A stretch of DNA of 64,000 nt, taken from positions 162,943,741 to 163,007,740 of the forward strand of contig CM041465.1 of NCBI GenBank assembly GCA_023213395.1, in the 5' to 3' direction. The DNA is from Cycas panzhihuaensis. Taxonomy: Eukaryota > Plantae > Cycadophyta. The stretch's first letter is position 1. Every line of letters begins with the position of its first letter. Shown here piece by piece: positions 1 through 64,000 of this stretch. A program made the translations under genes and the position numbers. A model generated the notes under the pieces. The model had not been told where the DNA came from and ran no database searches. It saw only the letters and a program-made list of their open reading frames with translations.

Positions 1-279
1 AAGAGGCTCTAGATTTAAAAATAAATTATTTTTAACTATTTCATATTATTTGAGCTAAATAGAGTAAATGCAAGATTAGTTACAAACAACAAAGTTTTAA
101 AAACTAGTTTGATAACTTACAAATCATGGTTGATGTTGTAATAGCCATTAATATTAGAGCACTTGAAATGGTTCCTTAATAATTACTCTCTGCATTAACT
201 ATGTAAGAATACTTAGATTTTGGACTAAAACAACTTTGGGGCTAACTATTAGACAACTACATAGTCCAAAAGTGCATCA

Positions 280-1760
280 AATTAGAAAAAGTTGAAGATT
301 TTATTCAAACACATGTATTGAGTTTCTCTTTTGAGCTATTAGAAAAAAAGTTGCATAGTTACGATGAGAAAGAAATAGGATTTATCCACAAGGACAATAT
401 TCTTAGGGTTGAATCTTCCAAGCTCACATTTATTTAGCCTACTAATAGAGGGAAAACTAGTATTATTAAAAAGGAAGCAACATTTAATAGATAAGACAAT
501 ATGAGCCAATCTAGTAAGGGAATTTTATTTAGATGACCTTAGTAAATGTTATAATAATCATGGAATTGTAATCAATAAACTCAAGGACCTTGATCTAAAG
601 ATAATGGATAAACTACTCATTAAAAGACTCATGGATAGTAGTGATGTATCCTAAATTCATCTTCATATGGTTTGCATTGCATCTTAGCTCTTGTAGCATG
701 TAGTTTATAGGTGGGATTTTTTATGGAAGCTACCAAATTAAAAAATCTATCTACCTTAGGAAAACATCATTATATTATCTTGCATCCTTAATGGCTTTGG
801 TGTTAGATGGGTTTTATACCACAAACTTATTAAGGAAGGTGATTGTTAACATTGATTTATAAATTCTATGATGGGTTGGCTATAGGAGAAAAGTTAAATT
901 ATCCTAGAGTGCTTTGGCCACCTTTCATACAATTGTCAAGGAGCTTATGGATAAGTTTCTACCATAAATTATCCCTCATCAATGACTTGGGAAGGAGATT
1001 GAATCAAAGGTGGAAATTAGAATGCCATAGATTTCATAGTTGATACATATTCAACAGAGTGTGCAATGTTTGCTTATCAATACACTATCTATTGTTACTC
1101 AATCTAAAGGAAAGCATAAGTGTGATGATAACCTATATTAACTCTAGATTGGTGTTAATGGTGCTAGTGGATTGATGTTGCCTTTCTCTTCTCTTCAACT
1201 ATAGACTAAATTGATTCATTAACTTAAGAAGGGCAAGAAACTCTAAGATAACTTTGCCAAAGATTCTTAAGCTACTTTAGAATTGAAACAAACCATCTTA
1301 GAGTATTTAACATAGTGTTTAGAGTCTAAAGAAAATGTCATTAGAGTTAAGCAATAGGTTTCAAAGGTTAGACTAGATGGCCCAAAGCTACAAGTTCTTG
1401 AGGAAAGAGTAGAGATAAAGGAGCTTCAAGTATAGGTTGCAGCACAAGGAAACCAAATTCAAGATTTAGAGATCTAACTTGGCCAAAAGATAGTGACACT
1501 CAAATAGGTCTTAACCAAATTAAAGTATTATAAGGATCAAGAACTTAAAATGAATACACTTCTAAGATGGTATACAAAGTTAAGTGTGAGAGAGCTAACT
1601 CAACCTAATCTTCTTAGGGAAGAAGAGACTCAGCGTAATTCTCTAGAGGAGGTCAAGAGAGATCTAATAATAGAATTAGTAGGGAAATTAGATAACCTAC
1701 ATGATATGTTATAGAAAGTGGTAGATGTAGTGCCCCTTGATGGTGGCATAAACCACATTG
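280..1760 (+). other. Heavily decayed coding-like remnant, probably a TE accessory ORF with a coiled-coil tail
   Basis: Purine-rich codon-like stretches with scattered stops (KVEDFIQTHVLSFSFELLEKKLHSYDEKE, LAIGEKLNYPRVLWPPFI, LQVLEERVEIKELQV). No termini found and family not recognised. Confidence 0.3.
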
Positions 1761-2816
1761 ATGAAAGGTATACATATATATTTAATTTGGGTATTATGAC
1801 TATAGATCACATCTTAATTTTATTTAGAGAAGGTACCAACAAAATAAAATATAATTTATCATAAAGACTTAATTATTATAAGTGTAGGAAGGGGAAAGAA
1901 AACAATTCAAGTTGTTTTAAATATCTTGTTTTTCCTTTTTATTTCTTTTAAAATATATATATAACTTGTGTAATTTACATTTTCTTAAGTATGTCAGAAA
2001 AATGTTGAGCCTTAATTTTAAATTTCATCAATTAATGGATATTGTAAATCCTATATAGTAACTATAAGTGAACTACAAAACTTACATGTCTACCACTAAA
2101 CTAGTAGTTAGTTATGTAATTGTTTAGTTAGCATAGTTGTATACACGTTAGTTTCTTGACTAATAGGGGTTCCTTTAGGTGATACAAGAATATTATGGTA
2201 TGCAACAGTGTCATAATAGTAATAAAAGATATATGTTCTTATAGCATTGTGTTATCATTATATACAAGATTATGGATTGAACATAGCACTATGTTATTTT
2301 CCAAAGGACCCAACAATATGAAAGTGGGATTCAAATAGATAAACTACATATGATTAAGTATTAATGATTTATTAGAAATGTTATATATTTAATATCAAGT
2401 TAGAATGTAATATGTGTGATTATATATGTATATTATATATAAAAAATATAAGAGTATATATGCTACGATGCCAATTAGTGTGAAAAAAGTAGTATTGTTA
2501 TATTGCATATTATTGTTATATACATTATAAGAGTAAATATATACTAATTACTAATTGAAATTTTATATAACGTTATAGCTTAAATAATATAATGTTAATT
2601 CCAAACATATGATATGTACTATATACCTTATATATAGAAAACAAGAGAGGAAGTATAAATGTTTGGATATCCAAAATTTTATAGGAAATTTTAGAAATAA
2701 TTAAAAATACAAATAGTTACATAATATAAGTATTACTAATGAACATATAGTAAGTGTATTATGTGCATAAAGCTAAAATATTAAATCTTTCCTAAATATA
2801 ACTATGTGTAAGGGTG

Positions 2817-9005
<6,189 letters not shown>

Positions 9006-11746
9006 GGGTGGTATGACATATTTTAAATTCTATGCAAGAAGTTCTTGATTATGAATTATAAAGGTAATTATATATAGATGACAATTAACAATTTAATTAT
9101 TAATTTTTTTTTTTTTTCATTTGTTTCATGATCTTTTATTCTTTATGATGGATACTTGTTGAATTTTAAAATTTATGTAATACTAAAAATTCTTATAATT
9201 ATTATTTCCTTATACCCACTTGTGAGAAGTTTCCCAATTTATATTGTGTATTTACATGGGTTTTATTACATTTAGATCTTAAACATCGTGGCTCCTCTTA
9301 ATTGTGTTTAGTCATAAAGGATCATATTTCCACTATTTTAACAGTCCTCTATAATTAAGGGGTGTTACATTAATAAAAATAACGATGAAATTGATACCAA
9401 AATTAATACACCTAAATAATAATTGCCATACTTTATCCATGAGCATGAGAATTATCTTTAATGAATTATTTTTGCAAATAACCTATGGTTACACATGCAT
9501 GCCAATTTGACATGAATATTCCTCCTATGTAATAATTTCACATTCTTAATACCATATGTTTCTATATTAAATGTAATTTATAATTTCACATGAAAGTTTT
9601 TGAGATTTCATTTATACATATTATCTACCTATATGAAATGCAATATATTATATCATACCAAGCATACGGTACCCTTTAAGGCCCTTATCTAAATGGTAAT
9701 ATGTTAGTGCTTCATTTACTAATTATCATGATGAATATGTGATGATGATATGATTGGGTTAGCATGACTTAGATTTATGTGGATTATGCCATGTTAGCAT
9801 CATTAGTAATCAAAGCCTTATTATAAATATTAATTACATAAAAGTATATACATAATAGTAAGTTACAACACCTAAAGCATATATGATAAAGATCAAACAT
9901 GTTAAATAAAGTGTAAATAAATGTGAGTATGAACATGAAGTGGGATTCAAATAGATATATGATCAAGCATGAATGATTTATTAGAAATGTTACATGTTTA
10001 ATACCAAGTTATAATGTAATGTATATGATCGTATACGATCAAGTGTGAATGATTTATTAGAAACGTTATATATTTAATACTAAGTTATAATATAATGTAT
10101 ATGATTATGTATATATAGTATATAAAAAGAATATAGTAGTGTATATGTTATGATGGCAATTAGTGTGAAAAAAGTAATCACATATTATTGCTATATATAT
10201 TATAAGAGTAAATATATAGTAATTGTTAATTGAAATCTCACATATAATATTATAGTTTAAATAATATAAGGTTGATTTCAGACCTATGATATATGGTGTA
10301 TACCTTATATATGGCAAAAAAGTGAGGAAGTATAAATGTTTAGATATCTTTAAATTTATAGGAAATTTGGAAATAATTAAAACTGAAAAATGGTACATAA
10401 AATAAGTATTACTCATACACATATAGTAGGTGTATTATATGTGTAAAGCTAAAATATTAAATCTTATCCAAATATGGTTATGTGTAGGGGTGGTAAGACA
10501 TATTTTAGAGGCTACAGCAAATTATTGATTATAAATCATAAGTGTAACTACATATAGGTAACGATTAACAATTTAAATAAAATAATTATTTAATTTCATT
10601 TATTTCATGATCTTTCATTTTATATGATGGATACATGTTGGATATTAAAACTTATGTAGCAATTAAAATTTTTATAATTATTATTTCCTTATACCCACTC
10701 ATGAGAGGTTTTCTAATTTACATTGTGAATCTTGCATGTTTTTATTAAGTTTAGGTCTTAAACATTATATGACTTGTTATGATTTTATGTAGTCCAAAAG
10801 GATCACATTTCTACTATTTTAGCAGTTCTATATAATTCTAAGGGTGTTACATAACTAAAAATAACTATGAAATTGATACTAAATTTAATACACCTAAGTA
10901 ATAATTGCCATAATCTCACACTTTATCCATAACCATAAGAATTATCTTTAGTGGATTATTTCCGTAAACAACCTCTAGTTACACATGCATGCTAATTGAC
11001 ATGAACCTTCCTCTTACATAATGATCTTACATTCCTAATAATATATGTTTCTTAATTAAATGCAACTTAAAATTTCATATGAAAGTTGTCAAGATTTTAT
11101 TTATAGATGTTATCTTGCCATACAAAATGCAATCTATCATATTATACCAAATAAAAGGTACCATTAAGACCCTTGTCTTAATGGTAATATTTTAGTGGAA
11201 TAGTTACATATCCTACTTAAAGTGTATGATAAATTATTCTCATGGCACATTTCCTTAACAATGATTATTTTTGGGGTGAAAATAAGTTTCAAAAGAATGT
11301 GAATATATTAATAAGCTTCTAAATTAGAATTATTACACACCAATAAATATGATATAATAAAATGTAAAATAATATAAAATAATAAAATTTAATATGATAT
11401 GAAGATGATATAGATATTGTTAGTGATCCCTTATAATGTAATATAATATAATATTAATTGGTAGACCCCTCATTGCAGTGATGGCTCATCGACATGTATT
11501 CTCTTTACGTAGAAAAATATAGATATAGATATAGAGGATATGATATAATACATCACATTATAATATACTATGTTTTATTAAAATTAGCGTTCAATAGGTG
11601 GATCATCATACCAGCCTTTTTTAGATACATAACATATACTAGATTAAATTTATAGCAAACAATTACCATGATAATGTTAACCTTCTTAATAGGATTTTAT
11701 TGAACATTGAGACTTTATATCATTATTTCTTATAAAGAGGATCAAG

Positions 11747-11748
<2 letters not shown>

Positions 11749-11832
<84 letters not shown>

Positions 11833-11915
11833 CATATATATATACACACATATCTATATACATACATATATATATACATATATATATATACATATACATA
11901 CATACATATATATAT

Positions 11916-11998
<83 letters not shown>

Positions 11999-12009
11999 CA
12001 TATATATAT

Positions 12010-12052
<43 letters not shown>

Positions 12053-12117
12053 CATACATACATACATATATATATACACACATACATACATTCATATATA
12101 CATACATATGTATATAT

Positions 12118-12163
<46 letters not shown>

Positions 12164-12313
12164 GTATGTATATGTATATATATATATATATGTATATGTA
12201 TATATATATATATGTATATGTCTATATATATATATGTATATGTATATGTATATATATATATATGTATATGTATATATGTATATATATATATGTATATATA
12301 TATGTATATATAC

Positions 12314-12348
<35 letters not shown>

Positions 12349-12352
12349 TATA
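11749..12352. repeat. Compound microsatellite (TC)n-(TA)n-(CA)n-(TATG)n
   Basis: Seen directly. Confidence 0.99.
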
Positions 12353-13297
12353 ATTCAAATATTAATGTATAGTAATTTTATTTTAACTAATATGATATAA
12401 TATAACATAATATAATATTGACCTTTATGGGGGGACCAAGCATAGTGTTATAGATATAGATAATATAATTTGATATGATATGATATAATATTATTTAAAA
12501 AAAACATATATTATTTTAATTTGTTATAAGTAATAATTACATATTTATATGAATATCTATCACCTAAGAACATAAATCACTTAGGCAAATAAAAGATTGT
12601 AATCCAATATTTAACATATAAGTATGAGACTTACAAATATTAAGAGGGAGGTTACAACACATACGGAGAGACTTACAAATGTGAAAAATGCCTCATAAAT
12701 TAAACATTATTTTCTAACACCTTGCCACACATTTAATTCATTATTTGAAATATCAATCACATGTTGAGAAAGCTTCCTCTATCATATTAATGCAATTCAT
12801 GCATCATTAATCAAGTTCCTTTAAGTGTGCTTCTGCTCGTACTTCATATTTGTCTATAAATTTGTTGATGTCTATATAAAGGAATAACTATCCCCTAAGA
12901 TATATCAATAACTAGTCAATATATCCATCAATTTATTAGGAAATCCTTTGCATACATAGTTCACCAATATCTATAAAATCTTCAACAAGTCTGCTTACCT
13001 ACAACCCTTCCATGTGTTTACCTTTATCAAAGTGTATCCCTATAACTAACCAAACTACCTAATTAGAAAGATACCGAGAGATTCTTAATATTTGAGATAA
13101 GCACATATTTCTTATGGATAATTCAAGTGTAACACTATAATAAATAGTTGCAATATTCAACCAAATGCTATCAAAAAATAGACCATGTTCTCTTAACTAA
13201 GACTAGCAATACGCCAAATACGAAACATAACATCCATAGCTCAAAATACAAAATCACAAATCAAACTTGCAACTTGAATCACTGCGAATGAACATAA

Positions 13298-16200
13298 TGT
13301 TCGAAATGTAATACACATTTATTAATTGGTATTTTCGTCAGCCTAGAAATAATTATCTTTTCTCTCATTTGTTGGGTATATAAACATATTGTACGTTATA
13401 TCATTTTATCCATTTTTAATTAAAGGTATCTCACGATACTAGTTATAGATCCTATGCTTATTTGTTTGCTCGATTTTAACATGGTATCAAAGCAAGGTTT
13501 AGCGAGGTCTACTGAGTTGGTTGGTGAACCCTAACTTTGTTAGCATGTGAGGAGGTGGCTTTGTAGAGCCATTAGTGTCGGATCCTTGTTGATGATACCA
13601 TTGAGTTTGTAGATGCATAAAAAATATAGTTGCCCTCTATTAATATTTATTCCTGCGTGAATTCATATAATTCATATTATTGTTTTGATTCATATTTCTA
13701 CTATCATTTTTCAACTTTGAGTTACTCAGATTAATTGATGTCACAGTTGATGTATTTTGTGCCATCTGTGATTTAGTGGAAGCCATACTATTAATATGAA
13801 GTCACCTCTGTTAATAAGTATGTAGTTTACCTTTTGCATCATTATGATGATATAGTTACACCTACATGATAAATATTTTGGTAGTCATCATTTTCTTTTT
13901 GCAACTACGCACGTATAATTATTCGGCATCCACCAGTTTAATTTTATAAAGTCACATTTTGAGATATTGAATCACCCATTCAATATATTATATCACCCAA
14001 TGTCAATATCAAATTGACCTTCATTTTGCTCTGGATTTGTTGCCCCTTGGTAAGGACCGGAACTTTGCAAAGCCTCTGCTTCCACGGTTGATATGGAAGA
14101 ACTAGATTCACGTTGCTCTATGTCTGTACAAATGGAATTACATCTAATGCTGCTAAATTTCTCGCTTACATTCATTGCATCCCTAGAATCATCTAAGATA
14201 ACACATCCTCCAAAACTTTGTGTTCTCTCTGGATAGCCTTGGGTATGTCTTTCTTCATTAATGTTTCGCATGGAACTATATTCAATATTCACAGGAATAC
14301 ATGGCAATGGAGTGGTGGCATTTAGATGTTCAAATGTGATATTGCAACGTGGTTCAGGAGAAGACCTTTGTGGTTCTTCAACCCCTTATAATCTGAGTGT
14401 AGTCAAAATGTTCTCTTTAGACATCATATTAGATTCCTAAATTGCAAACTAATCTATTTCGATGAAGTCACTACAAGGAATAGAAATATATTTATCTAGT
14501 TACGTCTTACGATGCAATGATCGGTAACATATAGTGTTAAATATGTGGGTGGACCCACTAATATACATAGTATGGTGTTTTGTCTCTTAAGGACATAGAG
14601 TAATTGAGTAATGCATTAAAAATGTGAAATGTTAGTGGCATCACATATCGCATGAGGAAAGTGTATGTGGTAATAAACTTACATCATGTATAACATATCG
14701 AAGTAAAAAGGGATTGACTCTATCATTTTTTAGATGTTGAAGATTGCATGACTCATATTATATGGTGTACATTATAGCTTTGATCATCAGAGGGAGGCTT
14801 TCTTCTAACTTTTGGTCATAGACTTTTATTTATTGTAATTATTTATTTGATGAGCATGAAGGAGGTGATAAGACATGTATGTGATGTGTCTCATTGTAAA
14901 AGGGGTGTGTTTTTTTAATGGATGTACTATGGTGATGTTTATGGCATGAGTCATTTTTGAGCTTTAAGGTAATTAAGTAAAGGGTAGTGTGTCTTGGTGA
15001 TTTAATGGTGACATGAGATATGTATGATCTTTGTAAGATGTATGAGGCAATGATTGGTGAAGTGAGTGTTTTAGGGATATACAAGGCGATGATATGATGA
15101 AGCCAGTGATAAGAGGGATATGATATTTGAAAGAGTTTGTTGAACATGATTAATGGGCATGTTACCAATGTTGGGTGTGTTTGTTGATTGATAAAAGAGA
15201 CATGTTATTAGGAGATACACTTATAATTATGGAGGAGAATGTCGTGGTCATATACATTCATGAGACAAATGAATATTACTTAAAGGATTTATATCTTCTG
15301 ATAACTAAGTGTAATAGAGCAAACTATTTCTTTTAGACAATTAAAATGAGATGTCTATTCATAGTTAGAGGTTTGTAGAAATTTGTTACTAATGGATATG
15401 ATATTCTTAAGAATAAAGAAGAGAGAGAAAAACTTAAGAAGAAAGACAAAGAAACAATTATTATGATTCTTACTACATTATATAAGGTTGATCTTCCTTC
15501 TACATATCATTTTGTCATTCCTAAGGTTCATCATGCAAGTACTACCAAGGAAGCTTGAGATTTCTTAAGGGATGTATTTGAACAAACTCTTGAAAAGATA
15601 CAACAAATGATTGAAAAGGCAAATAAGATTAGTGATGATTCTGATACAGGTAAAACAAATGAAGAAGGTATTATCGACAATGATGAAACGATATGTCAAG
15701 ATGAAGAATGTATGAGTATAGATAAAATTTCTATTAAAAGTAAAGAGACTATGGTTGAATGCATTGTTAAGACTACAATTACTATTAAAGATGTTGAACT
15801 AATAGAAGTTTATTTAGATGATACTATTATTAAGGAAATTGAATATGAATATGATGATCTAATTGAAGATGAGTTTGGTGATTTTTCTATTTTGAATATT
15901 GATTCAAGTTTAAAATTTAATAAAGATTCTGCTCCAAGGGTTGAAGAAATCATTATTAGATATATTGATCAAGAATTGATACAGGATATTGATGACCAAC
16001 AAATTGTATTTGAAGATGGTTACTTACAGAACCTATATCAAAATCAGATTAGACCAGCCATGATTAAAAATCAAGATTTGCACTTAGAATTGCTGCAACA
16101 AAAAAATCACTATAAGATTGAAGACAAAAACCAAGTTGAAGGCATCATCTTACAACAAAGGTGTCGCTACAGAATTGAAGATAAAGATCGAGTTGAAGAC

Positions 16201-16442
16201 ATCATCTTCAAGATTTCTAAAGATAATGTTGCAAATTCAAATGACTCAAATGTGCATTAAGGGGGGTGTTGGAAATGTAATACATACTTATTAATTGGTA
16301 TTTTGGTTCTCATGATACCAGTTTTGGATTCTATGCTTGTTCATTTGCTCAGTTTCAACCAATTTTGGATTATGTACTTGTTTATTTGCTCAGTTTCAAC
16401 CAATTTTCGATTATGTGCTTGTTTATTTGCTCAATTTCAACA
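13298..16442 (+). mobile_element. Non-autonomous gag-only LTR retrotransposon (TR-GAG-like, copia-type gag)
   Basis: 5' LTR 13298-13481 (TGTTCGAAATGTAATAC...TTTTAACA), PBS TGGTATCAAAGC at 13482-13493, PPT TTAAGGGGGG at 16257-16266, rearranged 3' LTR 16267-16442, TSD CATAA/CAGAA. No protease, integrase or RT seen. Confidence 0.85.
15400..16260 (+). pseudogene. Copia-type gag N-terminus continuing in frame into a 217-aa acidic ORF
   Basis: KKKDKETIIMIL...VIPKVHHASTTKEA*DFLRDVFE resembles the copia gag motif KDKKAL...ATTAKEAWDIL (TGG to TGA). It is in the same frame as ORF 15607-16260, whose stop overlaps the PPT. Confidence 0.7.
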
Positions 16443-16572
16443 CAGAAAGAAACTCACGCATAACTATAGCCACCACAATCACATTCAAGAAACAACTTAC
16501 CAATCTCATTACGTTGCATGGGGCACCCAAGGTCTTAAAGTTTGTTTGCCAGGCACCAACATAACAAACATC

Positions 16573-16767
16573 AAAGTGTTTTACAAAACAAATATAGATT
16601 TTCTTGTGTAAAAAAATCTTATCATGATCATCACATGCTGATAGCACTTCTCAAGGATTTTGGCAAGCGAAGTGTTTTACAAAACAAATATAGATTTTGC
16701 TGTGTAAAAAAAATCTTATCATGACCATCACATGCTGATAGCACTTCTCAAGTATTTTGGCAAGCGT
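16573..16767. repeat. Near-perfect tandem duplication, 2 x ~97 bp
   Basis: AAGTGTTTTACAAAACAAATATAG...ATTTTGGCAAGCG occurs twice. Confidence 0.95.
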
Positions 16768-16929
16768 TTACGTGTAGTCATATATGCTTTCCATGCATAA
16801 TTTACTCGCCGGATAATACTTCCATTCAAGCTGTAGTCACGACGGTCTCCCAAGATACTTTCATCGTAGTTTCGTAGTCTTAAAATTTATAACAGTTTTA
16901 GACGCTAGCACATATAGCAAAACATGCAA

Positions 16930-17590
16930 CTCTTTACAAATTTACAAGGAACATGCAGGAGTCTAGACATGGCAACAAAGCCTGATCCACATGTCCAACA
17001 ACAAAAAGAATAATAAGTCACTAAAAAACATGGGATATTTTTAAAACTCTTTACGTTTAATAAGAGTCTTACACCATAGTCTGAACTCTTGCTCGAACAG
17101 CTGTTGCTTATTTCCACCGCTGTCAAAGCTCTGCCAATCTTCACCCAGAATTGTGTTAGTACGATCAAACCTTTAAAATTTCTTACCATCATCAACTGAA
17201 TAATAATACGGTTCATCAGAAAGCCAAGGCATTAAATCTATTAAACCCATGCTCCCACAAACTAACTCCAAATGCATACGCTAGTTCCCGGGCGCACCTC
17301 AAATGCCAAAAATAAAGCTATAAAACTACGTACCATTGCGCCTGTCCGTGCACCTCCAAAAATGGCAAACGATCCATCTGCTAAGACTCAAGACCCAATT
17401 TCTTGTCTCCTGCAAGGAATTTGTTGTGTATAATCTGCTTGGCCCTTAATGTCTGGACTCTGCTGAATTCCATGATCACAGCAGCCAACACTTCCCTTGG
17501 ACGTCGCTCTTCCCCTTTCAAATGACATTCAGGTTACCGCCCCCGCAGAATATGGCACCTCAGTCCTTGAAAATGTTTGCATTAAATTCA
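16930..17590 (-). other. Candidate small spliced transcription unit of unknown product, including a putative 9-nt microexon
   Basis: Minus-strand GT-AG pattern: exon ending 17538|GTAACC; TTGCAG|17409-17334|GTACGT; TTCAG|TTGATGATG (17195-17187)|GTAAGA; an intron with a TACTAAC branch motif; an exon ~17130-17073|GTAAGA. Confidence 0.45.
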
Positions 17591-17616
17591 ATTCATTACG
17601 AGTAATAATAATTATG

Positions 17617-17729
17617 TATTTATACAGAACAGACTACGAACCACGCAGGCAAGTAAGAGATTACCAAACTCGTGTGGATATTTGGCCATGGGAGATGCAA
17701 AAACCAGAGGGGACGTCACAAAACACGTG
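17617..17729 (-). promoter_or_regulatory. Putative Pol II promoter: TATA box plus ACGT elements
   Basis: TATAAATA (revcomp of 17617-17624), TGACGTC at 17712-17718 and G-box CACGTG at 17724-17729, all upstream of the spliced candidate. Confidence 0.4.
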
Positions 17730-19227
17730 TGATAGGAGTCAGCCGTTTGATAGACACCTTACAAAGTAAACATTATTTTGTAACAAATAGAATATGTTAT
17801 GCAATGCAATTATGTATTATATTATATTAAAATTTATGTTCAATGTATAAGTTATCATAATGCCTTCTTTCGCATACGGATATATTGCATTGAATATATA
17901 ACAAATAATAACATTGAAAATGTTACCCTTATGACCAAACTTCTAATAAAATTTGAGATTTCATGTCATTAATTCTTATAAAAAGGATAAATTAAAAAAT
18001 GTATGTGTGCATCCTTGTTTTTAATATGTATTAATGTGATTTTAATCAATGTTATATAATACAACATAATATAGCATTGACATTTATAATAAGGATAAAC
18101 ATGGTATCTCCTTTTTACTCGTATAAATTTATATTTTTGTGTATGTGTGAGAGAGAGAGAGAGTACATTACATTCTCCTAAACTTTTATTACATGGGGGA
18201 AGAAGAGTTGTGGATAGTTGTAATGTACTTTTTTTTTTCTCTCTCTATAATATGTAATATAAATAATATATTTCATATAAATGTTATGATATTGTATTAT
18301 ATTATTATACTAACATTTGTCACGAAAGGGTACTAAATGCATGTAACATCTATTCTTGAACAAACACACACACACACACACAAACACATATCTATGACAA
18401 ATAATTATCATGATTGCATTCCCTTAACTAGCAAATAATTGAGTTCCTAATACACACTCTCAATACTACCCAAACCTAGTATATTGAACAACACCCTACT
18501 ATGTTTCTTGACTCTTATGGTGAGCTTAGAACTCCAATACTATTATTAATCAAACCTTGCTCTATCCAACTAGAACTCAACCATATAGGCTCCAAAATTC
18601 CTCCTCTTTCTATCCCATTCTCCTCTCTCATTTAACTAATATACATGGCAACAATTTTAGAAGGGTGTAACCAACTAACAAACTATACCTCTTCATGAAT
18701 AAATCTAACCAATCACCACTAATTAACATATTTTCTCCTAATTAAAATGGCTTTTCCTCTTAGGTTTATTTTACACTTTAGAGATGTTTGGTATGCAACA
18801 TTTCAATTAACTCTTGACAACTTAAAAAAGCCCACTTAATCACAAAGTTATATTATTTAATACATTGGAGATCTATCACAAACTTTATTATACTATTTTC
18901 ACAAAACTTGAAGATAGCTTATTTGAATCCTTATCTTCATATTATATATATAAATAATACCATCTTCACATAAGCTAAAGATAACAATATATCCCTTTTT
19001 ATAACAATGAGCATATACATAAAACTTATCCATACTTAAAAGATGAATATAACTAAAATCACATAAATTAAAAATATTATAAGATATACATTTGAATGTG
19101 AATGTAAAGGATATATAAAATCTCTCAAAATGTCATCAATGGCCTGTTAAAATTAAAGCCAATATGGGAGAAAATTTATCCCATCACACATGCACACTCT
19201 TTTAATTATAAAATTATGCATGCATAA

Positions 19228-22200
19228 TGTGAGAATAAAAGGCACAAATGTAGTATTAACAGGATCAAGAAATGTAAACGATAACAGGAAATAACCAGAA
19301 GATAACACTGCATAAGTACACGTTGATTGACAGGTGGAAAACCCCTTCTGGGGAAGAAAAACCACCTCCTAAGTTAGATTTGATTAATAAATATCTGAAA
19401 CTACTATACAAAATAACCAACCCCTAAAACAGCCTTTAGTTAGGCATTTGGACAGACCTCCTAGATTCCTGGAACTAACTCCATGAATCTAGAAGATTAA
19501 TCAATAGTACGAAGGTTCGTTGGAATGTGGTTCAGCATTTCAACGACCATCTATAAATTATTAAATTAAACATAAGTTTGTAATATTATAATCATTTAAA
19601 TTATATTTAAGACATGTGACTAAATAATAACATTAAGAAATATAATGAAACATAAAGTTTATATTATATATTCTAACATCCCCCTTTAATGTAAACTTTT
19701 GTACTTGAGAGAAAAGAAGAGCTTCATCACGGTGATCCCCCTTTGATGGATACTTCTTTTATCTGCAATAAATCTCTGGGATTTAAAAACTTTGGTTCAG
19801 TTAATGACTTCGTAAGAATATCAGCAATCTGTAAATCTATGGGATAATAAGGCAGAGAAACAAGATTATCAGTAACTAAATTGTGAATAAAATGTTGATG
19901 TAATTCAATATGTTTAGTTCAAGAATGAGAAACAGGATTAGTAGCTATAGTAATTGCACCTTGATTATCAACTTTAATTTCAATTGAAGAGTTTAAAGTC
20001 AGACCAATTTTATTTAGTAGTGATTTTAGCCAAAGTGCTTCTTTACCAGCTTTGACTAATGCTCGATATTCTGCTTCAGTTGTTGATAACGCTAGTGCTT
20101 GTATTTTTTTGCTAGACCAAGTAATAGGTGAGGAATCAATAAAAAATACATAACTTGAAGTAGATTTACGATCATTTGAATCACCTACCCAATCGGAATC
20201 AGTATATCTAGTTAATGTTAGTGGTTTATTATAAAAGTGATAAGTTAAACTATAAAACACATTATTCTTTAGATAGCATAAGATGCGTTTAGTGGCTTTC
20301 TAGTGAGATTTATGTGGTTGTTGTATATAACGGGAGCATAAAGTAACAGTATAAGAAATGTCAAGGTGGGTGTGAGTAAGATAGATTAGACTACCAATGA
20401 GTTGTTTGTATAGAGTTGGATCACATAACAGAGTTGGACAATCAGCAGATAGTTTAACTCGATCAGAAGGATTGGATACAGGTTTAGCATTTTCCATGTT
20501 AAACCGCTGAATTAAATCGAGAATATACTTAGGTTGATATAGTGTTATATTTGATTGATTTTGATAAACTTATAAACCAAGAAAGTAATGTAATACACCT
20601 AAATCAGTCATTTTGAATTTATTTATTAAAGTTGATTTGAGATGATGAATATTATGGGTTGATGATCCAGTGATAATAATGTCATCAACATAAAGGATTA
20701 GAATGGTAAGATTTTTATTTTCACGTTTAAAATAAAAATTTGAATCACTAATACATCTAGTGTATCCAATGTGGATTAAATAATCATCGACTTTAGTATA
20801 CCAAACTCGAGGAGCTTGTTTTAAACCGTAAATAGATTTTTTAAGTTTGTAAACTAAATTAGGATTTTCAATAAATCCAAGTGACTGTGATATGTAGATC
20901 TCTTCTTTGAGATCACCATTCAAGAAAGCACTATTAACATCTATTTGGTGGATTTCCCAACCAAACTTGGCTGCAAGAGCAATAATTATCTTGATTGTAT
21001 TCATTTTTGCGATAGGGGCAAAGGTTTCATTATAATCAATGCCATTTATTTAAGAAAATCCTTTGACAATAAGGTGAGCTTTATATTTTTCCACTGCGCC
21101 TGTTGAGTTATATTTAGTCCTATAAACCCATTTACAGTCGACGACATTTTTCTCAGGTGTGAGAGGAACTAGATCCCAAGTTAAATTTTTAATTAAGGTA
21201 GCAAATTCAGTCTGCATAGCATCCTACCATACAGGATTGTTGCTAGCTTGTTTAAAAGTTTTGGAATCATTATTTTTGCCATTAAGGTAAAATTTGCATA
21301 TAGTTTTTATACGCATATGTATTTGGAATCGGTAGGATTACCTACATCAGATCCAACATCAGCAAGCGTTTTGGTTGCCCAAATAGGTTGCTTGTGAGTA
21401 ATTGTATCTGAGGTTGCAGATTGATTTGATGTACTAGCTTAAAAGGAATGATCTGTTTCAATGGGTTCATATAGAGTCCAATTTTGGACTTGAGTTGATA
21501 AAGAATCTATAATTTCTGAATCAACTTGTTTATCAGAAGGGTCAACCAAATGAGTGTTGGTTAACAAATCTTCAACAGGAAGTTCTACATAAGTAGATAT
21601 TGAAGTAGATCCTTCTTCATCAAATATTACATCACGCAAAATAGAAATGTTATGCGTGACTAGATCTAAGAGTTTATAAGCTTTGCTCTCTTCGCTGTAT
21701 CCAACAAAGATGTATTTTTGACTTTTTTTGTCTAACTTTTTACGTTTTTCGTGAGGGATATGTCACCACGCGATACTGCCAAAGATTCGTAAATGATTGA
21801 CAGATGGTTTTCTTCCAGACCATTTTTGTTCTGGAGTAATATTCTGTAGACATTTACTAGGTAAATGATTTAATAAATAATTAGAGTAATTAATTGCTTC
21901 TACCCATAATTTTAAATCGAAATTCTTTGCATGTAACATGTAATGAGTCATTTCAACAAGAGTACAATTTTTATGTTTAGCAACATTATTTTATTGAGGC
22001 GTGTAAGCAACATAATGTTAGAATCGAATTCTATGTAATTTGCAGAAGGAAGTGAATTTTCCACTTAAATATTCCTTAGCATTATCAGATCGGAATATTT
22101 TGATTCTTGAATTTGATTGATTTTTTACTAACGTTTTATATTCAACGAAAATGTCAAACATTTGACTGTATGTTTTGAGCATATAAACCCAACATTTTCT

Positions 22201-25200
22201 TGAATAATCATCTATGAATATAACGAAATAACAAGAACATGAGTATGATGGTACATGAAAGGGTCCACATATGTCAGAGTGGACAAGTTCGAGTGGAGCA
22301 GTTACTCGGTATTGAGTTTTGTGTGGAAATGGATCCATGTGTTGTTTGCCTATCACACAGGCTTCACAAACACCATAAATAGTGTTTAGGTGGGGTAAAT
22401 CATGGGCCATTTCATACTTAAATAAATATTGTAATTTGCCATAACTGGTATGGCCAAATCTTGCATGCCAAAGTTTGCTGACTGAGTTAGATTTAGCAAT
22501 GAAGGCACTAAAAGATTTTGATTTATTATTTTGAAGACTGGTTAGACTATAGAGACATGTGTTATGATCAACAGGTCCTGAGGCAATACGTTTGAATTTC
22601 TGTAATGGATCCTTAATGACAAATTTAATTTTCTAGAATTCGACGACAAGGTCTTTCTGACAGATTTGATAGACTGAAAGTAGGTTTGGTAACAAACCAA
22701 GTACGTAAAAAACGTCCTTGATTGAACCATCTTTTAGGGTAACATCACTAGATCCTTTGACTTTAAGTTGATTACCACTTTCGAAAGAAATCTCTTCTTC
22801 AGAGTTCGTTTCAGATTGATAAGTGGCTAAATTTTTCTGGTGTCCAGTCATATGATGGGACACACCAGAGTCGAGGATCCATTATGGTGGTTGATTTGAA
22901 GGAGCAACAAATGAAAAAGTTATTGCTGCTAAAGAACGATTACGAAATTGACAGTTTTATGGTTGTGATTGTGAATGGGATTGAAAATGGGATTGAGAAT
23001 GGGATTGTGGTTTATTTTACAATCCCTTGAAAGCTTTCCATGCTTTCGAAACTATTATGCTTCTACAGACATCAATAGTATGGCCTCTTTTATGACAGTA
23101 GGCACAACTAGTGTTCTGAGAAGAAGTAGCGTTGTTCTTATTAGAAAAGAATTAATTAGAAGTATTATGGTTTTTAGTTGGACTAGAATGTTTAACATTA
23201 TTTTGTAAATTAGACGATGAACCTCGATGAAGTTTCTAGAATTTTTTATTATTATAAAAATTGTTGTTCTGTTATTTATTTTTAAATTTTGGCTTTGTTT
23301 TAGAAAATAAAGCCTGTGAAGGATCTTTTAATGTACCTAATTGAATTAACATTGTCTGATATTCAATTAGTTGATTAGTCAACTGATTGAATGTGATAGG
23401 TGGGTTGCCAGCTTGTTGTCTGACAGTTTTGATATATTAAAGTGCATTGGTAGTTTGTTTACTGCAAGACGTACGAGCGTGTCATCGTCTCTAACATGCA
23501 TGGTTATTTTTTCTACATCATCTTCTTTGGTTTTAGATTTGATGCAGTTATCTAGATCTTTATTAATTGATTGAATTTTAGTTAAAAAATCCTCAACATT
23601 TGAAAAGTCGTCAAAAGTCAAATTATACAATTACTGTTCGAGGACAGCCACTTGATGTATATCAACCTTGCCATATTTTTCTTCCAAGGTTTTCCAGACA
23701 TTGACTAAGTCAACTTTTTCAGAAAATTGCCGACTGATTTCTAGTGAGAGTGAGTCTAATATGGTGCCTAACGCGGCATCTGAGTTCATCAGATATACCA
23801 TAAGACTCTCAGTAGCATCTGCTTTTGGTTTTTGAAATTCACCTATCACATATCGCCATACTTTTTGCTATTTGAGCTGATGAGATATGTGATTCCTCCA
23901 GTCGGCATAGTTTAAGCCGGTTAATACTGGAATTGGAACGCAGGTGACCGTCCCTAGCATTAATGCCATATTGGGAGTGTTGAGGTTTAATTATAGATTG
24001 AAGAGTTATGAAGGTAACTAAAAAAATAATTACCTAGTAAAAGTACTAATCTTGTTAACAGATATAATTCACAAAGACATCTAAGTATGTATTAATTGAA
24101 TTTAAGATAAAAAGAATCATGTGTTTTTAAACATATGAATAAACAAATAACTTCTTAAAAACATTGCTTTAAACAGTCCCTTTTTATAAACAGTTCTTTT
24201 AGAGAAATAATCCCCTTTTGATAAATTGTTTAGTTTCCCTTATTCTAAAACAAGTGAATAGTCCCTATTTGATTAAAACAATTCTTAAAAGAAAGTTATA
24301 TGTTCTTAAGCAAACAGTCCCCCTTGACTTGAAAAATAATCAGTCCCCTTTTTTATAGAAATAAACTATCCCCTTTCAAAAATTTAAAAATCCCCCTTAG
24401 AAAAATAAATAATTCCCCTTAACAAAGTAAGCGTTTTAAAAAATAAATAAATAAATAAAAATTGTAACTAAGGTATTTAATTTCCCTTTTTATTTTAAGA
24501 AATAGATGTATAATTTTAAGGATTAAATGGCATAATTCAAATCTATAAATTAAGTGTTGGGGAGAAATAGTAATAAATGTAAAACGAGTATAATAAAAGG
24601 AATAAATTTTATTAAATATAATAGGTAAAAGGTTAATTTTAATTTTCCTAAAATTAACTATGTTAATTTGAAATAATTTATAACATTAAAATATAGTTAA
24701 GTTTAATCATTAAAATGTACTTAAAAAAAGGTGTATTGATTAAGGGAAGAGCTTGTCTAATATAATGACAAATAAATGAAAGTTAAAAGTACTCTATATC
24801 AAGGTAAAGGTTAGGGAAGAAATTTCTTAATCAAAAACTTATTTGATTAAAGTCTTTAACGTAGTTTATATATTATGAAAAAATGAATTGATAAAATGTG
24901 GATGTTTGATTAAATCAAAACATTTGTTAAAAAAAAGGGGGAGGGGGGGGGGGGTTAAGTTTTAATTAAATTAGAGTAATATAAGGAGGGTTGAATTTGA
25001 TTTTATCTAAATCAAAATGGTTTTATTAATGTATAATAAAAAAGGGGGTTTTTTATTTAATTTAAATCAAAGTATTATGAAGGGGGGGTAAGGTTTGATT
25101 TAAATTAAAATTAAAAAAAAAAAAAGGAAAAAACAAAAAAACTAACATAAATCATGGGCGGACCCAATGGAATATTAGGTTTTAAAAAATAAAATCAAAA

Positions 25201-26771
25201 TGGAAATAATATTGGGGTCCAGGGGGGAAAAGGTAGAAACCCTACCTCATTTTCCTAATGGCGACAAACTTTTACTTGCAAGTTTTCGAGGAGGCGACGA
25301 CAGTGAGGGCGTATTGTTTCTGCAGGTCAATCGAGGATGATGGTTGACCAATTTAGCAGACAGCGATGCTAGTGATGGCAATCTTTGTATGCAAGTCTTC
25401 AAGGCTTCGTGGATGAATGCAAGCTTCGAGGGTTTCCTTAACGGCTCTGCATCAGCTTTGGATTGCTCCTCAATAGCTCTGCATTAGCTCCTCAACAACT
25501 CTGCACCGGCTCTCTGTACAGTGCGTCATGGCAGCTTCTTCAAGCGATCAATCTTTCTTTGGCATTTCTACTATCCAAAGAATGGAGGCTTGCGACTCGA
25601 CGGAGGCTGCTTCTTTTTCATGTAGATGCTCCTCGCGGGTAGGACTTCGGGCGCTTCACCAAATTAGGTAGTTTGAAGTAGATGGCCTTGTGAAGTTCCA
25701 GTTACACCCAAGTATCTACAATCTATCATTCAGACTACAGCTTGGAAAGTTTTCTAGAAGATTGGGTCGTCGGATTTATGTTTTTGAACATATTCACAGA
25801 TGGGGTTTAAAACCTGTGAAGTTCTCTCTTTCTTCATCAGTAGCTCCTCTTATCTCTTCCAACTTTATTTCTCACAGTTCCCCTTTCTGTGTAGGCTGTC
25901 ATTGCGAGTCCCTACGGTTGTATGGTAGATCCTAACGTCTCCTCCGATTTTACGAGTTTGCATAGTAGTTGAAGGGTTTGACGCTCTACTCCAGATGTCT
26001 TTTGTATAAGCCCAAGCAAGAACGACTTATATCATGCAGGGATCCACTGTGTGTGGATGTATCTTTTAATTTTGAGCCCAGTCTTGGCTCTTGAAAAAAA
26101 AAAAAATTCTAGCAGATTCTTATGTCTGCAATGTTGATGTCTTTTTCCTCTTTTTCCTCTTACTTCAAGTTTCTGAACCTGCTCTGTTTTGTACAGTCCA
26201 TCTGTTATTGCAATCAATATGAGCCCAATTAAATATAGGCATATGCTTTTTATTCCTCTAGTACTTGACTGCTTGCCTCAAAGCATTAACCATGATAGTT
26301 TTATTTTATCTCTGTATTTTGCTCTGATACCATGTGAGAATAAAAGGCACAAATGCAGCATTAACAGGATCAAAAAATGTAAATGATAACAGAAAATAAC
26401 CAGAAGATAACACTGCATAAGTATGCGTTGATTGACAGGTGGAAAACCCCTTCTGGGGAAGAAAAACCACCTCCTAAGTTAGATTTTATTAATAAATATC
26501 TGAAACTACTATACAAAACAACTAACCCCTAAAACAGCTTTTAATCAGGCATTTGGATAGACCCCCTAGATTCCTAGAACCAACTCCATGAATCTAGGAG
26601 ATTAATAAATAGTACGAATGCGATTCTGCATTTCAACGACCATCCACAAATTATTAAATTAAACATAAGTTTGTAACATTATAATCACTTAAATTATATT
26701 TAAAACATGTGACTAAATAATAACATTAAGAAACATAATGAAACATAAAGTTTACATTATATATTCTAACA
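19228..26771 (-). mobile_element. Full-length Ty1/copia LTR retrotransposon with stops in gag-pol
   Basis: LTRs 19228-19678 and 26333-26771 (TGTGAGAATAAAAGGC...TTCTAACA), TSD CATAA, PBS revcomp TGGTATCAGAGC at 26321-26332, PPT at 19679-19689. Domain order gag-PR-INT-RT-RH. Confidence 0.97.
19700..23969 (-). pseudogene. Copia gag-pol polyprotein, disrupted
   Basis: Protease WILDSGVSHHM (~22860); integrase LELVHSDICGP...FIDDYSRKCWVY; RT QIDVNSAFLNG, LKKSIYGLKQAPRVW, LYVDD; RNase H YTDSDWVGD...STTEAEY. Confidence 0.95.
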
Positions 26772-27820
26772 CATAAATAGGCTAATATTACAATATACTC
26801 CACACACTAATTACTAATACATAAATTTATCATATTACATTATTACATCAATGATGTTACATGCATGTGGTGGTGTATGTACATGTTAATGTAATTATAT
26901 CTCTATATACAACATATTTCCAAATCAGTGTCTAATGTGTGTGCGTGTGTGTGTGTATGTGTGTGTGTGGATACACACATATGAATACATCTATAGTCAA
27001 TAATTACTACAATTGTATTTTCTTTTTTAACTTCTTATAGGAATCTTTTGGTGGAGACTTCATAGTCATTGATGTTTATAAAATATGAACATTAATAAAC
27101 AATGTGTCATATGATATTTAAAGGTATCATTTTTTTATGTTGAAACACCTCTATATGCCTCTACATAAAACATTACATGTATCGGCACCGTCTTGGCAAC
27201 ACAATTTTCCATGAACAACACATGTATGAATTCCTAAAGGGAAAGATACACAAAAAAGGTGTAATATAGAATTAGTCACATAAAAATATATATTATGGTA
27301 TAACCTTTTCCTTTTGCTCAATATGCATCATCTAACTAATGCACTCGTTTGGTTATATGTTTTTATGCCAAGGTAAACATTCATTGAAAATTTGAAGGTA
27401 AACATAAGGAGCTTACATGGCAAAAGAAGTACTACATGAGAATTTTTGCTAATGACGTAGTAATCTGTAATATGCCTATCTTAGAGGAGATCAAGGTCAT
27501 AAATAAGAGTCTAAAATTATCTCATTAACTTAAGGGGCAGTGATCAAACAATGCAAAATGTATATTACATATCAATGTGAGAATTCAGCATAAATATAAA
27601 AATCTAAAATTATTAGAGATACCAAAATTTTTTAGTTAGGTCGAAAAGAGGACAACAAAACCACATACATTATGAAAATAACCAATAAATGTAAATACAC
27701 ATATACATATATAAATGTAGAGTAATCATCTCGATGTATTAATTGAATGTCTAAAGTGCAAAACATATTTCACCATGCACAAGTGTATAGATATAAAGCA
27801 TTGATTTATTTTTGGATTAA

Positions 27821-30800
27821 TCATATGTTATTTCACCTTATAGGACGATCTATGAAAAGTCTTATGTATTCAATTTTAAAATTTTAACTACCTTAATTTT
27901 TATAAAAACTTATCTATCTAGTCTGAAAATTTAAGTTATTTCATTTCAATAAAGCCCATCTCTAATAGTATTGTTTGAGGCGCTTAAACATGTTATTTCC
28001 ATTGTAAAGTTATTCTCATCTTATTTGTTAAATCAATTATATATTTTCATCTCATATGAATAGTCAAGTAGATTGATTTAAGTATAACTATTGTAAGAGT
28101 TCAAACTTTATATGATATAGGTTGTAAGAGTTTGAAGCTTACAGAATAATCTCATATTTTTATTATTCATTAATGTAATCAACATCTTATACAAATTATT
28201 GTTTTAAATCTTTAATTTCATTCTAATCTTAAATGTCTTTTCCTTTTCTATTACTAAAATAAAAACTACGAAAAAATATATATAGCAATTATATGTATAC
28301 TTAGGTTGCTATACTTCAAGATGTGGTATTTTAAATGTAATTTGTGTTCTTTAAGGATTGCCCATGATATTCGGTCAAAAAATTATGAAATATCATTTTT
28401 GCAACTTTTTATTTTAAATGAATATTAATAGAAAGGCAATGATAACTATCAACAAAGTCTAGTTTTGCCAGTAAAAGGTATCCATTGAATTTCAACTCTA
28501 TGCATAACTCCCATGTGACAAGGTATTGGAAAGCACTCAACTTCCAACATGATTACTAGACACTTATCATTTATGATATATAAGGGCCATCCAACTTCCC
28601 TATCTGTCACTTTGACCATTGACTAGTCACACTACTTCATTCCATATGACCATTACCATTTATGATATATAGGGGCCATCCAACTTCCTTATTTGTCACT
28701 TTGACCATTAACTAGTCACATTACTTCATTCCATGTCTGTGATGTTTGCACCACTAGAGTTTTAGAGGTTCAAATGATCAATGGCACTACCCCATGGCAA
28801 TTTGCAACATATTTTACTATTACATTATGCCAACCAAAATGTCAAATCAATCATAAGGGCATGATCACCCACTGGCTACGATGATTTTCAGATATTTAGG
28901 ATTAAAGTATATCAACTCTTTTGTGTCTGTTATGTATAAAGAGTAGGGTTTTCATTCTAATTGTGCATACAAAATAGAGTCCAAATGTCTAATGCACCCA
29001 TTAATTATTGCTTTATAATATAAATTCCATAAATAGCTAATATTCCCTTGTATGCATATAAACAATGTCCTTGATAAAAAGTAGACACAATCTAGAGCTT
29101 ATTACATGGTCAACATAATAAAGGTTTAAATATTACAATCACATGTCATTTCAACTTATAGGACGATTCTATGAAAAGTCTTATGTATTTAATTTTAAAA
29201 TTTCAACTACTTTAATTTTTATAAAAAGACTTATCTATCTAGTCTTAAAATTTAAGTTATTTCATTTCAATAAAGCTCATCTTTAATAGTATTGTTGAGG
29301 GGCTTAGACATGTTATTTTCATTTTAAAGTTATTCACATCTTATTTGTTAAATCAATTATATATTTTCATCTCATATGAATAGTCAAGTAGATTGACCGA
29401 GTAGAACTACTGTAAGAGTTCAAACTTTATACGATATAGGTTGTAAGAGTTTGAGGCTTACAGAATAATCTCACTTTTTTATTATTCATTGATGTAATCA
29501 ACATCTCATACAAATTATTATTTTAAATCTTTAATTTCATTCTAATCTAAAATGGTTTTTTGTCTTTTCTATTACTAAAATGAAAACTATGAAAAAATAT
29601 ATATATCAATTATGTATACTTAGGTTGCTATACTTCAAGATGCAATATTTTAAATGTAATTTGTGTTCTTTAAGGACTAGCCATGATAATCGATCAAAAA
29701 ATTATAAAATGTCATTTTTACAACTTTTTCTTTTAAATGAATATTAATAGAAACGCAATTATAAGTTTTAAACTATTAACAAAGTTTAGTTTTACTAGTA
29801 AAAGGTGTCCATTGAATTTCAACTCTATGCACAACTCCCTTGTGACAAGGTATTGGAAAGCACTCAAGTTCCAACATGATTCCTAGCCACTTACCATTTA
29901 TGACATATAGGGGCCATCAAACTTTCCCATTTGCCACTTTGACCATTAACTGGTCACACTACTTCATTCCATGTGACCATTACCATTTATGATATATAAG
30001 GGCCATCCAACTTGCTTATCTATCACTTTGACCATTAACTAGTCATACTACTTCATTCCATGTCCGTGGCATTTGCGCTGCTAAACATTTAAAGGTTCAA
30101 ATGATCAATGGCATTATCCCATCGCAATTTGCAATATATTTTACTGCTACATAATGCCAGCCAAAATGTCAAACCAATCATAGAGGCGTGATGACCCACT
30201 AGCTACCATGATTTTCACATGTTTAGGATAAAAGTAACTCTTTTGTGCCTATTTTATGTAAAGAGTGGGTTTCTCATCCTAATTGTGCATACAAAATAGA
30301 GTCCAAATGTCTAATGCACCCATTAATTATTGCCTTATAGTATAAATTCTATAAATACTTAATATTCCTTTGTATGTGTATCAATAATGTCCTTGATAAA
30401 AAGTACACACAAACTAAAGCTTACTACATGGTCCACATGGTCAACATAATAAAGGTTTAAATATTACAATCATATGTTATTTCAACTTATAGGATGATTC
30501 TATAAAAGGTCTTATGTATTCAATTTTAAGATTTCAACTACTTTAATTTTTATAGAAAACTTGTCAATCTAGCCTTAAAATTTAAGTTATTTCATTTCAA
30601 TAAAGCCCATCTTTAATAGTATTGTTGAGGGGCTTAAACATGTTATTTTCATTTTAAAGTTATTCTCATCTTATTTGTTAAATCAATTATATATTTTCAT
30701 CTCATATGAATAGTCAAGTAAACTGACTGAGTAGAACTATTGTAAGAGTTCAAACTTTATACAATATAGGTTGTAAGAGTATGAAGCTTACATAATAATC

Positions 30801-31786
30801 TCATTTTTTTATTATTCATTGATGTAATCAACATCTCATACAAATTATTGTTTTAAATCTTTAATTTCATTCTCTTAATGGGTTTTTCCTTTTCTATTAC
30901 TAAAATGAAAACTATGAAAAAATATATAGAACAATTATGTGTATACTTAGGTTGCCATACTTTAAGATGCAATATTTTAAATGTAATTCGTGTTCTTTAA
31001 GGATTATCCATAATAATCGATTAAAAAAATTATGAAATATCATTTTTACAATTTTTTTTAAAATATTAATAGAAAGGCAATGATAAGTTTTAAACTACCA
31101 TCAAAGTTTAGTTTTACTAGTAAAAGGTGTCCATTGAATTTCAACTCTATGCACAACTCCCTTGTGACAAGGTATTAGAAAGCACTTAATTTCCAACATG
31201 ATTCCTAGCCACTTACCATTAATGATATATAGGGGCCATCCAACTTCCCTATCTGTCACTTTGACCATTAACTAGTCACACTACTTCATTCCATGTGACC
31301 ATTACCATTTATGATATATAAGGGCCATCCAACTTCCTTCTCTAACACTTTGACCATTAACTAGTCACACTACTTCATTCCATGTCCGTGATGTTTGCAT
31401 CACTAAAGTTTTAAAGGTTTAAATGATCAATGGCACTATCCCATGGCAATTTGCAACATATTTTACTAGTACATGATGCCAGCCAAAATGTCAAACCAAT
31501 CATAGGGGCATGATCACCTACAAGCTGCTATGATTTTCACATATTTAGGAAAAGATTATCTCAACTCTTTTGTGCCTGTTGTGTATAAAGAGTGGGTTTT
31601 TCATCCTAATTGTGAATACAAAATATAGTCCAAATGTCTAATGCACCCCTTAATTATTGTTTTATAGTATAAATTCTGTAAATAGCTAATATTCCATTGT
31701 ATGAGTATCAACAATGTCCTTGATAAAAGGTAGACACAAAGTAGAGCTTACTACATGGACCACATAATAAAGGTTTACATATTACA
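27821..31786. repeat. Tandem array of three ~1.32-kb units, each with an internal ~89-bp duplication
   Basis: Units start at ~27821, ~29139 and ~30470 (TCAYATGTYATTTCAMCTTATAGGA). The internal repeat CATTTATGATATATARGGGCCATC occurs twice per unit. Confidence 0.96.
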
Positions 31787-34340
31787 AACTTTTAGCATAA
31801 GATTGTTTCATTATTGTTTCCTCTCAAATTGAGCCATCTATAGGCATCAGATACAAATAATGAAAATGTAAGTTTCTAAAGTATAGATTAATCATAATGG
31901 TCAGAAGACCTATCCAAAAACATATCTCAAAGATGCGACATGCATCTCTCCTATCAATAAGTGATCACAATGGAGAATGTCCTAAGCAAATGTTCCCCTA
32001 TATTCAAATACACAAAAAACAGATGGGATTTCTTAGAACCTAGAGGTAGTGTTACTCAAAAACTGTGTATGCTTTAAAGATAACATTTACCAAAATATAG
32101 AATAAATTTACACAAATACCAAAGCCAACTATCATTTCCCATTTTTAAAGCTAATTACAACTATTTCAATTATGCAATCATAACTCTTGGCATCCACCTG
32201 ACATGGTTCTATAATGCACAAAATAACTATAGAAGGTCACAAGAGATTGTAAAGGAAATTGTTGGAGCTACAATCCTCATACAAATGCAGCCACCATCAC
32301 CCGAAGCAAAATGAAGAGATGCCTGATGACATTACCATCTACCATCATGTTGCAACTACCACAATGAAAATAATAACTAAGATTTTGTGCTTTTATATAT
32401 GCCAATACATGCTTGTGGCAAATGATTGGCACAACCACATCTCCATTGTATAGGTAGAAAGACAGGCTAATAAATAATAAATAATACTAATGCATACTAT
32501 ATAATAGTCTAGAAGTGTTGATAAACACTCTTAATTTTGATATGGGCAATGGCCATTAAAAACGTAATTTCACCGAAAGACAACAAATTATGCATCTATG
32601 CATAAACAACTCTACACACCATCGAAGGATCTTCAAACATTTTTCTCCATCTACCAATGCACGTTGGAATTTTCCCCTTGTTTTTCTTCCTTGATGCAGA
32701 GATTATGTATTTAATGCACGTTAGAGTTTCCCCCTTCTTATTACCCTTAAACTTCACCCAATTGTTTTTACCTTTCCACATGGATTGCATGTAGAAATTC
32801 ATGATGATTTTTGTGAAATTTTTTGTTTTTCTTTTTCCCTTTTTTTTTCCTATTTTTGTTTACAATTACTCCCACTGCATGCCATGGAGTAAATGGTCAA
32901 GGGCAAAGTTAGTTGAAAGTGCCTATCAACAACAAAATACATGTATACACACATACAATGATTTTAATAATGAAGGTTAAGATTATTATTATTATTATTA
33001 TTCAATTCCTTTTTTAAGAGTGAATAGGCAAATATTTTAGATGCTTTTGCCTCTATACTCATATGCTCTCCTAAATTGATAAATCATATGCGCCTTCAAT
33101 AAATAATATATAAATCAAGAATGTTATTAATTTTGCACATATAAATATGTGTGTCGATGTGTTTATTGTGCCACATGTATACGTGTGCTGTATATATATA
33201 TATATATAAAACTATGACTACAACATCTGAATATATAAGTCTATTATTTCATATATTGATATATTTTACTAATAAAATCAAGGGATAAAGGGAATAGAAT
33301 AACATTGCAAGAAGAAAACCATCAATCTCGTGAAGATGGTAGTGTTAATGAACATCAAGGTCTTCATACCCCATGAATAAATATGTGAGTGAGAGTGATT
33401 TAGCACACCCTTCAAAGTCAGTACTCGCATTAACAAATGCGAGATATGATGCCGCTAAGATCTGACATAATGCGACTAAGATTTGACATAGTGTCGCCAC
33501 AATATCTCCACGATCTAGGTTATCACCCCAATGCAGATAATCTCCCCGAGGTGGATATGAGCCCCAATATGGGCATTATTCCAAGATTTCTCCCCCATAA
33601 TGTTCATTTAAGAATTCAAGTTTCTCTCTAAATTTGATAGAGTTTATTAAACTAAGTGCATTTGTGAATATGTCTACCACTTGTTCTTTAGTGCTATAAT
33701 AAACCAATTTCAATTCACCTTACTATATTAACTCTCTAATAAAGTGATATGTTTTAATGTGTTTTATCCTGCCATGAAACACCAAATTCCTAGTTATCTA
33801 AATAACACTTTGATTATTACAAAGCAACTGAGTGAGACCAACATGTTCTTCTTGTAAATCTTGAAGTAATCTTCTAAGCCATACTATTTTATATGCTTAC
33901 TTTTTAGAAAATAAGCATGCAAAGCTCTATACCATGTTAGAAAAATAATATGATATGCATGCAATAAACAAACTAAGATAGTGAGTTAATGATACAATAA
34001 TGAATCACAAAGAAAATGAAATATATACAAATGAACACAAAATATAGAGAAATGGTCAAAACTCAAATTAGAATGAATGATAATGTATATACTTATAGTA
34101 TAAGTTCACCATCAATAAAAGAACCTCATAGATCAATCTTAGAGGTAACACATATATCTATGTGGCTCGTAACCTTAAATATAAAATACACATAAAGAGA
34201 GTGTATATATGAGTGATTATATAATTGAGTATTACATCCAAAATTTTTCCCATGTAATAGCCAATTAAATAATGAAATATCACATCAAATGATAAATACC
34301 AAGTCTTTAAATAAATATTGGATAAGTTGCTACAATAATA

Positions 34341-34726
34341 TAATCAACTCATGATGTCCATATAAATAGAACACCATCCACCGGACCACATGGATAACCA
34401 ACAATTGTGATCGCCAATTAACTAGAATGTTCTTTTACATGCGTAGTTCAATTAACGCAAGCAAGAATAGTTGTAAAGGAGTCCCACCTCTTGCTTAAAT
34501 GAGATAATGTAATCAGTCTTCAAATAAGTTGGATCATAATCTGTTGTAATAATAAAATCAACTACTAATATCTATATGAAGAGAACATCATCCACCAAAC
34601 CACATGAGTAACTGGCCATTATGACCACTAGTTAACTAGGATGTTCCTTTGCATATATAATTCAATCAATGCCAAAAAGAGTAGTTGTAAAAGAGGCCCA
34701 CATTTTACTTAAATAAAAAATGCAAA
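34341..34726. repeat. Diverged tandem duplication (~215-bp period), possibly small LTR remnants
   Basis: AATCAACT...GAACAYCATCCACC...TAGTTGTAAA...CTTAAAT occurs twice. AAACA followed by TCCCCTCTTT (LTR end + PPT-like) lies at ~34771-34785. Confidence 0.7.
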
Positions 34727-35579
34727 ATCTCCAAATAACTATATGATCTCAAATTACCTCTATGGTCTAAAAACATCCCTCTTTAAGCTTACATCATGTC
34801 ACAATGGGCTAAAAATCCAATAATAAATGCTAATACATGACTTAACAGATAGATGTGACTCAAGTATAACATGAATGATTCTCTCATATAATAAAGTTTA
34901 ATATAAAATAGATTCTCTAAAGCCAAAGTATGAGACCTTAATACATGTTATTCCCCCCATTTGAGATACATCATATCAACAAATATGATTGAACCTTTAA
35001 AAATACATGTATGTACATAAAAAAACTGAAAAAATAAAGAAAAATAAAATTTTAAGGAAAAATTTTGACTTTGACTCAAAATTTCTATATTAAATCAACT
35101 CCAAATAATATCAAGTGGCATGTCAAATGAAAACACTTTTAGTTACAAATCCAATGCAATTGACGGCACTGAAAATAGAGTCTGTATGCTCAAGTTATAG
35201 TTAAAACAGTAACAAGGACTCCATAAAAACTGAAATTTTAGAGGTTTAGCCCCTTTCACTAGTTGACTGAAGGTCATATGGCACCTCCATACGAATAGGT
35301 CTTGTGGGCTAAAGGGGTTGGGCAAATTTCAAATATTTATCCAATCTTACTAGTTTAATTTTTTCAACCGCAAAAGAAATTAAGCCGATTTCATAAAAAT
35401 TTATGTCTGCCTCCTCAAGAAAAAACTTAATCACGCCCAAATTAAAAAATTTAAAACATTGATATCAACCTTAATATTTAGTGTTCTAAAAAAGACTTTT
35501 TAGCCATTTTGCTCTGCACGCAGTCGCCATTATTCTTGTGTTACAGGGGCGGCAATGGAAGATATTGAGCCAATGATTG

Positions 35580-36045
35580 TGGTTATGCCCTGCTCGACAA
35601 AGCATGTTTCTAAGGGAAATTTTTCACTCAGTACCATCCATCCCAAAGATCCCCATGACCATCTAAATGCAGCAACAAATAAATAGATGGTTATCACCAC
35701 CAATACAGAGAAGCCCTTGGAGAGGTCCTTATCTCCTCCAAACTTCACTATGTCTATCGATTTCTGAATCGGTTCAGCATGGTTAATGGGTGGTACTATT
35801 TTCTTCCAAAACCAATGTTTTCTCCACTAAATAATCATCTCTTCGATGGGTACCCCCTTGGTTTCTAGTAATAGAAAGTATACAAAAGCAGTCACGATAT
35901 AAATTTGACCTGCAAAGAAGAGAAATATTCCATACTTGAATGCACATAGAAGAGAAAGGAAGAACTTCCATACTTGAATGCACATAGAAGAGAAAGGAAG
36001 AACTATGCAATGATAAAAGTGAAGAGAAGGTTGACAGCCATGGTT
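35580..36045 (-). pseudogene. STP: Sugar transport protein (STP/MST, STP7-like) C-terminal fragment, circularly permuted
   Basis: Reads [30 protein letters not shown]...[30 protein letters not shown], then VKFGGDKDLSKGFSVLVVITIYLFVAAFRWSWGSLGWMVLSEKFPLET...QGIT. Contains a 38-bp tandem duplication (35928-36003) and two stops. Confidence 0.93.
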
Positions 36046-37429
36046 TGCTTATCATTTTCCGTTAGTGGTATGACTATACACAGATGAAATCCTAGTATAT
36101 TCATCGCCTTTCTCTGTCTGTGTTTCTGAAAGCATTCGATTCAAACGAATTTGGTTAGTATAATTTGGCATAAAAACACTCCTGAATTTTGTTTTCTGTT
36201 TGTTTGTTTCTATGTTATAGGCGGCGGCGAGATGGCTACAGTGAACAAAGGATGGCAGTGACTTCTATATCATTATCCAGGACTTTAAATCTTTTGACTC
36301 ATAATGGAAAATGGCATGTGAACGTGTCAATTCTACACTATGGTCTCATTCTTCACAATCTTGGAGTTTACATAGACAATCAATAGTTGTAGCAGCAACA
36401 TCCACAATTGATGTTATAAACAGTTATGACAAGACCTTTTATTTTTTTTGTATATTCCATGCAATAGATTTGATGTGCTTGACACCCTCTTACTGATAAC
36501 AGATTTGTTGTTTATTTAAGGTGATTAGGCCTACATTTGGAGTTCCTTTGCAATAATTTTTTGCTTCAAACAATACACTTCAAATATGTGTTTTTCAACT
36601 TTTGAATCAGAACCTACATGTTATAAAATGGACCCATATGCAGCGTAAAATATGGTCACAAAAAGCATAAATTTGCAACTTCAAAACAACTCTATAACTT
36701 TAAAATCTCGAAAAAATAGGCTTAAAAAACAATCCTAAAACAGCATCAAAACATGCTTCAAAGTAGTCTTCAATAATAGCTCTAAATAAGTTTTAAATAG
36801 CCCTTAAACAATAAAATAACTCATTTAAATTTTAAAAAATAATGATAAAATAGTATCAAATACTTCAAAAAAGTCTCTTAAAAAATGTGCATAAAGTGCA
36901 ACAGAAGTTGGCTTCAAATAACTTGAAATAATTCTTCAAATGAATAATGAATAGGTCACTAATTAGGCACAATACAGGTTCTTTAAAAATTTGATGAGGC
37001 TTCTAAAAAGTCAAAAGGATAACATGTACAAAGACTCTATAATGTTTCCTTCAAGAATTCAAACCTTAGAATCTGATACCATATTAGAAAATAAACATAT
37101 AAAGCTCTATACCATGTTAGAAAAATAATATGCTATGCATATAATAGATAAACTAAGATGGTAAGTTAATGATATAACAATGAAGCACAAAGAAGATGAA
37201 ATATATACAAATGAACTCTTAATACAGAGAAATAACTAAAATTCAAAATAAAATAAATGATAATATATATACGTATAATACAAGCTCACCATCAATGAGG
37301 GAACCTCATTGGTCAATCTTAGAGGTAGCACACATCTCTATATGACTCATAATCTCAAATATAAAATATACATAAATGTAAAGAGAGTGTATATAAGAGT
37401 GATTATGTAATTGAGTATTACACCCAACA

Positions 37430-37904
37430 TTGATAAAGTTGTTTTGTATTCTGCTTTTATCATAGATAAAGATATTGTTGCATATTTTTTTAAACTCCAT
37501 GTTATTGTTGTTGAACCCAAACTGAATGTATGTATGTCCTGAAGTAGATTTCTTGTCATCTGCATAACCTACCAAGTCTAAGTTTGTATAGCCAACCAAT
37601 CTGTAGTCCTCTAAAAACCTATAATGTAATCCATATCCAATAGTACCTTTGATATACCTAAGAATTCTCTTGGTCACTTACCAATGTTTTATCTTAGGCT
37701 CATGCATAAATCTAAAAACCATATTAACTACATACATAATGTCTGATCGAATTAAAGTCAAGTAAATTAGACTATTTATTAGATGCCTATATAGTATATG
37801 ATCAATTGATTCTGATTCCTCAAACTTGGGCAATTTCAACTCAACCTCTCTTGGAATTGCAAGTGGCTTGCAATTATTCATGTTAAGCTTGTCCAATAGG
37901 TTCA

Positions 37905-37974
<70 letters not shown>

Positions 37975-40314
37975 ATATCCTAATTTCATCTTGTCAAACT
38001 CCAATGCCTAAGAAGTAATGCATTAATCCCAAGTCCACCATCTCAAATTCTTTGCACATATCTTTCTTGAATATTTGAGACAAGTGATCACTATTTCCAA
38101 TGTATACCAAATCATCAACATATAAGCCCACAATTAGTATGGAGTTTCCTTCTAATTTGATGTATAAATTGAGATTTGATTTGGTTATTTCGAATCCTTT
38201 ATCTTTGAAATATTTATCAATCCTAGAGCACCATGCTCTTAAGTGCTTACTTAAGTCCATACAAGACCTTTTTAAGTTTGTAGACCTTATTTTTCTTCTC
38301 CTTTCACTTCAAATCCTTTATGTTGTTGGATATAATTTTTTTCATCTACATAGTCATTTAAGAAAATACTTTTTACATATATTTGTTGTACTGTCCAACC
38401 TTGTTGTGCAATTAAGACCATGATTAATCAGGTTGTTTCTAACCTTATCATAAGTGCAAATGTCCCATTATAATCTATGCACTTAATTTGAGCGTAACCT
38501 TTTGTAACTAAACTTGCCTTATATTTATCAATAGATCCATCTAATTTATACTTGATCTTATAAACCCATATAGTCCCCATGGCATTCTTGTTAGGTGGCA
38601 GATCCACTAACTCCCATGTATCATTATACTCTCTTTTCATTGTTGTCTTCCATCATTCTTAATCGTTTACCTCTTCAAAGTTGTGAAGCTCATTAAACTC
38701 CATAACTTAAGTCATAATTACAAAATATGCCCATTGAAATCTTATAATCCTTCTCTCAAAATTGGTATCTAACATATTTGAAAGGTTATGATCCCCCTTT
38801 GTATCCATTTTAGGATCATTTATTTTAAAAAAGAGAGTCATGTTTCATTTGTATTAGATACATTTGTATCTTTAATTTTGAGTCCATTTCAACCATGATA
38901 TTTTTACCCTTATCTTTTTCAACTTCTTCTTGATAAAATTCATCTTATTTGAAGATGACATCCCTATTTATAATAATCATTTTTTCATTTAGATTATAAC
39001 GTTTATAGGATTTAAAAGAGTTATAATATCCTATGATGATACATTTAATGCTCATCATTCAACTTCTTTTCCTTTAATTTAGGACATATGCATAAGTTAT
39101 GCACCCAAATATTCTCAAGTGTTTGATGCTTAGCTTATAACCTATGCAAACTTCTTTTGGTAACTCATCTAACTACTTTGGTGGTACACTTGTTCAATGC
39201 ATGGACAGTTATGTGTACAGCTTCTACCAAATATTTATTTCCTAGATACTTGTCCTTAAACATATTTCTTGTCATTTCCACAATTGTTCTATGCTTTCTT
39301 TCAACAACCTCATTTTGTTGAGCAGTGTAAGGATTTGCGAATTATTTTCGGATTCTAAAATACCTACAATAATTTTTTAATTCATTTAAAACAAATTTTC
39401 TCCTATTGTCTAATCTTAAAATGAAAATTTTAAGTTCACTTTGTCTTTCAACCATACTCATAAAATTAATGAAATATTGTAATGCATCTAACTTAAACTT
39501 TAGGAAGTATACTAAAGTCATCATTGTGAAGTCGTTAATAAATGTCATAAAAAACTTACTTCCTCTAAGTTAAACACATTTATTGGACCACATAAGTCTA
39601 TGTATATCGATTAGAGGGTCCGTTAACCCTATAACTTTCATTAGGGAATATTTCCCTTTGTTGTTTTCGAAGTACACATCCTTCAAATATTTTTTTACTA
39701 TGCTCGAAAATAGATAGTTCAATTACCATGTCTATTTTCTTCATTAAGTTCAAACTATTGTAGTTTACATGGCCAAATCTTTTGTGCCATGTTTCACTGT
39801 CTACATTGGTTGATGTCTTTCAGGCATAATAGTCTACCAGTGGAATAACTAATTTGAACAATCTGTCACTAGTCATTTGTTCTTTGACCACAATTACATT
39901 GTTTCTTAGTTTATCTTTGATGGTGCATTCTCCATTGTTAAAAATTATCTTATATTGTTGTTCTACCATCTGTCCTACTAATAGAAAATTTTTCTTTAGT
40001 GTTGGGATATGAAATATACACCTTGTTTCTCCAAAATCAATGTATACGGAAATATTCCCTTTCTCAACTAATGTTTGAGTGGTGTTATCACCAAACATAA
40101 TCTTATTTTTCTTGGCATTGTCCAATTTTTTAAACCACTCTTCTTTATAAATCGTGTGTAGAACATCTTAAATTTATGTACCAATTATCTCCTTCCTCAT
40201 TTGCCATCAAACTTAAAAGAAATAATCTTTCATCTCATATTTTTTCCAAAGTGTATTAGCAGTCCCCATTTGTGAATTTGATCTTTTTGCAAAGCAATTT
40301 TTTTCCAAATGCCC
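37430..40314 (-). pseudogene. Decayed copia pol of the outer element (PR, INT, RT, start of RH)
   Basis: FINDFTMMTLVYFLK (INT), WVYKIKYKLDGSIDKYKASLVTKGYAQ and VGLYVDDLVY (RT), KRILRYIKGT. An (AT)n(AG)n microsatellite at ~37905-37971 sits inside RT. Confidence 0.92.
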
Positions 40315-40584
40315 TTTTTTTTTCCTTGATTTAATAAAAATTGAGGGGGTTTTAAAAGGTCCCCAAACCTTTTACAAGATCTGCCTCTAGGTTAAAGCGA
40401 TATGCCATGACAAGCCCATGGCCTAATTAAACTAAGAACATCCCAACCACTTTAACCATACAAACCATAACAAGCCTAGTGGCTAGCTTGCCCCTTCCTA
40501 GGCTAACACACCCATTCTAACCAGACTCAAAAGCTCCTCCAAGAAGTTTTCTTTCCAGACCCTCGTACTCTTGTTTGTGACCCC

Positions 40585-43500
40585 TCAATTGGCAAACCAA
40601 TCGGCTATTGCATTACCCTCTCTATACGTGTGACAAATTTGAGATTCCACCTTAGATCTCAACGCCTCTTGAGCATCCCTCACTATATTTGCATTATGCC
40701 ATTCTACATCAGTATCCCCTCTAAGAATCCTAATCACATTTAGTGAGTCTCCTTCGATCACCACCTTGTCATAATCATCATCTTCAACCATAAGCACTAC
40801 TCTCTACATGGCCTTTAATTCAACCTTATGGTTTGTTTGATTACCATAATATTCTGTGAAGGCCCACCTCACTCTACTATCTAGGTATCTGCATAAACCT
40901 CCCCCACCTGCTTGCAGGGTTGCCTTTAGACGTCTTATTAAAGTTTATTTTAACCCAATTGTGTATAGATCGCCAAGAGCATTTTCTTCTCCTGACCTCA
41001 ATTATATTAGGTCTCCTTATTCCCCATCCATCCATGATGTTACTCTCTCTTTCCAAAATACTTTCCTCATCCCAAGTTCTAATCAATTCCATTGTCGCCA
41101 AACATATCATCTCATAAAGCCTAACCTCATCCAGTTCCTTCCCTTGAAATAATCTTATGTTTCGCTCTTTCCAAATGTTCCACACCACCATTAGCAAGAT
41201 CATTTTCTAGAGAAATCCCAAAGCTATACTCCGGAAGGGAGATTTCCACATCCTCCATTGATCTTCAAGGGTCCTTGGGCTCACCCAAAATATCCCTAAT
41301 TAGGACCAAATACCATCCCAAATTCTTTTAGCAAAAGGACAATGAATGTTGATATGATCAATCGTCTCCTCATCCTTCTTACACAGCACACACCTGTTTG
41401 GCATGGCAATACCGTGCCTATGAAGGTTGTCAACTGTTAGGATCTTTTTCTTCAGACAAAGCCACCAGAAGACCGCCACCTTGGGTATTAAACCCAACTT
41501 CCACACCCCTGCCAGTAAAGGATCCTTTTCGATTCCCACCTCCATACATATGGCTTGGTATCCATCCTTCACAGTATACTCGCCCGAGGGGGCGTTAGCA
41601 TATATGGCCACATTTACTTTAGGCCTTTTCGGAATGTAGTGTTGAACAAGCTCTCTTTTTAAGGCACAAATATTCTATTACAAACCTCCTTAAAGGGATT
41701 AAGTAATTGCTAATTAAAGTGAAAGGGCATCTCCAAGAGTTGTAACTTATAATTGAAAAGGCTTATCATGCACTTATAAATGAGGCCTCCAATGCATTGA
41801 AGAGCATCACTTATTTTTATCAATCAATACCAATTGGTCTTTTGACTGCAAATTTACTTTCAAGTGTACTTATGTTCTTTGAAATTTTTTAATTGTGCTC
41901 CAGTTACGGAAAATGTCTGTAACAAGTGGTATCAAAGCGTATTGATTCATGTGTATAAAATATATCTAATTGATATCATATCCAATTGACATTCCTTCTA
42001 TTGTTCTATCTAATTGGCTACTACTGCCATCGCCATAGCTACTCATGAAATTCATCTCCCAAATTATCAATGTGTCTTATTAACTGAGCTACTACATCAC
42101 CTCACCACCATTATAATTAATCACTCCATCGTTGTGACTATCATTGTAGCTCAACAAAATTGCTAAAGTCATTCATAGCCCTATTATTTCATCTGGTACT
42201 TCTATCATTTGTGATATGTTATACTTCACAAATAGTACATTCATTTGCATTACGTACTTTACCTAAGAATTTCAATTTCCATACACTTGCATCCGTAGAA
42301 AATATGTTCACTTAGTTTAAAAAAAAAAATCTGCACGTTCTCCCTTTCAAACCAACTATCGCCCCAATTAAATCACTAATATAATCATAGGTACAATGCG
42401 TCGTAAATCAACAGATTGAAGACGTTAAGCATAATTTACCAAAATCAATCTTTACAATTAGATTTATATTCAAATCAACTAAAATATACTTTCCCATTAT
42501 CATCTTGTCAAGTTATTCCAACGTTGCTAGTAAATTATTGCACTGTTGTGCGCACATTTTAATCTAATTATTGCAAATTGTACACTCTTCTCTGTGTCTT
42601 TCATTATTTGTTCCGTTCCTTCGTCTTTTTGGAGCCGTTGCCATTTCTGCGTCTTTCCATCGTCCATCATTCTCTCTGTCCCTGGCGTCGTTCTTATCTG
42701 TGCCCTCCCTGTTTTCTTACGTTACCGTTCCATTCCATTCCATTTGGTCCCCGTCTCATTCAATTTCATCTATCTGCGTTCCTCTGTTGCAACTCCTTTC
42801 GTTACGTTTTCGTCCGTTGTCTGTTGTAATTTTCTTCATTCATAAAACCTAAAATAATATTATATCCATATATATATAAATATATATGTATATATATGGT
42901 ATTAAGAGAATAACAACCACCAATATATTGGATACAGTATACAATTTCACAAATAACATAGTACCTTTATCCTTAGTTATATTAAAAATTATTATGTTTT
43001 CTATTACATTAATTTTACACTAATACATTTATTCTCCTTAATTATTTCATAATTATTTTATCAATGTTGCACTTTCATTTCATATACGTTTAATACCATT
43101 ATATTATACTTTGATGTCACTTTAAATATCTACAACATTTTAAATTATATCCTTTTCAAATACAATATAGAGTCATTTCCATATTTAGTCTATTGATCAC
43201 ATAGATAAGACACTTGACTAGTCTCAAGGTCCTTGTCATATCTGTAATCTCTGATTGTCATTAGATAATACTTCAATCTTACGTTAAACATTTAAGTTTA
43301 ATTCTCTTCTAAGTCATCACCTATTCCATCAATTTAATATCCTTTGGATATTGAATAAGTTGACCGATCTTGTCGTTTATATATGAGTGTGACCTACTTG
43401 AAATACATTCAGTAGTATCAAGCAAGATCAAAATATTATTTTGGATCAATCAAACACGACAGAAAGGCAGTGGAACCACACTTAACACAATCATTAAAAT

Positions 43501-46500
43501 AATGAACACTGAAGAGATAGTAGACAATACCATCAAAAAATATCATCAAACCGATCACTCAAGCAGTGCAAATATCAAACGCTCTCTTAAATCATACATT
43601 ACATCAAATCTTGGATAAATTGATAATCATAGCAACGAACAAGAAAGAAGATATGATTGTTCCAGATTCGGAGGATGAGGCAATGAGTCGGCAGTCTCAT
43701 ATCAAAAATCAAACCGTTAAAAATTATTCCAGTCCTCAGATGTCTCCAATTAATACTGAGAATGAAGCTATCAGAAAATACCTTAATGAGTATCCCAATT
43801 TGACCCCTGAAGAACAGAAGATAGTGGATTTTCAAGCATATTTCAACTGCTTACAAAATATTCAAACATAGAAAAAGAAAAAGTTAGAAAAAATTACTAT
43901 ATAACGTTTCAATATGGAACAAAAATCACACGAGCCAAGAGTATGGATTCAACAAATGGAAAACTACTTTCGCTTAATGGAGATTGAGCCAGTAGGGCAA
44001 GTTCCGTTAGCCACCCTGCACATGGATGGGATAGCATGCAAATGGTGGCAGTGTCTAGAACAAACCTCTTTTTGAACTCAACTTCCAACTTGGAAAGAAT
44101 TTGTGTGTTTATTCATCGAACAGTTTGATACTGTATCTAATCGTAATTATTATTGTGAATTACGAAGATTAAAACAGACAGGTTCCGTAGAAGAATGTAG
44201 TGCAGCATTCACGAGGCTAAGCTATGTGTTAGAAGATATTCTGACTAATCGACTTATCCAGTTATATATGGATGGTCTGATAGCAGAAATCCAAGCTGAT
44301 GTTAAAATTCAAGAACCAAAGGACCTTAACAAGGCAACACAGTTAGCCAAAATACATGAAGATAAACGCAATGCCTTACGCAAAATAGGCACAGATCTTT
44401 ATATTTCTCCACTTAGTCGACATAATCTTTTACTAAGTGCTCAACACATACACGTATTAATCAGCCTGAATCGACCTGCTAAACCAATCATTCAAAAAAC
44501 AAAAACAGGGTAAGAAGAGTTAAGAAAAAGAAACCGATGCTTCAGATGTGAGGAGAAGTGGGAACTTGGGCTTAGATGTCAAAAGAACCAGTTATATACA
44601 ATCAGACTACTGCCAGATGAAAATATTGATGAAGAAGAACAAGAATTATAAAATAATCAAGGAAATTGTTATCATTCAGAACATCACGAAAGCCACAGTA
44701 ATCTCTAAGACGTCCATCTGCAAATGTCACTATCATTTATAAGCAGTTTTAATCAATCAAATACCTTAAAATTACAGGGATCTATCAAAAATCAAGTTGT
44801 AACAATCTTGATAGATTCAGGTAGCACACATAATTTTATTGATCAAAATTGTGCACAACAACTGAGATTATTTCCATTAAGGACTCCTCGTTTCTAGGTC
44901 ACTGTTGGAGGAAGACAGGTAATCTCTAGCCAAGGTATAATGAAGAACCTTAACATCACACTAAACAATGTCAGCATTATAGAAGATTTCTATGTCGTTG
45001 ATGTCAGAAGTGTAGATATTGTATTGGGCAGTCAATGGCTCAGTACACTTGGAACCTTCGAAATGAATATGGATGAATAGTTTATGCGATTTAAGAAAGA
45101 AGGATGAATTATCACGTTATCAAGAAAAAGATCGAACAAAACTAACGTCATATCACGCGAGAATCAGGGTGAAGAAGTCAAAAAGCAACCACAAGCACTC
45201 TAAAAACACAGTCAAGATTTCCAACCAGAAGAATCTTCTAATAAATACCTGCAACATTCGTCTAATCATCTAATAGACTCTACTACAACGAAGGACAACG
45301 TACATTTAAGGGATTGCAATCGTTCGACTATGTTTCGTGTGCGAAACATCTTTAGGGGGAGGAATTGTTACAGACCTCCTTAAAGGGATTAGGTAATTGT
45401 TAATTAAAGTGAAAGGGCATCTCTAAGAGTTGTAACTTATAATTGAAAAGGCCTATCATGCACTTATAAATGAGGCCTCTAGTGTATTGAAGAGCATCAC
45501 TTATATTTATCAATCAATACCAATTGGTCTTTTGACTGCAAATTTACTTTCAAGCGTACTTGCATTCTTTTAAATCTTTTAATTGTGCTCCAATTACGGA
45601 AAAGGTTCGTAAGATATTCTCCCCCCATTCCTAGATCCCTTGTAACTCCTCAAAATATTTCTAGACTTTTATCTCTGCTTTGTCCCTCCCAGTAGTCTTT
45701 GACCTTAGAACCATATGCATCTTCGCAGACAGCTTACATAATACCGACGCTCGGGCTATCATTCAATTGATAATTACCACACCATTTGTCCTCACATAAC
45801 TTCATACTTTCCCCATTCCCCAAGTTCCATCTCATGCCAGAGGTCAAGATAGGTCTCGAGTGGACCAGACTCCTCCATATTGGAGACCCGTAAACCTCCC
45901 CCACCTCGTCTTTCAGGAAATGCTTTCCTCCCAGATATTTTTTAGAAATGATCTTGCCCCATTATCCTCCTCCCTTCTTCACCAGTCTCCAGCCCAGCTT
46001 GGCCGCCAAGGCTCTATTAAAAGGGGCTAATCTTCTGATGTTAAGCCCTCCCGCCCATCTGGGCATACAAACTTTGTTCCATGTAACTAGGTGGATTATA
46101 TCCTTTTCTTTAGTTCTGGACCACGGGAATCTCTTCTAAATGCCTTCTCAGATTGATATAAACCTGCTTGGGATCCTAAATATTGACATCATATACACCG
46201 GAATAATCTGCAAAGAAGCAGCCACCAACTGAATCTTTACAGCTGGGCTGAGGAGGGTTCCTTTCCAGCCAGCCAGTTTCCTTTGCATCCTATCTACAAT
46301 GGGGTTCCAAAGGGCCTTACTCATATTCCCAACAAATAGACGCATTCCTAGATAAGTAGACAGCAGAGATCTGATGGGCATCCTTAACTCCCTACTTATC
46401 TTTCTTTGCAGTTTCTCATGGGTATTTATAAAGAAGACAGAGCTTTTTCTAGGTTTATTCTTTGATTTGTGGCTCTCTCAAAGGCTTGGAGTCTAGCCTT

Positions 46501-48616
46501 AGAGGCTCTAGCTTCCCCCATGGATGCATTTCCTAAGAGAATGCTGTCATCAACAAACTGGTGATGGACAATATTATCTATGCTAAATGTAGGCTTTAGT
46601 CTAGTGACCTATCCTTTCTTCCCAACCTCCTCGACAACTCTCCCTAAAATTTCCACCGTAATGATAAAAAGGTAGGGGGATAAAGGGTCCTCTTGCCTTA
46701 ACCCTCTAAAGCTAAGAAAGAAGGGTGTCAATGTGCCATTTATCAAAATAGAATATTGTGGTTTGGAGATACAGCTTATCATCCATTCCCTCCAAACCTC
46801 ATCAAACCCAAATGCATGAAGGCAATCACATGCTATTATGTCGTAGGCTTTTGATATATCAATTTTCACAACCATGTTGACTTCTCTTCTCTGGTGGACC
46901 AAATGGATCATTTCGTTGACCACTATAATGCCATCCAGAATTTGTCTACCTTTCACGAATCCATCCTAATTTGGGGATATAATCAATGACAAACATTCTT
47001 TCAATCTATTAGCCAAAATCTTGGCCAAGATTTTGTATTTAATATTACAGAGGCTTATCAATCTGAACTCCTCCATGGCTTTTGCCCATTCTTTCTTTGG
47101 GATCAGTACCAGGAAAGTGGCCTGTGACTCCTTTAAGATTGTTCTCTTATTATAAAATTCATCTAGGGCCAGTTTTAGGTCTTCCTTGATTATGTCCCAA
47201 AACTCTTAGAAAAAAACCTAGAGAAAAACCATCTAGACCAGAAGCTTTGTCCCACCCCATGTTAAAGAGGGCCTTCTCCACTTCCTCCATAATGAAAGGT
47301 TCCTTCAACTACCTGTTTTGATCTTCCTCGATCAGCGTAGGGATATATCCCATCAGCTCCCTCCTTAAGTCCGCCTCTTGACAGTCGAGTTCTTCAAATA
47401 GGTTCTTAAAGTAATCCACCCACAATACCTTTAATTTCCTCTTCTGTCTCCCGTATGACTCCTCCAATGCTCCTCAGTTTGTTTATTCTATTACAAGATC
47501 TATGTTCTAGGGTTGTCATATGGAAGAATTTTGTGTTTCAGTCCTCGTCCACCAGCCAAAGGGCCCTCAACTCCTGCGTCCAATGAATTTCTTCCTTGGC
47601 CAATATCTCCTCCAAGTTCCTGATAGTCGTTCACTCCAAGTGGTCCAGAGTGAGGGATATGCCTTCCTCATGAATTCTTCTCTCAATCTCACCTAGCTCC
47701 CCTAGAAGCCGACTTTTTGCATCGAAAATGTTGCCAAAGACCTCTTTATTCCAAACTTTGATTTGCGTTCTCACCTAGTGTAGCTTCTTTAAGAACCTGA
47801 ACATAACATACCCCTCCACCGGGATACTCCACCATTCCTTAACCCGGTTCCTAAGGTCTGGGTATCTTGTCCACATAAGTTCGAACCTAAAGAGGGCCCC
47901 ATGGTGTTTTTCTTGGGTGTTAAACTCAAGCATCAATGGTAAGTGGTCAGAGGCCACCTTTGGGAGAGCTTCTAATTTGATGTCATCATGGAGCCTTGTC
48001 CATTCATAATTAATCAGCTCCCTGTCAAGCTTTATCTGGATGTGGTTATCTCCCATTCTTCTATTCGACCAGGTATACTTGGCCCCACGCAACGGGACGT
48101 CCATCAGACCCTCTTTTTTGCAAGAATTCCCCTAGATCAATCATGCTTCTAGACCATCCCTCTTGGCCCCCTTTCTTTTCTCCTGAGGCCAAAGTCGTCC
48201 CCCACTACCATCTAGGGGCCCTTCTAATCTTTATGGGCTTCCATAATCCTATCCCACAGAATCTTCCTTTCTTTTGTCGTTGTTGAAGCATATATGTTGG
48301 TAGCTAACCATTGTGAGTTTGTCCTCCTGCAGGTGAAGCAAACTGTTATAAAATGATCCTCCTGTACCATAATTATCCCATGCCAAACTCTCAGGTTCCA
48401 GAGAACTGCCACACCTCCCGAGCCTTGAGAACCGTCTCTCACCAGTAACTCCACGTTCCTCCAAACCTTGTTTTGCATCTCTAACCCTTTTTCTTTCTCT
48501 AGCTTAGTTTCCTGAAGCATCATAATATCCACTCCCAATTTGTCTTCCATATCTCTAACCGCTCTCTGCTTAGAAGGAGCATTTAAACCCCTAATATTCC
48601 ATGAGATTAACCTCAT
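40585..48616 (-). pseudogene. LINE ORF2 (endonuclease, RT, zf-RVT, RNase H), disrupted and split by 41676-45614
   Basis: MRLISWNIRGLN, MLQETK, SDHLPL (APE endonuclease); GRQILDGI, KIDISKAYD, RGLRQEDPLSPYLF (RT); RCVLCKKDEETIDHINIHC (zf-RVT); VIEGDS...HTYREGNAIADWFAN (RNase H). Confidence 0.93.
41676..45614 (+). mobile_element. Non-autonomous Ty3/gypsy element (gag + protease only)
   Basis: LTRs 41676-41924 and 45366-45614, TSD TATTC, PBS TGGTATCAAAGC at 41927-41938, PPT at 45354-45365. Gag WIQQMENYF...LRRLKQTGSVEE, CFRCEEKW; protease ILIDSGSTHNFID (~44805-44845). No RT, RH or INT before the PPT. Confidence 0.95.
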
Positions 48617-48619
48617 AGC

Positions 48620-49939
48620 CTACTATAGGCCCTCCCACCCTTGGCATCTGGGGGGTCACCTCCTGCTCCTCAGAAATGGTCCTTCAATCATCCCTTCCTT
48701 CAGGGTTCATTGATACCCTTGGTCAATTTGGGAAGCCGTCTCCCTTTCTCAAATCACTCTTTTAGGGGGTCTTCCAACTCTCCTATCGTTTCCTAGGTCA
48801 GGGCCTCTCCTTTGGCTCGCCATTTCCTCCTACATCCCTTTCCCCTTTACCATCCACATTCGCTCTGCACTAACCAACCCTTCCTGACCCTCTCTAATAA
48901 TCAAGGCCTCCACATGTTACATCCTTTCTAAACCCTCGCAATTGGCCTTGCACCCATCCTCGATCTTTGCCATCCCAAACTTCCCCTCTTCCTATCCCTT
49001 TGGCACATCCTTCTCCTCGCCTTCCTCGAAGAGGGTATCCTCTTCTTGCCAGTTTATTATCTAATCTCCCTCCATCTCTTTATCCTTATAGGTCTCCTCC
49101 ACGATGATCACCTGGGCCTCACCCGTGACCCGCTCCCCTACTTCCTCTTCTAGTCCCACGAGTTCGATATTCAGGGCCTCCTTCTTAGTTGCCTCCTCCT
49201 TTTTCAGGTACACAGGGCATTTCAAGGGGAGGTGCCCCAAACTTCTACATCTAAAACATCTGAAATTGTCCAACTCATAAACCAACTTCTGGTCAATATT
49301 CTATCCATCAAATTCAATCATGACCTCTTCCGGGAGGCTTTTGTCAAGTCTCGCTAGAACACAAAATCTAGTATTTATTAGACGAGATCTATTCTTTGTT
49401 GTTGAATACGTAGCTAGTAAAGGGCCTATAGCTCTCGCAACACCTTTTATTACTTCCAGGTTCTAGAACTACAAGGATAACCCTAACACCTATATCCAAA
49501 TCGGAGCCTGTTTTACTGTTGAGACCAAACAGTCAAAACTTGGATGCCACTTTACCAATGTTATTGCTTTCCGCCCTAGCATCCAAGGGGATTTCAATAA
49601 AATACCTATCATATATTTCTGATTGGCGAACCTAAATAAGACACACCCTTTAAGCATAGCCATAACCTCCACTGAGCTCTTTGTTCTCCACTTGGTCACC
49701 ACCAATTTTTTGATAATATCAAGCCTTGGTCTGAGCCCTAAGAACCTACCTACCAAGGTGTTCTCCCAATATTTCTCTATCTGTTTGGTTAGATCTTTAG
49801 GAACAAGTATTTTAATCAAATTATCTTGGTAGATTAGCTCTATCTCATATGTTTTTGAGTCTCCACATCTTAAAACATCTCGATATGTCCTTCCTGTAGG
49901 GGAGAACTGGGTTTGGTTTGTATGAAGTGTTTCCTCCAT
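48620..49939 (-). pseudogene. LINE ORF1 (DUF4283-like domain + zinc knuckle), disrupted
   Basis: YWENTLVGRFLGLRP...W...VLFRFAN...SPWMLG...APIWI and VYELDNFRCFRCRSLGHLPLKCP. Confidence 0.9.
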
Positions 49940-51502
49940 TCTATTTGTGAAACATAACAAAGAGCTACTAAGCTAGCCAACTACTCACCCAACTCATGGC
50001 TTTGGAACTGACCAGTGGTTCCTTTCCAGAGTTGTCCTCTCTGCAGCTCCTTTTCGTCTCCTCCTTGATGCCGATCTTTCCTTTAATTACTATGTCTCGG
50101 CTCTTGTCCCCCCTTATTATTTGAGGGGACTACAAGTGATCTTAGGGTCGAGCAGAAGCTACATATGCCCATAGGACTCCTAGGCCTCCTTCCTCTGTCT
50201 CTCCGCAGAGATCTCTCTAAGCGCCTCTTTAGTAGTGGTTCTATTAGAGGGTCGTCTCTCACCCCATTGCGATGGTCGTTCCGGACCTCGTCTCTGATTT
50301 GGAGACTTTCCAGCCCCGCCAAGTCTCCCTACCCTGTGGAGCCGCCACTACCATAATCAAGGTTTGCCCATGATTACCGTTGCATCCGTTCAGTCGCTCC
50401 AAACCTAGTCCATTTGATTACACCTCATTACTGCTTTCCAAGTGCCCATTTTTATGACAATAGAAATATCAGATTGTTACTCTACCCCTTGGATTTCTTC
50501 TTCATTGTCCTTGGTTTCTACCGCTAGGACTTTGACATTTTTCTCTTCCTTGAGATCCATAAGTTTGAACTTAGCTTTGATCAAACTAGGCTTGAAAATA
50601 TCTGTCTTTGGAATTGATTTTGCCTTTGATAGAAGCGACTTAGACATTGCCCTTGATGATTACCTTGACTTTGATGATAACCTTGTGCTTGATAAGCTTG
50701 ACCTTGCATTTGATATAGATAATATACCTTACCATTAAGATATGATTAACTTTTTTCAAAAAATACATACATTAAAATGTGCCTAGTTAACCTGAAAATA
50801 GACCACAACTATCCTTGTAACATAATGATACTAACCTATACGCATACAAATAATGAAATCTACTCTTTTTCACAATCTTTGATAATTGATTACATCAGAT
50901 AAATATACATAGTAACTCTTTCTACCACAAATAGATATGTAAATGCAAATAAGAGCACATTAAGGGTTGTCCTTCAAACAATAATGTAAGTATCAAAAAT
51001 CTACCTACTACTTTGTGGACGTCGATAAGATGAAGCGACAAATACGCAAATTCAAGGGAGAGGCACAAATGTGCAATCGCAGTCAAAAATATGTAACCCA
51101 CATAGTAAAGTGTTAATGCTTTAATATTTATATGGCACAACATAAGGAACTTGTAACTGCAAAGTTGTTGCATATTGTTTATGTGCAATTGTTGGGTCCA
51201 CAAATAGAAAATGCCACAAAGTATAAATATCAAATGTTTTAAAGATATACAAATTATGTAATGTGAAATAATATTTTGACCTCTGCACAAGTAATTCACA
51301 GTCGTGAGGACTCCACACAATGTAAAAAAGAAAAAAATGGCACAAATATGTATATAGCCATAAAATATTGCAAACCAATCCACAAACGCAAATAATAATG
51401 TAAAAAAATATAACGCGACACAAATGTTAATACGAGAAGCAATGCAAATATTTTATAAGTTGCATTGATACTTTTTACAGTCATCAGTGGATTACATAAC
51501 CA

Positions 51503-51770
51503 GATGTAAAGACGAAAACCTAAGGTCCCTTTGGGACTATCATATACCCCAACGAACTTGCTCACAGTGCTAACAATGGCCTAAATATTGCTATCAAGCT
51601 TTTGGAGCCTATCAAACAACAATTTTCATTAATCTCTTACATTGATTTTTACTAGTTAACTTGTGTCGTCACAATCGAGGTGACTAGAGGGCCTAATATT
51701 CCTTTTCACCCTAGCAGAGAGGACAAAATTGAAGTACCTGGGGAGGGACGCCTCACTAATGCTACCAACG
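51503..51770 (+). pseudogene. APX: Intron-less cytosolic L-ascorbate peroxidase fragment
   Basis: Single frame [86 protein letters not shown] matches the cytosolic APX core. Two stops; not represented in the ORF track. Confidence 0.95.
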
Positions 51771-53842
51771 ACTAAACAAAAAGTGGATCGAGAAAAGCAA
51801 TAGTAAATAGGAGAGATGAATTTGCAGTTCCATACCGAGGACCATCAGTTAAAAAGATGGAATGAAGTGGTAAGTTATTTAAGGCATGTTGCCTTTGAAT
51901 TCTACCAGATGAAGAAGACAACAATATAGTACTCAAACAAGGATGTCAAGAATAGTTTAGCCTAAGAATAATAATCCACAACATGCGTAAGTAAGAAAAA
52001 TATAAATATTAAAAAAGACATAAAAATCCCAATGTAATGATCAGTCAAATATAGACACATGAAGTATGCAAACATGGAAATACACGAACATAGACCAAGA
52101 GGCCTAAACGTGCAGGAGGATGCTTCTTCCATAGAGAGAACTTAGATCTGTAACTTTACCAGAAACATTATATAATACGTTTTCGTAAATATTGTAAACA
52201 GACTTATCAAAAAGATCAAAAAAAAAAAATTGAGTGATAAAAATAGATATACCAAAAATGTGCACAACAAACTCTTCATAAACTCCTCTGTAGATAGCTT
52301 CTCAAATGTGGCTTTGAACACCCGAGCAATGGCTCTAACTACATAAACAAAACTCTACAAATAAAGAAAGACGGCTTTGATACCAAATGATAGAATCAAG
52401 GGGTAGAGGGAATAGAATGACAATGTAAGAAGAGAACCATTAATCCCATGAAGTTGGTGTTGTTGATGAACACCAAGGTCTTCAAACCCCATGAATAAAT
52501 AAGTGAGATTAAGAGGAATTTAGAATACTCCTTAAAGTCTACTACCGACTGACGTTAACAAACGTCGGATATGCTCCCACCAAGATCTGACATAATGCGA
52601 CTAAATTTTGACATAATGTTGTCACAATATCTCCATGATCTAAGTTATCACCCCAATGTCAATAATTTTCTAAAGGTGGATACAAGCCAAAATATAGGCA
52701 TTATTCCAACATTTACATTAGCACACACATATACATGTTTGTTTGTGTATACCCATTATGTCACACTACATATATACATATACATGAAACCACAAAAATA
52801 AAAAAGTAAACTAAATTGTTGAAAGATATTACTATGAAAAATCATAATTTCATTTTGTTAACGTTGAATGAACAAATCCATAGATAAAACCAAAACTTAC
52901 CAAATACACCATGCTATACTATATAATTTAGTAATAAAGTGTCTTAAACAATTAGATACAATTTCATGTTAGTATGACTCAATTGAGAAACATATTCATA
53001 TTTGTAAATCAATTCACAAGATTCCAAACAAAAGAACAGCACTTTGCACATATTCTCATCAAAGAAAAGGTGGAAAATGAAAAACAATATAACAAACAAT
53101 CTTATTATAGTATTTAAGAATGAACAAGAAAATTTTAAAAGAACACCAATGAGAATCAAATAATACCAACATGAATGACATAATAATAATCGTTTTCACC
53201 ACAATCCATTTTGCATCTAAATTGCAAGCTAAGTGTACTCATCCTCCTAATCATCTCACCGAGTTAACATCAAATTACATGTTAACATCAAATTGCATGA
53301 GCCAAATTACCTGGCTGTGGTAGTTCCACCATTGGATTTATTTGGGCATACCAATGTCAAACCAATAACACATGTACTAGCTTCATAATAATATATTAGA
53401 CGTAGTAGTTTTCGCAATGGTGCAATACATAAAATTTTTACAATATTGTTACATGCAATAGCCTTATTTAGATGGAATCATTTGTCAATAGTTGCAACTA
53501 TACTAGGGTATTGACACACAATTATCAAAAAATTGGCGTATCTAGAAAAAAAAAAAAAAAAAACAAGTTTTAAGAATATTCCAATAAATATCTAATTGTT
53601 CAACTGTAATCCCTTAAGCAAAACATAAATCAAAGCATGAAAATATAGGCAAAACCTCTTAGAAATATATTTACCTGGAAATGCAATCAAACTCCTTGTC
53701 ATCCATAATGCAATCAAAATCTTCAAGATGCAACAATGCAATTGAAGTTTTCCTATAGATGCCTCTCTTACAGCATGAAATTCTTTTTAATTTTCAATTT
53801 TTATGTATTTGATTTGACTTATTTATTTTATTTTTCTGAGGA

Positions 53843-53892
53843 TGGACACGTGAAATGTCCAAATTTGCCTAGTTTTCAATATATAGTATAGA
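53843..53892. mobile_element. Helitron-like terminus
   Basis: Hairpin TGGACA-CGTGAAA-TGTCCA (53843-53861) followed by CTAG|T (53869-53872). The adjacent minus strand reads A|TCTATACTATAT from 53892. Confidence 0.45.
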
Positions 53893-55127
53893 TATATCAT
53901 TAAATTCGATAATATAATACATCATCATATAATATTATATTATATTATTGAGCTGACCCTTGTCTTCGTCAGGGCAGTAGTGGGTGGTGGGTTGGGGTGG
54001 GGAGGTGCGGTTTCTATATATATATATATATATATGCAATTTTTTAATTGAGTTTTATTTCATGCCTTTGAATCAAACCAGCATTTTCAAGTTGCATATT
54101 TTTTTGCAATTTAGACTGACAAGGTGAATTCAGCATCACACACAAACTTCAAAAATATGCTTCAATCTATTTTGTTTCAGTTGGAATCACGAATGCCACT
54201 TTGGACCCCATGAAAACTACCGAAATAGAGACCTTGACAATAACAAGGATAAAGAAAATTTTGAACAGTTTACCTCAACTCTTCATTGGAAGCACAGCAT
54301 CAATTCTACCAAAAGAACAAAATACAGCATTACTGCAGCCTATTAGCCAAACAATGTCTGCATAGAAAGAAACAAATAGACTGCTAGACGACTGGGACAG
54401 GCAACACCCTGTGAACAGAAAAAGTGGATCCCTTACCCATTTTTGGGTGAGGCTAACATTGAGTTTTGTAGACAAAACTTGCAAAAAGAGGATACCTTAG
54501 GAAGAATAAACTTCCAATCAGGCCCTGAAAAAATAGCTTCCAAGTGCTTTGGGTGCATTATTTAAGATGTCCTTAAGAAAACATCAAAATGGAAAACCAG
54601 GAAGCCACATGAAAAGGGCACCTGTGGATAAATATCATCCATTACATCTAAAAACCAAAATATAGAAATGAAAACCATGGAAGCCACTTGGAAAAGATAT
54701 GTTTGGATAAAGATCACCTGTTACACCCAACGAAACAATGATTTCATACAATTATACATTCCAGAACTTGCATCATACTCTTGCCAATTTGACAGAGTAA
54801 CTTGACCAAATTTAAGCACACAGCAAAAGGACTAAAAACACTTGAACACTGCCCTACCACAGCAACAAAATTTAGTGCAATTAAAGTCCATTATCTTCAA
54901 AACAAAATTTAAATTTAGAGCTGGGACCCGCAGGAAGTGGTGGGGTGGCTTGGGGGGGGGGGGGGGGGGGGGGGGAGTGGCAGAATTCAAATCCTCCTGC
55001 TCAGATGATCCTCAATGCTGAAATCTATCCCAAGGTGAGATATCCCAGTCATCACAGTTCACGTGACTCAACTGCAGCACTTGAGGAGAGGAAAATTTGA
55101 ACTGTAGTCCTTGAAGAAGGGAAAATT

Positions 55128-57273
55128 TCAAGTCAGAACAGGGAAAAGCCTAGCAACATGATCGAATGGAATACTGTCTGCTGTGTTCTTCTTCAACTCC
55201 GGATGATTATATTCATTAGGTGGAAGAACAATAAGCTGCAATAAATAAGAAGAAAAATGTTATTCCAGACGGGAAACAACAGAAGTAACAAAAACTGTCC
55301 ATGACCAAGAACAAACATTACCTGCTCTCTACCATGTCCTTTTTCTAAAGACCAGCCACTATTTGCCACGTGATGCTCTATGAACTTATCAAGTGATAAA
55401 CCTTCAATATTGATTGCCTGCCATACATGAAATAATTGCTAGTTTGCTTTGTTACTCTGAAAATCTATGAAAATTTCAACCCTCGGAAGTTGTATCAAAA
55501 AACATATAGCAGACTAACCAACCTCTGCAAGGACATGTCTTGGCACTTTTTGGTAAGTCAGAGAAAGTACATGAATAGCATATGCTTGAATAGCCTGCTC
55601 AAACCCTGCAACTCATCAGAGAGGTAAAGACGTGGGCATTAAACAAAGATGGAGTAGATGGGATAAAACAACTATTAGACATTCTTCGTGCAGAAGCTTA
55701 TAACTGCCGAAAACAATCCTTCTTTAAGATCTGTTGTCAAAACGGAATGTGTCATACCAGGTACCACTTCCAATATATCACGATTCCTAGCAGCCTCATC
55801 CCAGAACTCACGGAACCTTGTTGTCTGTGATAGATATTGGATTAATCATTCAAAGAATCAAATATAGCAATCTTTCAGCCGACTTCTATGTTAGATTTGA
55901 TGCCAAAAGACCAATCCTACCTTCAAATTAATTATAAAATTCTTCAAAGAACAATTTTCAGGCGCTTAAGAGGTCATCCTACAAACAAGATGATTCAAAC
56001 AACCAAGCACTATCTATAATTTCACTAATTACCTCTAAGTAGTGGGAGAGTGTAATCAGAGTGATAAAAGGCTCCTCCATTTGCTGATAAGTCGTCAAGG
56101 ATTACCAAATGGCATAATCTTCAAATACAAATATTGGAAATGGGAAAATGATTTTAGTAATATAGTGTTGACAAAAATAACCACCACTGTGACAAACCCT
56201 GCCTTCTTTTGCTTAATGCTACCATGGTCATCCTCTGCAGCATTGACCAATGAATTCATCTAAACTTCCCCAGTTTTCTTCTTGTAGAAAGAGACATAGT
56301 CCAACACACTAAATAAATGAAAGGATACAAGTCTTTCTGGGATCAAGAACATGCAAAGGTTGAAATCGGGAGCAGGCATTGCCATGAGAGCCTGTTACAA
56401 ACAAAATTCATAAGTAGAAAGTATATGGAACAATAAAGCATAGAAACTAGAACCAGTTTCGAAACCCAATGTCAAATGTTGTTTTAGACATAGATGCTAA
56501 ACAGTTGTTTTAGTCCCACGCCAAAACACAAGCACTGGGGAAGAAAGGCTGAACCTTGACCAAAATCCGTCCAACAATTTGCACACTCAGGCGTGCTGGT
56601 TCAAACTGCACAAATAAGAACTGTGTACATCAGCATATGCATATCTGGTTCATACTCATCTTTGCTGACTCAAGCTGCTGACTTCCAATGCTTCGTGTTT
56701 TTATAATTGATATGCTACATTTTTTAAAGTAATTGTATGCAAATATATATAAAGCTAACTTCAATACATGGACTCACAGCAGACTAAAAACAGAAACAAA
56801 GTCCCTGACAGAGGACCCTTTTTCGAAAAGCAATTAAAATGCATCAATCATGGTCAGGAAAAATATGTAGTTTAAAAATGTGATGGAATTACAAATGCCA
56901 ACAAAACAAACACGAATTCATAAACACAGATCTGAAACATCCAAGTCATGTTCTGTAATAACAGAATCCCAATGCCTTCAAACATAGCAGAAATTAGCTG
57001 CTATCAATTTATAGCATGCGAATAAAGTTGAATGTACAACAATATCGATGATCACATAACTACAATTACATAAACAGAAAACGAAGAGGCAGTGCTGAGC
57101 CATGCGGACTTTCAAACAATGATATGAAGAATTATTTTAACTAATGATCAAAAGAATTCCAAATTCCAACAAAGTTCAAAAAACAAGAAATAGCTTGTTT
57201 AGGCAGTCTCACAAACCTGATACAACCGGAGAAGGCACAGATTGGCATCCAGACTATATGTCTGCGATACAAC
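55128..57273 (-). CDS. EIF3K: Eukaryotic translation initiation factor 3 subunit K, 8 coding exons, 5'-partial
   Basis: GT-AG exons 57273-57217, 56605-56555, 56391-56329, 56083-56033, 55824-55758, 55605-55523, 55417-55322, 55235-55128 splice to VVSQTYSLDANLCLLRLYQFEPARLSVQIVGRILVKALMAMPAPDFNLCMFLIPERLQMEEPFITLITLSHYLETTRFREFWDEAARNRDILEVVPGFEQAIQAYAIHVLSLTYQKVPRHVLAEAINIEGLSLDKFIEHHVANSGWSLEKGHGREQLIVLPPNEYNHPELKKNTADSIPFDHVARLFPVLT* with no disruptions. Confidence 0.97.
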
Positions 57274-57921
57274 CTGCAACATAAAGCACCCTAGTCAGCT
57301 CCAAATGTAATTAAGACTCTGCCTTTTACATAAAATCCAGAAAGAGTCCCTCTTTTACAGCTTTATCTGCTTCAAGCTCCAATGTTTTACAGGTTTTACC
57401 TAACATATAAAAAATTCATTCTTTTTAATTTAAATTAACATACTCAAAACACAAAATTATTTCATGTTCCATGTCAACGCTAACATATTTTATATAAATA
57501 AAATGTTTAAATGGTTTTTTGAAAATGTTAATTTACGGTTTCTGTATTTCCAAATGTTTTGACAAGTAGCATTTTGCCCATTCTCATTTTCATTATATGC
57601 TTACCCATTTCAATATTCTTGGCAACTTAATGTTATTGGAATAATGTTTAATTCATGGTCATTGTAACCATTGGTGATGTATTCCTCATTTATTGTGCAC
57701 TCTAAATTAATGTGCATGAATTCACATAGGCGCATGTTAAGTGTTTCTCAATGTACACTTGTAAGTTTCCTCTGGTTTGTTGTAACTACCTATTGAGGTG
57801 TAACTGAGGTGTTACTTGTATACACTGAAGTATCATTCATGCATCAAGATGCACGTCATGGACCTATATCTATTTATTTACATATTTTTACAAATAGAGA
57901 AGTAGTAAGTGTTGCTTTTAC

Positions 57922-58852
57922 CTTCAATTTTCTTGTGCATGTGAATGCCAATTCTTCTAACAAATATGACAGCAATTTATCCGTTTTGGGGTATGTTCCA
58001 AAGATAACCACTTTTTATTCTTCATATACAAAAGGTTTGTCATTGTTAGTTCCACTAAAGGGAAATGCCAGTTCCACCAGTAGGGTAGCTAGTGTCAGTT
58101 TTCCCCAGTGAAGAGTACAGCAACTGTTTTCCCCAACGGGGTTAGGATCTGTTTTACCAGCTTGGTTTTCCCCTATGAGGATCAGTGTGTTGCCCACCAG
58201 GTCTTGTGTCTTTTCAAGTTTTTATGGATTAGAGTCTGTTAACTTACTATGCATTTGTTAAATAGGAGTCAGTAAAAGAAGGTTTGTATCAGTTCCAATA
58301 ACCGACAGCACCAGTAGATTCTTAACAGTATGTAACCAACTGGGATGCTATGAAAGTAAAGATGGAAGATCAGTAATACAGTATCTTCCAGTCTCTCTTC
58401 ACCTATTTCCATATATGATGTATTCCTTCTCTATCCATCGTATGGCTAGGCCCTCATTGAAATCAACCTGACAGATATACCTCCCATTTGCCTTTGGGAT
58501 TGGCAATCTGTCAAGGGTTATAACCTCTTGTGCTGACCGATATGCTGTCTTGCACAACATTGCAGCCCAACTCAGAGCCAGAGCACGGATAAATGTGTGT
58601 AAAGGAAGGATGACTTCAAAAGACAGGATGAGGGAGCAATTAAATGCTGGGGAGGAGGACCAACACAATCAGGGACAGGCAAACGTAACCACCATCAATA
58701 AGCTCCAATAAGAAACCAAGCTGGAGGAAATCTCTCCTCAAGCAAGGAAATACAATCTAACCTTAACTTTCAGTGCATCCTCACTGTGTTCTTCCTTTGT
58801 GCATTGCAGAATGTCACGAGTTTTTCAAACTGGGATTGGCGATGCTCATATC
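57922..58852 (-). pseudogene. Decayed spliced gene fragment, possibly a SNF2-family helicase
   Basis: Exon-like blocks ~58852-58764, (~58650 or 58467)-58403 and 58246-57922 with GT-AG ends. AYRSAQEVITLDRLPIPK resembles RRxKxEV..LPPK; WGKLTLATLLVEL...KVVIFGTYPKTDKLL resembles SGKL..L...KVLIFSQ. Two TAA stops and a probable frameshift. Confidence 0.45.
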
Positions 58853-59400
58853 TGTTAGCTTCCAAACCAAGGGTTTCTCATGTTTTGGAGATACTCTTTT
58901 AACAAAACAAGAAAGTAAGCAATTGAATCATAGCACAACCATGTGACAATTTGATTCAGCAGTAGATGTTAAGCCACCACAGTAGTTCAATAAGAACTGG
59001 AAAAACTATAAGATACTAATTCCAGAACATAAGAAAGCTCAACATTATGAGAAATATTGAGTTTCAAGGCAATTTTGTTCCTTGCAAGGCTCCTAAGGAG
59101 AAAGCAATAGAGGATATTATTAGCTCCATGTGGACAAAATGCCATCTAACTTGAAATGTGCAACACTCCCAGGTGTTCTAAGTATTAAAAAAAAAAGAGA
59201 GAGAACGCTATGATTAGATCCATCTATAATCATATATAGTGCATTAACTGCCCATATCCTTCCAAACTGCAAGGAGATAGCATCTTATTGCAACAAAGTA
59301 ACACCACCAGGGTTGAAGCAACTTCTACTTATCCACTATCAGAATCTTCACTATGTTTGTTCATGGTTACTGGCTTCACGAACCTGCTCTGAATGCAAAG

Positions 59401-59496
59401 CTGGTTCTTGGATTTAGGTTCACGTTTGCCTAGGTTTGGATTTGGTTCGCTAAGTTGAACCCTACCCAAACCTAGCCAACATCCAACCAAGCCCAG
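59401..59496. repeat. Imperfect inverted repeat (MITE-like hairpin remnant)
   Basis: CTAGGTTTGG (59430-59439) pairs with CCAAACCTAG (59466-59475), with weaker outer arms. Confidence 0.5.
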
Positions 59497-59510
59497 TAAA
59501 CCCACACATA

Positions 59511-62195
59511 TGTTAAGAGGTAATGTTTTATCAAGATGTCCTTAGTCATGTAATTAATACACATAATCATGACATGTGTCATAATATCTGAGGTTGGTCA
59601 TATACAAAATTATAACAGTTACCAACCGCATCATGTACTTAAGGAATTCATCCTCTCAATAAAATTATTGAGTTTTCTCATCATTTCAATGAAGTTGTTG
59701 AGTTTTCTCATCAACCTTCTGTCTCCTAAATTCAAGTTAACATGGTATCAGAGCAGGCTCAGCCCTAACTACTCGTCTGGAAGAAGAAGTGCCAATTCCT
59801 GAAGACTAGTCAATGATTCAAAAGGGAGACAAGTCAGGAAGGCTCTCCAGCACTGAAGAAGGTCATTACATCACTGTGTACGGAAATGTATGGAGCCATA
59901 CGAACATCACTTTTTCAAAGTTGTCGGATCAAGACAAAACTTGGTGGGCAGATAGATCGGAGGACGTTCATCGTCTTTTTCTTCTACGTCGAAGGCATAT
60001 GAGGTCATTTCGGGGGTCAAACTGACCACGCACTAGTCCGCGCAGGATTGAAGGGAAAAGAGATCGAATCTCTTTGAAATCAAGTGCAAGCCAGGTAACA
60101 ACGATCCCAAACTCTTTGAATGACTGATATTATTTGATCTGAACCATTTTCGTGTGATTTCATTGAATATTTTGCTCAATATTTGCAAAATCGTCTCAAA
60201 ACCCTAGTCATCTGTGTTTGTTTTCGAGGTTGTTTTCTGTTGTTTGAAAAAGAATCTTGAAAAACTGACTTCATATCTAAATTGGCAACGAGGAAATCTC
60301 CTTTTTGAGGTATACTTTGTTTCGGTTCGTACACCTAGGGTTTGGTACGGAAATCCGTACAACTATATGGTCAATCCAATGCAGCTCTTTCTTCTCTCAT
60401 TAATAATGGTTGCTCCACTGTTTGGCCTTTCCGAACAAGACAAACTTACTAAAAAAAATTATCATATCTAGAAGATAAAGATTGAAACCCTGCTTAGGGC
60501 TCGCAATGCTTGGAATATCGCCCTTGGTGTTGAAACTAAGCCTAACAATGCTAGCGCTGCTTTGCCTAGATGGTTGGAGAGGGACAATGCAGGTGTCATC
60601 ATTCTTAAACTATCAGTATCCAACTCTCTGTAGGTTTATGTGGAAAAATTAATTTCCACATCAAGTATCTAGAAATGCTTTGAAAACCTGTTTAGTCAAA
60701 AAAATAAGGCCCAAATATTCCACTTGAAAGAAGAATTGTATAAGTTGCACATGAGAGAACATGAAACAGTGACTGAATTCATACACAAAGTCACTTCACT
60801 CAGAAATGGACTCCTGAGTGCAAGAAAAATTTTGTCCGAACTTGAACTTGTCCAGATGGTAGCAAGTAAATTGCCAAAAACTTTTGATGTAACAATCAAC
60901 ACCATTACAAACAATAATCAGATTGATACAATGACCCTTGACAAGTTGGCTAGAATTCTGCTTAAACAGGAATAAAGAAACAGGTGATACGAAGACTCAA
61001 CAAAACTTCAAGATGCATTTGCTTCCAGATTAAATCTGGGACCACAAGGACAAAGTCAGACACGTGGAAGGGGACGGACTCCAGATTCCAAGAGCTTTGC
61101 TCGTGGTCAATATTTGGACAACTGAGGGCGAGGGCAAAGTTGTGATTCCAAGATATGTTTTAACTGTAGTCGATCTGGACACTTCGCCAGTACTTGCAGA
61201 GCATTCGATGTGTATTATCATTGTGGGCAGACACGACATTATCCCTATCAATGTCCTCAAAGAAGAATTGACATTCAGAGAGGGAAAAGACCAGTGGGCA
61301 ACTATAGCAAAGAACAAACTGAAGAAGATGAAGAAGAGACGGCATTCGTAGTTGCCTTGTCAGCAAGATTAAAGGAAACCAACACCTGGTTTATCGACTC
61401 TAGAGCTTCACGACACATGACAAATCGTCAAGAGTGGTTTAAAAGCTTGAAGTCCTGTGACATTAACAAATCAGTGGAATTAGGTGATAAATATCTACTA
61501 GAAATCAAGGGAGAGGGTATTGTTTCTGTTTGTGTACAGGGTAGTATAAGGAAATTTGGAAATGTTATGTTAGTCCCTGACCTCAAAATGAATCGTTTGT
61601 TTATCTCACAACTTAGCAAAAAGGGGCTAAGAACTGTGTTTGATGAAGATGGCCTCTGTCTAATATTGGACATAAAAAATAATGGGAAAACAATTGCCAA
61701 AGGCGTTAGAAGTAATGATCTGTACAAATTGGTCTTAGATCCTGTAATACCCGGTCCAAATTCAAAAGCTTGTACTACTGTGAATCTTGATAATAAAATG
61801 TGGCATTTGAAGTGCGGGCATCTTCCAGTAAAAACTTTAAAGAAAATGAAAAAATATGACATGGTGCATGGATTGCCTAATATTTCTTCAGAAAATTTTG
61901 TATGCAAAGGATGTCAATTTGGAAAAAATCACATATTACCCTTCAAAGAAAGTAAGTGGAGATCACAAAATAAATTGGAACTGGTTCATACAAATCTCTA
62001 TGGACCACTTACACCACTTTCAATAAATGGTTGCAGGTATTTCCTAACTTTCATTGATGATTTCATCAGAAAAGTCTGGATATATTTTCTTCACAATAAA
62101 ACAGAGGTCTTTGAAATCTTTAAAGAATTCAAAGCAGAAGTTGAACTTGAATCAGACTCTAAAATAAAGTGCATAAGATCAGATGGAGGAGGAGA
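59511..62195 (+). mobile_element. Ty1/copia element 5' part (LTR, PBS, gag, PR, integrase start), truncated
   Basis: LTR 59511-59742 (TGTTAAG...TTAACA), PBS TGGTATCAGAGC at 59743-59754, gag from ~60406, protease WFIDSRASRHM, integrase LELVHTNLYGP...FIDDF...IRSDGGGE. Confidence 0.95.
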
Positions 62196-64000
62196 AAAAA
62201 TACTCTTTTGGCCAATAGGAACTCAAATACCTCTGTCATATAATTACTTCGGAGGGAATCAAGGTTGACCACAAGAAGGTCTGGGCGATAGTAGATTGAC
62301 CAGCACCAAAGAACGTCACGAGGGTTCACAGTTTTCTAGGAGCAGCAAGATACCTCAAGAAATTCATAAAAGGATACACCAACATAGCGGCCCCACTTAT
62401 GGACCTAACCAAGGAGGACGCTTTTGCATGGAATTCAACAGCCAACAAAGCCTTTGAAGAACTAAAGGACCCAATGGTAAGAGCTCCAGTCTTAACAATC
62501 CCAGATTTTTCGAAACCTTTCATCTTGGAATGCAATGCATCAAGATTTGGCATAGGAGTCGTCTTATTACAAGACGAAAGACCAATAGCATACGACAGTA
62601 GGAAACTGAACAGCAGAGAAAAGCTAAACCCATTTATGACAAGGAGATGCTAGCGATAATGCACGCGATCCACCAATGGAGACAATATTTGCTCAGGAGC
62701 CCATTTCAAGTACGAACAAATCACAACAGTCTCAAGTACTTCTTAAGTCAAAAGACACTATCAAACAAACAACAAAAATGGTTCAACAAACTATAATAAT
62801 TTGATTTCTCTATCGTATACAAAAAGGGCAAGGACAATGTCATAGCAAACGCCCTCTCAAGGATCCCAAAAGAATCTCACAAGCAGCTAGCATTACAAAC
62901 AATATCAGTGGCTACCCCGACATTGCACGAGACACTAAGGAAGGAATAAAACAATGATCCGAAATACAAGCAGTTGATAGATAAAACAAGTGAGGATAAA
63001 ACTGACTTATATGAGATACAGCAAGGTATAATACTTAGGAAAGGAAAGATCTGCATTCTAAGGAAATCAGCACTAAAAGACATAATATTACAGGAAGCTC
63101 ACTCCACACCTACAACAGGCCACACGGGGATCGACAAGACATACTGAAAGGTAAGAGCTTCTTTTTATTGGAAAGGATTAAAAGCAGGTGTTCAGAAATT
63201 TGTGGCAGAATGCGATACTTGCCAGAGGAACAAAATTGAATGCATAAAAATGCCAGGGTTACTCCAGTCGTTGCCAATACCGGAACAAAAATGGGATGAA
63301 ATATCTATGGACTTCATAACAGAATTACCCTATTCAGAAGGGAAGGATGCAATTCTGGTCATAGTAGATCGCCTTACTAAATATGGCAACTTGAGAGGGT
63401 TGAAATCAGCAGCTAAGGCCAGTGAAGTTGCAAAACTATACATGAAGGAGATCCATCGTCTACATGGGTTTTCAAAGGCAATCGTAAATGACCGTGACCC
63501 AAAGTTCACTAGTAAATTTTAGCAAGATCTCTTCAAAATCGCAAGTACAAAACTCAAGATGAGCACAGCGTACCACCCACAAACAGATGGGCAAATAGAA
63601 ATCATCAATAAATACTTAGAGCGATACTTGAGGAACTTTTGTTTAAACAAACAAAAACAATGGCACTAATGGTTGCACTCAGCAAAATGGTGGTACAACA
63701 CCACCTACCATTCCTCAACAAAGATGACGCCTTTCCAGGCTTTATACAGATACCGACCACCATCGTTATTAACCTGGAATAGACCATCACAGGTCTAGGC
63801 AGTTGAGGAACATCAGAAGCAAGTGGAGGAGACCATCTGCAGATTGAAAGATAATCTAGCAATGGCACAAAACAGGATGAAACAACAATCCAACCTAAAG
63901 CGCTCTCAAAGACAATTCAAAGTAGGGGACTGGGTTTTTTTGTGCCTTCAGTCGTACAAACAAACTTCCTTACAGAGAACAAGCAACCAAAAGCTTGTGC
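62196..64000 (+). mobile_element. Ty3/gypsy pol fragment (RT end, RNase H, integrase) running off the window
   Basis: KYSFGQ*ELKYLCHIITSEGIKVD, PVLTIPDFSKPFILECNASRFGIGVVL, WDEISMDFITELP, STAYHPQTDGQ. Confidence 0.95.

Follow-up and report, generated by a model that had tools for sequence, protein, structure and literature searches.

The 64,000-nucleotide stretch of Cycas panzhihuaensis DNA analysed here (the window) contains an old retrotransposon, within which lies a dead 461-base piece of an STP sugar-transporter gene. The analysis confirms that the two halves of this piece are swapped, as if the gene had been followed for one lap round a circle. The locus thereby raises the question of how a host-gene fragment can come to be permuted inside a mobile element, and whether a circular molecule has to be invoked to explain it.

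The permuted transporter fragment

The minus strand encodes, from 36041 down to 35791, the C-terminus of an STP protein (AVN...WFWKKIVP) and then, from 35748 down to 35581, a part of the protein that natively lies upstream (VKFGGDK...QGIT). These are referred to below as the B part and the A part, respectively (Table 1). In the native protein the end of the second piece, ..QGIT, adjoins the start of the first, AVN... Against the Pfam Sugar_tr profile (PF00083) the earlier piece, at 35964-35830, corresponds to profile positions 405-448 and the later piece to positions 343-382, with scores of 27.9 and 24.7 bits against a cutoff of 22.3. Comparison with the solved transporters AtSTP10 and AtSTP6 gives the same picture, in that residues 443-485 and 490-502 precede residues 375-423 in the fragment, with E-values of 4e-12 for STP10 (443-485) and 2.7e-9 for STP6 (375-415).

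Relatives in the protein databases that keep the native order (P0001, P0003, P0005 and others) read ...VKFGGDK..LSKG...WSWGPLGW... followed by the C-terminal part. The VKFGGDK of the A part is identical in P0005, and amino-acid identity to P0003 amounts to 54-73% over the last three transmembrane helices and the WFWKK tail. A protein search for junction-bearing ORFs returned a single sequence, the native-order fragment P0001. For comparison at the DNA level, 80 native STP loci were drawn from plant-containing metagenomes, the closest of which are 74-80% identical to the fragment; L009, L012, L019, L029 and L030 are cDNA-like and L041 is genomic. In a comparison with the internal region of the host element over its entire 2.8 kb, native DNA aligned only at 36038-35789 and 35749-35582. 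The Pfam profile, STP6 and STP10, and the 80 native loci thus agree on the swapped order that the initial annotation had described on the minus strand.

Table 1. Coordinates of the STP fragment, its flanks and the elements that enclose it
Feature	Positions	Strand	Evidence or remark
Outer decayed Copia pol (RVT_2, RNase H start)	37432..38640	-	RVT_2 1e-16, 2.7e-14
5' LTR of host element, starts TGTTGGG	37084..37431	-	Direct repeat, 85.7% identity to 3' LTR
Primer-binding site TGGTATCAGA, tRNA-iMet type, 2 nt past 5' LTR	37072..37081	-	tRNA 3'-end complementarity
Upstream low-copy flank	36046..36240	-	Depth 6-16
AACCA, upstream outer end	36041..36045	-	AACC = native ATAACC
B part, STP C-terminal segment, natively downstream, first here	35791..36041	-	Translation, Sugar_tr profile, STP10, native DNA
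Exact tandem duplication, 38 bp, 2 copies, 100% identical, frameshifting	35928-35965 / 35966-36003	-	Repeat alignment
Stretch between B and A, PINHAEPIQKSIDI, 42 nt, contains back-junction	35749..35790	-	DNA comparison
A part, VKFGGDKDLSKGFSVLVV...WSWGSLGW...FPLETCFVEQGIT, natively upstream, second here	35581..35748	-	Translation, profile, STP6, native DNA
AACCA, downstream outer end, = end of ...CAGGGCATAACC + A	35580..35584	-	AACC = native ATAACC
Downstream low-copy flank, left limit approximate	35300..35579	-	Depth 9-110
3' LTR of host element, short purine run GGGAAAAA before LTR	33904..34245	-	Direct repeat

The lap measures 461 nt, or 423 nt once the 38-bp duplication is taken away, and the period given in the initial annotation is thus borne out. 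The shorter figure is close to the ~425 nt that separate the V of VKFG from the stop codon in the nearest natives. Translated on the minus strand from 36041, the fragment gives 12 residues, the duplication, 71 residues and then VKFGGDKDLSKGFSVLVVITIYLFVAAFRWSWGSLGWMVLSEKFPLETCFVEQGIT as far as 35581. The B part, which starts AVNLLFTF, holds both the duplication and two in-frame stops (36005-36003 and 35829-35827). With 141 of ~510 codons, a swapped order, two stops and a frameshifting duplication, the piece is, on its sequence, a pseudogene fragment and no transporter, and a function is not likely.

Between the two parts the 42-nt stretch PINHAEPIQKSIDI has no significant match to native tails or UTRs and no second copy in the window. 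It may represent the variable tail of the parent together with the first bases of its 3'UTR, or it may be filler. As a correction to the earlier description, these 42 nt match no native.

The two parts have aged alike. Identity to the natives is 74-76% for A and 74-80% for B, and T or A stands where natives have C or G at 18-21 positions in A (against 4-6 in the reverse direction) and at 17-23 in B (against 10-16). As judged from these substitutions, a single source captured at one time, followed by decay of methylated DNA, would fit both parts. A separate origin or age of the two halves was rejected, as far as can be told, on the similar divergence and decay pattern.

Host element, flanks and breakpoints

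The STP piece is carried, in sense orientation, by a non-autonomous LTR element of 3.5 kb that lies on the minus strand; the LTR pair and the primer-binding site (Table 1) thus uphold the placement and orientation given in the initial annotation. The LTRs start TGTTGG and end ..CTAA(T/A)A, and a clear target-site duplication is absent. Their divergence (K2P 0.163) marks the element as old. For the motif of the primer-binding site, 0.27 matches are expected in the window and 3 occur. No match to gag or pol was obtained with the tested ORFs inside 34246-37083, and hence the element is regarded as non-autonomous. No RNA families were detected in 33800-37500.

A decayed Copia element in turn surrounds the host element, which is inserted in its RNase H region; the RVT_2 domain of this Copia lies at 38640-37994, and its pol resumes at 33897 and below to reach its C-terminus at 33713-33576. 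Contigs of related plants join 33897 straight to 37443 or 37466, and so stand for copies of the outer Copia in which the nested element is missing; these empty-site joints confirm the nesting.

The wider region is a multi-layer nest of transposable elements. Upstream of the integrase the outer Copia is broken by LINE/non-LTR-like ORFs at 40585-41611 (-), consisting of an RNase H-like ORF (40585-40797) and a zinc-binding reverse-transcriptase tail (41300-41611), and gypsy-like gag and protease sequences occupy 44103-44897 on the plus strand. The pair of direct repeats at 41678-41922 and 45368-45612 (245 nt, 92% identical, 3.7 kb apart) are possibly the LTRs of a small element, and a repeat scan found three tandem copies, 88-95% identical, of a ~1.32-kb unit at 27975-31765. 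The second host-gene fragment of the window is a processed ascorbate-peroxidase (APX) fragment at 51500-51770 (+), for which 80 residues were read in frame +2. It lies in TE-rich sequence beside a Copia-related stretch, 52390-52714, which is ~80% identical to 33272-33589.

Contig depth over 35372-36235 is 5-30, compared with 10^2-10^4 (summed) for the LTRs and most of the internal region, so that the STP piece sits within ~0.9 kb of low-copy sequence. By this measure, the 200-280 bp that adjoin the piece on each side do not look like element-family sequence. Neither flank shows STP homology (to the 80 native loci, genomic sequence included), a coding signal or an RNA-family match. The possibility that the flanks are an STP intron, UTR or neighbouring sequence was discarded for want of a match to those 80 loci. 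No homology was detected between one flank and the other (score 20, null 19.9). A direct repeat bracketing the low-copy block (35090-35126 and 36285-36322) proved not to be significant, and the idea of a nested DNA transposon of Pack-MULE type was set aside in view of the lack of convincing terminal inverted repeats. No joint that skips the STP piece occurs among the 15 joints listed of 394, which is weak evidence, and no clean sister copy came to light.

At the position where the outer ends of the piece would meet, natives read ATAACn GTG GCT; the two corresponding readings of the window are ..CATAACC-A-CAATC and ..GCAAACC-A-TGGCT. On these letters the overlap is certain for AACC (4 nt), and would extend to AACCA (5 nt) if the parent carried an A there. 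The 5-nt AACCA reported earlier is present at both ends, although the certain overlap to the native sequence is of 4 nt.

The inner breakpoints can be placed against the gene structure of the natives. Genomic L041 reads ...CTTTTTCATAG|GTTTATGTTGCCATAATCTTGGGCCTAAAGTTTGG, the cDNAs L009 and L012 read ...TGTCAG|GTTGCTGTT..., and in five gene-call fragments STP homology ends just before the same Q-V. From this comparison the last STP intron is placed in phase 0, 27 nt upstream of the K (AAG) of KFG, as the aligned sequences indicate. The A part starts 24-27 nt inside the terminal exon, and the end of the B part falls within the tail or shortly after the stop codon, such that the terminal exon contains the whole fragment. 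There is no intron inside it, and the piece is therefore compatible with an RNA or a DNA origin. The initial annotation had proposed a search for splice sites at the points of the back-junction, but neither breakpoint coincides with one when L041 is set against the cDNAs. Canonical back-splicing is excluded, since the back-junction is 24-27 nt away from the acceptor of the last exon and the other breakpoint belongs to the same terminal exon, which has no donor.

Short homology at the back-junction was also considered. One heptamer, AGTTTGG, was noticed post hoc in natives L009, L012 and L019, where one copy coincides with the KFG codons and another follows the stop by ~20 nt, at a spacing of 440 nt; local alignments gave p values of 0.15-0.26, which are not significant. 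No tandem STP form is found among the 80 native loci. In the databases, the annotated plant protein P0002 (425 aa) consists of an STP C-terminal half, a mid-gene part and the C-terminal half again, and shows that partial tandem duplications of STP genes occur and are annotated as one protein.

Further information on the age and reality of the boundaries comes from four related runs, X1-X4, which represent other species at ~5x depth and of which about half of the contigs were read. The search for runs with this stretch found none of the source species and no RNA run, and in the best-matching runs the shared fraction of sampled words is 0.20. Identity between the contigs and the window is ~96% on the single-copy flanks, as would fit related species. 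Contigs of two organisms run across the upstream boundary at 36045/36046, namely X1 record 5 (36005-36308, 13 differences) and X4 record 28 (35966-36189). This junction is old and real, and neither the boundary nor the start of the back-junction is an assembly artefact. Five of the contig pieces listed have a terminus where the 38-bp duplication begins or ends, four of them at 35966 (records 4, 11, 19 and 28) and one at 36005 (record 5). This pattern fits relatives without the duplication; the duplication would then have arisen recently, in the lineage of the window alone. The contigs that cover the B part carry the same variant letters as X4 record 28, which is itself contiguous with the upstream flank, and hence most likely represent orthologous cargo.

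The B-part contigs pass the back-junction and then lose their fit at 35721 (X1, X2 and X4) or end at 35728 (X3), with X1 record 4 continuing past 35721 for 115 more letters that fit nothing in the window. They cross the back-junction by 20-28 letters, below the threshold of 31. None of the four runs provides an orthologue-grade contig over 35571-35720 or a contig that bridges the downstream boundary at 35580/35581. A single X1 piece (35581-35706) shows at least 10 differences and breaks off precisely at 35581, which is the behaviour expected of a native STP gene. Beyond the back-junction the relatives follow the window for 28 nt, so that for the closing half of the lap, as for the downstream boundary, the present assembly is the one source.

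The same contigs allow a comparison of the rate of change. The STP part differs by ~9-13% from the orthologous contigs of the relatives, at 35866-35914 and generally, and the flanks differ by ~4%. Most of these differences are T or A in the window and C or G in the contigs, and the gene-derived part seemingly decayed faster than the flanks in the lineage of the window.

Routes to a single exact lap

The exactness of the lap is a strong clue, since it arises either when a polymerase re-makes AACC and the growing strand re-pairs, or when a circle is cut once and ligated. The reading preferred here is that the locus is the fossil of the capture of an STP fragment by an LTR retrotransposon, through template switching of the reverse transcriptase with one extra jump; confidence and doubt in it are about evenly balanced. 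Template switching between co-packaged RNAs is the accepted route of gene capture for plant LTR elements, and the transfer from a 5' end to a 3' end is one that the reverse transcriptases of these elements perform in every cycle (PMC13317346).

On such a route, RNA of the last exon of an STP hexose-transporter gene would have been present beside the RNA of the element. The reverse transcriptase, copying the element RNA from 3' to 5', would depart at AACC(A) and land on the same letters within the codons for ITV in the STP RNA. It would then copy up to approximately the codon for V of VKFG, shift to a point shortly beyond the stop codon, on the same STP RNA or on a second one, and copy upstream again until AACC had been re-made, at which stage the growing strand could re-pair with the element RNA at the point of departure. 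The outcome would be exactly one lap in swapped order, with the cargo sense to the element. Three candidates for the middle move, namely an end-to-end jump on a short linear RNA, a switch at a short homology, and passage over a circular or tandem junction, all fit the sequence. Thereafter the copy would have decayed through C-to-T changes, two stops and the recent 38-bp duplication. The RNA template, the order of the jumps and the contiguity of the flanks in this scheme are all inferred.

Template switching would account for the permutation together with the exact lap, and for the presence at both ends of AACC(A), the counterpart of native ATAACC. It agrees with a host that has an LTR pair and an iMet primer-binding site and carries its cargo on the same strand, a condition of copy-choice between sense RNAs. 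The equal divergence of A and B, with a shared excess of C-to-T and G-to-A changes, fits one source and one event, and the breakpoints are not splice sites, so that ordinary back-splicing fails to explain the junction. The upstream boundary and the start of the back-junction recur in relatives, and the APX fragment provides a further processed host-gene piece within the same window. The position within an LTR element and the sense orientation of the cargo make reverse transcription more probable than a DNA route, by the modest factor that one locus can give. Against template switching, the ~200-280 bp on each side of the piece are low-copy and may be neither element RNA nor formerly contiguous, and neither an empty site nor a clean sister copy was found. 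The piece, being within one exon, bears no signature of intron loss and is compatible with DNA-level routes. Moreover, three switches are needed, the AGTTTGG homology at the back-junction is post hoc and of no significance by local alignment, and the contigs of the relatives diverge at 35721, with none over 35571-35720.

The initial annotation had read the locus as the capture of a circle. Its one-lap permutation, sense cargo within an LTR element and overlap of 4-5 nt are retained, but the circle is no longer a requirement, since a homology-guided return closes the lap exactly whether the template is a circle, a tandem or a linear piece with an end-jump. In its RNA form, a covalently closed, non-canonical circRNA of ~423 nt from the STP last exon would have been entered by the reverse transcriptase at AACC(A), copied for one lap and left again. 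This is unlikely, although the exact lap, the same-strand cargo and the overlap all follow from it, two switches suffice, and there is precedent in the circRNA-derived pseudogenes that are enriched near LTRs in mouse (PMC4897178). However, the junction lies off the exon boundaries, the acceptor of the last exon being 27 nt upstream of KFG and the terminal exon having no donor, and the sequence cannot tell a circle from a jump between the 5' and 3' ends of a linear piece. Non-colinear retrocopies can indeed form without circles (Dong et al., PMC4897178). The broader proposition, in which a ~423-nt circle of the last exon (RNA, or DNA formed via a short direct repeat) was copied for one lap into the retrotransposon as an instance of a recurrent process in this plant, whereby the Copia reverse transcriptase would bring small non-canonical circles of host origin into new element copies, is likewise considered unlikely.

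A DNA circle need not have involved reverse transcription. An eccDNA of ~420 bp from the STP gene, cut once and ligated into a chromosomal break in the element, would automatically yield one exact lap, and filled-in staggered ends would yield the AACC(A) repeat, with no RNA signature required. The size matches that of plant eccDNA: about half of rice eccDNAs measure 200-400 bp, with a median of 414 bp, and direct repeats of 7-15 bp promote their formation (PMC10948907). The occurrence of AGTTTGG at both breakpoints in the nearest natives offers a lead, and no more than that. This origin is nevertheless quite unlikely, as both the position in an LTR element and the sense orientation would be coincidental and the reintegration of such small circles in the germline is poorly documented. 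Alternatively the junction may already have been present in a linear template, through a partial tandem duplication of the last exon of the parental gene or replicative switching of the MMBIR/FoSTeS type, with which the microhomology is also in keeping. Partial tandem duplications of STP genes exist in plants, as P0002 illustrates, but none of the 80 native loci has a tandem form, the junction-bearing contigs of the relatives lack the remainder of the A part that a clean tandem duplication would supply, and the sense orientation in an LTR element is left unexplained; a pre-formed linear junction is thus decidedly improbable. Finally, the downstream half of the lap, 35571-35720, could be a misjoin or an artefact of alignment, given that no contig from the four related runs supports this interval or 35580/81 and that the contigs leave the window at 35721. 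Those runs are of other species, with the depth and coverage given above. The A part continues the 28 nt shared by the relatives without loss of frame or register, its decay and divergence are the same as those of the B part, and it ends exactly at the native position where B starts, as a chance misjoin would not. An artefact is consequently very improbable.

Relation to known systems

Gene capture by plant LTR elements through aberrant template switching is known from Bs1-type mosaics, Veju and BARE-2 (reviewed in PMC13317346). As with these examples, the present locus has a piece of a host gene between the LTRs of a non-autonomous element, on the strand of the element, with short microhomology at the junctions and a cargo that was dead on arrival or soon after. 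Unlike them, it is not colinear with the mRNA, its halves being swapped, and it shows an exact one-lap closure and extra low-copy flanks. With circRNA-derived pseudogenes (Dong et al. 2016, PMC4897178) it shares non-colinear gene parts, the lack of a poly(A) and an association with LTR elements. Those pseudogenes were described in mammals and have exon-exon back-splice junctions (PMC4897178), whereas the junction here falls in a terminal exon, 24-27 nt from the acceptor, with the other end near the stop, in a plant and inside the element itself.

The small eccDNA or microDNA of rice (PMC10948907) resembles the fragment in its size of ~420 bp, in a possible 7-nt direct repeat at the breakpoints and in a single turn, here with 42 nt that match no native. 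The fragment itself is seen as integrated sequence, for which heritable reinsertion of such a circle would have to be presumed, and the 7-nt repeat is taken from distant natives rather than from the parent. Within the STP family (MFS Sugar_tr, PF00083; AtSTP10, AtSTP6) membership is evident from significant matches to the profile and to solved STPs, but the fragment differs from the family in having ~141 of roughly 510 codons, a permuted order, two stops and a frameshifting duplication.

A literature search found no plant report of such permuted retrocopies among the titles listed. Whilst capture by LTR elements and mammalian circRNA-derived pseudogenes are both already known, a one-lap, non-splice permutation in a plant element is a new variant that lies between them. 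As a single locus it is a decayed pseudogene, whose value is that of a mechanistic fossil. If the circle reading is true, it would represent a route of gene-fragment capture and domain permutation that is undescribed in plants. If such cases prove to be common in one genome, they would provide a natural data set on how reverse transcriptase handles short host RNAs, by end-jumping or by way of real circles, and would also show a way in which permuted protein-coding segments can be generated.
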